A stretch of 57,938 nucleotides of DNA, taken from Acidimicrobiia bacterium. GTDB lineage: Bacteria; Actinomycetota; Acidimicrobiia; Acidimicrobiales; SZUA-35. Below are positions 1 to 57,938 of this stretch, piece by piece. The translations under genes and the position numbers were made by a program. The notes under the pieces were generated by a model, which worked only from the letters and a program-made list of their open reading frames with translations, did no database searches and was not told the DNA's origin. Position 1 is the stretch's first letter. Every line of letters begins with the position of its first letter. The stretch covers positions 1-57,938 of the forward strand of contig QIKW01000043.1 of NCBI GenBank assembly GCA_003231975.1. Direction: 5' to 3'.

Positions 1-51
1 GTGTTGCCCTGCTCCCCGGTCGGGAAATCGATCGGAAGCCAATCGTCCCGG

Positions 52-564
52 TCAGTGCTGCCAGAGCAATAGACAGCCCCAGTCGCGTCGGTGTCGAGTG
101 TCGAGCTCACGACACCACACCGACTCGTCGTTATTGGGTGTGCCGATAGTAGCTTCCCAGCGAAACTGACCATCGGAATCGAACTGAGCAACCCGGCCAC
201 GATTCACTGTCGAACCATCCGATCGATACGAAACAGCAACCGTCCCGTTTCCTGAAACGGCGACTTCTGAAAGACTGCCGAAACCAACCTGAGTCGACCA
301 CACCACAGCGCCAGTGGCGTCGGCCCGGAAAAGAGTGAGCCGATTGCCCGTGCCTGGCTCAGTGAAGAAGAAGGAGCCATCAGGAGCCGCGACCACTTCA
401 CCTGACCCTGAAGGCAGGTTCCGAAGCGCGACAAGCGCCGCGCCTGAGTCATCAGGCACCGCGGCCCCAGACCGGCCGCCAACCCCCACCACGCTCGCTA
501 TGACCGCAGCAAACGCCAGCGCGGCTACGACCAATCGTCCACGAAACTTGCCCTGATATGTCAT
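52..564 (-). CDS. hypothetical secreted protein, 3' end probably frameshifted
   Basis: ATG at 564 gives a signal-peptide-like N-terminus (MTYQGKFRGRLVVAALAFAAVIASVVG). The body has Gly/Ser/Thr-rich repeats. The last ~25 codons look non-native, while a second minus-strand frame stays open to position 1. Confidence 0.45.
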   Translation of the reverse strand: MTYQGKFRGRLVVAALAFAAVIASVVGVGGRSGAAVPDDSGAALVALRNLPSGSGEVVAAPDGSFFFTEPGTGNRLTLFRADATGAVVWSTQVGFGSLSEVAVSGNGTVAVSYRSDGSTVNRGRVAQFDSDGQFRWEATIGTPNNDESVWCRELDTRHRRDWGCLLLWQH

Positions 565-800
565 TCCGGACCGTCTTGTGCGGTGCGTCGGGAACGTAGT
601 CGAACCCCTTACCGGATCGCCAGGCAAACCGCCTGAATCCGGAGCATCAGCAGAAGACAAAACGACATCGTGGCGGCCAATAACATCCGGGCAACATATG
701 ACCACCCGTGGCCAAACAACCACTATCGGTGATCAACTAGATGAAATTGGGTTCCTGCTTAAACGCTGAGGCCCAGGCACACAGCCCCAAACCGCTGCTG

Positions 801-1565
801 CTAGTTGTTGCGCGCTCGATGGCGGACTGCCGCTCGTCGGTGATGGTCGGCGTCTGCTGGGTGCATTTCGGCCAGCTGATCGTGATGCTCGGCTGCCTCC
901 TCGAACCGCCCAAGCGCCCCCAGAACTTTTGCCAGATCGTTCTGGTCTCGTGCCACTGATCCCGGCAACGACACACACAGTCGCAGCACACTGGCCAGGA
1001 AGCCAAGGTGGCCGGTTCTGATGGCGGCCAGACGAAGATTCTGGAGATTCCTGGTGGCGATGGCCAAGGCAGTCATTGGATGAAGCGTGCCGGCATCGAA
1101 CAGCCGACCCGGGAACAACCTGGTGAACACCTCGGCGCATTCGTCCATATCAAGCTCTCTCCCCCCGGCGAAAGCGTCAAACCAGCGTTGGCCAGAGCCG
1201 TCTCCAAGCAGCACATGGCCCGGCATGCCAACTGGCTCCAGTGCCAGCCCACGCCTGCGCCCAATCTCAGCAGCAACAATTGCCAGGCTTAGCGGGTTGC
1301 CCCTGCGTCGCTCCAAAACACGGTGGATCAGCGAGTTGTCTGTCTCATAGAAGCTCTCGCTGTTGCCTCGGAAACCCAGGGAACCAAACACGTGACCCAA
1401 GAGCCCCTCGGTATCAGAAGGAGCCCCCTCTGCCAGCTCATCAAGGGTTGAAACCACTTCACTCTCGCCAGGAAAGTCTGGGCCGATGGCAGACACCGCA
1501 GCCGCCACACGGTCTAGGGTTGCCGCCGGATCAGACAGCAGAGCATTCAGTCGCCGTCCGTCCAC
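801..1565 (-). CDS. SirB1/UPF0162-type transglutaminase-like protein with helical C-terminus
   Basis: 254-aa ORF. The core LIHRVLERRRGNPLSLAIVAAEIGRRRGLALEPVGMPGHVLLG matches the family as I remember it. GTG start. Confidence 0.7.
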   Translation of the reverse strand: MDGRRLNALLSDPAATLDRVAAAVSAIGPDFPGESEVVSTLDELAEGAPSDTEGLLGHVFGSLGFRGNSESFYETDNSLIHRVLERRRGNPLSLAIVAAEIGRRRGLALEPVGMPGHVLLGDGSGQRWFDAFAGGRELDMDECAEVFTRLFPGRLFDAGTLHPMTALAIATRNLQNLRLAAIRTGHLGFLASVLRLCVSLPGSVARDQNDLAKVLGALGRFEEAAEHHDQLAEMHPADADHHRRAAVRHRARNN

Positions 1566-1647
1566 GGCACAACGTTACACGGCTGGCGAGCAGCAATGAA
1601 AGTTGGCGATTGACTCAGCGGGCCCTTCAACCCTACGTTTCCTCGCC

Positions 1648-3192
1648 ATGTACCCAGGATCGTTTGCTGCCACCCACCCAGACAAGGCGGCCGTTGTGGT
1701 TGCCGAGACAGGGCAGGTGATTACCTTCGCCCAGCTTGACGACGAGGCGAACCGAGTGGCCCAGATGTTTCATGCCGCTGGCCTTCGCGCCGGCGACCAC
1801 GTGGCGTTCTGCCTCGAGAATCACCCTCGTTTCATGTCGTTCGCCTGGGGCTGTCACTACGCAGGTTTGATCTACACCGCAATGTCAACTCGTCTCACCA
1901 CTGAAGAGATGGCATACATAGTCAACAACTGCGAGGCGCAAGCGTTCATCACTTCCAACTACCTGCGGGAGCAGGCCGATGCCTTGGTGGATCAGATGCC
2001 AAACGTGTCGATCCGGCTGATGATGGACGGAACCAGCGAGGGCTACGACTCTTACGAAGACACAGTTTCGGTCTACTCGAATGAGCCGATTCCCAACAGG
2101 GTTGCCGGATTCGACATGCTCTACAGCTCTGGCACAACGGGCCGACCAAAGGGAGTACTCCCTCAAAACGAGTTCCTACCCCTTGAAGACAGCCCCCATC
2201 CGGTGGGCGCGATGCTGCCATTGCTGTTCGAGCTTGACGTTGACTCTGTCTACCTCTCGCCTGCCCCGCTGTACCACGCAGCCCCGCTGCGTTTCTGCAT
2301 GGGGGTGCTGGCCAACGGCGCCACTCTGGTGGTGATGGAGCGGTTCGACCCCGAGGGCTTCCTGAAGGCTGCGGAGAAATACCGCGCAACCCACACCCAA
2401 GTTGTTCCAACCATGTTCGTTCGAATGCTGAAGCTGGATGATCAGGTGCGCGAGGGCTATGACGTGTCGTCGCTGAAGATGTGTGTTCACGCCGCCGCCC
2501 CGTGCCCGGTGGCAGTCAAGGAGCAGATGATCGATTGGTGGGGCCCGGTGATCCACGAGTACTACGCGGGCACCGAGGGCAACGGCTTTGTGTACTGCAA
2601 CTCCGAGATGTGGCTGGCCCACAAGGGCACGGTGGGGCTGCCAATCAACTGCACGGTGCACATTGTTGGCGATGACGGCGAAGACGTTCCAGTGGGCAGC
2701 GAGGGCACCATCTACTTCGAGGGCGGCGGCACCTTCGAGTACCACGGCGACCCCGAGAAAACCGCTGACTCCCGTCACGAGAAGGGCTGGAGCACCCTCG
2801 GCGACGTTGGCAAGCTTGACGACGATGGGTTTCTCTACCTCACTGATCGCAAGGCCTACATGATCATCACCGGCGGGGTGAACGTGTACCCCCAAGAGGC
2901 CGAAAACGTGTTGACGATGCACCCGAAGGTGTTTGATGTTGCCGTTATCGGCGTTCCCAACGAGGACTTCGGAGAAGAGGTGAAGGCCGTGGTGCAACCA
3001 GCGGACGGTGTTGAGGGTTCCCCCGAGCTGGCAAGGGAACTGATTGACTTCTGTCGCCAGCAGTTGTCTGACGTGAAGTGCCCACGTTCGGTCGACTTCC
3101 GAGACGAACTACCACGGCACCCAACCGGCAAGCTTTACAAACGGCTGCTGAAGGACGAATACTGGGCAAACCACGAGTCCAGGATCATCTAG
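1648..3192 (+). CDS. acyl-CoA synthetase / AMP-dependent ligase (FadD-like)
   Basis: AMP-binding signature YSSGTTGRPKGV, plus YAGTEG and GDVGKLDDDGFLYLTDRK motifs. ATG 1648 (MYPGSFAATHPDKAAV) is preferred over the TTG at 1603. Confidence 0.9.
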   Translation: MYPGSFAATHPDKAAVVVAETGQVITFAQLDDEANRVAQMFHAAGLRAGDHVAFCLENHPRFMSFAWGCHYAGLIYTAMSTRLTTEEMAYIVNNCEAQAFITSNYLREQADALVDQMPNVSIRLMMDGTSEGYDSYEDTVSVYSNEPIPNRVAGFDMLYSSGTTGRPKGVLPQNEFLPLEDSPHPVGAMLPLLFELDVDSVYLSPAPLYHAAPLRFCMGVLANGATLVVMERFDPEGFLKAAEKYRATHTQVVPTMFVRMLKLDDQVREGYDVSSLKMCVHAAAPCPVAVKEQMIDWWGPVIHEYYAGTEGNGFVYCNSEMWLAHKGTVGLPINCTVHIVGDDGEDVPVGSEGTIYFEGGGTFEYHGDPEKTADSRHEKGWSTLGDVGKLDDDGFLYLTDRKAYMIITGGVNVYPQEAENVLTMHPKVFDVAVIGVPNEDFGEEVKAVVQPADGVEGSPELARELIDFCRQQLSDVKCPRSVDFRDELPRHPTGKLYKRLLKDEYWANHESRII

Positions 3193-3730
3193 CGGCGCCC
3201 AGTTTCTGCGCCAGTTTGGTTTCCCTGGCTCGGCGAACGAGAAGCCTTAGCGCAACTGCAATCAGAGCGGCGGCAGCGAGCTGGGCTGCGGCCGCCAGCC
3301 AGAGGGCGCTGTAGCCGCCTTGCTGGATGATCCATCCTCCAGCCGCCGGCCCAATGGTTGAGCCAACGTAAACGCCAGCTTGGGTGATGCCCGAAGCAGC
3401 AGCAGGGGCAGACGGGTTGTTTCGCACAACAGACAGGTTGAACAGGCCGGGCCAGGCCCAGCCGAAACCGAAGGCCGGGAACAGCCCAACCAGATACCAC
3501 ACAGGCTGGTGCAAGCTCATTATCAGCAACCCGAGACTGCCGAGGCCCAGCAGAACCGCTACACGCTTGATTGGCAACAGCTTCCCCTGGGCTCTTCGGA
3601 GGTCCACTCCTTGCTCAAGATGTCTCACCCTACGGCTAGCGTTCACAGTCGTGACCCTCCCGTACCTGGACACACCAACCCCAATTGCCATTGCCCATCG
3701 TGGTGGTTCGGTTGCTGCTCCTGAAAACAC
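3185..3730 (-). pseudogene. C-terminal remnant of an MFS-type transporter (about 4 TM helices only)
   Basis: The ORF encodes only hydrophobic helices (VAVLLGLGSLGLLIMSL, VWYLVGLFPAFGFGWAWPGLF, GVYVGSTIGPAAGGWII, ALWLAAAAQLAAAALIAVAL). No N-terminal half is present. Its upstream end runs into the opposite-strand GDPD gene. Confidence 0.45.
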
Positions 3731-4409
3731 TGTTGCGGCCTTTCGGCATGCCTGGTCGCTTGGCTACCGCTACCTGGAAACCGACGTGCATCTCACCTCT
3801 GACGGAGTGCTGGTGGCGTTCCACGATGGCGACCTTGAACGCCTGGCCGGGCTGCCAGGCACTATCGAAGAGCAGCCGTGGGAAGCCTTGCAGGCAATCG
3901 ATCTTGGCGGCGGCAACGGGATCCCAATCATGGCCCAGTTGCTGGAAACATTCCCAGAAGCCAAGTTCAACATTGACCCGAAGGAAGACAACGCGGTTGA
4001 GCCCCTTGGTGACCTGATCGAAGAAGCGGAGGCGGTGCATCGGGTTGGTGTTGGCTCATTCGACGACACCAGGGTGGCAACCTTTCAGCACCGCTTTGGC
4101 GCAGACCTCTGCACCTCGCCCGGGCTGATGGAGATGCTCGCGTTCTTTGCCGGCGAGACCACGGGAGACGCATTTGCCGGCCACGGGTGCCTTCAGATCC
4201 CACCCCGCTTCGGAGACTTCGAGATCACTTCTGAACTGCTTGACCAAGCTCATGACCTTGGCCTTCAAGTACACCTCTGGACCATCAACGAGGAGGCCGA
4301 GATGAACCGACTGCTTGATCTGGGGGTTGATGCAATCATGACCGACGACACCCAACTGCTCAAAGATGTGCTGGTGCGGCGGGGCGAATGGAACGAGGCC
4401 CCGCAATGA
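3651..4409 (+). CDS. glycerophosphodiester phosphodiesterase (GDPD family)
   Basis: IAIAHRGGSVAAPENTVAAFRHAWSLGYRYLETDVHLTSDGVLVAFHD is the GDPD catalytic N-terminus. In-frame GTG at 3651. The stop overlaps the next start (ATGA). Confidence 0.85.
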   Translation: MTLPYLDTPTPIAIAHRGGSVAAPENTVAAFRHAWSLGYRYLETDVHLTSDGVLVAFHDGDLERLAGLPGTIEEQPWEALQAIDLGGGNGIPIMAQLLETFPEAKFNIDPKEDNAVEPLGDLIEEAEAVHRVGVGSFDDTRVATFQHRFGADLCTSPGLMEMLAFFAGETTGDAFAGHGCLQIPPRFGDFEITSELLDQAHDLGLQVHLWTINEEAEMNRLLDLGVDAIMTDDTQLLKDVLVRRGEWNEAPQ

Positions 4410-5986
4410 CAGTTCGTATAGAACACGAACGGTTCGCCACCAGGGGCATGGTCTGCACCGTTCACCATCTGGCAACGGTTGCAGGCATCGAAATGTTGGC
4501 TGCGGGCGGCAACGCCGTTGATGCTGCCGTCGCAGCTTCGGCGGCCCTTGCGGTAACCACACAGAACATGTGCGGCATTGGCGGAGACCTTTGGGCCTTG
4601 GTGCACGTGCCGGGCCAGGCCGAGCCGTTCGCCCTTAACGCATCAGGTTGGGCAGGCGCTGGCGCAGACGCCGCCGCCATGCGGGCAGAAGGGCTTCGGT
4701 CGATGCCCTTCAGGAAAGACCTCCGGTCGGTTCCCGTGCCTGGCTGTGTTGACGGCTGGACCACCCTGCACGAAAGGTTCGGCGCCCTTCGCTTGGACGA
4801 GGTTCTGGCGCCGGCGAAGCGGCTTGCGGCCGAAGGGTTTCCCGTCTCGCCCATTTTGGCCAGGATGGCAGCCGAGGTGGCCAACCTGGAAGGGGCAGGC
4901 GACTACCTGATCAATGGCACCCCCGTGCAAACCGGGCAGGTAATGAAGCGGCCCGGCATCGCCCGCTCACTTGAAGCCATCGGCTCTTCCGGGCGAGACG
5001 GCTGGTATCAGGGAGAGTTCGGCGCCGCCTTGATCCGGCTGGGGGCCGGCCTCTACAACGAGGCCGACATGGCTCACCACCACGCCCAGTGGGTTGCCCC
5101 CACCCATGCGCCTGCTTGGGGCCAGAACCTGTGGACCGTGCCGCCAAACTCGCAGGGCTACATATCGCTTGCCGGGGCCGCCATAGCCGACGGGCTAGAC
5201 CTTCCGCCAGACCCAGACGATCCGCTCTGGGCCCACCTGTTGGTTGAGGCTGCCAAGCAGGCCGCCTTCGACCGCCCAGAGGTGCTCTTTGACGGTGCAG
5301 ACGGCGCCGCGCTGGTTGCTGAGAGCCGGCTGGCGCAGCGGAGGCTGGCCATCTCATCCGAGACCGCATCGGCATTGCGGCCCCCAACCGCAGGAGGCGG
5401 CACGATCTATTTGTGTGCCGTCGATGCGGATCGAATGGGTGTGTCACTAATCCAGTCGAACGCGGCGGGGTTCGGGGCTCACATTGCGGTTCCCGAGGTT
5501 GGAGTTTTCCTGCACAACCGAGGGATCGGATTCTCCCTGACCGAGGGACACCCAGCCGAACTGAAGCCGGGCCAAAGGCCCCCAAGCACTCTCGCTCCTG
5601 CCCTGGCCACAAACCCCGACGGCTCGCTGCGATCGGTGTTTGGATGCATGGGAGGCGACGCCCAACCCCAAGTTGTTCTGCAAATAGCTGCTCGCCTCTT
5701 TCAGGCCAAGCAGAAGCCTGGGCTGGCGCTCACCGCTCCAAGGTTTGCGCTAACAGCGCCAGATTCAGGTGGCTTCGACACGTGGTCTTCCACGGCGCCT
5801 TTAACCGTTGCCGTTGAGGCCGGCTCACCTTGGGCCCAGGGTCTTACGGCCCGGGGGCACCTGGTTGACCAAGTGCAATGGGGCCTTGGAACCTTCGGCC
5901 ACGCCCACCTCATTGATGTTGTTGGCGACCGCCTGGCAGGCGTGGCTGATCCACGGGCGCTGATTGGCGCTGCCATTGGGTTGTGA
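4406..5986 (+). CDS. ggt: gamma-glutamyltransferase family protein
   Basis: N-terminus HHLATVAGIEMLAAGGNAVDAAVAA and autoprocessing-site-like GGTIYLCAVD, typical of GGT. ATG 4406 overlaps the GDPD stop. Confidence 0.85.
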   Translation: MTVRIEHERFATRGMVCTVHHLATVAGIEMLAAGGNAVDAAVAASAALAVTTQNMCGIGGDLWALVHVPGQAEPFALNASGWAGAGADAAAMRAEGLRSMPFRKDLRSVPVPGCVDGWTTLHERFGALRLDEVLAPAKRLAAEGFPVSPILARMAAEVANLEGAGDYLINGTPVQTGQVMKRPGIARSLEAIGSSGRDGWYQGEFGAALIRLGAGLYNEADMAHHHAQWVAPTHAPAWGQNLWTVPPNSQGYISLAGAAIADGLDLPPDPDDPLWAHLLVEAAKQAAFDRPEVLFDGADGAALVAESRLAQRRLAISSETASALRPPTAGGGTIYLCAVDADRMGVSLIQSNAAGFGAHIAVPEVGVFLHNRGIGFSLTEGHPAELKPGQRPPSTLAPALATNPDGSLRSVFGCMGGDAQPQVVLQIAARLFQAKQKPGLALTAPRFALTAPDSGGFDTWSSTAPLTVAVEAGSPWAQGLTARGHLVDQVQWGLGTFGHAHLIDVVGDRLAGVADPRALIGAAIGL

Positions 5987-6948
5987 TCGGCAAGGCCCTG
6001 CCGGTCCTTGCCTGGGCCGCCGCAGTCGGCATGTGCGTGGTGGCGTGGATGAGATGGTTTGGCCCGGCGTCAAACTGGCTTTCCGTAGGACTGGTTGGGC
6101 TCACGCCGTTCGCCCTCGCTCCCGCCTGGATTCTGGCTGCGTATGCGATCTTCAGCAGGCACCGCGCACTTGCAGCCATCGCCATTGGTCTGGTGCTGCT
6201 GCACGCCTCTTGGGTTAGTTCTGACCTAAGGCTTGGCCCCGGCGGCAGCTCAACTGCTCAATACGACTTGAGGCTAGCAAGCGCGAACATGCTGGTTGAA
6301 AACCCAGACCCGGTGGGGCTTGTGTTGGCCCTGTTGGCCGAGGATCCCGACATCATCTTCCTCCAGGAAGCGCGGCTTGGATTGCTGGAAGAGCTGCAAG
6401 AGCTTCCTGAGATGGAGGGCTACCAGTGGGTGGTTGGCGGCTGCAGCGACGGCGAGCGCGAGCGAGACGACAGCCTGGCCATCATCTCCCGGCTGCCTAT
6501 CCAGAACCTCCGGGTGGAAGTGGTGGACGGAAACGAGATGGCACTGGGCACTGTGACCGTGAAAGGCGTAGCCATCGAGCTAACAAACGTCCACCTGTCA
6601 ACCCCACTGGACAACCACGCAATTGACGACTGGAACCGACAACTGCTTGACCTGAGCGCAACGGTCAACCAGCGAAGCGGGCCAATGCTTCTGGCCGGAG
6701 ACTTCAACGCCACCGTTCATCACAAGGGATTCCGAATCCTGATGAGCAGAGACCTAACCGATGCCCACCAAGCAGTCGGCCGAGGCCTCGGCTTCACCTG
6801 GGGGCCCCGAAGATTCGGGATCCCAGTAATGAGAATCGACCATGTACTTTCAACCCCCGAACTGAAGCCCGTGCGCTCAACCATGCTGGACAGCATGGGC
6901 AGCGACCACCGGCCCCTAGTGGTCGATTATTGCATTGGCGCCTGCTAA
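5983..6948 (+). CDS. membrane-anchored endonuclease/exonuclease/phosphatase (EEP) family protein
   Basis: Hydrophobic N-terminal helices followed by EEP-like motifs (IIFLQEA, LLAGDFNAT, GSDHRPLVV). GTGA overlap with the ggt stop. Confidence 0.75.
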   Translation: MIGKALPVLAWAAAVGMCVVAWMRWFGPASNWLSVGLVGLTPFALAPAWILAAYAIFSRHRALAAIAIGLVLLHASWVSSDLRLGPGGSSTAQYDLRLASANMLVENPDPVGLVLALLAEDPDIIFLQEARLGLLEELQELPEMEGYQWVVGGCSDGERERDDSLAIISRLPIQNLRVEVVDGNEMALGTVTVKGVAIELTNVHLSTPLDNHAIDDWNRQLLDLSATVNQRSGPMLLAGDFNATVHHKGFRILMSRDLTDAHQAVGRGLGFTWGPRRFGIPVMRIDHVLSTPELKPVRSTMLDSMGSDHRPLVVDYCIGAC

Positions 6949-6953
6949 CGCGG

Positions 6954-7781
6954 TCAGTCTGGGATTGCGGGGTCGGCGAACTTTGGGGGCCGTTTTTCGA
7001 AGAAGGCGACCACTGCCTCGGCCTGAATCGGGCTTCCAATCAGTTTGCCAATTTCAGCTCGTTCCGCCGCGAACCCATCAGCAGTTGACACCTTCGCCGC
7101 GTTGTTGAACAGACGCTTAGCCGCTCGGATGGCGTGGGGCGACTTCTGGGCAATCTCGGCTGCCATCTCAAATGCCGCGGCCCGGGGATCATCTGCGATA
7201 TGGGTGACCAAGCCCAACTCTTTGGCCTCGCTGGCTTCAACCATTCTGCCCGTGAAGGTCAGTTCCTTCGCCACGTCAAGCCCAACCAAGCTGATCAGAG
7301 ATTGCGTACCAGTCATGTCGGGGATGAGCCCCCACCGGATCTCCAACACCGACATCTTCGTCCCCGGTGCGGCGATGCGGATGTCGGCACCAAGCGCCAG
7401 CTGAATGCCTCCGCCAAGAGCATGGCCGTGCAAGGCGGCAATTACCGGTACCGCCAGCTCGGTCCACCCATACACAGACTGCTGGGCAGCGTGGGTGATC
7501 CGGCCAGGCTGAAGCGCCGCTATCTCAATCTCCCCGCCCGACGGTGAGCCAGCCATTCCCTGAAACCCCTCGAAGTCAAGCCCGGCGCAAAAGGCCCGCC
7601 CCTCGCCAGACAGAACAACGCAGCGCACCGACACATCCTTGGCCAACAAGTCAGCGGTTTCAACTAGCTGGCGAAACATCGCCGGGTCAAGGGCGTTCAT
7701 TTTGTCAGGCCGGTTCAGACGCACGTCTGCCACCCCATCGTCGTCAATTGAAAGGGAGACTCGCTCTGTGTTCTCAGCCAT
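6954..7781 (-). CDS. enoyl-CoA hydratase/isomerase (crotonase) family protein
   Basis: RLNRPDKMNALD ... VVLSGEGRAFCAGLD ... PVIAALHGHALGGGIQLALGADIR are crotonase-fold signatures. ATG at 7781 (MAENTERV). Confidence 0.9.
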   Translation of the reverse strand: MAENTERVSLSIDDDGVADVRLNRPDKMNALDPAMFRQLVETADLLAKDVSVRCVVLSGEGRAFCAGLDFEGFQGMAGSPSGGEIEIAALQPGRITHAAQQSVYGWTELAVPVIAALHGHALGGGIQLALGADIRIAAPGTKMSVLEIRWGLIPDMTGTQSLISLVGLDVAKELTFTGRMVEASEAKELGLVTHIADDPRAAAFEMAAEIAQKSPHAIRAAKRLFNNAAKVSTADGFAAERAEIGKLIGSPIQAEAVVAFFEKRPPKFADPAIPD

Positions 7782-7791
7782 GACAAGAACC

Positions 7792-8025
7792 TTAGGCTTC
7801 CCCGCCCACCCAAGGACAATGCCGACAGCCCTGCTCACAGCACGGCCGCTGCGCCAAACCAACCGCGGTCATCACGTACAACCCAGACGTCGGGTCGACG
7901 TAGCCGGGCGCGCCCACAGCTACGGCTTTATTGTGGGCCTCCATCGAACTCGTGAATCCAGCCGTCTCCTGACCAAACCGACTTGGATGAGGCAACTCGA
8001 TGGCATCGACGCGCGGCTCTGGCAC
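7792..8025 (-). CDS. small Cys-rich protein (DUF5522-like, CCxxGCRHCPW motif)
   Basis: 77-aa ORF ending ...GLYVMTAVGLAQRPCCEQGCRHCPWVGGEA. It lies 10 nt upstream of the crotonase gene on the same strand. Confidence 0.55.
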   Translation of the reverse strand: MPEPRVDAIELPHPSRFGQETAGFTSSMEAHNKAVAVGAPGYVDPTSGLYVMTAVGLAQRPCCEQGCRHCPWVGGEA

Positions 8026-8127
8026 GCCCCTGAAGATACAACTTGTGGATAAGAACCTGAATCCACAGGAAAATCACACGGTTGTTCATCTTCCTCCCCA
8101 CAGGGGCCCTGCTCTATTCTTGTATCC

Positions 8128-8352
8128 ATGGCCCGCTTCACCGTCACCCTCACCGATCAATCGATCGAGCAGATCGACAACGTCGACGCCTACCAACAAG
8201 AAGGCCCCCTCACCACTTTCTTCCTACTGGCAGAAGGCCGTGGGGTAATCGATTCGTGGAGCAAACGCCAGGCCAGCTTCCGAACCGCAGACCTCGTGAA
8301 GATTCGACGGCTTGACGAGCCCGGCTCTGCTCACCTACTCAGGAGTGCATGA
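8128..8352 (+). CDS. hypothetical small protein (74 aa)
   Basis: ATG ORF with balanced composition. Its TGA overlaps the ATG of the downstream hydrolase (ATGA), which suggests translational coupling. Confidence 0.5.
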   Translation: MARFTVTLTDQSIEQIDNVDAYQQEGPLTTFFLLAEGRGVIDSWSKRQASFRTADLVKIRRLDEPGSAHLLRSA

Positions 8353-9059
8353 GCCCCTCCCCCGAACAACCTCCGGTACTGCTGGTTCACGGGTTCACCA
8401 CTTCGGCTCTTCGCACCTGGGTTGAGCCGGGCTGGACCGAGCTTCTTCGCGAAGCAGGCAGGATTGTGATTGCGCCCGACTTGCTTGGCCACGGCGAGGC
8501 AGAAAAGCCGAACGACCCGGGCGCATACGCCGCGGTTGAAGATCTGATTGCAGCCGAACTGCCGCCAGACGTTGCGGTCGACGCGGTTGGTTACTCGGCG
8601 GGAGCCCGCATAGTCCTGTCTCTGGCTGCGCAAGAGCCATCTCGATTCCGACGAATCGTGATTGGCGGGCTGGGGGCCACGCTGTTCGAGAAGCGGGATG
8701 GAAGCCCGTTAGTCAACGCGCTTTCGGGCAACGCCGACCCGAACGACATGGTTGCCAACCACTTCAAGAGCCTCGCCAACAGAGACGGCAACGATCCGGA
8801 GGCGTTGCTGGCTTTCGCCAGGCGCCAGCAACCTCGGTTGGACCGAGAAGATGTGGCCAGGATCACCTGCCCGGTGCTGGTGATCATTGGAGATCAGGAC
8901 TTCGCGGGCCCTGGCGGTCCGCTGGCCGAAGCGCTACCAGCTGGTGAGCTGGCAACGCTGCGCAACGTTGATCACTTCGGGCTCCCGAAGTCCTTCGACT
9001 TCGTCGAGAAGGGGTTGGATTTCCTTGGCGCCGCGCCGTTTGGAGTAGATCTAATTTGA
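8349..9059 (+). CDS. alpha/beta hydrolase fold protein
   Basis: PVLLVHGFTTS N-terminus, nucleophile-elbow-like GYSAGA, and VLVIIGDQD near the C-terminus. Confidence 0.8.
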   Translation: MSPSPEQPPVLLVHGFTTSALRTWVEPGWTELLREAGRIVIAPDLLGHGEAEKPNDPGAYAAVEDLIAAELPPDVAVDAVGYSAGARIVLSLAAQEPSRFRRIVIGGLGATLFEKRDGSPLVNALSGNADPNDMVANHFKSLANRDGNDPEALLAFARRQQPRLDREDVARITCPVLVIIGDQDFAGPGGPLAEALPAGELATLRNVDHFGLPKSFDFVEKGLDFLGAAPFGVDLI

Positions 9060-9065
9060 GTAGGT

Positions 9066-9629
9066 CTAAACAGCAGCAGCAACGGTCATGGCATGACGCA
9101 CCAAACCGACCAGGGTGTCTCGCACGGCTGCTCGGTGCCTGGCGTCGGTAACCACAACCGGAACGTGCACCGGTACGTCCAACGCGTCGCGCACATCATC
9201 TGGATGATGACGAAGGACTCCGTCGAACGCATTGATGGCAACAACGAAGGGCACGCCTGCTTGTTCCATGTAGTCAACCGCGGGGAAACACTGATCAAGC
9301 CTGCCGGTGTCAACAAGCACAACCGCGCCAATTGCTCCCCGAACCAGCTCATCCCACATGAAGTGGAAACGGTCCTGGCCGGGCGTACCAAACAGGTAGA
9401 GCACCAGTTCAGAACTCAGCCCGACTCGGCCGAAGTCCATTGCAACAGTTGTGCTGCGCTTCTTTGTGGCATCGCCGAGATCGTCGACGCCCTCGCTCAC
9501 CTTTGTCATGGCGGCTTCGGTGGTCAACGGGTCTATGTCTGAGACCGAAGCAACGAAGGTGCTCTTACCTACAGCAAAGCCTCCTGCTACTACGATCTTG
9601 ACCGGAATTTGGGGGTTGACGTTCGTCAT
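9066..9629 (-). CDS. cvnD: conservon-type small GTPase (CvnD/MglA-like ATP/GTP-binding protein)
   Basis: P-loop VVAGGFAVGKST, LYLFGTPGQDRF (switch II-like) and VVAINAFDG. Last gene of the four-gene cassette. Confidence 0.85.
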   Translation of the reverse strand: MTNVNPQIPVKIVVAGGFAVGKSTFVASVSDIDPLTTEAAMTKVSEGVDDLGDATKKRSTTVAMDFGRVGLSSELVLYLFGTPGQDRFHFMWDELVRGAIGAVVLVDTGRLDQCFPAVDYMEQAGVPFVVAINAFDGVLRHHPDDVRDALDVPVHVPVVVTDARHRAAVRDTLVGLVRHAMTVAAAV

Positions 9630-9636
9630 CGTTTCC

Positions 9637-9999
9637 TCAGAGGGCCTGCAGCCCGTCGAGCACCCGCTCCAGAAGCTGGAGGTCGGGGCGCTGGCTGGGC
9701 TGGTTGTTGGCGGTCTGAACAGCTACCAGACCTTCGTCGATTAGGTCGCCCACCAATACGCGAGCAACCTGGAGATGGATTTTGAGATGAGCCGACACTT
9801 CGGCAACTGACTGCTGGTCCACGCACAGCGACATGATCCGATGGCGTTCCAGTCCGGCGGCCGCGAGGGCGGCGTGGCCCTCAGGGGTGGTGCGGACCAG
9901 GGCCTCCATTGGAAGGTCAACCGTGGATCTTGTCCTGCCTCCCGTCAGGAGGTAGGGACGGACCCGAAAGGCCGTCTCGCCGCTTGCGTGGTCGCTCAT
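9637..9999 (-). CDS. cvnC: DUF742 protein (CvnC-like)
   Basis: 120 aa with VRPYLLTGGRTRS near the N-terminus and a HTH-like SVAEVSAHLKIHLQVARVLVGDL. 4-nt overlap with the upstream gene. Confidence 0.8.
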   Translation of the reverse strand: MSDHASGETAFRVRPYLLTGGRTRSTVDLPMEALVRTTPEGHAALAAAGLERHRIMSLCVDQQSVAEVSAHLKIHLQVARVLVGDLIDEGLVAVQTANNQPSQRPDLQLLERVLDGLQAL

Positions 10000-10418
10000 C
10001 GCGGTAGCGCCGCCTGAAGCTCAGCGCGCAACTCTGGTGTCAGAACGGCTCCGCACTTCTCGACCAGAACCGCCATCTCGTATGCGACCAAGCCAACATC
10101 GGCCCCGGCCTGAGCCACAGTTGCCAGCAACGAACCGTCGCTGATGCCCGTGACGAAGAGAAAGGCGTTCTCCATTTCGACTATTACCTCAGACACCGCT
10201 CCCCCACCGAAGCGGCCTGCCGCTCCGTATGCAAGCCCGATCAAGCCGGAGGAGACTGCCGCGAAGCGGTCAACTGCATCTCGGTCCAGGCCGGTGGAGG
10301 CGGCAATTGGAAGCCCGTCGGATGAAACAACGACCGACTCGGTAACTCCTGGTACCCGCTCCACGAAACTATTGACGAGCCAGTTGACGTTGCTCGCCTG
10401 CGTGCTCATGACGTTCAT
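9996..10418 (-). CDS. cvnB: Roadblock/LC7 domain protein (CvnB-like)
   Basis: 140 aa with VNWLVNSFVERVPGVTESVVVSSDGLPIA, typical of Roadblock/LC7. 4-nt overlaps with both neighbours. Confidence 0.85.
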   Translation of the reverse strand: MNVMSTQASNVNWLVNSFVERVPGVTESVVVSSDGLPIAASTGLDRDAVDRFAAVSSGLIGLAYGAAGRFGGGAVSEVIVEMENAFLFVTGISDGSLLATVAQAGADVGLVAYEMAVLVEKCGAVLTPELRAELQAALPR

Positions 10419-12607
10419 TGGGACTCTCCGTTGTTATCGAAATCGTTTTGGAAGGCATCGCCCAGGTCGTCGTCTCCGACGACGTTGGGATTGAATGTCT
10501 CGTCCCCATTGAATGGTTCAGCATCGCCTGGGCCCGCGCTGAACGAGTCGTACGACACGGGGTCTGGCGCGCCAGCCTCCGGCATTGGAGGGGTGGCCAG
10601 GTCGGCCAGCGGCTTGCCCTTGAGGCCGCTGCGGTAGCGGGAAAGCATCGAGCGGATCTCATCCGGGCTGCGAACGCTTGCGGTTACCGGACGTCCCTCG
10701 CTGGCGGGCGCCATATTCTTCTTGCGATCGCGTTTCACCAGGCCAGTGCTGGTGCGATCGTCGCTGGTGCGATCGTCGCTGGTGCGATCGTCGCTGGTGC
10801 GATCGTCGTCGGATTCCAGAAGCGAGCCGACACCCTCTTCGAAGTTCTCCCCGGTTGGGATTGCGTCCTCAAGCTTCTCTGGCTGGTCATCCTCACGAAC
10901 TGGTTCGTGGGAGATCTCAAGCGCATTGGGGTCAAAGACCGGCGCAGACCACGGTACATCGGGTGCTGGGGCTGGCCGTTCCTCGTCGACTGGTCGCCCA
11001 AAGATCATCGAGCTGGACTCGCTTGGGACCGTTGGGGTAGGAGCCTCGGTTGGCTCGTCTAGGGAGGGACCAAGGCCAAGCAACTTGGCCAACGCCTCGG
11101 ATTGAGGGGCGCCTTCTGGCAAGCCGGACACCGGCGCCGCGGGCTCTGCCACTGGGGGGGCGACCGGCGGCGGCGAAGGATCTTCTGGTACCGGTACAGC
11201 CGCCTCACTTGGCATGGCGGGGACGGAGGCGGCAGGAGCATCGGGGAACGCTGGCGCTTCAGGTATGGCGGCCAGCGGCTCAGCCGAGGCACCGATGGGG
11301 TTAGCACCGCGTTCGGGCGCAGCAGGAGGTGTCCAACCGGCAGGCTCGTCGGCAGGCAACCCAAAAGCAGCCGCGGCTTGGGGCACGGCCGCAGCCGGGC
11401 GTTCCTGTACGGGTGCGGGCGCCTGGGGAGGCTGGGGTGGCGTAACCGCCGCTGCCTCGGTAGGGGCAGGAGAACCGCCAATGGCGGCTGGTGCACTTCC
11501 AAGGGGGGCGCCACCAGCTAAGACTGTCGCAGGTACTTCGGCAATGGCGGTGATTCCGCCTGCGGCGGTGTGAGTTAGCTCAACCGCAACTCCAAGGCGT
11601 CTGGCCAGGCGGCCAACAACGATGAATCCAAGTGAACGGGTGAGGCTGAAGCCAAGCTCGGGGGGATTCTGAAGCACGTTGTTGGCTGCTGCCAGTTGCT
11701 CGGCCGTCATTCCAATGCCATGGTCGACGCACGAAATCAGGTAGGACCCGTCGGGGTGTAGGTTGCCGTTTACGTCGACCGGGCTGTCTGGCGGCGAGAA
11801 CTGAGTTGCATTTTCCAGCAGCTCTGAGAACAGGTGGGCGAGGTCCACCGCACCCTGCGAGCCTATGAAGGCTTCTTCAACAGAGGCCAGGTTCACATGC
11901 CGGTAGTCTTCGATTTCGCTCATCGCGACGCGCAGAACATCTGCGATTGCCACCGGGCCGCCGCGGCGACGCGCTGGCTCGGCGCCTGCAACAACCAAGA
12001 GGCTCTCGGCGTTTCGGCGCATCCGGGTGGCCAGATGGTCCAAGCCGAAGAGGTCTTCCAGCCGGTCTGGGTCTTGCTCGGCAGCCTCAAGCTGGTCGAT
12101 CAGTTCGATTTGGCGGTCAAGCAAGCTCTGGTTTCGTCTGGCCAGGTTCACAACAAGATCGCTGAGACCTTCACGCACGATTGCCCGCTGCTGAACCGCA
12201 ACATCGGCCACGCCTTCCTGAACAGAGTTCAGGGCGGCAACGAGGGCCGCCATCTCGTCGTTCTTGCCGCCAGTCAGCGGTTCGAACGTAGGGGCTTCTG
12301 CCCCCGGGTTCTGAAGGGTCTCGAGCAGAAGGGGCAAGCGGTTCTCGGCCAGCTCCCTGGCTGCGAGCGAGATGTCCTCGATCGGGTCGGTAATCGTTCG
12401 ACCGATTACAAGAACGGTAAGTGCGCTCAGCAGCAGAGTAGCCAGTGCGACCATACCAAGCGTGCGGATGTCACCGCTTAGCTCAGTGACCGAGGTGGCA
12501 GCGCCCCTGCTCAGCAATACGCTGTAGGCCGCTATCATTGCCAACACCAGCAAAGGCGGTGCTGCGATTACCACGAGTTTGGTGCGAAGTTTGAGATTCT
12601 GGAACAT
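10415..12607 (-). CDS. cvnA: conservon sensor-kinase-like protein (CvnA-like): 2 TM, HAMP, HATPase_c, long Pro/Ala-rich tail
   Basis: ATG 12607 (MFQNLKLRTKLVVIAAPPLLVLAMIAAY), LDHLATRMRRNAESLLV, and ATPase motifs ELLENATQFSP and DHGIGM. The C-terminal ~370 codons are low complexity. Confidence 0.85.
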   Translation of the reverse strand: MFQNLKLRTKLVVIAAPPLLVLAMIAAYSVLLSRGAATSVTELSGDIRTLGMVALATLLLSALTVLVIGRTITDPIEDISLAARELAENRLPLLLETLQNPGAEAPTFEPLTGGKNDEMAALVAALNSVQEGVADVAVQQRAIVREGLSDLVVNLARRNQSLLDRQIELIDQLEAAEQDPDRLEDLFGLDHLATRMRRNAESLLVVAGAEPARRRGGPVAIADVLRVAMSEIEDYRHVNLASVEEAFIGSQGAVDLAHLFSELLENATQFSPPDSPVDVNGNLHPDGSYLISCVDHGIGMTAEQLAAANNVLQNPPELGFSLTRSLGFIVVGRLARRLGVAVELTHTAAGGITAIAEVPATVLAGGAPLGSAPAAIGGSPAPTEAAAVTPPQPPQAPAPVQERPAAAVPQAAAAFGLPADEPAGWTPPAAPERGANPIGASAEPLAAIPEAPAFPDAPAASVPAMPSEAAVPVPEDPSPPPVAPPVAEPAAPVSGLPEGAPQSEALAKLLGLGPSLDEPTEAPTPTVPSESSSMIFGRPVDEERPAPAPDVPWSAPVFDPNALEISHEPVREDDQPEKLEDAIPTGENFEEGVGSLLESDDDRTSDDRTSDDRTSDDRTSTGLVKRDRKKNMAPASEGRPVTASVRSPDEIRSMLSRYRSGLKGKPLADLATPPMPEAGAPDPVSYDSFSAGPGDAEPFNGDETFNPNVVGDDDLGDAFQNDFDNNGESQ
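10751..10810 (-). repeat. 15-bp tandem repeat x4 (GGTGCGATCGTCGCT) inside cvnA, encoding (DDRTS)4
   Basis: Three perfect copies plus a fourth with one mismatch, read directly from the sequence. In frame with cvnA. Confidence 0.95.
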
Positions 12608-12681
12608 GACCCTCTCACAGGTTCGAGCCGACTCCATGACACATCGGCCAGTGAATCCCGACCTTGAGGTACCTTTCCGAG

Positions 12682-13380
12682 ATGCCAGAAGAAGCTTTAA
12701 GCGGAACATTGAGCGATTTGCCGCTCCACTCAGTCCTCGGGTCCCTCGCGGAGAACGCCAGAAGCGGTGTTCTCCGCATAGGTGACGCAAACGAAATATG
12801 GCTGAACGAGGGCCAGCTCTACCTTGTTTTGACTGCTGTCGGAGCAGACGCCGTCTCGGTTCTGTTCGGAGGCGGAGAGGGAACAATTTCTGAGATCGAC
12901 GTTCTCTTGTCGACTGAGGGAGACGTTGCCGCCACCCTTGCCGGCCGCAGCTCCGACGGCGGGCATGCCCTCGAAAGGCTTCTGCACGAGCACAACCTGA
13001 ATCTGCTCTTTGAGCTGCTGGTGCCAAGCGAAGACAGCTTCGTCTTTGAAGATGGCGCAACCCATCCGGTAGGGCCCCGGTTCTCAGAGCCAACGGTTGA
13101 GCTGATCAACCAAGCTCAGCGACGGCTTGAGATCTGGTCACAGATCGCAGTGCGTATCCCGAATACCTCAGCCGCATTCAAGCTCAGCAACAAACTTCCT
13201 GATGCCAGCCAGGAACGGCTGGTTACCGCAGACGAGTGGCGCTACCTGTCCCTGCTCGACGGACGCCGCTCTGTGGCCGAGGTGATCAACACCACACAGG
13301 CCAGCGCATTTCGAGTCTGTTCATCTCTGTATCGCATGCTGCTGGAAGGGCTGATCGAAGAGGTCAAGAAGCCCGGGTAG
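12682..13380 (+). CDS. DUF4388 (PatA-N-like) domain protein
   Basis: LSGTLSDLPLHSVLGSLAENARSGVLRI is the DUF4388 N-terminal signature as I remember it. Divergent from cvnA with a 74-bp spacer. Confidence 0.65.
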   Translation: MPEEALSGTLSDLPLHSVLGSLAENARSGVLRIGDANEIWLNEGQLYLVLTAVGADAVSVLFGGGEGTISEIDVLLSTEGDVAATLAGRSSDGGHALERLLHEHNLNLLFELLVPSEDSFVFEDGATHPVGPRFSEPTVELINQAQRRLEIWSQIAVRIPNTSAAFKLSNKLPDASQERLVTADEWRYLSLLDGRRSVAEVINTTQASAFRVCSSLYRMLLEGLIEEVKKPG

Positions 13381-13978
13381 TTTCAAGGTCGTCGGCTCGC
13401 ATCGCCTGAACCAAGTCTTCACTCTCGATGTAGGTAAGGCCCAGGAACTTCATCAGGACAGTTGGCAGGTCTACATCGTCGAGGTCGAGGAGGCTGGCAA
13501 TCAGTGGAATCTCGGCTTCACGTAGATACACGGGCTTCGATTCGCTGAGCGACCGCATCGAGCGAATGGCGGCGGCAAGACTACGAATCACATGAGCGTT
13601 GTCTGCTGACCCGGCGCTCAGCGAGATCGGCGTCCAGCCAATCCAAAGTGTCTCACTTTCGTAGTCGATGTGAGGGGGCAGCCGGGGCGCCGGGTCTCGC
13701 CTGCCAAAGGCCTCCACCTTGGTGCCGTACAGGTCGGCCATCTCAAGCAACATGCCGGGCGACGGCGTGCGGATGCCTGCCTCGTAGTGATCCAAATTTC
13801 GCTCTGTCAGCCGCAGCTCTGCTGCTGCTGTTTCGAGGGAGAGGCCAATTCGCCGTCTGGCCTTTTCCAGCGCAGCCCCAATTGAGGCCTGGGTAGCCAA
13901 CCTCCGTTGCTCCAGATAGTCCGCGTAGCGGCTGATGTCAACTGGCGGTTTGGGGCTGATTGTGGCTTGTGCAGTCAT
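13364..13978 (-). CDS. XRE-family helix-turn-helix regulator with uncharacterised C-terminal domain
   Basis: RRIGLSLETAAAELRLTERNLDHYEAGIRTPSPGMLLEMADLYG is an HTH_XRE pattern. ATG at 13978. 17-nt convergent overlap with the DUF4388 gene. Confidence 0.7.
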   Translation of the reverse strand: MTAQATISPKPPVDISRYADYLEQRRLATQASIGAALEKARRRIGLSLETAAAELRLTERNLDHYEAGIRTPSPGMLLEMADLYGTKVEAFGRRDPAPRLPPHIDYESETLWIGWTPISLSAGSADNAHVIRSLAAAIRSMRSLSESKPVYLREAEIPLIASLLDLDDVDLPTVLMKFLGLTYIESEDLVQAMRADDLETTRAS

Positions 13979-14110
13979 TTGCGGCTCCCTAGGTCTCCGA
14001 AAGCATGATGCGTGTTCAAGCATCTAAATCAGGACATCGGCAGGTTCGGCGGAGTTCTTGAGTCGTTTTACCTATTCGTCGGTCGCACGGGGGCCGGATG
14101 ACTCTCCCAA

Positions 14111-15589
14111 TCAGGCCATTGGGCGGTCAGTGGGCCGCACGAGACTTGGCAGAAGGGTCTGCCCCATCAGGCTTTCGTCGACCGAGGCGGCACAAGCGCG
14201 GCCCTCAGCGATGGCCCACACAATTAGGCTCTGACCTCTCCCAATGTCTCCGCAGGCAAACACTCCCTCTTCAGAGGTCTGCCAGTTGCTGTTGCGGCAC
14301 ACGTTGCCCCGCTGGTCAACCGCGGTGCCCAGCTGCTCGAGCAGGCCGCCCTGCTCGGGGCCAACGAAACCCATCGCCAGAAGCACAAGGTCTGCTTGAT
14401 ACTCAAACTCGGTGCCCGGCACGGCAACAAAACCTGGTTGGCCTTCAACCTCGCCCATCTCAACCTGGTTGCCCCGGAGATGGGTGAGCCTTCCATCTGT
14501 GCCAACGAACTCGGTGGTGCTGACAGAGAAAACCCGCTGACCGCCCTCTTCGTGAGCCGAAGTGACCTTGTACTGAAGCGGAAACAGCGGCCAAGGCGTG
14601 CGCTCAGATCGTTCGTCTGGCGGACGGGGCATTATCTCGAACTGCTTGATGGAAGCGGCTCCTTGACGATGAGCTGTTCCCAGGCAGTCGGCCCCGGTGT
14701 CACCACCTCCGATGATGATGACGTGCTTGCCCTTGGCAGAGATCGGTGGAGTCTGAAGATCGCCTTCCTGCACCTTGTTGGCCCCCGGCAGATACTCCAT
14801 TGCCTGGTGCACCCCAACAAGTTCCCGGCCAGGCACCGGCAGGTCTCGCCAGTCGGTTGCTCCGCCGCCAAGCACGAGTGCGTCGAATTCCGCCCGCAAC
14901 TCGGCCACCGGCACAGAATGCCTGTCTCGTTTGGGGCCGCCAACAAATACGGAGGTGCGAAACTCTGTGCCTTCGGCAGTCATCTGATCCAACCGGCGAT
15001 CCAGAACGGCTTTCTCCATCTTGAATTCGGGAATGCCATACCTAAGCAAACCGCCGATGCGGTCGGCTCGTTCGAACACCACCACCGAGTGGCCCGCCCT
15101 TGTTAGCTGCTGCGCGGCGGCCAACCCGGCTGGGCCAGAGCCGATTACTGCCACCTTCTTGCCCGTCGGCTTGGAAGCAATGATTGGCACGACCCAACCT
15201 TCCTCCCAGGCTTTGTCGATGATTGCCAGCTCAACATTCTTGATCGTTACCGGGTCGGTATTGATTCCCGTTACACAAGAACCCTCGCAAGGGGCGGGGC
15301 AGAGCCTGCCGGTGAACTCGGGGAAGTTGTTGGTTGCGTGAAGGCGCTCGGCGGCATCACGCCATTGGTCTCGATAGACCAGATCGTTCCAGTCGGGAAT
15401 TAGATTGCCGAGAGGGCAGCCCTCGTTGCAGAACGGGATGCCGCAATCCATGCATCTGGATGCCTGTTCTTTCAGCTCGTCGTCGTTGAGGGGTCGGTTC
15501 ACTTCCTTCCAGTCGGTCAGCCTTACTGGCACGGCCCGACGGCCCGGAACGACCCGGTCATGAACGAGGAAGCCCTTTGGATCACCCAT
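14111..15589 (-). CDS. gltD: glutamate synthase small subunit (NADPH)
   Basis: CMDCGIPFC...GCPLGN Fe-S motifs, [14 protein letters not shown] Rossmann and [12 protein letters not shown]. 8-nt overlap with gltB. Confidence 0.95.
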
Positions 15590-18500
15590 GGGTGGACTCC
15601 ATTACCGCGGCAACCGGATCGGTGCCATCGGCCTCGGCCTGCGCCATGGCCAACAACACCCGCTTGTACTCAGAGGGCATCACTTTGACGAAACGCTCAA
15701 TCTCGCGGGGCCAGGCCGAAAGAATCCGGCTGGCAACGGCAGAGCCTGTTTCGTTGAGATGGTTGGAGATCAGTTGCTTCAGCTCTTCCTGGTCCGAGGC
15801 CGAAAGCGGGTCAAGCTCGACCATTTCGCGGTTGACCCGGGAAACGAAGCTTCCGTCCTGGTCATATACATACGCCAGCCCGCCAGACATTCCAGCTCCG
15901 AAATTGCGCCCGGTTGGCCCAAGGATCACAGCCCTTCCGCCCGTCATGTATTCACAACCGTGGTCGCCAACCCCTTCCACAACCGCTGAGGCTCCTGAGT
16001 TGCGAACGCAGAACCTCTCGCCAACGATCCCCCGGATGTAGGCCTCGCCGCTGGTGGCTCCGTACAAGATGACGTTGCCGGCAATGATGTTTTCCTCGGC
16101 AACGTAGACGGCCTGCTTGGGAGGAAACACCGCAACCCTGCCGCCGCTGAGGCCCTTGGCCAGGTAGTCGTTGGCGTCTCCTTCCAGCCGCAGCGTGATC
16201 CCACTTGGCACGAATGCCGCGAACGAGTTGCCAGCCGAGCCGGTGAGGTCGATCTCGATGGTGTTGTCGGCCAGGCCCTCACCGCCGTGGAGCTTGGTGA
16301 GCTCGTGGCCGAGCATGGTTCCGATAGTGCGATTCACGTTGCGAACCTTGTAGGACCTCCTGGCGGCGGTACCGCGGCTGAGAGATTCGGCGAAGTCGGA
16401 TATGAGGGTCTGATCAAGCGCGTTCTCGAGGCCATGATCCTGGCCCTGCACACAAAGCCGGGCTGCCCCCTCGGCTATCTCGGGAACATGGAGAATGGGC
16501 GACAGGTCAAGCCCGGATGCTTTCCAGTGCGTTATCGCGCCAGATCGATCCAGGCATTCGGCCCGACCGACCGCCTCGGCAATTGACCGGAACCCCAGCT
16601 GCGCCAAATACTCCCGAACCTCTTGAGCGATGTAGTGAAAGAACGTCTCGACAAACTCAGGTTTTCCCGAGAAGCGTTTCCGCAGCTCGGGGTTCTGAGT
16701 GGCAATACCGACCGGGCAGGTGTCGAGATGACACACGCGCATCATCACACAGCCAGAAACAACCAGCGGAGCTGTGGCAAAGCCGAACTCCTCACCACCC
16801 AGAAGGGCAGCAACGATTACGTCTCTTCCCGTCTTCAACTGGCCATCTACCTGCACCACGATTCGGTCCCTGAGATCGTTCAGCAGCAGGGTTTGCTGAG
16901 TTTCGGCCAACCCCAGCTCCCACGGGCCACCAGCGTGTTTCAGCGAGGTGAGCGGCGAGGCGCCGGTGCCGCCGTCGTTGCCTGAGATCAGAACAACGTC
17001 TGCCTTGGCCTTTGAGACGCCTGCCGCCACGGTGCCAACCCCAACTTCGGCAACCAGCTTCACATGGATGCGGGCCTGCGGGTTCGCGTTCTTGAGGTCA
17101 TGAATCAGTTGGGCAAGGTCTTCTATTGAGTAGATGTCGTGATGGGGCGGAGGCGATATGAGCCCAACCCCTGGTGTCGAGTGGCGAACTTCGGCAATCC
17201 ACGGCCAAACCTTCTTGCCTGGCAGCTGGCCGCCCTCGCCCGGCTTGGCCCCTTGGGCCATCTTGATCTGAATGTCGTCGGCATTCGTGAGGTAATGAGA
17301 CGTAACCCCGAAACGGCCAGACGCAACCTGCTTGATCGATGAGCGCTTTGAGTCTCCGTTTGCCATAACGCCGAAGCGCTCTGGGTCTTCGCCACCTTCG
17401 CCCGTGTTCGACTTGGCACCCAGCCGGTTCATGGCAACGGCAAGGGTTTCGTGAGCCTCCTGGGAGATTGAGCCATAGCTCATTGCCCCGGTTGCGAACC
17501 GCTTGAGAATCTCGGACGCTGGCTCAACCTCCTCAAGTGGCACCGGCGGGCCCGCTGGCTTCAGGCTAAAGAGCCCTCGAAGTGTTGCCAGTTGCTCAGA
17601 CTGATCGTCAACCAGCTTTGTGTACTCCTTGAATATCTCGAACCGCTTGTTGCGGGTGGCGTGCTGCAACTTGAACACCGTACGAGGGTTGAACAGATGG
17701 AATTCGCCTTCACGCCTCCACTGGTACTCACCCCCCAAAACCAGTTCCCTGTGAGCAACCAACTCGGGCCGGTCAGGAAACGCCCGCCGGTGACGCTCGG
17801 TGCAGTCGGCTGCGATTTCGTCGAGACCAATGCCACCCAATTTCGAGGTGGTTCCGGTGAAGTACTCATCAACCAGCTCGTGGCCAAGCCCCAGCGCTTC
17901 AAAGACTTGAGCGCCGGTGTATGACGCAACCGTGCTGATGCCCATCTTGGACATAACTTTGATTACGCCCTTGGAGGCGGCCCTCAGATAGTTGTGTCTG
18001 GCAACCGCCGGGTCGGCGGTTGATTGATCCCATGCAATCCGGTCTTCGATGGCTTCCATGGTTAGTGACGGGCAGATGGCACCGGCCCCATAGCCAACCA
18101 GCAAGGCGAAGTGGTGCACTTCGCGGGCGTCGGCGGCATCAACCACAAGCCCAACCTGGGTGCGGGTTTTTTCCCGAACCAAGTGGTGATGAACCGCTCC
18201 GGTTAGAAGCAGCGACGGGATGGGCGCGAGGTCGGCGGTGGCGTCACGATTGCTGAGCACGATGATTGACGCCCCGTTACGGACGGCATCGGATGCTTGC
18301 TGCCTTACTTCTTCAAGCGCCTTGCGCAGACCCTCACCGCCCTTGGCAACCACGTAACGGCCCCGAATTGGCTTGCATTTCAGGTGGGGAAAGTCCCCTT
18401 CGTCGTTGGCGTGGATGATCTGGGTTAGCTCGTCTCGTGTGATCACCGGGTAGGGCAGTCGGATCTGGCGACAGGACTGAGCGTTGAGGTCGAGGATGTT

Positions 18501-20102
18501 TCCTTCCGGCCCAATTGTGCTGGTGGCGCTGGTAACCAGCTCTTCACGGATGGAATCAAGCGGCGGGTTTGTGACCTGGGCGAACAGCTGAGCAAAATAG
18601 TCAAACAGTTGCCGCGGACGATTCGACAGCACGGCCGGCGGAGTGTCGGTACCCATTGAGCCGATGCTCTCTTGGCCGCTGCGAACCATCGGCTCAACCA
18701 GAAGCTCCAGCTCTTCCTGGGTGAAACCGTTGGCGACCAACTGCGGAACGAGGGCCTCGTGAATGGGATGGGGCACGTTGCGTTCTGGCAGGTCGCCCAA
18801 ATTAATGAAGTTCTTGTTCCACGCTCGGTAGGGCTTGGCCGAAGCCAGGCTTGACTTGATCTCGTCGTCGTCGATGATGCGGCCCTGCCTGGTGTCAACC
18901 AGGAACATCTTGCCCGGTTCAAGCCTGCCCTTCTTAACGATCTTGGCGGGATCCACATCGATGATCCCAACTTCTGAGGCCATGGCAACAATGCCGTCGT
19001 CTGTCACCCAGTACCGACTGGGACGCAGGCCGTTTCGGTCGAGCACCGCCCCAACGACTTCGCCATCGGTGAACGTGACCGAAGCCGGGCCGTCCCAGGG
19101 TTCCATGGCCGCTGAATGGAAGCGGTAGAAGTCTCGCTTTTCCTGACTCATCGCCGGATTCTTCTCCCACGCCTCGGGAATCATCATCAACACCGCGTGG
19201 GGCAGTGAGTAGCCGCCGAGATGCAACAACTCAAGCGCTTCGTCAAAGCTGGCTGTGTCTGATGCGTGCGGGGTGCAGATTGGGAAGAGCTTCTGGATGC
19301 GATCGCCCCAGATGGGAGACGCCAGCAACGCCTCGCGGGCTCGCATCCAGTTTCGGTTGCCCATCACGGTGTTGATCTCACCGTTGTGGGAGACAAACCG
19401 ATACGGATGCGCTAGCGGCCAAGACGGGAAGGTGTTGGTTGAGAACCGGCTGTGCACCAGGGCCAACGCGCTCTCGACCAGCGGGTTGACCAAGTCGGGA
19501 AAGAACTCGGCCAACTGCGGGGTGGTGAGCATGCCCTTGTAGACCATTGTGCGGCTGCTGAGGCTCGGGAAGTAGACGGGGAGTTCATGCTCGATGCGCT
19601 TGCGAACAACGTAGACCTCGCGATCCAGGTCGATCCCGGTTAGGCCAGCGGGAGAGCTAAGCACCAACTGCTCAAATGTTGGCATAACGCCAAGTGCCTG
19701 GCGCCCAAGATCCTGGGGGCGGGTTGGCACCTGCCTCCAGCCGACAAGTTGCAGGCCTTCCTGGGCCACAACCGCCTCGATGCCGGCCTTTGCTGCCGGC
19801 ACCTGGGCAGGGTCGGTCGGAAGAAACGCCATGCCCGTTGCGTAGGCACCTGCGTCTGGCAGGTCTGGCACTTCTTTGGCCAAGAGCTTGTGCGGAACCT
19901 GCAAGAGGATGCCTGCACCATCGCCGGTGTTTGGTTCGGCGTTAGTGGCGCCCCGGTGCTGAAGGCAGGTGAGGGCGTTCAATGCCAACGCCACAACGTT
20001 GTGACTTGGCACTCCTTTGAGGTCGGCTATGAAACTGAGGCCGCAGGCATCGTGCTCGAAAGAAGGGTCGTATAGACCCTGGGAGGGCGGAAAACTTGGC
20101 AC
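15582..20102 (-). CDS. gltB: glutamate synthase large subunit
   Basis: 1506 aa. The N-terminal amidotransferase begins CGLSFIADL, and FMN and GXGXG domains are recognisable throughout. Confidence 0.97.
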
Positions 20103-20303
20103 CGATTTCTCCAGGTCAGTAGGGCGAGAAGGCGCTGGAAAGTTGGCGGGGACTGCGCTGGCCCTGCCTGGAAGGGGCCATCCTATCTCCCAAGGGGTCG
20201 GGAAGGCGAAACCTCATCGCTCAATCAGATGGCTCTTTGGTCTTCGGGACTTGCGAGCGATCTCTCCACCCGAATTGCACCAGGTCATTGCTACGTTGCG
20301 CTG

Positions 20304-21578
20304 ATGACCGTCTCTCAGATGCTTGAAGACCTGGCCGCGGCGCCAACGCCGTACCACGCCGTTGACCGAGCTCAGACGCTTCTGACCGACGCCGGGTTCC
20401 AGCCGGTTGACATAGCCGCATCGTTCCCCCAGGCACCGGGGCGATACGTCACCTCGACCGGGGGGACACTGCTGGCGTGGTTGACCCCGGGGCCCGAAGC
20501 AGCCGGGTTTGTGGTTGTTGGTGCCCACACCGATTCGCCGAACCTGCGGGTTCGGTCAAGGCCCGACGTCTCGTCGGCTGGTTGGGCTCAGGTTGGGATG
20601 GAGGTGTACGGGGGCGCCCTCACAAACTCCTGGCTGGATCGAGACCTCGGGCTGGCCGGCCGGGTTGTGGTGCAAGACGGCAGCGCCCTGGTTTCCAGGT
20701 TGGTGCTTGACGGGCGGGCCATCTTGCGGGTTCCGCAGCTGGCAATTCACCTTGACCGCGACATCCGGGAAAAGGGTTTGAAGCTGGATCCTCAAACCCA
20801 ACTGACCCCCTTGTGGGCCCTTGGCGACGCCAACGAGGGCGATGTGGCCACCTACGCAGCAGCGTTGGCTGGCTGCAAGGTTGAGAACCTGGTGTCGTGG
20901 GACCTGATGGCCTTCGACGTTCAGGCGCCTTGTGTGGCTGGGCTGAAGGACGAGTTCATAGCCTCGGCCCGAATAGACAACCTGTTCTCAAGCTTTTGCG
21001 GAGTGCACGGCCTCCTCAGCGTGGCCGACACGGCCGAGGGCCTTGGTCGGACTCCCGTGCTGGTGCTGTATGACCACGAAGAAGTCGGCTCAGAGTCTGC
21101 AACCGGCGCAGCAGGCTCTCTGCTGTCGAACACGCTTGAACGTATCTCGGCCTCACAGGGCAGAGGCCGGCTGGAACATCTGGAGGCGCTGGCCGGGTCC
21201 TACGTGGTGTCGGCCGACGGAGCCCATGCCACGAACCCCAACTACGTAGACAAACACGAGCCGAACCACCAAATACAGCTCAACGCGGGTGTGGTCGTGA
21301 AGCGAAATGCCAACCAGCGCTACGCATCAGATGCCGCCAGCGAAGCACCGTTTCGCCTGGCGTGCGCCGAGGCCGACATTCCGGTGCAAACATACGTGCA
21401 TCGAAACGACCTGCCCTGCGGCTCAACCATCGGGCCGATCACCGCGGCCAGGCTGGGTGTTCCAACGGTGGATGTCGGGGCGCCGCAGCTGGCAATGCAC
21501 AGCATTCGTGAGATGGCGGGGGTGTCAGATATTGCTCATCTGACGAATGCCCTGTCAGCAGTGTGGCGAATGGCCTGA
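20304..21578 (+). CDS. M18 family aminopeptidase (aspartyl aminopeptidase-like)
   Basis: GAHTDSPNLRVRSRP, VLYDHEEVGS and APQLAMHSIRE motifs. ATG 20304. Confidence 0.85.
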   Translation: MTVSQMLEDLAAAPTPYHAVDRAQTLLTDAGFQPVDIAASFPQAPGRYVTSTGGTLLAWLTPGPEAAGFVVVGAHTDSPNLRVRSRPDVSSAGWAQVGMEVYGGALTNSWLDRDLGLAGRVVVQDGSALVSRLVLDGRAILRVPQLAIHLDRDIREKGLKLDPQTQLTPLWALGDANEGDVATYAAALAGCKVENLVSWDLMAFDVQAPCVAGLKDEFIASARIDNLFSSFCGVHGLLSVADTAEGLGRTPVLVLYDHEEVGSESATGAAGSLLSNTLERISASQGRGRLEHLEALAGSYVVSADGAHATNPNYVDKHEPNHQIQLNAGVVVKRNANQRYASDAASEAPFRLACAEADIPVQTYVHRNDLPCGSTIGPITAARLGVPTVDVGAPQLAMHSIREMAGVSDIAHLTNALSAVWRMA

Positions 21579-21651
21579 CCTGCCACTAGCGTTCCGTGGT
21601 CGCCTTGCGGGCCAGCCGCGGGCAGAACAACCCCCATCGAGGAGTATCAGC

Positions 21652-23745
21652 GTGGATGCCGTCCCCTATTTGGCCTTCGTTTCAGCTATTGCCGGGCTTG
21701 GTCTTGCCGCCTATTTCTTCCAGATCGTAAAGAAGGCAAGCCCCGGCTCTGACCGGATGATCTTCCTGATGACCGAAATTCAGAATGGCGCCAAGGCCTT
21801 CCTGAAGCAGGAATACACCTGGGTTGCTGGCTTCGGCGTTGTCATGGCTGTGCTTATCGGGGCCGTTATTGCCCCCTTGGCCGCTCTCACCTACCTACTA
21901 GGGGCCATTCTTTCGGGACTTGCTGGCTACGTGGGCATGACGGTGGCAACCATGGCCAACGCCCGCACAACCGAAGCTGCGAAGACCGGCCCAGGCCCGG
22001 CTCTGGCGGTTGCTTTCCGAGGCGGCGCGGTGATGGGCTTCTCAGTTGCCGGTCTGGCCCTGGCCGGCCTCACGTTTGTCTACATCCTCTTTGTTCTTGT
22101 TCTGAAGGTTGACCAAGCTTTTGAGATCGTTACCGCATATGGGCTTGGCGCATCCACAATTGCCCTGTTCAGTCGGGTTGGCGGCGGCATCTACACCAAG
22201 GCGGCCGATGTTGGCGCCGACCTCGTCGGTAAAATCGAGGCGGGAATCCCAGAAGACGACCCCCGCAACCCGGCCACAATTGCCGACAACGTTGGCGACA
22301 ACGTTGGCGACGTTGCCGGTATGGGAGCCGATCTGTTCGAGTCCTACGCCGGATCAATCATTGCCCCCATTTCCCTGGTTGCGTTTGCGCTTGCCCTTTC
22401 GGCCGATCAGGCAACCGACACCACCAACATTTCCTTGTTGATGTTCCCGATCGCAATTGCCTTTGTGGGGATGATCGCTTCGATTATTGGGTCATTCCTG
22501 GTCAAAGGCGGCACCTCAACTGACTCAAAGGCGCTCTCCAAGGCGCTGCATCTTGGCACCAATTCGGCAATGGCAATCACCGTCGTTGCCACAATCGGCA
22601 TCGCGTTGTGGCTGTTCGGGGGAAACGACCAGTTCGAGAACCCAATCGGACTTGCCATTTCTGTGATTGGCGGACTCCTCGCTGGTTGGGCCCTTGGCAA
22701 AACCGCCGAGTTCTACACTTCCGATCACTTCAGTCCCGTCAAGAAGATTGCAAACCAAGCCGAAACCGGGCCTGCCACCACCATCCTCGCTGGTATCTCT
22801 GCAGGGATGATTTCGGTTGCTGCCTCGGTTGGGCTAATCCTTCTTGGCATCGGAATTGCCTTCTGGGGCGGCGAGCTGGCCTTTGACTCGATCGGCAGCC
22901 TCGACGGCGGAATCTATGGAATAGCGGTTGCCGCAATCGGGATGTTGGCAACCACCGGTGTGGTCGTTTCGGTCGACGCCTACGGCCCAATTGCAGACAA
23001 TGCGGGCGGTATCGCCGAAATGGCTGGCCTCGACTCGTCAGTTCGTGAAGTAACCGACGCCCTTGACTCCCTTGGCAACACAACCGCCGCAGTGGCCAAG
23101 GGCTTCGCCGTCGGCTCTGCCGCCCTCACCGCCCTGGCCCTCTTCAAGAGCTTCGAGTTCGCCATCATCCAAAACGGCGGCACGTTGAATCTCGACGTCG
23201 GCAATGTTGATGTGTTCATCGGCCTCTTTGTTGGCGCCGCACTGCCTTTCTTGTTCGCCGCCCTCACGATCGACGCGGTTGGCCGTGCCGCCCAGGAGAT
23301 GATTGAAGAAGTTCGCCGCCAGTTCCGCGAGATCCCCGGACTCAGGGAGGGCGTTGAGGGCGTGCACCCAGACTCTGCCCGTTGCGTTGAAATTTCAACC
23401 ACAGCATCCCTTAAGGAGATGGTGATTCCAGGAGCGCTGGCCGTTGTTGTGCCGCTGGTTGTTGGCTTCATTGACGTAGACGCCCTTGGCGGTATGCTGG
23501 CCGGAGCGCTCGTTACCGGCTTCGCGCTTGCCATCTTCATGGCCAACGCAGGCGGGGCTTGGGACAACGCCAAGAAGTACATCGAAGCCGGAGCCCACGG
23601 CGGCAAAGGCTCTGAGCCCCACAAAGCCGCCGTTGTTGGCGACACCGTTGGTGACCCATTCAAAGACACCTCGGGCCCGGCAATGAATATCCTGCTGAAG
23701 GTGATGACGATCGTCAGCCTGGTGTTCGCCAGCGCATTCGTCTAG
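21652..23745 (+). CDS. hppA: membrane-bound proton/cation-translocating pyrophosphatase
   Basis: ADNVGDNVGDVAGMGADLFESY and GDTVGDPFKDTSGPAMNILLK signatures with many TM helices. GTG 21652 is preceded by GGAG. Confidence 0.93.
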   Translation: MDAVPYLAFVSAIAGLGLAAYFFQIVKKASPGSDRMIFLMTEIQNGAKAFLKQEYTWVAGFGVVMAVLIGAVIAPLAALTYLLGAILSGLAGYVGMTVATMANARTTEAAKTGPGPALAVAFRGGAVMGFSVAGLALAGLTFVYILFVLVLKVDQAFEIVTAYGLGASTIALFSRVGGGIYTKAADVGADLVGKIEAGIPEDDPRNPATIADNVGDNVGDVAGMGADLFESYAGSIIAPISLVAFALALSADQATDTTNISLLMFPIAIAFVGMIASIIGSFLVKGGTSTDSKALSKALHLGTNSAMAITVVATIGIALWLFGGNDQFENPIGLAISVIGGLLAGWALGKTAEFYTSDHFSPVKKIANQAETGPATTILAGISAGMISVAASVGLILLGIGIAFWGGELAFDSIGSLDGGIYGIAVAAIGMLATTGVVVSVDAYGPIADNAGGIAEMAGLDSSVREVTDALDSLGNTTAAVAKGFAVGSAALTALALFKSFEFAIIQNGGTLNLDVGNVDVFIGLFVGAALPFLFAALTIDAVGRAAQEMIEEVRRQFREIPGLREGVEGVHPDSARCVEISTTASLKEMVIPGALAVVVPLVVGFIDVDALGGMLAGALVTGFALAIFMANAGGAWDNAKKYIEAGAHGGKGSEPHKAAVVGDTVGDPFKDTSGPAMNILLKVMTIVSLVFASAFV

Positions 23746-23766
23746 CCCGCCCTAGCGTGTTTGGCA

Positions 23767-24681
23767 ATGCCCGTTCACAAGCTTTCGTCATCTGATTCCT
23801 TCGTCGTAACCGATATTGCTGACGCCCCGGCAACCGGGGTGCTGCGAACCGGTAAGAAAATCCTTCAGAGCAGCGCCAAAACCCTGGCTCGTTCCCTTTC
23901 CTACACCTTCGCCTCGTTCGAACTGAAGCGCAGCGGGGCGTCGGCCGGATTGAATGCCGTTGGCGAAGCGGTTGGGCCAGCAACCGCCGCGCTGTGCGAC
24001 GAGTTACTGCCTGCGGTGAAGGCAGGCGAGCTTCATCTTGACCCCGGCAAGGGAACCGCTCCAGAGGCGTTGGCACCGTTACGCCAAGCAATCAACCGGC
24101 CTCCGTTGGCGGGTTCGGTTGACGCAACCGTTGCTGGCGTTGTGGCAGCCGCCGCCTGGTGCACGGGCGGGTCCCTAGATGAGGCGACGGTGGCAATCGA
24201 AGGCGTTGGAGCCATACCCGAGGCCCTCGAAATCGCTCTGGTTGAGGCCGGTGCCAGGGTCGTTGAAGTGCCAGAGGTTGCCGACGAGCCGTGGAAGATC
24301 TGGGGTGCTGAGGCCAACCTGATCCTGGCCGGATCAAAGCCTGGAACCCTCACCCACACCGGAGCAGATCTGATCAAGGCAACCGCCGTAGTTCCGTGGG
24401 GGCCGGTGCCTTTCACCACAAAGGCGTTCGCCCAGTTGCGGCGCTCTGGGGTGCAGATGCTGCCCGACTTTCTAAGCGCCGCCGGAGCCCCCCTTGCCGG
24501 GTACTTACAAGGCACAGACCAAGAAGCCGCTTCGCTGATCGAAATAGCTGCTGCCATCACCGATGCCCTTGAAGCATCCGCTGGCGATGACGGGGTGCTG
24601 CTAGGTGCCTGCTACCGAGCGGAATCCTTCCTCGGCTCTTGGCTGGATGAGCCCCTATTCGGAAGACCGTTGGCAGGCTGA
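23767..24681 (+). CDS. Glu/Leu/Phe/Val dehydrogenase-like protein (divergent)
   Basis: Weak resemblance in the N-terminus (TFASFELKRSGASAGLNA) and in a Rossmann-like VAIEGVGAIPEALEIALVEAGARVV. Assignment is tentative. Confidence 0.4.
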   Translation: MPVHKLSSSDSFVVTDIADAPATGVLRTGKKILQSSAKTLARSLSYTFASFELKRSGASAGLNAVGEAVGPATAALCDELLPAVKAGELHLDPGKGTAPEALAPLRQAINRPPLAGSVDATVAGVVAAAAWCTGGSLDEATVAIEGVGAIPEALEIALVEAGARVVEVPEVADEPWKIWGAEANLILAGSKPGTLTHTGADLIKATAVVPWGPVPFTTKAFAQLRRSGVQMLPDFLSAAGAPLAGYLQGTDQEAASLIEIAAAITDALEASAGDDGVLLGACYRAESFLGSWLDEPLFGRPLAG

Positions 24682-24685
24682 GAGC

Positions 24686-25603
24686 CTATTGCTCGGCGGG
24701 TTGGCGCGCAATAGGCGCGGAACGGGCGGCAAGCACAAAACCAAGAACGCCCGTAGCAGCCAACGCGGCAGCCACCGAGATTTCCTCTCCCAACAGAACT
24801 GATGCCCAGATCAGTGTTAACACTGGCTGCATCAGCTGTAGCTGGCTTACTCGCGCCACCCCAGCGCGCGCCAGCCCGGCATACCAGGCAAAGAAGCCAA
24901 GGAACATGCTGAAGACCGACACGTAGATCATGCCAGCCACTGATGCTGCGGTAGGCCTGCCGATCCCGTCAACGAGCAGGGCCACACCTGCCACTGGCAC
25001 CGTCAATGGCAGAGCAAACACCAGCGCCCACGAGATCGTCTGCCAGCCACCAATCCTGCTGCTTACCCAGCCTCCCTCGGCGTAGCCAACCGCGGCGGCA
25101 GCCACCGCAAGCAACAGAAGCCCGTCGGCCGGTTCGGGCCGACCCTCGGCACCGGTGAATACTGCAAACAGCACCACGGTGGCCAGCCCGCCCGCGGCCG
25201 CCATCCAGAACCGGGCGCTTGGCCGTTCACCGTGTCTCAACGTTGCCACAAGTGCAGTTGCCGATGGCAGAACACCAACCACTACCGCGCCGCGCGATGC
25301 AGGCACGAACTGAAGAGCCAGGGCGGTGAACAAAGGAAAGCCGATCACCACGCCGCCAGCAACGATCATGAGGCGCAAGCGCACGGGCCTTGGCGGCAGC
25401 GCGGTTCGTGTTGCCCTCAGCACAACTGCGGCAAGCGCGCCCGCTATCACCGCCCTCCCAATGCCAACTACCCACCCACCAAAGACCGGCACCGCAGCCT
25501 TGGTGGCAGGCAGCGTGAAGGAGAAAGTCAGAACCCCAAGAGCGCCAAGAGCCAGCCCCACCGCTTCTCGTCTACCGCTGGTAGCGCTACCCTCTTCCGT
25601 CAT
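24686..25603 (-). CDS. EamA/DMT family transporter
   Basis: About 10 hydrophobic helices in a two-fold repeat, typical of DMT. Divergent from a MocR-type regulator, a common pairing. Confidence 0.8.
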   Translation of the reverse strand: MTEEGSATSGRREAVGLALGALGVLTFSFTLPATKAAVPVFGGWVVGIGRAVIAGALAAVVLRATRTALPPRPVRLRLMIVAGGVVIGFPLFTALALQFVPASRGAVVVGVLPSATALVATLRHGERPSARFWMAAAGGLATVVLFAVFTGAEGRPEPADGLLLLAVAAAAVGYAEGGWVSSRIGGWQTISWALVFALPLTVPVAGVALLVDGIGRPTAASVAGMIYVSVFSMFLGFFAWYAGLARAGVARVSQLQLMQPVLTLIWASVLLGEEISVAAALAATGVLGFVLAARSAPIARQPAEQ

Positions 25604-26984
25604 GGTTCAGGATAGCGCTTCAGGGCGAGTGAGGCGCCATCTCGAACAGTTGATTCACCAGGGAGCGCCTGGCGACAAGCTGGCATCGGTCCGCACCCTG
25701 ATGGCAGACCTTGGAGTGTCTCCTTCCACGGTTCGCACCGCGGTGGCCGAGTTGGTGAGAGCCGGGAGTGTTGAAACCGTTGCTGGAAGCGGAACCTTCA
25801 TCTTGGCTCCCCCCACGGCGGGGTCGGTCTCGGCCAACCGTTCCTGGCAAACCATCGCCCTTGGGTCCACCCAAGGCGAGGCAGACCTGTTGGCCCCATT
25901 GAGAGCGCAGCAAAATCCGGACACGATCGATCTGGCGTCGGGCTACCCCGGGCCAAGCCTGCAACCAACCAAGCTTCTGGCCAAAGCCCTGCAGGACGCA
26001 ACACGAAGGCCAGGAACTTTCGGGCGGGCGCCAAGCGACGGCATTGGCCCCCTCAGAGACTGGTTTGCAGAGCAGCTTTCGCCATCCAGGAATCATCGTG
26101 TGCTGATTGCTCCTGGCGGTCAGGCCGCGCTGTCACTAATTTTCAGATCAATCGGCCTTCGGGGAGAAGCTATTCTGATGGAGACTCCCACCTACGTCGG
26201 AGCCATCGCCGCGGCCCGCTCTGCAGGGTTGACCCCAGTGCCCGTGCCAACCGATTCTGGCGGGGTGCAACTTGGCGGTTTCGAAGCCGCCGTCAAAGCC
26301 TCTGGCGCCAGGCTTTGCTACTTGCAGCCCCGGTTTCACAATCCAACCGGAGCAACGTTGAGCCCCGAACGCCGGGCGCCCTTGATGGATCTGGCAAGCC
26401 GACACAACCTAATTCTGATCGAAGACGACTGGCTGTATGACCTCGACCTTGCGGGCGGTCACCTCCCGCTTGCGGCCAACGATCCCGACGGTCACGTCGT
26501 CCACCTCCGATCTCTGACGAAGTCGGTAGCTCCGGCCCTTCGCATTGCGGGCATTGCCGCCACCGGCGCAATCGCTGAGCGCATCCGGTCATTGCGAGGC
26601 AGCGAAGACTTCTTTGTGTCACCAATTCTCCAAGAGACCGCCCTCAACGTTGTGACCAGCCCGGCCTGGGATCGGCACCTGCGAAGGCTACGGACCGAGT
26701 TGAAAGAGCGAAGGCTTGTGCTCCGTCGAGCGCTGGAAGCCAACAACGACTGGTGCCTCAACATTCAAGGCGGGCCGCTCCATGTGTGGCTTGAGACCGA
26801 AGACCGGATCGACCCTGACGAACTCCGTGTCAGCGCCATGCGCAACGGTGTGGCAATACTTTCAGGGACGGCCTGGCACCCCGGGGATGCGCCAGCGAAG
26901 CACATCCGGCTAAGCGTTGCTGCTGCCAACGAGGCTGAGATCATCGAAGGGCTGGCCAGGCTGCAAGAGTCGCTGCCAACTTGA
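25602..26984 (+). CDS. MocR/GntR-family regulator with PLP-aminotransferase-like domain
   Basis: N-terminal wHTH (LASVRTLMADLGVSPSTVRTAVAELVRAG) and a class-I aminotransferase-like body (RSLTKSVAPALRIAG). ATG 25602. Confidence 0.85.
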   Translation: MVQDSASGRVRRHLEQLIHQGAPGDKLASVRTLMADLGVSPSTVRTAVAELVRAGSVETVAGSGTFILAPPTAGSVSANRSWQTIALGSTQGEADLLAPLRAQQNPDTIDLASGYPGPSLQPTKLLAKALQDATRRPGTFGRAPSDGIGPLRDWFAEQLSPSRNHRVLIAPGGQAALSLIFRSIGLRGEAILMETPTYVGAIAAARSAGLTPVPVPTDSGGVQLGGFEAAVKASGARLCYLQPRFHNPTGATLSPERRAPLMDLASRHNLILIEDDWLYDLDLAGGHLPLAANDPDGHVVHLRSLTKSVAPALRIAGIAATGAIAERIRSLRGSEDFFVSPILQETALNVVTSPAWDRHLRRLRTELKERRLVLRRALEANNDWCLNIQGGPLHVWLETEDRIDPDELRVSAMRNGVAILSGTAWHPGDAPAKHIRLSVAAANEAEIIEGLARLQESLPT

Positions 26985-27030
26985 CCTCCCGGCACGCCTC
27001 GACTGCGGCCGTGACGGACCCTTCTGGCCA

Positions 27031-27077
27031 TTCTGGGTGTCTGTACCCCCGAAAAAGCGTAGTACAGACACCCAGAA
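27031..27077 (+). terminator. perfect 16-bp inverted repeat hairpin (no T-tract) downstream of the MocR-type gene
   Basis: TTCTGGGTGTCTGTAC (27031-27046) and GTACAGACACCCAGAA (27062-27077) with a 15-nt loop, 46 nt after the stop codon. Confidence 0.5.
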
Positions 27078-27132
27078 CAAAGGCCTGCGAAGTACTTGAC
27101 TCTCTCGTCGCGTGAGAGTGTTGGCTTGAGCC

Positions 27133-27543
27133 ATGACAATCAAGAGCATCTACCCCGATATTTGCGCATCCGACCTGATCGCAAGCCGAGACTTCTATAC
27201 CGCGCTCGTCGGCCTCGAGGTGGCCTGGGAGTCCGACTGGTACATCGTTCTAAATGCCCCCGGCGACGACCCGGGGAACATGCAGCTGGCCTTGGTTGCA
27301 GCCGGGCATGACTCGGTCCCCGTCGACTACCAGCACCCGCCGGCCGGAGTCCTCATAAGCTTCGAGGTCGACAACGCAGCCGAGCTTTATGATCGGGCGG
27401 TCGCCAACGGTTTGGCTGTTGCCCAAGACCTACGAGACGAGGAATTCGGACAACGTCACTTCATGGCTGTTGACCCAGACGGGTTGCTGGTTGATGTCGT
27501 CCAGTTGTTGTTCATCCCGGACGAAACGCCAGCTCAGCAATGA
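27133..27543 (+). CDS. VOC/glyoxalase family protein
   Basis: 136 aa with SRDFYTALVGLEV, FGQRHFMAVDPDGLLVDVV in a VOC-fold pattern. ATGA overlap with the next ORF. Confidence 0.8.
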   Translation: MTIKSIYPDICASDLIASRDFYTALVGLEVAWESDWYIVLNAPGDDPGNMQLALVAAGHDSVPVDYQHPPAGVLISFEVDNAAELYDRAVANGLAVAQDLRDEEFGQRHFMAVDPDGLLVDVVQLLFIPDETPAQQ

Positions 27544-27824
27544 CCGAATCGCCCGACCCGGCAGAAGTTGAGCGGATCGCTCGCCAGAGCCCGCTGGCGG
27601 CAATGACAACGGTGAGCCGGATTGGCAACCCGCGCGTGCGACTCGTCCATCCGATCTGGGATCCCGATGGCCGTGCCGGAGTCATCCTGACCGATGGAAC
27701 GTCGCTGAAAGCCCTGGACGTCCAGGCCCGGTTCGAGCTGACAACGTTCACAAACAGCGAACAGGAGGTGACACGATGGTCGAAGCCGAAATCGAGTTCA
27801 GTATCGGAGACTTCGCCAGACTGA
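27540..27824 (+). pseudogene. PPOX-class (pyridoxamine 5'-phosphate oxidase-like) N-terminal fragment
   Basis: SPLAAMTTVSRIGNPRVRLVHPIWDPDGRAGVILTDGTSLKALD resembles the first half of the split-barrel fold. The ORF is only 94 aa, and its tail overlaps the merR start by 49 nt. Confidence 0.35.
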
Positions 27825-28576
27825 CCCGCCTCACGGTGCGGGCACTTCGACACTACGACGACATTGGGCTCCTCCACCCCGTTCGGGTCGATCCCCGGTC
27901 GGGGTACCGCTACTACCAGCCCGGTCAGCTCACCACGGCTACCACGATCGCAGTAATGCGAGCCCTCGACCTCGACGTGCCAACGATCAGAGGAATACTG
28001 ACCGGCGCAACCGATGTCACAGAGATCATTGCCGCGGAACGAATCCGTCGTCAGCGCGACGCCAATCAAGCCGAGGCGGCGCTAGCGCTGCTCGATCACC
28101 TTGACAAGTCAAGCTGGCCCGACAACCAGCAGCCAAAGGTGACCGAGGTTGCGCCGTTCCAAATCATTGGCCGCAACCTCCGGGTTGGCGCAGACGAAGA
28201 GTACCAAGTTGTTGGCGCTGCCTTCGAAGCGCTATTCGCCTGGGCCGATCGGGAAGGCGTCGCCAACGACGGCGACGGCATCTGCGTGATTCACGCGGCC
28301 GCGCACGATCAGCTCCATCTCACAATCGGGGTGCGCCCGGAGACCGATACAACGGGCATCGAACTCCCGGACAGCACCGTTGCTGTCAACCTCGTTGGAG
28401 GGCCCGTCGCGGTTGCGCTGCACCACGGCCCCTTACAATCGCTCCCGATGGCCCACGCCACACTTACCGACTGGGCGTACAAGCAGAAACGTCGACCAGA
28501 CGGATCAGCTCGGGAGACATACCTCGGCCCGCTCGACGAGCAACAAACACGAATCGAGATCCCGCTGGCCCAATAG
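27776..28576 (+). CDS. MerR-family regulator with GyrI-like effector domain
   Basis: FSIGDFARLTRLTVRALRHYDDIGLLHPVRVDPRSGYRYY is the MerR HTH. The C-terminal ~150 aa look GyrI-like. Confidence 0.88.
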   Translation: MVEAEIEFSIGDFARLTRLTVRALRHYDDIGLLHPVRVDPRSGYRYYQPGQLTTATTIAVMRALDLDVPTIRGILTGATDVTEIIAAERIRRQRDANQAEAALALLDHLDKSSWPDNQQPKVTEVAPFQIIGRNLRVGADEEYQVVGAAFEALFAWADREGVANDGDGICVIHAAAHDQLHLTIGVRPETDTTGIELPDSTVAVNLVGGPVAVALHHGPLQSLPMAHATLTDWAYKQKRRPDGSARETYLGPLDEQQTRIEIPLAQ

Positions 28577-28610
28577 ACCACCTCGGTCGTGGCGCTAAAA
28601 CGAACGTTTC

Positions 28611-30635
28611 CTACGAGAACTGAGCTCGCAGAATTTCATTAATCACAGCAGGCAAAGCTCCGGTCTGTTGAATCTCTGCCCAATTGCTCAACTCTTGCTG
28701 GGTAGGAGTGCGGCCGGTCAGATCGAAGGCAACCACGTCGAAAGCAGCTCTCTGATCGGCGCTGGCCCTGTGCTCGGCAGACTCGGTGATGGCAAGCGCA
28801 AAGACCCCAACGTCGAGGCCCGCCTCCAGCTGCGATCTCCAGAACTCAAGCCCGCCAGCGTCTGGTGCTCGGCCAAGGACGCTGAGGTAGACCTTGTCGA
28901 TAAGAGCGGCGTGACTTGGCTCACTGCCTGCTCCAAACTCCACCGACCGGACAAACGACCGAGCGATGCGCTCTGAAGTTATCCCGGCATCAATCAGGCC
29001 GGTCCAGAAGGCAAGGCCGCCGGGGTCGGGACCTCGGCCGAGCAGGCCGAGGTACAGACGGGCCACCATCATCTGCTGTTGCGGCCTCTGCGACATGAAT
29101 AGCTCGGCCAGGGACGGGCCAGCCCCGATCACACTGGCCCTGCCGACAATCACCTGCCCCTCAGCCTCGGTCAGATTCCGGCCAAGAACCTGCGGGCCGA
29201 CCACGGCCAGGAAGTCAGCCCCGGTTACAAACGGAGCAACAGCCATGGGAGTTACGGGGCCAACCGTTCGCCACATAGTGGTTCCACCGTCGTTGCCACC
29301 GCGAACGCGAATCTCATACGAGACCCCGTTTGTGAGGTCGGCAATCTGCAACGGCCCAACCGGTGCCATTATTCGGCGGACCACACCAACCGAATCGACC
29401 ACTTCAACATCGATGGCCACCGGAGGAACCCCCTCAATGAGAGCAGCCACCACCGGTGTGATCACTATTTCGCCGTTGCGGGCGATCACCTCGATCGACT
29501 GAAACTCAGCTGGGGCCTGGTGCAGCGAATAACCGATCTTCTGCAGAACCGCTAGAGCTGCCGCATCGATCTGGCGCTGAGTTTCTCCCCTGTCGAGAAA
29601 CGGCGTCATCAGGCTGAGCGAGTCTGCGTAGCGGGCTTCGTCGAGGTGAGCAAATGAGCTGCCGCGATTCCAAAGGGCTGGGGCGTACAGCTCGGCGTCG
29701 ACCCCGCCTGGCAGATCGAACCAGAGCGCCCCGCCGGTTAGGGGCCCGATGTTGCCCACCTCAAGCGGCATCAGCCTTTGGCACCTCTTCGGCGACTCGA
29801 TCCCGCACAGCCCGACGGACCGGTCAAAGATGTAGGGAGCACCCCCGTCTGCGGGCCATGCCAGGCCAGAGTTGTTGATCTCGGGCGAGCCGATGAAACC
29901 CAGACCGTGCCCCAGTTCGTGCACGATCACCGACTGAAGATCAATTTGGTTCGCCTCGGGCGGGCCCTCCTGAATATTCCAGAGACTGCCGTCACCACCT
30001 GCTCCTGAGTTCAGCAGCAGAAGGATCTCCGGATCCTTTGCGAGATCGCATTGGTCTCGCTTCGCCAAATCTTCGTTGAGTAACTGGTTGGCCAAAGCAA
30101 CCGGATACCGAGCATCTGGATCGGGAAGGCGGTCGTCCTGGACCATGGTCCCTGGGCCCGCGGCGCCAAGAGATCTAACCGATCCAAACTGAAGCCAGTA
30201 GAAGTCAACCTCAATAGTTGGCCCCGTAAGTTGGAGCTGGTCTGACCAGTCTTTGGCTGCCGCGGTGGCAACCACTTGAACCTCAGCGGGTGTGTCGGAC
30301 CCAAAACACAGTCGGATACCGCCGGAGGCTGCCGTCTCGGCGACGGGGCCTGCGACGCTGCTTGCGGTGGCGGCGAGGTTGGCAGCCTGGCTTGGCGAAG
30401 TAGCGGGCGCGGTGAGAGCCCCGGTGTTTCCCGGTGCGTCGTCCCTCAAAGACTCCACCACCAGAACTCCTGGTGTGATCTTGGGCTCGGCGAAGTTGGC
30501 GCCCGCTGGATTGAGGCCCGCTGGGCTGACCTGCACTGCGGCACCGGCAATCAATGTTGCGCACAAGGCAACGTTGAAGGCGCGACGGCGACGGGCCGGG
30601 CGGCGCCTGGCACCTCTGGTAGAACCCCTCCGCAC
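28611..30635 (-). CDS. secreted zincin-like metalloprotease-motif protein with Ig/FN3-like segment and DUF4214 repeats
   Basis: Arg-rich signal N-terminus, HELGHGLGF motif, and two or three DUF4214-type repeats (LLGRGPDPGGLAFWTGLIDAG, VLGRAPDAGGLEFWRSQLEAG). Confidence 0.7.
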   Translation of the reverse strand: MRRGSTRGARRRPARRRRAFNVALCATLIAGAAVQVSPAGLNPAGANFAEPKITPGVLVVESLRDDAPGNTGALTAPATSPSQAANLAATASSVAGPVAETAASGGIRLCFGSDTPAEVQVVATAAAKDWSDQLQLTGPTIEVDFYWLQFGSVRSLGAAGPGTMVQDDRLPDPDARYPVALANQLLNEDLAKRDQCDLAKDPEILLLLNSGAGGDGSLWNIQEGPPEANQIDLQSVIVHELGHGLGFIGSPEINNSGLAWPADGGAPYIFDRSVGLCGIESPKRCQRLMPLEVGNIGPLTGGALWFDLPGGVDAELYAPALWNRGSSFAHLDEARYADSLSLMTPFLDRGETQRQIDAAALAVLQKIGYSLHQAPAEFQSIEVIARNGEIVITPVVAALIEGVPPVAIDVEVVDSVGVVRRIMAPVGPLQIADLTNGVSYEIRVRGGNDGGTTMWRTVGPVTPMAVAPFVTGADFLAVVGPQVLGRNLTEAEGQVIVGRASVIGAGPSLAELFMSQRPQQQMMVARLYLGLLGRGPDPGGLAFWTGLIDAGITSERIARSFVRSVEFGAGSEPSHAALIDKVYLSVLGRAPDAGGLEFWRSQLEAGLDVGVFALAITESAEHRASADQRAAFDVVAFDLTGRTPTQQELSNWAEIQQTGALPAVINEILRAQFS

Positions 30636-30715
30636 AAATCACTCCTTGTTCGTCCAGGCAACGTTAGCGCCAACAACGGCAGTCCAGCGGTGCCAGGCCA
30701 GCTATGGTTCCGGCA

Positions 30716-31672
30716 ATGGTTCGATTCGACAAAGCGGCAGAGCAACGCGGGCGACAATATGTGGACGACCGGCGTGGTCAACGGGGGCAATCGGGCCGCG
30801 CTCCAAGGCGACGATCCGCATCGGGCGGAATGGGCGGCCTACCAATAGGAAAGGGCGGTATCGGTGGCATCATCATTGCCATCCTGGTGGCAGTATTGGG
30901 CGGCGGCAGCATCTTGGGAAGTGGCGGTGCCACCTCCTCTGGAGCACTTGATGTTGCCCCACCGCTAGCTTCTGGTCGGGCCACCGACCCCAACGACGCC
31001 GATGTGATCTTCATCGGAGCCCTGATGGCAGATATTCAAGACACGTGGGACGCCAAGTTCAGCGCAGCGGGGCGCCAGTACGAATACACCGTGATCGTGC
31101 CCTTCACCGGGTCTGTCAGCACTGGCTGTGGCAACGCAACATCAGCAGTTGGCCCCTTCTACTGCCCGGCCCCCGGAGACAACAAGGTCTATCTGGATCT
31201 TGGTTTCTGGGATGAGCTGTCCACCAAGTTCGGTGCGCCAGGAGACTTCGCACAGGCCTACGTGGTTGCCCATGAGATCGGGCACCACATCCAAGCCATC
31301 ACCGGAATCAGCGCCAGCGTTCGCCAGGTTCAGGCCCAGAACCCCGGCCTCAAGAACGAGCTGTCTGTGCGGCTTGAGCTTCAGGCCGACTGCCTTGCAG
31401 GGGTATGGGCCAACGACGCGTCCAACCGCACCAACAGCGACGGCACCAAGATCATCGAGATCGGCGACATCGAAGAGGGTTTGGCCGCGGCCGCTGGTGT
31501 TGGCGATGATCGCATCCAACGCCAGGCGGGGGTGCAGGTGAACACCGAGGGTTGGACCCACGGCTCGTCTGCATCGCGCCAGGCCTGGTTCCTGGAGGGT
31601 TTCAACACGGGTGATCCCGAGAGGTGCGACACCTTCGCCCAAGGCGTCAGCCGGAGTGATCTCGGCTTGTAG
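30716..31672 (+). CDS. YpfJ-like putative neutral zinc metallopeptidase
   Basis: N-terminus RGRQYVDDRRG, a Gly-rich segment and one TM, VVAHEIGHHIQ (HExxH), and LELQADCLAGVWA. Confidence 0.85.
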   Translation: MVRFDKAAEQRGRQYVDDRRGQRGQSGRAPRRRSASGGMGGLPIGKGGIGGIIIAILVAVLGGGSILGSGGATSSGALDVAPPLASGRATDPNDADVIFIGALMADIQDTWDAKFSAAGRQYEYTVIVPFTGSVSTGCGNATSAVGPFYCPAPGDNKVYLDLGFWDELSTKFGAPGDFAQAYVVAHEIGHHIQAITGISASVRQVQAQNPGLKNELSVRLELQADCLAGVWANDASNRTNSDGTKIIEIGDIEEGLAAAAGVGDDRIQRQAGVQVNTEGWTHGSSASRQAWFLEGFNTGDPERCDTFAQGVSRSDLGL

Positions 31673-31730
31673 AGGCGAGGTCACTCAATATTGTGGCCCC
31701 GAAACAACCGGGTTGCCGTAGTCTCCGCTG

Positions 31731-32933
31731 GTGAGATCTTTGGTCGCTCCCCCAACAGCTGGCAGGTTGTCCCAGCCGGTATTTCTATTCGGTGGCCTGT
31801 CTGCCATGTTGGCCACCGGCTATGGGGTGATTTTCACCGTTCTTGACGACTATAGGGATCTTTACGGAATTGGCGAAACGGCCCTCGGTGGCATCGTGGG
31901 AATTGGGTTCTTCTCGGCATTTGTGGCCCAAATCCTAATTGGTCCCCTGGCCGACAGGGGCTTTGCTCGCCGTCTGATGCTGATTGGCGTGGCCCTCAAC
32001 GTGTTGGGGCTGGTTGCCATGGCCTTTGGAACAACCCTGCTCACCCTATTGATTGGCCGCTTCGTGATGGGCCTCGGCATCGGCACCGCGCTGCCCGCGA
32101 TCCGACGAATCGTAATCCTGGGAGACCCTGAAAATGTGGGCCTCAGCCTTGGTCGGCTCCTTTCCGCAGACGTTGCCGGGTTCGCCACCGGACCAGCCAT
32201 TTCCGCCTTTTTGGTTCCCGCGTTTGGACTGGCCAGCCCCTTTCTGGTGGTAGCGGGGCTCACCCTTGCCTGGACCGCCTTCATTGGAAAGGTCGACGTT
32301 GAGGAATCCCAAGATGCCACCACCCAGGCAACCCTGGCTCTTGATCTGCTGCGCAACCCCGCATTCGCCGGAGCCGTGATGCTTGGCACCGCTCTGTTCG
32401 TAATGATCGGAGCCTTCGATGCCCTTTGGGCGGTAGTCCTCAGCGACCTCAACACCAGAGACTGGATAGCTAATGTGGGAATCACGTTCTTTGCCATGCC
32501 GCTCATCTTCCTTGGCCCAACTGGGGGCCGCTTGGCTGAACGGATCGGCCCGTTCAAAGTTGCAGTAGTTGGTCTCTTGCTCGGGGCAGCTTTCATGGCC
32601 TCGTATGGTCTCGTCCCCGGCAGCGCGGCGATGCTTGCGGTTGCTGTGATTCATGCGCTCAGTGACGGGCTAACCGTTGCCAGCTCGGGGGTTGCAGTTG
32701 CTATGACCACACCCGAGGACCGCCAGGCGGGCGGCCAAGGGGTACTTGGTGGCGCCCAAACGCTGGCAGCTGGAGTTACCGCTGTACTAGTTGGGGCGAT
32801 TTATGAGACTTCTGGCAGAGCCTGGGCCTACGGGGCAGCCGCAATCCTCATGGTCATCCTGGTTGCCGGCGGAGCCTGGCTGGCGAGATCTGCATGGCAG
32901 CTAACCGCTAAGAACAGACCGCAATTCGACTAA
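31731..32933 (+). CDS. MFS transporter
   Basis: About 12 TM helices with the loop motif GPLADRGFARR between TM2 and TM3. GTG start. Confidence 0.85.
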   Translation: MRSLVAPPTAGRLSQPVFLFGGLSAMLATGYGVIFTVLDDYRDLYGIGETALGGIVGIGFFSAFVAQILIGPLADRGFARRLMLIGVALNVLGLVAMAFGTTLLTLLIGRFVMGLGIGTALPAIRRIVILGDPENVGLSLGRLLSADVAGFATGPAISAFLVPAFGLASPFLVVAGLTLAWTAFIGKVDVEESQDATTQATLALDLLRNPAFAGAVMLGTALFVMIGAFDALWAVVLSDLNTRDWIANVGITFFAMPLIFLGPTGGRLAERIGPFKVAVVGLLLGAAFMASYGLVPGSAAMLAVAVIHALSDGLTVASSGVAVAMTTPEDRQAGGQGVLGGAQTLAAGVTAVLVGAIYETSGRAWAYGAAAILMVILVAGGAWLARSAWQLTAKNRPQFD

Positions 32934-33550
32934 ACCACTCGCACTACGCGGGCTGGGCTGCCAACCGCAACCGCACCGGCAGGAAGATCCTTGGTGACGA
33001 CGCTCCCCGCTCCAACCGCAACGTGAGGGCCAATTGTTACCCCGGGGAGCACCACAACGTTCGCCCCAAGCCACGAGCCCGCGCCAATACGCACCGGCCT
33101 TTCCGAGGCCTGCTGCCTCCCAATGGGGATGGTTGGGTCTTCGAAGCCGTGGTTTTGGTCTGTGATGTACACGTTCGGCCCGAAGAAGACGTCGTCCTCG
33201 ATCACAATCTCGAAGTGGCCAACGATGCTGGAGCTGCGACCAATAAGACAGCGATCACCAATTTCAACTATCTGATCGCTGATCAATTCCTGACCGGGCG
33301 CCATCCCCGCACTGAGAGAAACGTATGGCCCGATCAGCGTGTCTTCGCCGATCTGAATGGCCTGTTCGCCAAATAGCGCCATAGGGGGAAAGCAGATCAC
33401 CGTCCCTCGCCCGAACCGATTGAACCGGTTGGCCCTGCGAGAGGTTGGCATGATGGCAGCCCTGCGCGTCAGCCATTCATGGCCGGCCAGCAACAGGTCG
33501 GCTCGCCACAACCTCGGATTGCCTAGTGTCTTTGGGCGGGAGCCAACCAT
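32930..33550 (-). CDS. hexapeptide-repeat (left-handed beta-helix) acyltransferase
   Basis: Repeated [LIV]G-x4 hexapeptides (IGEDTLIGPYVSL, IGDRCLIGRSSSI, IGAGSWLGANVVVLPGVTIGPHVAVGAGSVV). Confidence 0.8.
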   Translation of the reverse strand: MVGSRPKTLGNPRLWRADLLLAGHEWLTRRAAIMPTSRRANRFNRFGRGTVICFPPMALFGEQAIQIGEDTLIGPYVSLSAGMAPGQELISDQIVEIGDRCLIGRSSSIVGHFEIVIEDDVFFGPNVYITDQNHGFEDPTIPIGRQQASERPVRIGAGSWLGANVVVLPGVTIGPHVAVGAGSVVTKDLPAGAVAVGSPARVVRVV

Positions 33551-33556
33551 TCCGAC

Positions 33557-34453
33557 TCAATCCGCGGCGGCCAAGGCCACAGCAATCTGACCGGCAATTC
33601 CTGCGTTGTTCTCGGCCAACGCCAGATTGGTTGGAATACTTGCCCCTTCGGTTGCATCAACCAGGGCGGCCAGAACCGCAGGCGTTACGGCCGCTCCCTG
33701 AACTCCCGTGGCAGCAGCGCCAGCCAACGCTTCTGCCACGGCCTGCTCAATTCGGTCAAACTCGATGGCATCGGCTTCAGGAACCGGGGCAGCAACCAGA
33801 ACTCCCGCCCCGCCAAGCCGCCAATGAGCACGGGCAATGGCGGCAACCTCAGCCACACTTTCAACCGAGTGGGGCACCGGCAGGCCGCTGGACCGGGCAT
33901 GAAAGGCCGGAAACTCATCGGTTCTCCAGCCGAGCACAACAACACTGTCGGTTTCTAGCCGTTCCAGGGTTGCCGCCAAGTCCAAAAAGACCTTGGCTCC
34001 GGCACTAACCGTCACCACGGCGTGCACGGCCAAGGCCCGCAGATCTGCGCTCACATCTCCAGACTGAGCCCAGCCCCGATGCACGCCACCAAGGCCACCG
34101 GTAGCAAAAACTTCAATGCCGGCAGCCGCCGCCAAAGCCAGCGAAGCCGAAACCGTTGTTGCGCCATAATCCCAGCCCTGCCCAACCGCGACCGCTAGGT
34201 CTCGGGCGGCAACTTTGCGGGCTGGCCCGCAGATGCGCTGGTGCTCTTCGGGCCTGACCCCAACCCTGGTTTCACCATCAAGCACTGCCGTTACCATCGG
34301 TTCGGCTCCGGCCGCAGCGACAGCTTTCAGGCAGCGATTCAGGGCTTCCAGGTTGTGGGGAGAGGGCAGCCCCAGGTTGGAAAATATCGTGGACTCCAGC
34401 GCCACGCGGGGCTTTGACAACGTCACCTGCCGGAGGCTAGCCCTTGCAGTCAC
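33557..34453 (-). CDS. psuG: pseudouridine-5'-phosphate glycosidase
   Basis: VALESTIFSNLGLPSPHN...VTAVLDG and TVSASLALAAAAGIEVFATGGLGGVHRG match PsuG/IndA. Confidence 0.9.
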   Translation of the reverse strand: MTARASLRQVTLSKPRVALESTIFSNLGLPSPHNLEALNRCLKAVAAAGAEPMVTAVLDGETRVGVRPEEHQRICGPARKVAARDLAVAVGQGWDYGATTVSASLALAAAAGIEVFATGGLGGVHRGWAQSGDVSADLRALAVHAVVTVSAGAKVFLDLAATLERLETDSVVVLGWRTDEFPAFHARSSGLPVPHSVESVAEVAAIARAHWRLGGAGVLVAAPVPEADAIEFDRIEQAVAEALAGAAATGVQGAAVTPAVLAALVDATEGASIPTNLALAENNAGIAGQIAVALAAAD

Positions 34454-34484
34454 GTTGTCTCACGTTCCCGATACCGTTCACCGA

Positions 34485-36272
34485 ATGCGGCTGCGTCGAT
34501 TCTCCCCTTCGCGAGCTGTCCCTGTGGTCCTGGCACTAGCCCTCCTGGCTGCTGCCTGTACCAACGGAGACGAAAGCTCTTCTTCAACCACAGATCAGGC
34601 GCCCGACTCCTCGGCGCCAACCACTGCCACCACCGCACCATCAACCACTGTGTCCTCCACCGAGACGACCGACACTTCAGAACCGGTAGCCACTGGCCTC
34701 GAGTGGACTGACTGCGAGCCGCTGGAGTGCGCAACCTTGACCGTCCCTCTTGATCACTCAGATCCCGACGGCAACCAAATCGAGATCGCCGTTGCCAGGT
34801 TGGCCGCTCCGAGTCAGGCCGACCGCATCGGCTCACTGGTGCTGAATCCGGGGGGGCCAGGAGGCTCTGGAATCGAGTTCTTGGAATCCGCCGCGTTCAC
34901 CATCCCCCAGGAGGTCCAGAATCGGTTCGACCTCGTCGGGTTCGACCCCCGCGGTGTTGGGTCGAGCACCGCGGTTGACTGCGATGCCGACTATGACAAC
35001 TCGATAAACCTGTTGACAGAAGGAGACGACGCGGCCTGGGAGAATCTCCAAGCTCAAGAGCAGGAGTTGTTGGCAAGCTGCCCCGTCGATGCCATCGAAT
35101 TGGCCCGCTTTGTTGGAACGAACAATGCCGCACGGGACCTTGACCTGTTGCGAGAGGCACTGGGTGATCAGAAGCTCACCTATGTGGGCTACAGCTATGG
35201 AACGCGGCTAGGAGCCACCTACGCCGAACTTTTCCCGAACAACGTTCGGGCCCTTGTGCTTGACGGTGGGGTTCTACCATCAGATGACTTTGCGGCAGTT
35301 GACCTGGAGCAGGCAGGCGGGTTCGACGTTGCATTCAACAATTTCGCCGCGGCGTGTGATGCTGATTCAGATTGTGTGCTGCAAGAACTGGGGCCAACCA
35401 TCGAAGTGTTTCGTGCGGTTGGGGCCGAGATTCAAGAATTTGGAGAGTTCGAAACCGACGACCCCGATCGAGTCTTAACCGCAGGCGAGTTCTACCTGGG
35501 CGTGTTGGCTGCGCTCTACAGCAAGGATGCTTGGCCGTTCCTGGCAGACGGCCTCTTCGCCGCCGAGACCCTGCAGGACGGAACATTGCTTCAGGTCCTT
35601 GGAGACAACCTCGTTGGCCGGCAAACCGATGGCAGCTACAACAACAGCAACGAGGCAAACAGCGCCATCAACTGTGCCGACAACCCCAATCGTCCAACCC
35701 CAACCGAGGCGCGGGCCGAAGCCGAGGCCGCGGCGGCGAGAACCGTCTATTTCGACCAGCTGTTCAGAGGCATCAGCGGCTGCCTTCTGTTTCCCGAGGC
35801 GCTAGATCCGTTGATTATTGGCCCGGCAAGCGGGGCCCCACCAATCCTGGTGATAGGCAACACCGGAGACCCGGCCACCCCTTTTGCGTGGAGCGTCGCC
35901 CTTGCCGACTCCCTCGATAGCGGTGTGCTGTATGAGGTTGAGGCCGAGGGGCACACCGCCTACGGCTCGATCGAGTGCGTAACGCCAACGGTCAATGCGT
36001 ACCTGATAGACCTCGAAGCACCGGCAGACGGCTCCACCTGTTCAGACAATGCAAGCGCAGACTTCTTCCCGCCCGCAGGAGAGAGCGAGATCGATCTTGT
36101 GGTGGCCTTCTTCGCCTGCCTGCGCGAACAAGGGCTCGAGATGGACGAGGTCACGGCGGCAGACATCCTGGCCGATCCCACTGGTGAAGAACTGTTCGCT
36201 GGTATCGATCTTGAGGATCCGGTAACGGTCAGCGCGTTCCTGGCCTGCCAGTCCTTTCTTCCTGGCGGATGA
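34485..36272 (+). CDS. secreted lipoprotein alpha/beta hydrolase (tripeptidyl aminopeptidase-like)
   Basis: Lipobox LLAAAC, LVLNPGGPGGSG, nucleophile elbow GYSYGT, and a TAP-like C-terminus (LVIGNTGDPATP). Confidence 0.85.
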   Translation: MRLRRFSPSRAVPVVLALALLAAACTNGDESSSSTTDQAPDSSAPTTATTAPSTTVSSTETTDTSEPVATGLEWTDCEPLECATLTVPLDHSDPDGNQIEIAVARLAAPSQADRIGSLVLNPGGPGGSGIEFLESAAFTIPQEVQNRFDLVGFDPRGVGSSTAVDCDADYDNSINLLTEGDDAAWENLQAQEQELLASCPVDAIELARFVGTNNAARDLDLLREALGDQKLTYVGYSYGTRLGATYAELFPNNVRALVLDGGVLPSDDFAAVDLEQAGGFDVAFNNFAAACDADSDCVLQELGPTIEVFRAVGAEIQEFGEFETDDPDRVLTAGEFYLGVLAALYSKDAWPFLADGLFAAETLQDGTLLQVLGDNLVGRQTDGSYNNSNEANSAINCADNPNRPTPTEARAEAEAAAARTVYFDQLFRGISGCLLFPEALDPLIIGPASGAPPILVIGNTGDPATPFAWSVALADSLDSGVLYEVEAEGHTAYGSIECVTPTVNAYLIDLEAPADGSTCSDNASADFFPPAGESEIDLVVAFFACLREQGLEMDEVTAADILADPTGEELFAGIDLEDPVTVSAFLACQSFLPGG

Positions 36273-36290
36273 CCCTGCTGCGTTAGAGGC

Positions 36291-37112
36291 TCAGCTGCTT
36301 GGCGCGCTGATGGCTTGAGCGAAGAACTGCTTCAGCGTGGTTTGAAGCGCAGCCTCGAACTTGTTGTACTGGGCGCGGAGATCGTCACTGAGCCAGTGGT
36401 TGGGCTGAAGTTCCGGGGGAAGCTGGGGTTCGGTGCGGAGGAAGCGCACTACCTCGGCCGACAGCAAGAAGGCGCCGGGCACGGCCTTGACGATGTTCTT
36501 CGCCACCAACGGTTGGCGCGCCTCCACCTGATCCAGGAGTGTGCCCGCCCGTTTGGAGATGGCCTCCAACGGCCATAGACGATGCACCAGATCCAAGGGC
36601 TGAGGCCCGGCGATTGGGCCAACCAATACAATGGCATCAGCCCCAAGCTGGGGTTGTGAGGTGTTGTTTGGCCGCAGCCAGATGTCTGGCCGTAGCTCGC
36701 CAAAACGATCGGCAAGCATCGAGGCCCGAAACGCTCGTCTGTCAGACATCGAACGCTGATCCGAAGCAGCGATCACCGTGATCCAGTTCCCGTCCCAGAG
36801 GTCGCTTAGAACCGGCCGGGCCTGGTCCTGATGCTTCTTGCGCTCAAGCAGGCGGCCACCAAGGGAATACCAACCGTCGGCAACCTCAACCTCACCGGCT
36901 GTCGCCATTCGTGACAAGGCGGTGCGGGCGGTGCCTGCGGGCCTTCCGAACAGGCCGACAAAAGCCAGCAGCGCGGGCAGGGGCAAAGCAGGCGGATCGG
37001 TGCCAAGCAGCGCGGAGAGAATCAGCGACCGACACGACATCGGGAACAGCGAACCAGATGGCTGACCGTCGCCCGTTGGGATTGCGTTACGAAGTTGGTT
37101 CGCCTCGATCAT
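36291..37112 (-). CDS. PaaX-family transcriptional regulator
   Basis: SLILSALLG...LLAFVGLFGRPAGTARTALSRMATAGEVE is a PaaX-like wHTH, followed by a PaaX_C-like tail. The start is uncertain (ATG 37112 or 37124). Confidence 0.7.
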   Translation of the reverse strand: MIEANQLRNAIPTGDGQPSGSLFPMSCRSLILSALLGTDPPALPLPALLAFVGLFGRPAGTARTALSRMATAGEVEVADGWYSLGGRLLERKKHQDQARPVLSDLWDGNWITVIAASDQRSMSDRRAFRASMLADRFGELRPDIWLRPNNTSQPQLGADAIVLVGPIAGPQPLDLVHRLWPLEAISKRAGTLLDQVEARQPLVAKNIVKAVPGAFLLSAEVVRFLRTEPQLPPELQPNHWLSDDLRAQYNKFEAALQTTLKQFFAQAISAPSS

Positions 37113-38126
37113 ATGACGTATCATAGCCGCATGGCTGCAACCCTGGTCCCCACGCAGGAGCTTCTGCCAGACGTTCTGCCAACCGACCGCCTCGGCGTGC
37201 GAGGCGTGCCTCGCAGAGACATCCGAGACAAACTCCGCCACATCTCGAACGCGCGGAGCGTGTTCACGGTGTTTGGGGCGCTGTTCTGGTCGTTCGGAAC
37301 GGTGACGGCTGCAGCCATTGTGAACACCTGGTGGGCCTATCTGCTTGGGTTTGTTTTAATGGCCCGCGGCCATGTTTGCCTGAACATCCTGGGCCACGAG
37401 GCCGCCCACCGGCTGCTGTTTACTAAACCCAGACTGAACGACTTCGTTGGCCGCTGGATTCTGGCCTATCCGTCGTTTCAGGCCATGGTCCAGTATCGGC
37501 GCTCCCATTTCGCTCACCACAGGGACGAGATGGGCCCAGAAGAACCAGACATGAACCTGTATCACGGCTACCCCATCCCGCCTGATTCGATGAGACGCAA
37601 ATTGGTGCGAGACCTTTCGGGCCAAAGTGCGTTCAAGAATTTCCAGGGCTTGTTCAGGGCCGTCAGAAAGGGATCGCTGGAGGCCAGGCAGATTGTTGGC
37701 GTTCAGGTCGTGTTCCTCTCCATCACAATCCTTGTTGGCCGCCCCCTGGTGTATCTCGTTTGGCTGGCAGCCTGGTCAACACTGTGGCGGGTTTCCAACC
37801 GATTCCGCTCTGTGGCCGAACACGGCGGGATGATCCGCAGCAAAGACCGCAGGCTGACCACCCACGTGATCCGCCAATCCCGTTTGGCTCGATTCTGGAT
37901 CGTGCCGTACAACACCGGCTGGCATCTGGCCCACCACGTAGACATGGGTGTGCCGTGGCGGAACCTGCCAAAGCTTCACAAGGAGCTTGTTGCCGCAGGC
38001 TGGATTGCCGAAGAGCTTGAGTATCCCAGCTACCGGACTTTCTGGAAGGCAGCCGCCTCCGGCGAATCCAAAAAACCAGACCTCGACGATGCAGGCAGCG
38101 GTGAAGGCAGCATGCTGAGCTTTTGA
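37113..38126 (+). CDS. membrane fatty-acid desaturase family protein (three His boxes)
   Basis: HEAAHR, HFAHHR and HLAHH boxes with hydrophobic helices. The start is uncertain (ATG 37113 or 37131). Confidence 0.85.
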   Translation: MTYHSRMAATLVPTQELLPDVLPTDRLGVRGVPRRDIRDKLRHISNARSVFTVFGALFWSFGTVTAAAIVNTWWAYLLGFVLMARGHVCLNILGHEAAHRLLFTKPRLNDFVGRWILAYPSFQAMVQYRRSHFAHHRDEMGPEEPDMNLYHGYPIPPDSMRRKLVRDLSGQSAFKNFQGLFRAVRKGSLEARQIVGVQVVFLSITILVGRPLVYLVWLAAWSTLWRVSNRFRSVAEHGGMIRSKDRRLTTHVIRQSRLARFWIVPYNTGWHLAHHVDMGVPWRNLPKLHKELVAAGWIAEELEYPSYRTFWKAAASGESKKPDLDDAGSGEGSMLSF

Positions 38127-38135
38127 GTGGCGCCG

Positions 38136-38567
38136 CTAGGCCGATTGGGCTTCAAGCACACCGACGAGGCGATCTACGAAATCACTGGCGCCTGCGTCCA
38201 GTTCGCCCCGCTTGATGGCCATGCCGCCAATCATGTTGCCGCCGCGGCGCTCGACAATGGCACTGAGCTTGTCGAGGGTTTTGCCGCTCTCGATTGCGTA
38301 GGTGCAATAGACGGCAGCCGTTTTTCCGTCGATGGCCGGAAGCTCGATTAGGCGGCGAACCCCGGCGGGCTTCTGACCGAACAGGAACAGCCCGTCGACC
38401 CAGGACCCAACAATCACAAGTTCGGCCTCGGACAGTTGCTGAAGGTCGATCTGTCTGATGGAACAGGCAATCGTTGGAATCCCAGACCGGCTCAGTTCGG
38501 CCGCGATCTTCTCGCCAGCCTTTCTGGTGTTGCCCGTGAGTGACTCATAGATGACGATGCCCTTCAT
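38136..38567 (-). CDS. flavodoxin-like protein
   Basis: MKGIVIYESLTGNTRKAGEKIA is the flavodoxin FMN-phosphate loop. ATG 38567. Confidence 0.8.
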   Translation of the reverse strand: MKGIVIYESLTGNTRKAGEKIAAELSRSGIPTIACSIRQIDLQQLSEAELVIVGSWVDGLFLFGQKPAGVRRLIELPAIDGKTAAVYCTYAIESGKTLDKLSAIVERRGGNMIGGMAIKRGELDAGASDFVDRLVGVLEAQSA

Positions 38568-38601
38568 GGACCGCGATGTTAGCCCGGTTAGGATGCGTCT
38601 C

Positions 38602-38877
38602 ATGTCTGACCAGCGGTACAAAGTCTCCATCACATACTGCGTGCCCTGAAACTATTCGGCCCGCACCGTGAGTGCGATTACTGATTTACTTGGCAACTAC
38701 CAGCACCTGATCGATGAGCTGTCGATCGTGATGGGCTCAAAGGGTGTGTTCGACTTTTCGGTCAACGGCCGTTTGCTCTACTCAAAGGATCAAACTGGCC
38801 GCCATGCAGAAGACGGCGAACTGCTTGGCTTGTTCAGAGACTTGGTTGGCCCCGACGTTGCGCTCTACGGCACCTGA
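38602..38877 (+). CDS. SelW/Rdx-family redox protein with in-frame UGA (putative selenocysteine) in a CVPU motif
   Basis: ATG 38602 has AGGA 8 nt upstream. Translation is MSDQRYKVSITYCVP-TGA(38647-38649)-NYSARTVSAITDLL...GSKGVFDFSVNGRLLYSKDQTGRHAEDGELLGLFRDLVG, which follows the Rdx CxxC/CxxU pattern. The ORF track shows only the post-TGA part. Confidence 0.7.
38656..38684 (+). promoter_or_regulatory. candidate bacterial SECIS hairpin downstream of the UGA
   Basis: Upper stem CGCAC (38662-66) / GUGCG (38672-76), apical loop CGUGA. Lower stem UCGG (38656-59) / CUGA (38681-84). The loop begins 18 nt after the UGA. Confidence 0.45.
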
Positions 38878-38882
38878 GGCAA

Positions 38883-39713
38883 GTGATCGAAGGTTCCATC
38901 AGGGTTGACGATCCCGACGACCCCCGAATCGACGTGTTCCAAGGCCTTCGAGACCACGTGCTGCGCCGGGAACGCGAGCTGCCGAACGGAGACATGGGCG
39001 GGGTTTTCATTTCCGAGGGTGACAACGTGGTCCAGCGAGCCATGGCTGCGGGCTACCAATTGGAGTCAATCTTGGTTGATGGCAAACGCTCAAAGCCGTT
39101 GCCTGGGGTGGTTCCAACGGACGTTCCCGTCTACGCGGCTGGGCCCGCGGTGTTGGTGCAGATCACCGGCTACCACCTGCACCGAGGCGCGCTCGCCTGC
39201 TTTCGCCGGAGACCGCTCGCAACCGTCCGGGAAGTTTTGGCAACTCCTAAGTTACGCACCATTGCGGTCTTGGAGGCCATAAACAACCCAACCAACATGG
39301 GAGTGATCCTGCGTTGCGCCGCTGGGCTAGGGGTCGACGCTTTCCTCTTGGACCCCACCTGTTGTGACCCGCTCTACCGCCGCTGCGGCCGGGTTTCCAT
39401 GGGCGAGGCCTACGCACTCCCCTACGCCCGACTCGACGAGTTCCCCGCTGGTCTCAACGTCCTCAGAGAGCAAGGGTTCTGCTTGCTGGCCCTTACCCCA
39501 GGGCAGGATTCCATCGCTCTCGAACAGCTCAGCTTCGGTCAGAAGGATCGACTGGCCATCTTCCTCGGGGCCGAGGGCCCTGGTTTGAGCGGCGGCGTGT
39601 TGGAGTCCGTTGATCATTGCGTTCGAATCCCCATGTCGGGAACTGTCGACTCCATCAACGTTGGCTCGGCTGCTGCTGTTGCCTTCTATGGCTTGCAGCT
39701 TGCCAGGCGCTGA
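38883..39713 (+). CDS. TrmH/SpoU-family RNA 2'-O-methyltransferase
   Basis: AINNPTNMGVILRCAAGLG, AIFLGAEGPGLS and IPMSGTVDSINVGSAAAVAFY motifs. GTG start. Confidence 0.88.
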   Translation: MIEGSIRVDDPDDPRIDVFQGLRDHVLRRERELPNGDMGGVFISEGDNVVQRAMAAGYQLESILVDGKRSKPLPGVVPTDVPVYAAGPAVLVQITGYHLHRGALACFRRRPLATVREVLATPKLRTIAVLEAINNPTNMGVILRCAAGLGVDAFLLDPTCCDPLYRRCGRVSMGEAYALPYARLDEFPAGLNVLREQGFCLLALTPGQDSIALEQLSFGQKDRLAIFLGAEGPGLSGGVLESVDHCVRIPMSGTVDSINVGSAAAVAFYGLQLARR

Positions 39714-40421
39714 TCCATCTCTCGGAACTGATCTGGCGGCCCGAACCAGAGACCCCAGCGCAGCGTGAGCCTCGCTCGCCTCGTTCAGTCGTTCTGAAAA
39801 TGGCACTCTGGAGGCACGGGCGCCCGCCGGTTCATCAACCATCAGCGTCAGGCCGTAGCGGTCGATAGCCATCACTTCGGCCGACTCGGCCAGCCACCGA
39901 CCGCCAAGCGTGCGGGCTATCAGCAGCAGGTTTTCGTCGAGCCGCTCAGCCACCTGAGCCAAGAATTCGTGGCCGTGATCAACCAGCGGGTCTGGTTGCG
40001 CACCCGCAACGTCGGCTGGCCGCAGCCAGCGTTCGTCGCCCAAATCGTCCAGCCACCGAATGCGACTGGCAACCAGTCGAAACCAAGACCAGTCAAGAGA
40101 TTCAACCTGCGCTCGCAAATGCGGATGGTGGATCAAAAGAGGCTCGGTCAGCTCAAATTGCTGAATCCCAGGGACACTTCTGAGATCTCCCTGAATCAGA
40201 AGGCGATCACCAATCGACATTGCTGCCCGCTGATCCTGCCTTCCCCTGCTGGTGTGGGTTGACAGATTGGATAGCACAGTGACCGGTGTTCCCGAAAGGT
40301 CGGCAATCATCGGCACGGTGCCGACCACTGGCCTGCCGTCGGTGTCTACTGTCGCCAGGCTGGCCGTTCGGTTGGCAGCCAAGGTTGTGCGGGCGCGTTC
40401 GGCCCAAGTGGGTTCCAGCAC
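39327..40421 (-). CDS. HugZ-like PPOX-fold plus DUF2470 protein with an unusual ~130-aa C-terminal read-through
   Basis: ARTTLAANRTASLATVDTDGRPV (split-barrel) and LLLIARTLGG...AIDRYGLTLMV (DUF2470-like). There is no stop until 39327, so the tail is antisense to the methyltransferase gene. The start is uncertain (GTG 40421). Confidence 0.6.
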   Translation of the reverse strand: MLEPTWAERARTTLAANRTASLATVDTDGRPVVGTVPMIADLSGTPVTVLSNLSTHTSRGRQDQRAAMSIGDRLLIQGDLRSVPGIQQFELTEPLLIHHPHLRAQVESLDWSWFRLVASRIRWLDDLGDERWLRPADVAGAQPDPLVDHGHEFLAQVAERLDENLLLIARTLGGRWLAESAEVMAIDRYGLTLMVDEPAGARASRVPFSERLNEASEAHAALGSLVRAARSVPRDGSAPGKLQAIEGNSSSRANVDGVDSSRHGDSNAMINGLQHAAAQTRALGPEEDGQSILLTEAELFESDGILPWGKGQQAEPLLSEDVETSGELVESGVGECVGLAHGNPAAAAVERVTTGGVQEESVDP

Positions 40422-40497
40422 CCATTCAACGTCGGCATTTCCGAGCCCACCCTTGAGCCAACAAAGAACGGTGTCCAGCCGAGTCTTTGTCTGATCT

Positions 40498-41679
40498 CTA
40501 GCTGGCCGGTTCGGCGGGCAGCAACTGGGTTGAGAATGCAAACGACGGCAGGCTGATGGGAGGAATCTCGTACTCCCACAACACCTCGCCCTGCTCGTCG
40601 ATCAGCTGAAAGCGAACCACGTCGAGGCCGCCAGGAATGCTGAAGCCGAACAGTCGGTTGGCCCGACTGGTTGGCGTTCGCACGACTGGAAGCTCAGCCG
40701 AGATTGCTCTTTCGCCGTCTGCGACCTTCACAGAGCGGCTGGAGAGTACTCGCACAGCCCAAACGCCTTCGGGGGCAACGCCAGCAACCACAAGGTCAAG
40801 ACCGTCAACAGCAAGCTGAACTTCGGGTACAGTCACCGGCTGCGTCGGGCTTCTTCCGGTTGTTCTTGGCTGGCCCTTTACAACCAGCACCTCGGCCGCG
40901 TCGAGGGTCCACGTAGTGCCGTTTCCGGTAGGCCCGGATACTAGGATTTCGGCGCTAGGGGTCCATGCTCGCGTGCCCGATGAGTTAGGCAGTGCCGCCG
41001 GGATGCTGTTGACCGTTTCGAAGCTCAGCCCGGAGACCAGCGCCGCTGTTTCCTCGCTGTCGGCGGGAAACACCCGCGCGGTAACCAGGGCTTGTTCGGT
41101 CTCAATCCAGGAAACACCCAACGCCGAGGTTTCGCCTTGGTAGCCGCGAACTGTGATGGGCTGCCCCGTCCCTGGGAGTTCCACATCAGTTCCCGATCTG
41201 TCAGATTCTAGAATTGCCGTACCCGAGACTGCGAGATACGCCTCCAGTCCATCGTCGCGTCTGAGGTTGAGCGACTGGAAATAGGGCACGCCGGTGCCGC
41301 CCTGCGAGCGCCAGAACGGTGCTCCGCTAGCGATCACATGCTCGATCTGCCAACCACCCGGCAAGTTGTCGATGTCAACAATGAGAAACCTGAACCCATC
41401 AGCCCTGGATTCAGGCGGCAAGCTTAGGTTCGGATCAACCAGGGGGCTGAGGTCAACGGTGAGACGGCCATCGTTGCTAACCGACCAATATTCTGACTCA
41501 CTCACCGACGTTGGGCCGGGGTCCGGGGCTGGTTGGGGCCTGGCCAGCCAATCGCTCACACCGATCGCGACCAGCAGCGCCAAAACCCCAACTGACGGAA
41601 TCAGCCATGCCAGGCGTGATTTGGCGCCAAGCTTCACAACTCGGGTTCGGCTCTCGCTGGGTCGGCTGGTCTGGTCCAT
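40498..41679 (-). CDS. hypothetical membrane-anchored exported protein
   Basis: ATG 41679. One N-terminal TM (LAWLIPSVGVLALLVAIGV) followed by ~340 aa with no motif I recognise. Confidence 0.55.
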   Translation of the reverse strand: MDQTSRPSESRTRVVKLGAKSRLAWLIPSVGVLALLVAIGVSDWLARPQPAPDPGPTSVSESEYWSVSNDGRLTVDLSPLVDPNLSLPPESRADGFRFLIVDIDNLPGGWQIEHVIASGAPFWRSQGGTGVPYFQSLNLRRDDGLEAYLAVSGTAILESDRSGTDVELPGTGQPITVRGYQGETSALGVSWIETEQALVTARVFPADSEETAALVSGLSFETVNSIPAALPNSSGTRAWTPSAEILVSGPTGNGTTWTLDAAEVLVVKGQPRTTGRSPTQPVTVPEVQLAVDGLDLVVAGVAPEGVWAVRVLSSRSVKVADGERAISAELPVVRTPTSRANRLFGFSIPGGLDVVRFQLIDEQGEVLWEYEIPPISLPSFAFSTQLLPAEPAS

Positions 41680-41908
41680 CGCTCTACTCTCGCTTGGCAC
41701 CAAGTGAAGCAGGTGCAGTCCGTTTCCTCGCCAGAAACATGGAGGCCAACATTCAGGCCGCCAAGCTCAACGTCGAGGCAGCCAGTTCGTAACTGGTCGA
41801 ACCAGCTCCCGAAACCACCGCTGAAAGCTCCCGCCACGGGCTCCTTCAGCGATCCTTCAGCTGCGCCTACCTATTGTCCTCTGGACGGTCGAAAAGAGGA
41901 GGAACAGA

Positions 41909-42994
41909 GTGAACACAACCCGCCAGTGGCTCAGCTCGGTTCCTTGGCGGGTTGGCAAGGTAGCCGCAGTCTTCGCAGGCACGTGGTTCCTGGCTGTGCC
42001 CCAAGTCCCCCTTGCTTGGCAGGCGCTGACAGGCCTCAGCGACATCAGTATCGTTGTGCTGTCAACGGGGGCCGCTCTGGCGGTCGCGGCGCTGCTCGCA
42101 GACGCACAACTCACCCGCACACTTCTTGATGACGGTGGGCGACGACCCGGTCTCTGGCACACGATGGGGATCATCACGACCTCGCTCGGTGTCAGCCGGG
42201 TGGTACCTGCTGGCGCCGCGGTTGGCAACTTGATGGCCTTTCGCATGTTGGAGCGGGCCGGAATCAGGCGCCCCAGAGCGGCATTCACGATGGCAACCCG
42301 CAGCGTCGGGTCAGCAATTGTTCTGAACACCCTTTTGTGGCTTGCTCTCATACTTACCCTTCCGGGGTATGGCTTCTCCCCCTCCTACGTGCTGGCTATC
42401 GCCGCCGGGGCTGTCGTCCTACTAACGGGGGCCATCGCTACCGACGCGCTGTTGAGACAGCGCTCTTGGCTCTGGGCTAGCGCGCCACATATCGCCAAGC
42501 TCATACCAAAGCTGGAATCCGGAATGATTACCCGCCAACTGGATGATCAGTCCGCTCAACTCTGCAACCTTGCTTCGCGCCCTGCCATGGTGCGCAAGGC
42601 CCTCGCCTGGGCCATTGCCAACTGGCTGATCGACGCCGCCGCTCTTTGGGTGTTTCTCGCCGCCTTCGGCGTAATGATGAACCCCGTCCTCGTGCTCGTT
42701 GCCTTCGGCCTGGCCAACCTGGCCGCAGCCGTACCTATCACACCGGGCGGGCTTGGTCTTGTGGAGGTGACCTTGGCGGTCACACTCACAAGCTTCGGCG
42801 CTCCCCCAGTTGCCACTGCCCTTGGAATAGCGGCATACCGAGTCTTCAACTACTGGCTTCCGATTCCCGCATCGGTCCTGGCATACGTTGCCGTTCAAAG
42901 CACCGTTCAAAGCACCGAAACAGAACAGGTGCCTCTCGGTGACACGGCCATAACGACGCCATCCTATCCGCTCTCAAAAGAAGGGGCAGTCTAA
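41909..42994 (+). CDS. lysylphosphatidylglycerol-synthase-TM-region (flippase-like, UPF0104) membrane protein
   Basis: GTG preceded by GAGGAGG. Multiple TMs and the signature AAAVPITPGGLGLVEVTLAV. Confidence 0.8.
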   Translation: MNTTRQWLSSVPWRVGKVAAVFAGTWFLAVPQVPLAWQALTGLSDISIVVLSTGAALAVAALLADAQLTRTLLDDGGRRPGLWHTMGIITTSLGVSRVVPAGAAVGNLMAFRMLERAGIRRPRAAFTMATRSVGSAIVLNTLLWLALILTLPGYGFSPSYVLAIAAGAVVLLTGAIATDALLRQRSWLWASAPHIAKLIPKLESGMITRQLDDQSAQLCNLASRPAMVRKALAWAIANWLIDAAALWVFLAAFGVMMNPVLVLVAFGLANLAAAVPITPGGLGLVEVTLAVTLTSFGAPPVATALGIAAYRVFNYWLPIPASVLAYVAVQSTVQSTETEQVPLGDTAITTPSYPLSKEGAV

Positions 42995-43303
42995 CCATGT
43001 ATATAAGCATTGCTCGCAACCTGTTCTACCTACCGATGACAATACTGTTCATCGTGTCAGCCATCCCGTTGGCTATTGCTATGGCCTCTATGCCCAGAAA
43101 GCGATTCGCAGTAATGCTTCGAACTCATCAAAGAAGGGAAGCCGAGAGAAGAATCGACGACATCGGCTCTTTTGTCTCCCCCGGCGACAGCCTGTTGGAT
43201 GTCGGATTCTATACCAATATGGTCGTTGAAGCCTCATTCAAAGGTGACCTTCCTGCTGGAGAAAGCGGCGCTTGGCGGATAGCCACAATAGGCTCTGTCC
43301 GCC

Positions 43304-44107
43304 GTGCAGCTTCAGTCAGAGAACGCCTCAGCCACCTTCAGTTTGTCCGCCGGGGGCAGGCTGGCATCGCTTGTTGTGTTCGGCAACGAGCTTCTTATCA
43401 CAGCCGATTCCGATCACTTTGGGTGGGGCGCTTTCCCAATGGTTCCGTACGCAGGCCGGGTGGCTTATGGGCGCTTCGCCCTCAAAGGGCAACGCTTTCA
43501 GCTACCGATCACGTTAGACCCTCACGCCATCCATGGAACGGCGTGGAATCAACAGTGGGCCCAGGTGGAAGACGGCGCAGCCTTGCCCTCAAGAGGCTCA
43601 ATCGAGACACCGCTGCCGCACCCTTGGCCACTCGGCGGAACGGTCCGCCAGGATGCCGACCTGCAAGACGACCGGCTCCGGCTGACCCTCACCGTAACCG
43701 CAGGCAGGCAATCGATGCCCGTTCTGGCCGGCTGGCACCCTTGGTTCCGGCGGTTCCTGTCAACGGGGGCTGAGGGCAGGCTCAGCTTCGATGCAGCAAA
43801 GATGTACGAGCTCGACGGAGTTGGTATTCCGACCGGCAAGCTAGTCGCGCCAACCCAGGGCCCTTGGGACGACTGCTTCACCGAACTGAAGTCAAAACCA
43901 GCCATCCGTTGGCCAGGCGTGTTGGAGCTGACGCTCGAATCTTCTTGCACCCACTGGGTGGTCTACGACAAACCACCACACGCCATCTGCGTGGAGCCCC
44001 AAACCGATGCGCCAGACTCGTTCAATCGTGACGCGCTGGTTCTTGAGGCCGGCCGTACCCTTGAGGCAACCTTCACGATTCGCTGGGTCGACTTGTCCGA
44101 TTCCTAA
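43304..44107 (+). CDS. aldose 1-epimerase family protein
   Basis: GGRLASLVVFGNELL...GWGAFPMVPYAGRV...HAIHGTAW and GWHPWF motifs. Confidence 0.85.
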   Translation: MQLQSENASATFSLSAGGRLASLVVFGNELLITADSDHFGWGAFPMVPYAGRVAYGRFALKGQRFQLPITLDPHAIHGTAWNQQWAQVEDGAALPSRGSIETPLPHPWPLGGTVRQDADLQDDRLRLTLTVTAGRQSMPVLAGWHPWFRRFLSTGAEGRLSFDAAKMYELDGVGIPTGKLVAPTQGPWDDCFTELKSKPAIRWPGVLELTLESSCTHWVVYDKPPHAICVEPQTDAPDSFNRDALVLEAGRTLEATFTIRWVDLSDS

Positions 44108-44157
44108 CAAAACCAGCGCTGACGGCAAAGGCCTGACGGTTTGGCATCCTGGTTGCG

Positions 44158-44622
44158 ATGGAGATCCAAACACTAGGAAGAGGCCTTGTTGCTGGCTGGC
44201 TTCTTGATCAGGTTGACGCCCGCAGCAAGGTGCCAATCTGGATCGGGGCCGTCATCTCGGCTCTTGGCCTCGCAGCGGCAGTTCTGCTCAGCAGCTGGCT
44301 GCGCGGCCTTGGGCTTGTGACTTTTCTCCTCGGGCTAATCGGCCTTGGAATGGTGCTGCTGCTTCGAGCCATAACCCGGGTGTCCATCCATCGCTTCGCC
44401 AGCCCCCAGTCTTTGTTGGACAAACGAAACGATATCGACCAGGCCCTTGCGAAACTGGATCTCCCAAAGGGCCCCTTTTCGATGCTTCGCTTTGTACTGC
44501 GACTGGGAAGAGGAACAGGCGCCGAACTGGCTCGGCTGGGCGCGATTGTTTCTGAACTTCAGGCCGAGTTGGGTGTTGATCTAAGCCTGGCCGAGCAGCG
44601 CCAAGCCGAACTCGATCGGTAG
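44158..44622 (+). CDS. hypothetical membrane protein (2 TM plus helical C-terminus)
   Basis: ATG ORF with two clear hydrophobic helices. No recognisable family. Confidence 0.5.
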   Translation: MEIQTLGRGLVAGWLLDQVDARSKVPIWIGAVISALGLAAAVLLSSWLRGLGLVTFLLGLIGLGMVLLLRAITRVSIHRFASPQSLLDKRNDIDQALAKLDLPKGPFSMLRFVLRLGRGTGAELARLGAIVSELQAELGVDLSLAEQRQAELDR

Positions 44623-44633
44623 GAGGCCAAGTA

Positions 44634-44822
44634 TCACCTTCCGAATCGACCGCCGCCAAGACCGGCGCCGCCAACGTTGAACGCAAACACCGCAAGGGTG
44701 AACAGAACCACAACGGTAACTAACGCCAGCCACTGGATTGTTGACGTCATGTTCTTGCGCTGAGCGTTAGATCTAGGTCGCTTCGATCGTCGTTTTTTGC
44801 CTGTGCTACGAGTGGAGGCCAT
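44634..44822 (-). CDS. hypothetical small membrane protein (basic N-terminus plus 1 TM)
   Basis: 62 aa: MASTRSTGKKRRSKRPRSNAQRK followed by WLALVTVVVLFTLAVFAF. Confidence 0.4.
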   Translation of the reverse strand: MASTRSTGKKRRSKRPRSNAQRKNMTSTIQWLALVTVVVLFTLAVFAFNVGGAGLGGGRFGR

Positions 44823-44900
44823 GGCAGTTCAACCGCTCTGTTCTGTAGTTTCTTCCTGGTTTGCTCTCCACAACCGTAGCTCGGGATACATTTGCAGCCA

Positions 44901-45371
44901 ATGACAGCCTCGGCAACAGACTCAGGCAGCGCCGAAGTCCCCTCCGGCGATCCCGGCCCTGAACCCCAGGGGCGCACACCCTCCAAGCCAGCCAGGGTTG
45001 CCAATAGTGTGGGGTGGGCCGACAAGTTCATGCTGTCTCTCCTTCGCCTGCCTCTGGAACAGGAAAAACCCGTCGCCGGCGCCGAGGCAAAGGCCCGTTC
45101 GGCCTTTCAAACCTCAGTAGCTATCTCCGCCGTTCGGTGCCTGATCACCTACATTTTCCTCCCGTTCATCGCCCCGTTCATCGGCCTGGCCGCCCGCATC
45201 GGAGAACCGCTTGGAATCGTGGTGGCCCTGGTCGCCGTGGTGTCCATAATTGCCAGCACGCGCCGATTCTGGAGCACCAGGCACCGGACACGCTGGGCCT
45301 ACACAGCCCTCGGCGGCGTGATGTTGTGTTTCCTTGTGTTCCTGCTGGCAACCGACATAAGCAACCTCTGA
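44901..45371 (+). CDS. hypothetical membrane protein directly upstream of trkA
   Basis: Disordered N-terminus followed by 3 predicted TM helices. It ends 10 nt before the trkA ATG. Confidence 0.5.
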   Translation: MTASATDSGSAEVPSGDPGPEPQGRTPSKPARVANSVGWADKFMLSLLRLPLEQEKPVAGAEAKARSAFQTSVAISAVRCLITYIFLPFIAPFIGLAARIGEPLGIVVALVAVVSIIASTRRFWSTRHRTRWAYTALGGVMLCFLVFLLATDISNL

Positions 45372-45381
45372 CGGACCAGCC

Positions 45382-46731
45382 ATGCATGTTGTGATTGTTG
45401 GCGCAGGCGAAATCGGCCGATTTCTCGCTCAGCGCCTCGGCAACGAACATCACGACGTAGTTGTGATCGAGTTGGATGCCGCTCGGGCCGCGTCTGTTGC
45501 TGAGCAACTTGACGTGCAGGTTGTGGTTGGCAGCGGTTCCAGCCCCGCTGCGCTCAACGAAGCGCGGATCGATCGAGCCGATCTGATCGCGGCGGTCACC
45601 CCAAACGACGAAGTGAACATGGTGGCTGCCCTCCTGGCCAAGGAGCATTCGGTGGCCAGCACCGTTGTTCGGCTTCAATCCGACGAGCTGCGGGGCCAGG
45701 CAGGTGGCCAGATAGTCAAAACAATCGGAGCCGACCTGGTAATCGATCCAGACGCCGACACCGCGGATGAGATCCTGGAACTGATCCACGCAACGGGCGC
45801 AAACGAGGTTTTCCCGATGGCAGGGGGAGACCTGTTGGTAATCGGAGCCGACATAGGCACCGATGCGCCTGTTGTTGGCCGAACCCTGGCCGAAATTGGT
45901 TCCGCCCACGAGCCGAACCGCCAGTTTGTGTTCGGGGCCATCAGCCGTGAACGACGCGCCCTTGTTCCGCGAGGCGACCAGACGCTGCTGGCCGGAGACC
46001 ACGTTCGCATCCTCACCACCAAGAACGCTCGCCGTCAGGCTCTGCGGCTCCTTGGCCTGTCCGGAAGTTACGCCAAACGAGTGATGGTTCTTGGTGGGGG
46101 AAGAATCGGTTTCAGAGTGGCCGACCGGCTTCAGACCGAAGGTGTGGAGGTCGTTGTTATAGAGCGCGACCCGATCCGGGCAGCAAAGATCGCCGAAAAG
46201 CTCCGGAACTGTGTGGTTGTGCAGGGAGAGATAGCAGACACCGACCTCCTCGCCGAAGAATCGGTTGGGCGAGCCGATGCGGTGATCGCGGCCACCGGTG
46301 AAGATCCGGCAAACGTTCTGGCTTGCGCCTTTGCCGCGGCCGAGGGCACCGGCTTCACGGTTGCCGTCCTCCACAGCCTCTCGCTGCTGCCGCTCGTCCG
46401 ACGGTTCGGAATCAACGCTGCCCTCAGCCCTCGAACCGCCTCGGCCAACGCGGTTCTGCGCCACATTCGTGGCGGTACAGCAGCGGTCGCCACGTTCTTG
46501 GAGAGCGACGACGAGGTTGACGAACTTGAAATCCATGCTGGCAGCCCGGCCGACGGCGTAGCGGTTGCAGACTTGAGGCTGCCAAACGATCTGGTGATTG
46601 GGGCGGTGATCCGACCGGGTAGCCAGGCCGAAATCGTTAGCGGTCAAACCGTTCTGAACGCTGGCGATCACATCGTGGTATTTGCCAGCCCCGACGCTCT
46701 AACAGCAGCCCAGTCCGTCTTCTCAGCATGA
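45382..46731 (+). CDS. trkA: Trk potassium uptake system NAD-binding subunit (two RCK modules)
   Basis: MHVVIVGAGEIGRFLAQRL and a second VMVLGGGRIGFRVADRL Rossmann. ATGA overlap with trkH. Confidence 0.92.
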   Translation: MHVVIVGAGEIGRFLAQRLGNEHHDVVVIELDAARAASVAEQLDVQVVVGSGSSPAALNEARIDRADLIAAVTPNDEVNMVAALLAKEHSVASTVVRLQSDELRGQAGGQIVKTIGADLVIDPDADTADEILELIHATGANEVFPMAGGDLLVIGADIGTDAPVVGRTLAEIGSAHEPNRQFVFGAISRERRALVPRGDQTLLAGDHVRILTTKNARRQALRLLGLSGSYAKRVMVLGGGRIGFRVADRLQTEGVEVVVIERDPIRAAKIAEKLRNCVVVQGEIADTDLLAEESVGRADAVIAATGEDPANVLACAFAAAEGTGFTVAVLHSLSLLPLVRRFGINAALSPRTASANAVLRHIRGGTAAVATFLESDDEVDELEIHAGSPADGVAVADLRLPNDLVIGAVIRPGSQAEIVSGQTVLNAGDHIVVFASPDALTAAQSVFSA

Positions 46732-48215
46732 GCTCAGCACCTGGGTCCGCTCGCTGGCCCAGCCTTGTGCTGCACGTTCTTGGAATCACACTTGTGGTCT
46801 CGGGTGTCGGGGTCATGGTTTCAGCTGTAGTTGAGGGCATTGACGGCGGCCCCGACGTGTGGGTGCTTGTCGGCTGCGGGGTTGTGGTTGGCGCGCTTGG
46901 GGTTGTGATGTGGCGCCGAACGGAAGTGCCCAAGAACATCGAACTGATCGACGTGTTCACAACGGTGATGTTGGCTTGGGGCGGTTTGGCGGTTGCAGGC
47001 GCAATGCCCTATCTCTTGACCGGCACCATCACCTCGATCGACGACGCCATTTTCGAGTCCGTTTCGGGGTTCACCACCACTGGGGCCACCATCTTGCGCC
47101 CAATCGAGGATGCGTCGGCAGGCATCTTGTTCTGGCGCTCGATCACCCAATGGATCGGTGGAATGGGTGTGATCGTTCTTGTCGTTGCGGTACTTCCAAC
47201 GGTTGGCGCCGGGGGTATGGACCTCCTCGAGGCGGAAGCGCCGGGCCCAACCGGAGAGCGCCTCACTCCAAGGGTTGGCAACACGGCCCGCCGCCTGTGG
47301 GCTGTATACGTTGGGCTCACCTTGATTTATGCGGCCGCCTACACAGTTGCCGGGATGAGCCTCTATGACGGTTTCGCCTACTCGTTCACAACCGTGGCGA
47401 CCGGCGGATTTTCGCCCCACAGCGAGTCCATCGGCTTCTTTCAGTCCGCAACGATCGAGTGGATTGCCATCTCTGGCATGTTCATTGCCGGAGGCAGCTT
47501 CACTTTGTGGTACCGACTGCTTAGAGGCAAGCCAGGCCCCCTTCTGCATTCCAGCGAGTTTCGTCTGTACGTGCTCCTGGTGGTTCTTGCAACCACTGTT
47601 GTTTTTCTAACGGCCGACCCCAGTTACTCAGGTGTCGAAGGGGTGCGTTACTCGCTGTTCACCGTTCTCGCAGTTGTCACAACCACCGGCTACGCAACGG
47701 TTGACTTTGCTGCCTGGGACGACTCGGCCCAGGTAATCCTGTTGTTGTTGATGCCATTGGGCGCAATGGCGGGCTCCACCGCGGGCGGGGTGAAACTGAT
47801 CAGGCTTCTTGCCGTTGCCAGCTACGCTCATCGGGCAACGTTGCGCCAGCTGCATCCCCGCCTGGTCAGGCCAATCCGCATAGGTTCATCAGTTTTGGAC
47901 GAAACGGTTGCTGGTCGAGTACTTGGCTTCCTGGTTCTGGCCCTTGCCGCTTTCGGAGGCAGCGCCCTACTGATCTCACTCAGCGGAGCAGACATGATCA
48001 CATCGCTTTCTGCCGCTGCCGCCACGTTCGGCAACGTGGGCCCCGGCTTGGGAGACATTGGACCGACCGGTGATTACCTCAACCTTCCAAGGTTCGCCCG
48101 CTGGGTGAGCATAGGCAACATGCTCCTTGGCCGCCTTGAGATCTACCCGGTGTTGCTTGCCCTCGCCGCCCTGCCCCGGTTCAGACCAATGGTGCGGGCC
48201 CGTCGAAACCGGTGA
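46728..48215 (+). CDS. trkH: Trk-type potassium transporter membrane subunit
   Basis: Repeated pore-loop motifs (SGFTTTGAT, TVATGGFS, VVTTTGYA, TFGNVGPGLG) in a polytopic protein. Confidence 0.92.
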   Translation: MSSAPGSARWPSLVLHVLGITLVVSGVGVMVSAVVEGIDGGPDVWVLVGCGVVVGALGVVMWRRTEVPKNIELIDVFTTVMLAWGGLAVAGAMPYLLTGTITSIDDAIFESVSGFTTTGATILRPIEDASAGILFWRSITQWIGGMGVIVLVVAVLPTVGAGGMDLLEAEAPGPTGERLTPRVGNTARRLWAVYVGLTLIYAAAYTVAGMSLYDGFAYSFTTVATGGFSPHSESIGFFQSATIEWIAISGMFIAGGSFTLWYRLLRGKPGPLLHSSEFRLYVLLVVLATTVVFLTADPSYSGVEGVRYSLFTVLAVVTTTGYATVDFAAWDDSAQVILLLLMPLGAMAGSTAGGVKLIRLLAVASYAHRATLRQLHPRLVRPIRIGSSVLDETVAGRVLGFLVLALAAFGGSALLISLSGADMITSLSAAAATFGNVGPGLGDIGPTGDYLNLPRFARWVSIGNMLLGRLEIYPVLLALAALPRFRPMVRARRNR

Positions 48216-48263
48216 CGAAGCGGGTTGTGTGTCAGGAACCGTTGCTGCTGCCAGACTGGCGCC

Positions 48264-49229
48264 ATGAGCAAGTTGAACGAACTGGTCGAGACCTCGGGGT
48301 TTCTGCTGCTGGACGGCGCAATGGGCACCGAGTTGTTCAACCGTGGCCTCGGCCCCGGAGACCCCCCGGAACTTTGGAACGTCGAACAGCCAGAGCTGGT
48401 TACAGAGGTACACCAAGCCTACATTGCGGCGGGTTCAGATCTGATCCTCAGCAACTCCTTCGGTGGCACTCACTACCGGTTAAAGCTTCACAAGCTGCAC
48501 GACCGGGTGAAAGAGCTGAGCCATGCCGCAGCCGAAGCGGCGAGACAAGCAGCAGACGGCGTCGACCACAAGGTAATCGTCGCCGGCTCAATGGGGCCAA
48601 CCGGTGAACTGCTGGAGCCAATGGGGGCCATGACCATCGACGGCTGCAAGGCTGCCTTCGCCGAGCAGGCAGAAGGACTGACCCAAGGCGGGGCCGACGT
48701 CATCTGGATCGAGACAATGAGCCACCTCGACGAGGTGAAGGCCGCGGTGCAGGGAGCCCGCTCGGTCAGTGATCTGCCGATCACGGCCACGCTCAGTTTC
48801 GACACCGCGGGCCGAACGATGATGGGAGTAACCGGAACCGAGGCAGTCAATACTCTCAGCGAGTTGGGGGTTGATGCCATCGGAGCCAACTGCGGCAACA
48901 ACTTGGCAGACACCGAGGCCGCGGTGGCCGAAATGCGGGCCGCCAATCCGGAGATGTTGATAATCAGCAAAGCAAATGCTGGCATGCCTCAGTGGCATGG
49001 CACGGAGCTCAGATACAGCGGCGATCCGGCTGTGATGGCGGCTCACGCCCACCGGCTACGTAACGCAGGTGTGCAGTTGATCGGCTCTTGCTGTGGGTCA
49101 ACCCCCGCGCACACCGCACGAATGCGGGCTGTGCTTGACGGGAAAGAGCCCGTTCCCGAGGTTGACTTTGTGCCAGCGGTGATGCGCCAGGTTGCACGCC
49201 GCCCTCGCAGCAGGCGCCGCAAACTCTAG
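48264..49229 (+). CDS. homocysteine S-methyltransferase family protein
   Basis: LLLDGAMGTELF, IGANCG and GSCCGSTPAH zinc-ligand motifs. ATG 48264. Confidence 0.85.
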   Translation: MSKLNELVETSGFLLLDGAMGTELFNRGLGPGDPPELWNVEQPELVTEVHQAYIAAGSDLILSNSFGGTHYRLKLHKLHDRVKELSHAAAEAARQAADGVDHKVIVAGSMGPTGELLEPMGAMTIDGCKAAFAEQAEGLTQGGADVIWIETMSHLDEVKAAVQGARSVSDLPITATLSFDTAGRTMMGVTGTEAVNTLSELGVDAIGANCGNNLADTEAAVAEMRAANPEMLIISKANAGMPQWHGTELRYSGDPAVMAAHAHRLRNAGVQLIGSCCGSTPAHTARMRAVLDGKEPVPEVDFVPAVMRQVARRPRSRRRKL

Positions 49230-49236
49230 AGTTCTG

Positions 49237-49527
49237 TTAGTGCTCGGTTAGGTCATCGGCCGCCACCAGGCCACCAGCAGCGGCCAGTGCGGTTCCAAGC
49301 GTCACCGCCCGCTCAAGTACGGCCTCGAAGTAGTGATCGGCGATTGTCTCGTGGCCGGGAAGCGGAACCTTGCCGAGAGATCGAACGGTTGCGCTGGCAT
49401 CGGAAACGATTCGGGCTGTGTGGGGGAGATCGGGAAGCCTTTCTTCGTCTCCCCAGAACGCCTTTAGCTGCTTGTTACTTGGACGACTGGGTTTGCGTCG
49501 TCTGCTTCTGCCTCGGCGGCTGCTCAT
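49237..49527 (-). CDS. hypothetical small protein with Arg-rich N-terminus, coupled to the SNF2 helicase
   Basis: 96 aa beginning MSSRRGRSRRRKPSRPSNKQ. Its ATG overlaps the helicase stop (ATGA). Confidence 0.55.
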   Translation of the reverse strand: MSSRRGRSRRRKPSRPSNKQLKAFWGDEERLPDLPHTARIVSDASATVRSLGKVPLPGHETIADHYFEAVLERAVTLGTALAAAGGLVAADDLTEH

Positions 49528-52500
49528 ACCGGCACCTCGGGCGGGTTCGCGACAGGCTGCACGTCTTCAACCTCGAGGCTGAGAAGAACATCAGGATCAA
49601 TTCCCAGCGCGATCTGAAGCTGGTTGGCGTCTAGATCTTCGATTGAGCTGGATTTGGGAAGAACCATGTCGGCAATCTGGCGCTTGCCAGAAACTATCTC
49701 TTCCACTCTTTCATCAACTGTGCCAGGGCAAACCAAGCGATGGCATACCACTGTGTTCTTCTGGCCGATTCGCCACACCCGGTCTCTTGCCTGGTCTTCG
49801 ACTGCGGGGTTCCACCAGCGGTCATAGAGCACAACGTGGCTGGCCGCGGTGAGGTTGAGGCCAGTGCCACCAGCCTTGAGTGACAAGACCATTGCGCCTG
49901 CCCCTTCGCCTTGTTGGAATTCTTCAACCATTCGATCTCTGGCCCCTCGGGACAAGCCGCCGTGGTAGCAGCGGATTGGCAGCTGGAACCGATCGGACAG
50001 GTACTTGGCCATTGTTTCGCCCCAGCTGGCGAAATGGGTGAAAATCAGGATTCGTTCGCCGGTGGCAAACACCGTTTCCATGATTTCGTTCAGCCGCGCC
50101 AGTTTGCCAGACCGGCCATCGATGCCCTTGTCATCGCTTTGGTAGTTGACGGGATGGTTGCAGATCTGTTTCAGGGCGGTGATTGCGGCAAGGACGGCCC
50201 CCTTCTTGCGGGGCGCCCCGGCTTCAACCTCCACCTGGTGAGCAACCAGGCTGTCGAGCACAGCCTGATACAGGCCAATCTGTTCGGGCGTCATTGCGCA
50301 GTGATCAAGCTCGTCGATGCGGTCTGGAAGCTCGGCAGCGATTGAGGGCTCGGACTTGGTGCGGCGGAACACCATGATTCCGTTGAGCGCTCTGAGCGCG
50401 CCTTCGGTGTCGGCACCGGCGTTTGAGGCAGACAGCTGGGAAACAAACTGGTTGCGACCGCCGACAAGTCCAGGGTTGGCCCAGTCCAGAATGGCCCAGA
50501 GGTCACCCAACCCATTTTCGATCGGAGTTCCAGTTAGGGCAACGCGAGTATGGGAATTGAACCGACGAACTTGCCTGGCTGTTTCGCTCGTTGGGTTCTT
50601 GATGGCCTGCGCTTCGTCGAGCACAACATGGTTCCAGTCGATCTTCTCCAAGCCAACAATGTCTCGGACCGCCGTGCCGTAAGTGGTGATAATTAGGTCG
50701 GCCCGTTTGGCTGCATCGGCTAGGCCACCAAGAGTTGTGCGGTTCGGACCGTGATGCACTCTTACTCTGACGCCTGGCACGAACTTCCTGGCCTCGGCGG
50801 CCCAGTTTCCAACAACAGCAGGTGGCGCAATCACCAAAGACGGCCCCCGTTCCTTCGTGAGGTTGATGTGAGCCAGCATGGTTGGGGTCTTGCCAAGTCC
50901 CATGTCTAGCGCCAGGCAGCCGCCTAGGCCGGCACGGTCGAGGAACCCCAGCCAGGCAAGGGCGTCGGCCTGGTATGTGCGTAGTTCCCCTCGGAAACCC
51001 TCGGGAGTTGTTGGGAGATCGGTGGGGAGTGAGCCTGCGCTGCGGAGGAGATCGGCCGCCCAGCCGGTGCCGGTGATCGAGATGCCACCTGCTAGCGGCG
51101 AGCCCTCAAGGCCGAGCGCATGGCGCAGCATGTCGGCGCCAGACAGTTTCGTGGCGTCTGCCCTTTCGGCCAGTGCCGCGGCAGCCTGTTGCAAATCAAC
51201 CTTGTCAAGTTCAATCCACTGGCCACGGCTCTTGACCAGAGGGCGGGCTTGTGTTGCCAGCCGTCGAATCTCTTCGGCTGTCAGCTCCACATCGTCAAAG
51301 AGCGCAGACCAGCGAACGTTGGCCAGCTGTTGGGCGCCAACCAAGGATTCAGCAGCCTCTGAGGTAAGACGCAACGATGGTGTGGCCTTGCGCCGCGAAA
51401 GGGACGGAACTCTTACGTCGAAACCGGCGGCAGACAGCATCTCGCCCGTTTCGGTCATCAGCAACCAGGCTTCGTCCTGGCTGAGGATCACTTCACCCCG
51501 TCGGCGAGATCCCGGGCGAAGCAATTCGGGATAGAGGCGTTCCAACCGGGTCAGCTGATCTCTGGACTCTTTGCGCCTAGCGTTGGAGGCATTCACCAAG
51601 GCTGATTCGACCGGCTCAAGGTTGCCGTCGCTGGTTGGTGCCTTCACTGCCAGGTACCAGGCATTGGCATCGTCTGGCGGGTCAAGCTGGAGGACAAGGC
51701 TTGACCGGAGCGTGCCGGTAAGAGGCTTGGCCCATTGGTCGAGGCGCCTGATCAGTTCGGCCCCGGCCCGAGCGGGGGCCATAAACGGCTGGCCGTCGAG
51801 CCTGGCAAGCATTGCCTCCGCAACCTCAGACTTAGTGACAGGGTACGGAGGCGGTGCAGGCACTTCGAGCCGAGCCGCCGCCGTAGTGCAAATGGCATCG
51901 AGCAAATCGGCAATGATCGCCTGGGTAGTGGCTCTTGCTTCCTGCCTCTGGCCAAAAACCGAGACGCTGGGAGGCAGAGCAGTGGTTAGCTCCTGAAGCT
52001 CACTCTGCGAAAGCAGGGCGGGAGCCCACTGCACAACGAAGTTGGCAGCGTCCTTTGGCATCGGTGTGTCCGGAGTTGTTTTCGGCCGTCGTATCTTCTT
52101 GACCGACGGAACCATTCGTCCCTGTGTTGCCAGCCGGACCGCTACCGCGGCAGCCAGCCCGATCCACTGAGTACTGACCCCAAGGTCCAAGCCAGCCATT
52201 GCTTCACGGTTACCAAGGCTGACCAACCAGCCAAGGACTGTTGGGATTGGGGCAGAAACGGCCTCGATCCGATCACCGTTGGGGAGCTTCGATGATTGAT
52301 GAGGCTGCCACATCGAACCCGCAACGCCAGCGGCCTCAAGCTGAACCAAAACGTCAGCAGCAGGCAGCGGCGCGGCGTCGTAACCGCCGGACCAGGCTAT
52401 AACGCGGTCTGGAAGCCACGACAGCTGAAGCCGGGCTTGGCCCGTTTCCTCTGGGTCGACCGGGGCCGCTGGAACCTCTGGTTTGGCGGTTTGAGAAGGC

Positions 52501-52805
52501 CCGATCAGCTCGGTGAGGACCTCGTCGACCCTTTTGGCTTCACGCTCGAAGTCGGCAACCACCATTGACCGTTCAGACCCTCGCAGCCGAACTTGGGCGC
52601 TGTCGATTGTGATGTCAAGGTCGTCGAGCATGCGCAGCAGCACGCGAATCCAGTAGTCGCGGTGCGCGTTCAGCACCTCGATGTCGGCCGCGCTAGCGGT
52701 GTTGTCGAGGTGGGCCTGGACTTGATGGCCGAATCCTTGTGGCACGTTCGTGCCGAGGAATGCTTTGAGTTCTGACGTCGTCGCAGGGGAAATGCGAGGC
52801 TCCAA
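49524..52805 (-). CDS. SNF2-family helicase (HelZ-like)
   Basis: LALDMGLGKT (motif I), VLDEAQAIKN (motif II), C-terminal helicase motifs (SLKAGGTGLNLT, QARDRVWRIGQ), and a ~560-aa N-terminal extension. The start (TTG 52805) is uncertain. Confidence 0.9.
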   Translation of the reverse strand: MEPRISPATTSELKAFLGTNVPQGFGHQVQAHLDNTASAADIEVLNAHRDYWIRVLLRMLDDLDITIDSAQVRLRGSERSMVVADFEREAKRVDEVLTELIGPSQTAKPEVPAAPVDPEETGQARLQLSWLPDRVIAWSGGYDAAPLPAADVLVQLEAAGVAGSMWQPHQSSKLPNGDRIEAVSAPIPTVLGWLVSLGNREAMAGLDLGVSTQWIGLAAAVAVRLATQGRMVPSVKKIRRPKTTPDTPMPKDAANFVVQWAPALLSQSELQELTTALPPSVSVFGQRQEARATTQAIIADLLDAICTTAAARLEVPAPPPYPVTKSEVAEAMLARLDGQPFMAPARAGAELIRRLDQWAKPLTGTLRSSLVLQLDPPDDANAWYLAVKAPTSDGNLEPVESALVNASNARRKESRDQLTRLERLYPELLRPGSRRRGEVILSQDEAWLLMTETGEMLSAAGFDVRVPSLSRRKATPSLRLTSEAAESLVGAQQLANVRWSALFDDVELTAEEIRRLATQARPLVKSRGQWIELDKVDLQQAAAALAERADATKLSGADMLRHALGLEGSPLAGGISITGTGWAADLLRSAGSLPTDLPTTPEGFRGELRTYQADALAWLGFLDRAGLGGCLALDMGLGKTPTMLAHINLTKERGPSLVIAPPAVVGNWAAEARKFVPGVRVRVHHGPNRTTLGGLADAAKRADLIITTYGTAVRDIVGLEKIDWNHVVLDEAQAIKNPTSETARQVRRFNSHTRVALTGTPIENGLGDLWAILDWANPGLVGGRNQFVSQLSASNAGADTEGALRALNGIMVFRRTKSEPSIAAELPDRIDELDHCAMTPEQIGLYQAVLDSLVAHQVEVEAGAPRKKGAVLAAITALKQICNHPVNYQSDDKGIDGRSGKLARLNEIMETVFATGERILIFTHFASWGETMAKYLSDRFQLPIRCYHGGLSRGARDRMVEEFQQGEGAGAMVLSLKAGGTGLNLTAASHVVLYDRWWNPAVEDQARDRVWRIGQKNTVVCHRLVCPGTVDERVEEIVSGKRQIADMVLPKSSSIEDLDANQLQIALGIDPDVLLSLEVEDVQPVANPPEVPV

Positions 52806-52982
52806 TCACCGTGCCAAGCCCTTGTGGCGGGGCACCCCGTGTGTCGATGGTGATATCGGTTGCTGCTTGGCAAGTGGCAAGCACCCGCTCAGTCAGCTGA
52901 CCGCTAGTTCAGCATCGTTCCTTAATGCTATCAGCATCCAGAAAAAAACCAAGGGACGAGTGTCCCGGGTCTTCGAACCAAT

Positions 52983-55289
52983 ATGCCAGTTCCCTTTTTA
53001 CGCCACGCGTGTCAGAATTGGTCGGTGCCTGCGAAGCTCGACAACGCCAACACCGAAACTGCCTTCCGTACCTGTCCCCTGTGCGAGGCTGGCTGCGGGC
53101 TGGAACTGACTCTTGATGCGTCGCGCAGCAAAGTTGTTCGCACTAGAGGAGATCAAGAAGACGTGTTCTCGGCCGGGTTCTTGTGCCCAAAGGGCACAAC
53201 TCTTGGCCACCTTCACGAAGATCCAGACTGGCTGCGGGGCCCCATGCTGAAGGTTGACGGCGAGTTCCGCGAGGCAACCTGGGACGAAGCGTTTGGGTAC
53301 ATCAACGATCGGATGCCGCCGCTGGTAGAGAGCAACGGCCCAGACTGCGTTGCGGTTTACATGGGAAATCCCAGCGCTCACTCACTGGCCCCAATGTTTC
53401 TGAACCGGACGTTGCTGAAGGCGGTTGGAACGAAGAACCGCTTTTCGGCATCAACGGTAGACCAGAGGCCGAAGGAAATATCGGCCGCGTTGATGTTCGG
53501 GTCGGTTGCGGTTCCGGTGCCAGACCTCAACCGCACCGACTACATCCTGATGCTTGGTGCCAATCCGTACGCGTCAAACGGATCGCTGTGCACGGCCCCC
53601 GACTTCCCTGGACGGCTGGAACGAATCCAGGAACGCGGCGGCAAGGTCGTTGTTGTCGACCCTCGCCTCAGCGAGACGGCCAAAAAGGCCGACCAACACC
53701 TGGCTATCCGCCCCGGCACCGACGCCCACCTACTGGCAGCCATTGCCTCCACGCTGCTGGCCGAAGGCCTGGCCGATCCCTCCAACGTGGCCGACCACTG
53801 CGCCGGGCTTGAGGAGCTTCCCGCTCTGCTTGGCCCATTCACAGCCCAGAGTGTTGCCAAGGTTGTTGGGATTCCTGCTGAGTTGATCAGACAGGTGGCC
53901 CGAGACTTGGCCGCGGCCCCAACCGCCTGTGTTTATGGCCGCATTGGTACCTGCACTCAAGAGTTCGGAACGCTGGCTTCCTGGCTGGTTGATGTGGTCA
54001 ACATCCTCTCTGGCAACCTCGACAAAGAGGGCGGCGCCATGTTTGCGAAAGGGGCAACGGGTCAGCCGTCAACGAAGGGCAAGCCAGGCAGTGGTCGCGG
54101 TTTCACGATGGGGCGAGCCAATTCGCGGGTAAGCGGTTTGCCAGAGGCGTTTGGAGAGTTCCCGGTAACTGCTCTTCCCGAGGAGATCGAAGCCCAGGGT
54201 GAGGGCCAGGTTCGTGCCCTCATCACAGTTGCGGGAAATCCGGTCAGCTCAAATCCGAACAGCCTTCGCCTTGACGCTGCCTTGGCTTCGCTTGACTTCA
54301 TGGTTTCGATAGATCCCTACATCAACGAGACCACCCGCCACGCCGACGTGATCCTGCCTCCTCCCAGCCCCCTTCAGAAGAGCCACTACGACCTGGCCCT
54401 CCTGAACTTCGCGGTTCACAACGTTGCCAACTACTCGCCTCCGGTGCTTGGGTTAGAGCCGGATCAGCTGAGCGAGGGAACGATCATGCTGAGACTCGCT
54501 AGCATATTCCTTGGAGCGGGCCCAGATTCAGACACCGCAGCCACTGACGATGCAATCGCAGCGATGATGCTTGGCTCAGCCGTTCAGAACCCAACAGCCA
54601 ACGTGGCAGGCCGAGACGTCGAGGAGCTGCTTGAACTTCTGAGGCCCAGCACCGGCGTCGAGCGACTGCTCGACATCCTGCTTCGCACCGGTCCCTACGG
54701 CGACGGCTTCGGATCGAATCCCGAAGGTCTCAGCCTGGCCGTTCTAGAAGCCAACCCCCACGGTGTAGACCTCGGCCCGCTTCTCCCAGGCCGGATTCCT
54801 GATCTGCTACGCACCCCAAGCGGCAAAATCGAGATCGCACCCGAACTGATAGCAAAGGACGTTGAGCGCTTGGCCAAGTCTTTGGCCCGAGATCCCGAAG
54901 AGTCTCTGGTTCTGATTGGCCGCCGACACATCCGCTCGAACAACTCCTGGATGCACAACCTCCGGGTGCTGACAAAGGGCCGGAACCGCTGCACCCTTCA
55001 GATCCACCCAACCGACGCAAAACACGCCGGGCTGACCGATGGGAAAATGGCAACCGTTACCTCCCGGGTGGGCTCTGTTTCGTTGGACGTTGAGGTGACA
55101 GAGGGGATCAGACCAGGGGTTGTCAGCATTCCGCACGGCTTTGGCCAGAACATGGAAGGCGTCCGACTCCGAATTGCGTCTGACTACAAGGGCGTCAACA
55201 CCAACGTTCTCACCGATGAGTACCTGAGAGACGAGCTGAGTGGGAACATCGCTCTCAACGGTGTTCCTGTTTCTGTTTCCGCTGGTTAG
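52983..55289 (+). CDS. molybdopterin-dependent oxidoreductase (formate-dehydrogenase-like family, Cys-type)
   Basis: N-terminal 4Fe-4S motif RTCPLCEAGCGL...FLCPKG, molybdopterin-binding body, and a C-terminal beta-barrel (ATVTSRVGSVSLDVEV). The start could be GTG 53025. Confidence 0.88.
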   Translation: MPVPFLRHACQNWSVPAKLDNANTETAFRTCPLCEAGCGLELTLDASRSKVVRTRGDQEDVFSAGFLCPKGTTLGHLHEDPDWLRGPMLKVDGEFREATWDEAFGYINDRMPPLVESNGPDCVAVYMGNPSAHSLAPMFLNRTLLKAVGTKNRFSASTVDQRPKEISAALMFGSVAVPVPDLNRTDYILMLGANPYASNGSLCTAPDFPGRLERIQERGGKVVVVDPRLSETAKKADQHLAIRPGTDAHLLAAIASTLLAEGLADPSNVADHCAGLEELPALLGPFTAQSVAKVVGIPAELIRQVARDLAAAPTACVYGRIGTCTQEFGTLASWLVDVVNILSGNLDKEGGAMFAKGATGQPSTKGKPGSGRGFTMGRANSRVSGLPEAFGEFPVTALPEEIEAQGEGQVRALITVAGNPVSSNPNSLRLDAALASLDFMVSIDPYINETTRHADVILPPPSPLQKSHYDLALLNFAVHNVANYSPPVLGLEPDQLSEGTIMLRLASIFLGAGPDSDTAATDDAIAAMMLGSAVQNPTANVAGRDVEELLELLRPSTGVERLLDILLRTGPYGDGFGSNPEGLSLAVLEANPHGVDLGPLLPGRIPDLLRTPSGKIEIAPELIAKDVERLAKSLARDPEESLVLIGRRHIRSNNSWMHNLRVLTKGRNRCTLQIHPTDAKHAGLTDGKMATVTSRVGSVSLDVEVTEGIRPGVVSIPHGFGQNMEGVRLRIASDYKGVNTNVLTDEYLRDELSGNIALNGVPVSVSAG

Positions 55290-55333
55290 CGCCACCTGCT
55301 TAGATCAGCCCCGGAGTTGCCGATCTGGAGGCA

Positions 55334-56149
55334 ATGACGCGCCGGGTCGATTTCACCTATCCAGACGATTTCAACCCGCAATGGCATTCGCGTCTCCCCG
55401 AGTTCGCCTGCGCGGCCAACGCGGTCAGCCTCATGATGCCGTTTGCCGAGCCGTACGTTGTGAAGTCGGTAAGAACCGCGCTCCCCCATCTCGAGCCGGA
55501 GCTGGCCAGCCAAACCAGGGAGTACTTGGCTCAGGAGCTTCAGCACCACGCCCAGCATCGACGCTTCAACGATTTGCTGGTGGCCGACGAGCCAGGCCTG
55601 GCCCGGCTTGAGCGTTGGATGCGTGGCGTGTTCGGTTGGCTGCATCGCAGCAGGTCAGATGCGTTCAACGTTGCGTTCGCAGCAGGCTTCGAGACGGTGG
55701 CATACACAAGCGCCAGGTGGACCGAAGCCAGGCTGGACAAGCTGATGACGGGCGCCGACGATGTTGCCGCCACCCTGTTCCTGTGGCACCTGGCCGAGGA
55801 AGTTGAACACAAAACGGTTGCCTTCGACGTCTACCAGGCGGTCCATGGCAAGCGCCGAACCTACGTTGCGGGCCTGATCACCTCCATGTTCGCGTTGGCC
55901 ATATTTGCCGCGCTGGGTACCGCTTTCCTTCTTTATCGCAAGGGCCGCTTCTTCAGGCCAGTGGCCCACTGGCGAATGCTGGTCTGGACGGTCAGCTTTA
56001 CTTTCGAGCTGTTACCGGCAATGGCGGTGTCCACCCTGAAAGGCCACAACCCCGCCAAGCTGGCCGACCCGCCGTTCTTCAAATTGTGGCTGCGTCAGCT
56101 GGAGGCCGACCCAGAACAGCTGCCGGTTTGGTCAGACCTTGATGCATAA
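55334..56149 (+). CDS. predicted metal-dependent hydrolase (PF10118-like)
   Basis: NAVSLMMPFAEPYVVKSVR and LAQELQHHAQHRRFN match my memory of this family. GGAGG lies before the ATG. Confidence 0.7.
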   Translation: MTRRVDFTYPDDFNPQWHSRLPEFACAANAVSLMMPFAEPYVVKSVRTALPHLEPELASQTREYLAQELQHHAQHRRFNDLLVADEPGLARLERWMRGVFGWLHRSRSDAFNVAFAAGFETVAYTSARWTEARLDKLMTGADDVAATLFLWHLAEEVEHKTVAFDVYQAVHGKRRTYVAGLITSMFALAIFAALGTAFLLYRKGRFFRPVAHWRMLVWTVSFTFELLPAMAVSTLKGHNPAKLADPPFFKLWLRQLEADPEQLPVWSDLDA

Positions 56150-56158
56150 GACCAGTTC

Positions 56159-56200
56159 CGCGGAGCATTTGGTATCGATCTTTGACACTTTTGCTCCGCG
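56159..56200. terminator. 9-bp stem hairpin between convergent genes
   Basis: CGCGGAGCA (56159-56167) and TGCTCCGCG (56192-56200) with a 24-nt loop. It lies in the 71-bp convergent spacer. Confidence 0.35.
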
Positions 56201-56220
56201 CAACTGCCGCATTGTCCCGA

Positions 56221-57938
56221 TCAGAACCGGGCCTTGAATTCTTCGCTCTCTGAGAAGTTCAGCATCAACTCACCCCGTGTGGTGCCCTGATAGAGCCGCT
56301 CTACCCAGAACGCCAGACCAGGGCCGTCCGGCTCTCGTTTCATCACGTTTTGATAGACCAGCTCAACAAAGCCTTGGTTCGAAAGGGTGCCGTAGCGGGC
56401 CTTGAACTCACTTGAGTCTGAGAACATGTTGCTGACCCCCTGCAAGGGGATCTCGACATTGTTCCAGTAGGCCAAGCCAGACTTGTCTGCGTCTCGCAGG
56501 AAGTAGGCCCGATACAGCCGGGCCACCGGACCCTTGGTGTCGTACTCATAGATCATCTGGGTGGTGGCCTGAACGAACTCATCTGATTCTGAGAATGCGA
56601 TCATCAGATCGCCGCGGCTGAGGCTGGCGTCAAGCTGGCCAATCCAGTGGGCCCGACCCGTGGAGTCAGGTGAGCGATCAAGCACGTTGCTGTAAACCAG
56701 GTCAACGAACTGGCCGTTGCTGAGCGACCCGTAGCGACCAACGAACTCGGGCGACTCTGCGAATATCTGAGACACAACCGCCAGGCTGGCCCCCTGGACC
56801 ATTGAGGCCTTCCAGAAAGCTAGGCCCTCAGAATCCGGCAGCCGCTGGAAGTAGGCGTGATACAGCCTCATCAATTGCGAGCGTTGGTTCACCACCGGCA
56901 CCGAGCCGCCGCCATTGCCGCCCGACCCGCCCGCTCCTGGCGAACCAAGGAATCCAAGGCTGCCAAACGCGCCTCCAAGAATCTGGTTGGCGTCGGCGCC
57001 GAGCCAGCTGTCAAGCACGGTCGCATAGACCGAGCGGAAGTCAACCGTTACCTTCTGGTTGCCGCGCCGGTCTAGGTCATTGAGCGACGGGAACTCGCCG
57101 TAGAGGCCGCCAACCACGCCAGGGCCGATCGCCATGAGTGTTGAGGCCGACCCGTGGTCCATGCCGCCGGACTTGTTCGCCTTGGCCCGTCTGCCGAATT
57201 CTGAGATCGTCAGCACCGTTGTGCGGCTGGCAAAGCCGGAACTGAGCGTCTGATGGAACTGGGCCAGAGCTGCGTTGAACTCAGCCATTCTGCTTCCGTG
57301 CATTTCAGAGTGGCCCGCGTGCCCGTCAAAATCGCCGTATGCGATCTGGATCACCCGGATGCCAAGATTGGCGTTGATCAGCCGGGCCGCCAAGGTCATC
57401 TCGGCCGCCAGGTCTTCCTCCGGCAGTGCGACCGAGTACGTAGACGAGAGTTGAGCCGAAATTGCCAGAGATACGCGACCGGCCTCGGCCAGGTTGTCGC
57501 CAAGCGCTCCTAGGCCGGTGTTGCCAGCCCCCATAGCGTCTATGGCCGACACAATTCGAAGCTCCCAGTCGCTGGCCTCGTCTGGCCGAAACAAACCGTT
57601 CGGGTTGACGGGCAGCGCCGTTGCCTGCCTCGACTCGCCCTGCATGGAAAGCGGCACACTGCGACCGATCGCAACCGCGTGGAACGGATCAGCACCGCCC
57701 CCAAGGCCGTCAACGTAACGCCCAACCCAGCCCGAGGTCTGAGGTCCGTGACCTTGCCTTCCAGTCATCCAACGGGCGGCTGAAGTGAAGTGGCTGAGGT
57801 CATTCGTTGGGTCGCCAACGCCGTCGATCACAGCCACCTGGCCGCCCGAGAACAACTGCTGCACGTAGCCAAGCTCGGGGTGGAGCGAGCGATGCTGGGT
57901 TATTGGAAGGGCCGCCCCGGCTGAGATGGCGGCCGCCC
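56221..57938 (-). CDS. DUF1501 (sulfatase-fold) protein fused to four DUF4214 repeats; 5' end outside the window
   Basis: DUF1501-like motifs (YGDFDGHAGH, SEFGRRAKANKSGGMDHG), then GLAFW / GRAHW / GLAYW / GLAFW repeats. The frame stays open upstream of 57864 to the window edge. Confidence 0.8.
   Translation of the reverse strand, partial: AAAISAGAALPITQHRSLHPELGYVQQLFSGGQVAVIDGVGDPTNDLSHFTSAARWMTGRQGHGPQTSGWVGRYVDGLGGGADPFHAVAIGRSVPLSMQGESRQATALPVNPNGLFRPDEASDWELRIVSAIDAMGAGNTGLGALGDNLAEAGRVSLAISAQLSSTYSVALPEEDLAAEMTLAARLINANLGIRVIQIAYGDFDGHAGHSEMHGSRMAEFNAALAQFHQTLSSGFASRTTVLTISEFGRRAKANKSGGMDHGSASTLMAIGPGVVGGLYGEFPSLNDLDRRGNQKVTVDFRSVYATVLDSWLGADANQILGGAFGSLGFLGSPGAGGSGGNGGGSVPVVNQRSQLMRLYHAYFQRLPDSEGLAFWKASMVQGASLAVVSQIFAESPEFVGRYGSLSNGQFVDLVYSNVLDRSPDSTGRAHWIGQLDASLSRGDLMIAFSESDEFVQATTQMIYEYDTKGPVARLYRAYFLRDADKSGLAYWNNVEIPLQGVSNMFSDSSEFKARYGTLSNQGFVELVYQNVMKREPDGPGLAFWVERLYQGTTRGELMLNFSESEEFKARF

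Follow-up and report, generated by a model that had tools for sequence, protein, structure and literature searches.

SelW-like proteins are the most abundant family of prokaryotic selenoproteins in the Sargasso Sea, where 48 Sec and 7 Cys forms were counted (PMC1088965), and in the GOS data, where SelW-like proteins with a CxxU motif again rank first among prokaryotic selenoprotein families, the corresponding numbers are 427 and 56 (PMC2398784). The gene described here occupies positions 38602-38877 on the forward strand of the window, that is, of the whole 57,938-bp contig (58 kb) that was analysed. It resembles these metagenomic bacterial sequences in its domain, in a CxxU motif with the putative Sec as second residue, in its length of about 90 residues, in a SECIS-like hairpin directly past the UGA and in the marked excess of Sec over Cys forms among its relatives. 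Unlike the metagenomic SelW-like proteins at large, it belongs to a subclade made up mainly of Acidimicrobiales, with some Chloroflexota, whose signature is a nearly invariant YCVPU(N/D)Y together with YQH...GSKGVFDV...GRHAEPGEVL. No paper was found that names this Acidimicrobiales/Chloroflexota lineage as a user of the SelW-like family; very little literature was found on Sec use in Acidimicrobiales and Chloroflexota, and essentially none on Sec in Acidimicrobiales, Microthrix or Ilumatobacter beyond a preprint on Actinomarina.

The closest proteins of known structure are Rdx proteins solved by structural genomics, namely Atu0228 (2fa8), SAV_2001 (3dex), the VC SelW-related protein (2p0g) and entries 2obk, 2oka and 2ojl, none of which has an assigned function. 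They have the fold and the motif position expected for the window protein; however, they carry Cys (CTQC) where the window has the putative Sec, and their sequence identity to it is only 21-26%. Mammalian selenoprotein W (2npb) and its Cys-containing relative MIEN1 (2ljk) share the same thioredoxin-like Rdx fold, with CxxU or CxxC at the junction between β1 and α1.

As for the RNA element that directs Sec insertion, the minimal SECIS of Escherichia coli fdhF starts 11 nt past the UGA, with G23 and U24 in its loop. [quoted passage not shown] The SECIS-like element of the window lies within the coding sequence, just past the UGA, and not in a 3' UTR as in eukaryotes.

Reading frame, protein family and fold

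At this place the ORF list shows only a 69-aa ORF that starts with GTG (38668-38877). An ATG at 38602-38604 lies in the same frame, with a single in-frame TGA (38647-38649) between it and the end of the gene, and a putative Shine-Dalgarno-like AGGA (38590-38593), read from the sequence, ends 8 nt before it. The joined translation of 38602-38877, which comprises 91 codons and a terminal stop that is also TGA (38875-38877), reads MSDQRYKVSITYCVP before the internal TGA and NYSARTVSAITDLLGNYQHLIDELSIVMGSKGVFDFSVNGRLLYSKDQTGRHAEDGELLGLFRDLVGPDVALYGT after it; with U written at the UGA, the 91-aa product begins MSDQRYKV, continues through ITYCVPUNYSAR and ends in ALYGT. A preliminary description of this DNA had given the same ATG, AGGA spacing, TGA and 69-aa ORF, all of them with exact coordinates, and the joined product that it quoted is identical to our retranslation. 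Another in-frame ATG is found at 38593, within the sequence AGGATG; ATG 38602 is favoured because the homologous proteins begin 12-15 codons 5' of the TGA, and most related loci have an ATG at that distance from it.

Profile searches with the 91-aa product, run with U written as C, assign it to the Rdx family. Pfam Rdx (PF10262) is matched with E=1.7e-13 and 51 bits (cut-off 22.6), the match extending from position 1 to position 73 of the 74 in the profile, and NCBIfam TIGR02174 (CXXU_selWTH) is passed with 38.9 bits against a curated cut-off of 34.2, while the narrower equivalog NF041051 (SelTWH_Campy) gives 61.8 against a threshold of 88 and is thus below cut-off. A phmmer search of PDB sequences returns seven Rdx-family structures with E≤0.0014 (2fa8, 2ojl, 3dex, 2ljk, 2p0g, 2obk and 2oka), to six of which (2fa8, 2ojl, 3dex, 2p0g, 2obk and 2oka) residues 2-88 of the product align. 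In the printed alignments ITYCVP[UGA]NY stands over IRYCTQCNW of 2fa8, IEYCTQCRW of 3dex and VEYCEPCGF of 2ljk, with the UGA column corresponding to the second Cys of the CxxC of the solved Rdx structures; the putative redox motif of the window, Cys13-Val-Pro-Sec16 (TGC GTG CCC TGA, 38638-38649), is in this way aligned with their CTQC and CEPC.

The fold was examined on the AlphaFold model of P0003, a full-length homologue 62% identical to the product, rather than on the window protein itself. The model has a mean pLDDT of 92.7 and the order β1-α1-β2-β3-β4-α2, with the redox motif located between β1 (residues 5-12) and α1 (residues 17-35). The 21 PDB entries that match it best are without exception bacterial SelW-related proteins, with TM-scores of 0.74-0.87, the range that also holds for the structural-genomics proteins introduced above; the mammalian protein is more distant, mouse SelW (2npb) having a TM-score of only 0.68 to the same model. 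On the strength of this homologue, the window product has a predicted thioredoxin-like Rdx fold, with its active site, Cys13-Val-Pro-Sec16, where strand 1 meets helix 1. The preliminary description had placed the product in the Rdx/SelW family and had located the stop exactly at the second redox Cys/Sec position: the first claim is borne out by the two profiles above their cut-offs and by the fitting fold of the homologue model, and the second by the solved Rdx structures and by an orthologue with TGT at this codon (locus L007, see below). An alignment with Rdx-family proteins, which it had proposed as a check, likewise makes the UGA column the Cys/Sec column.

Conservation of the UGA and of the codons before it

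A protein search retrieves 233 database relatives, nearly all of which are 62-74 aa long and begin just past the position of the UGA. Three entries, P0003, P0005 and P0007, are full-length and read YCVPWNY, with W at the Sec position. The W of P0003 stems from the gene caller's choice of genetic code, because the DNA of its locus (L003) carries TGA and has no translation corresponding to the query under table 11; where callers use codes that read TGA as sense, they recover the full 90-92-aa protein. The W of P0005 and P0007 probably has the same cause, by analogy with P0003.

These three W-containing entries are what speaks for UGA being a sense codon throughout the genes of the organism (table 4 or 25), but they reflect the code chosen by the caller over DNA that has TGA, as at L003. 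Moreover, TGA is the commonest stop codon of the window, where it ends 12 of the 20 Pfam-supported genes, the Rdx gene included, at a G+C content of about 61%. TGA is hence a normal stop in the window and the code is therefore not reassigned; a general sense UGA is exceedingly improbable. Two scans of all in-frame TGAs of the window by coding potential yielded the Rdx gene and ordinary gene ends, with no other redox motif and no second selenoprotein candidate. The window also contains, at 52983-55289 on the forward strand, a gene without an in-frame TGA for a molybdopterin oxidoreductase of 768 aa, which combines Fe4S4, Molybdopterin and Molydop_binding domains.

Scanning one genome per species detects an Rdx relative in at least 494 species. 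The best 80 of these are mostly MAGs of Acidimicrobiales (Microthrix, Ilumatobacteraceae, MedAcidi-G2B), with a minority from Chloroflexota and one from Euzebya, and in all but one of these 80 the TGA is present. Counted over 86 related loci, the window among them, the critical codon is TGA in 85 and TGT (Cys) in one, locus L007 of a Ca. Microthrix sp. Read from the sequences, the TGT of L007 and the TGA of the other loci constitute what looks like a classical Sec/Cys pair.

The codons that precede the UGA are those of a translated protein. In 80 distinct sequences, the first and second positions of the YCVP codons (-4 to -1) are invariant or nearly so, and the entropy at the third positions is 0.54-1.85 bits; V and P are each retained in 79 of the 80. 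As YCVP varies at third codon positions, the piece upstream of the UGA is translated and under selection as protein, and the combination of TGA at 85 of 86 loci with a conserved upstream frame means that the pattern is not due to chance.

This bears on two other accounts of the locus. According to the first, the gene is a pseudogene, a CxxC Rdx gene that lost its second Cys codon to a nonsense mutation; TGA is a single-base change away from TGT or TGC, and one orthologue does have TGT. Against it stand the presence of TGA at nearly all loci and in two phyla, without other lesions and with strong purifying selection on both sides of the codon, and protein identities of 54-72% rule out one recently spread dead allele; a pseudogene thus has next to no probability. 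The preliminary description had considered a nonsense mutation less likely than Sec recoding, a judgement that the distribution of TGA over two phyla and the purifying selection upstream of it uphold, and it had envisaged relatives that carry TGC or TGT beside a copy with further disabling lesions; TGT occurs at one locus of 86 and other lesions are absent.

According to the second account, the true product is the 69-aa protein initiated at GTG 38668, the upstream 15 codons being a leader or untranslated. Gene callers report this form at the window locus as well as for almost every one of the 233 database relatives, but it would dispense with strand β1 and with the entire CxxU motif, and it disregards the protein-coding substitution pattern of the upstream codons in the 80 distinct sequences as well as the complete protein that callers recover under TGA-sense codes. 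GTG 38668 itself is a Val codon located in the loop of the conserved hairpin described below and has no ribosome-binding site of its own. Initiation there as the source of the true product is accordingly rated highly improbable, and the reading with a start at ATG 38602 and passage through the UGA is retained.

Hairpin downstream of the UGA

Immediately 3' of the UGA, a hairpin with the stem arms CGCAC (38662-38666) and GUGCG (38672-38676) and the loop CGUGA occupies positions 38662-38676, or +16 to +30 counted from the U of the UGA. It was recognized by single-sequence folding, by covariation and by a recoding test, and is a feature that the preliminary description had not mentioned. The stem of the window begins 12 nt past the UGA and that of the family 11 nt past it, since C15 and A31 are unpaired in the window; the upper part of the hairpin measures about 17 nt, and the loop places a G-U at +22/+23. 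GTG 38668, the apparent start of the 69-aa ORF, sits within this loop, and the restart of gene callers at the loop GUG explains the systematic truncation of the family's database entries.

Covariation was evaluated on an ungapped alignment of 79 distinct sequences in which column 1 is the U of the UGA. The helix formed by columns 15-20 and 26-31 is paired in 90.5% of cells, with double-sided changes in 28 cells compared with 9.9±2.4 in shuffled alignments, none of 500 shuffles reaching the observed value. Five of the six stem pairs show changes on both sides, at least five of the six are maintained in 73 of the 79 sequences in a common register, and RNAalifold recovers the same hairpin core; when the 3' arm is slid as a control, pairing drops to 14-66%. 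Compensation is apparent in individual codons: an Ala-to-Thr change in the 5' arm (GCC to ACC) is always accompanied by a synonymous Ser change in the 3' arm (AGC to AGU), as found in the window and in L020, L025, L031, L048 and L051, and the Arg codon CGU is paired with ACG in L043, L054, L061, L072 and L073. In the loop, G22 and U23 are at least 90% conserved over the 79 sequences. Third-position entropy is lowered to 0.23-0.61 bits at hairpin codons +6, +7 and +9.

The hairpin is not accounted for by the peptide alone. When the window peptide was recoded synonymously 3000 times with the codon usage of the window, 0.43% of the recodings kept five of five pairs. Folding energy is uninformative here, with z=-0.04 against shuffles for a 64-nt fold of the window and z=-0.95 in a second test; the stem in the window measures just 5 bp, and the support for it comes from comparison and from synonymous recoding, not from energy. 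A lower stem, in which UCGG (38656-38659) pairs with CUGA (38681-38684), appears in the minimum-energy fold of the window (38656-38684) and would enclose the upper hairpin; its columns (10-13 and 35-38) are paired in 65.8% of cells across the family, which is compatible with a possible, weak and optional extension.

Locus L007 (CAYFOV010000016.1), which has TGT at 2980-2982, keeps a full hairpin (CCGCGC-CGUGA-GCGCGG). This weighs against the recoding reading, as the conserved peptide R-A-V-S-A hence also accounts for a part of the hairpin sequence. TGA is found in the Microthrix MAGs L012, L022 and L041, and this suggests, as far as the sequences go, that L007 underwent a recent conversion from Sec to Cys.

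A separate, shifted SECIS in the Chloroflexota was considered and set aside: for about a dozen of these sequences RNAfold favours a hairpin displaced by 4 nt in the 3' direction, but most of them also fit the common register.

The hairpin is comparable to the fdhF SECIS in being a stem-loop 11-12 nt past the UGA, with an upper part of about 17 nt and a loop G-U (+22/+23 here), and it differs from it in sequence, in its 5-nt loop CGUGA, in the absence of a bulged U and in an upper stem of only 5-6 bp. With its small, G-containing apical loop just 3' of the UGA, it fits the description of bacterial SECIS elements (PMC1088965), and we infer that 38662-38676 is a putative bacterial SECIS, for which binding of the cognate SelB is predicted.

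Neighbouring genes and decoding of the UGA

The Rdx gene is flanked on the left by a minus-strand gene listed as a 165-aa ORF (38136-38633) that overlaps the Rdx start. This ORF likely begins instead at ATG 38567, with the N-terminus MKGIVIYESLTGNT, and would encode a divergent flavodoxin-like protein of 143 aa (38136-38567; Pfam Flavodoxin_3, 7.2e-8). Such a start leaves a divergent gap of 34 nt (38568-38601) to the Rdx gene, comparable with the 32 nt found at L001, and with so short a distance between the divergent starts both promoters must lie inside the neighbouring coding sequence; a promoter and terminator scan of 38300-39000 gave nothing useful, the sigma-70 consensus detecting no promoter-like site. 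On the other side, a SpoU-family RNA methyltransferase gene (38883-39713, forward strand; Pfam SpoU_methylase, 5.1e-30) begins only 6 nt beyond the stop codon of Rdx, and the two may be co-transcribed.

The order of the genes matches that of Acidimicrobiales MAGs. The shared series comprises genes for an M18 peptidase, H+-PPase, a Zn-peptidase, a hexapeptide transferase, an IndA-like protein, a fatty acid desaturase and the flavodoxin-like protein, followed by Rdx, and continues with SpoU, PNPOx/DUF2470, an aldose epimerase and TrkA/TrkH. Of 85 related loci, 24 have the SpoU gene behind Rdx in the same orientation, and 22, close relatives only, have the flavodoxin-like gene in front of Rdx in the opposite orientation. 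The latter was considered as a conserved partner and, all 22 loci being from close relatives, was treated as synteny by descent. As the neighbourhood is conserved among close relatives only, it provides no firm functional link, and a connection between the flavodoxin-like protein and Rdx is speculative.

In Chloroflexota loci, a conserved pair of tRNA-Ala genes (GGC and CGC) is found upstream on the opposite strand instead of the flavodoxin-like gene (L037 2394-2840, L046 2246-2805, L048 2371-2801, L049 1578-1946 and L053 845-1204); L060 has tRNA-Ala CGC only (1886-1959). Complete Acidimicrobiales chromosomes, namely OZ245048.1 (its locus being L001/L010), OZ243946.1 and CAWDLV010000001.1, carry the TGA form and are syntenic with the window. 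The SpoU ORF and a minus-strand PNPOx_N/DUF2470 ORF (39327-40541) overlap convergently over 387 nt (39327-39713), where a 140-aa C-terminal tail of the latter, without a Pfam domain, lies antisense to the SpoU domain. The same layout recurs at L001 (10345-11103), where SpoU was missed by the gene caller and is detected by tblastn with 69% identity; it is either a truly long antisense overlap or the shadow of a run-on ORF.

The internal UGA and its hairpin can be set against the Sec-insertion genes detectable nearby. No tRNA (ARAGORN) and no Rfam match was found in the 58-kb window, and Pfam searches of its ORFs of at least 200 aa, save those shadowed by a larger ORF of the other strand, revealed no SelA, SelB or SelD. 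With SelA, SelB and SelD of E. coli as queries, tblastn gave no match in the window and the 85 related loci (552 kb, of which 494 kb lie outside the window), and ARAGORN found no tRNA-Sec in 60 related loci; as these searches cover one contig fragment of the genome, the absence says little about the genome as a whole.

From 38602 to 38877, the window very probably contains a SelW-like selenoprotein gene whose UGA at 38647 is recoded as Sec, a reading that draws on the directly observed reading frame, family, UGA conservation, translated upstream piece and conserved hairpin. The UGA might otherwise be translated as another residue, be it Cys, through a re-purposed Sec-like tRNA and SelB, or Trp or Cys, if the hairpin stimulated read-through by a near-cognate tRNA. 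In 2016, Mukai and colleagues reportedly described natural systems of Sec-to-Cys recoding. Such decoding would agree with the lack of Sec machinery in the window and the related loci searched, and the comparative data speak of a decoded UGA and a conserved hairpin rather than of which residue is inserted. However, the UGA falls on the residue that is classically Sec or Cys in this family, of which Sec forms are amply documented (PMC1088965, PMC2398784), TGT or TGC would be the simpler way to encode Cys and yet 85 of 86 loci retain TGA, and in the Actinomarinales, another order of the same class (Acidimicrobiia), the canonical selA, selB, selC and selD are present in all 84 complete genomes (bioRxiv 10.64898/2026.04.03.716425). 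Translation of the UGA as a residue other than Sec is thus judged very unlikely.

Under the preferred reading, in which the UGA encodes Sec, insertion would depend on SelB. The hairpin at 38662-38676 would act as the SECIS and hold the complex of SelB, GTP and Sec-tRNA(Sec) at the ribosome as it reaches UGA-16; Sec would then be inserted at codon 16 and translation would proceed to the UGA at 38875, which is expected to terminate, as no such element lies at the right distance from it. The product is predicted to be a small thiol-dependent oxidoreductase, which most likely would cycle between a selenolate/thiol form and a Cys13-Sec16 selenenylsulfide. To our knowledge, no physiological substrate has been established for any bacterial SelW-like protein, and we know of no partner of any of them. 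A small chance is left for a less conventional system, with the UGA and hairpin decoded outside the canonical Sec pathway (for example by a Cys-charged Sec-like tRNA) or with a dedicated redox relay between the selenoprotein and the flavodoxin-like protein.

Taken as a selenoprotein gene, the window gene is an ordinary SelW-like (Rdx) representative of a well-known family; it reveals no new mechanism. What it calls for is a correction of annotation, as more than 200 family entries among the database relatives are 62-74-aa fragments devoid of the active site, some of which already carry the name 'selenoprotein W-related protein' given by JGI to truncated homologues. For the organisms concerned, the sequences suggest that the use of Sec is widespread in Acidimicrobiales and in part of the Chloroflexota.
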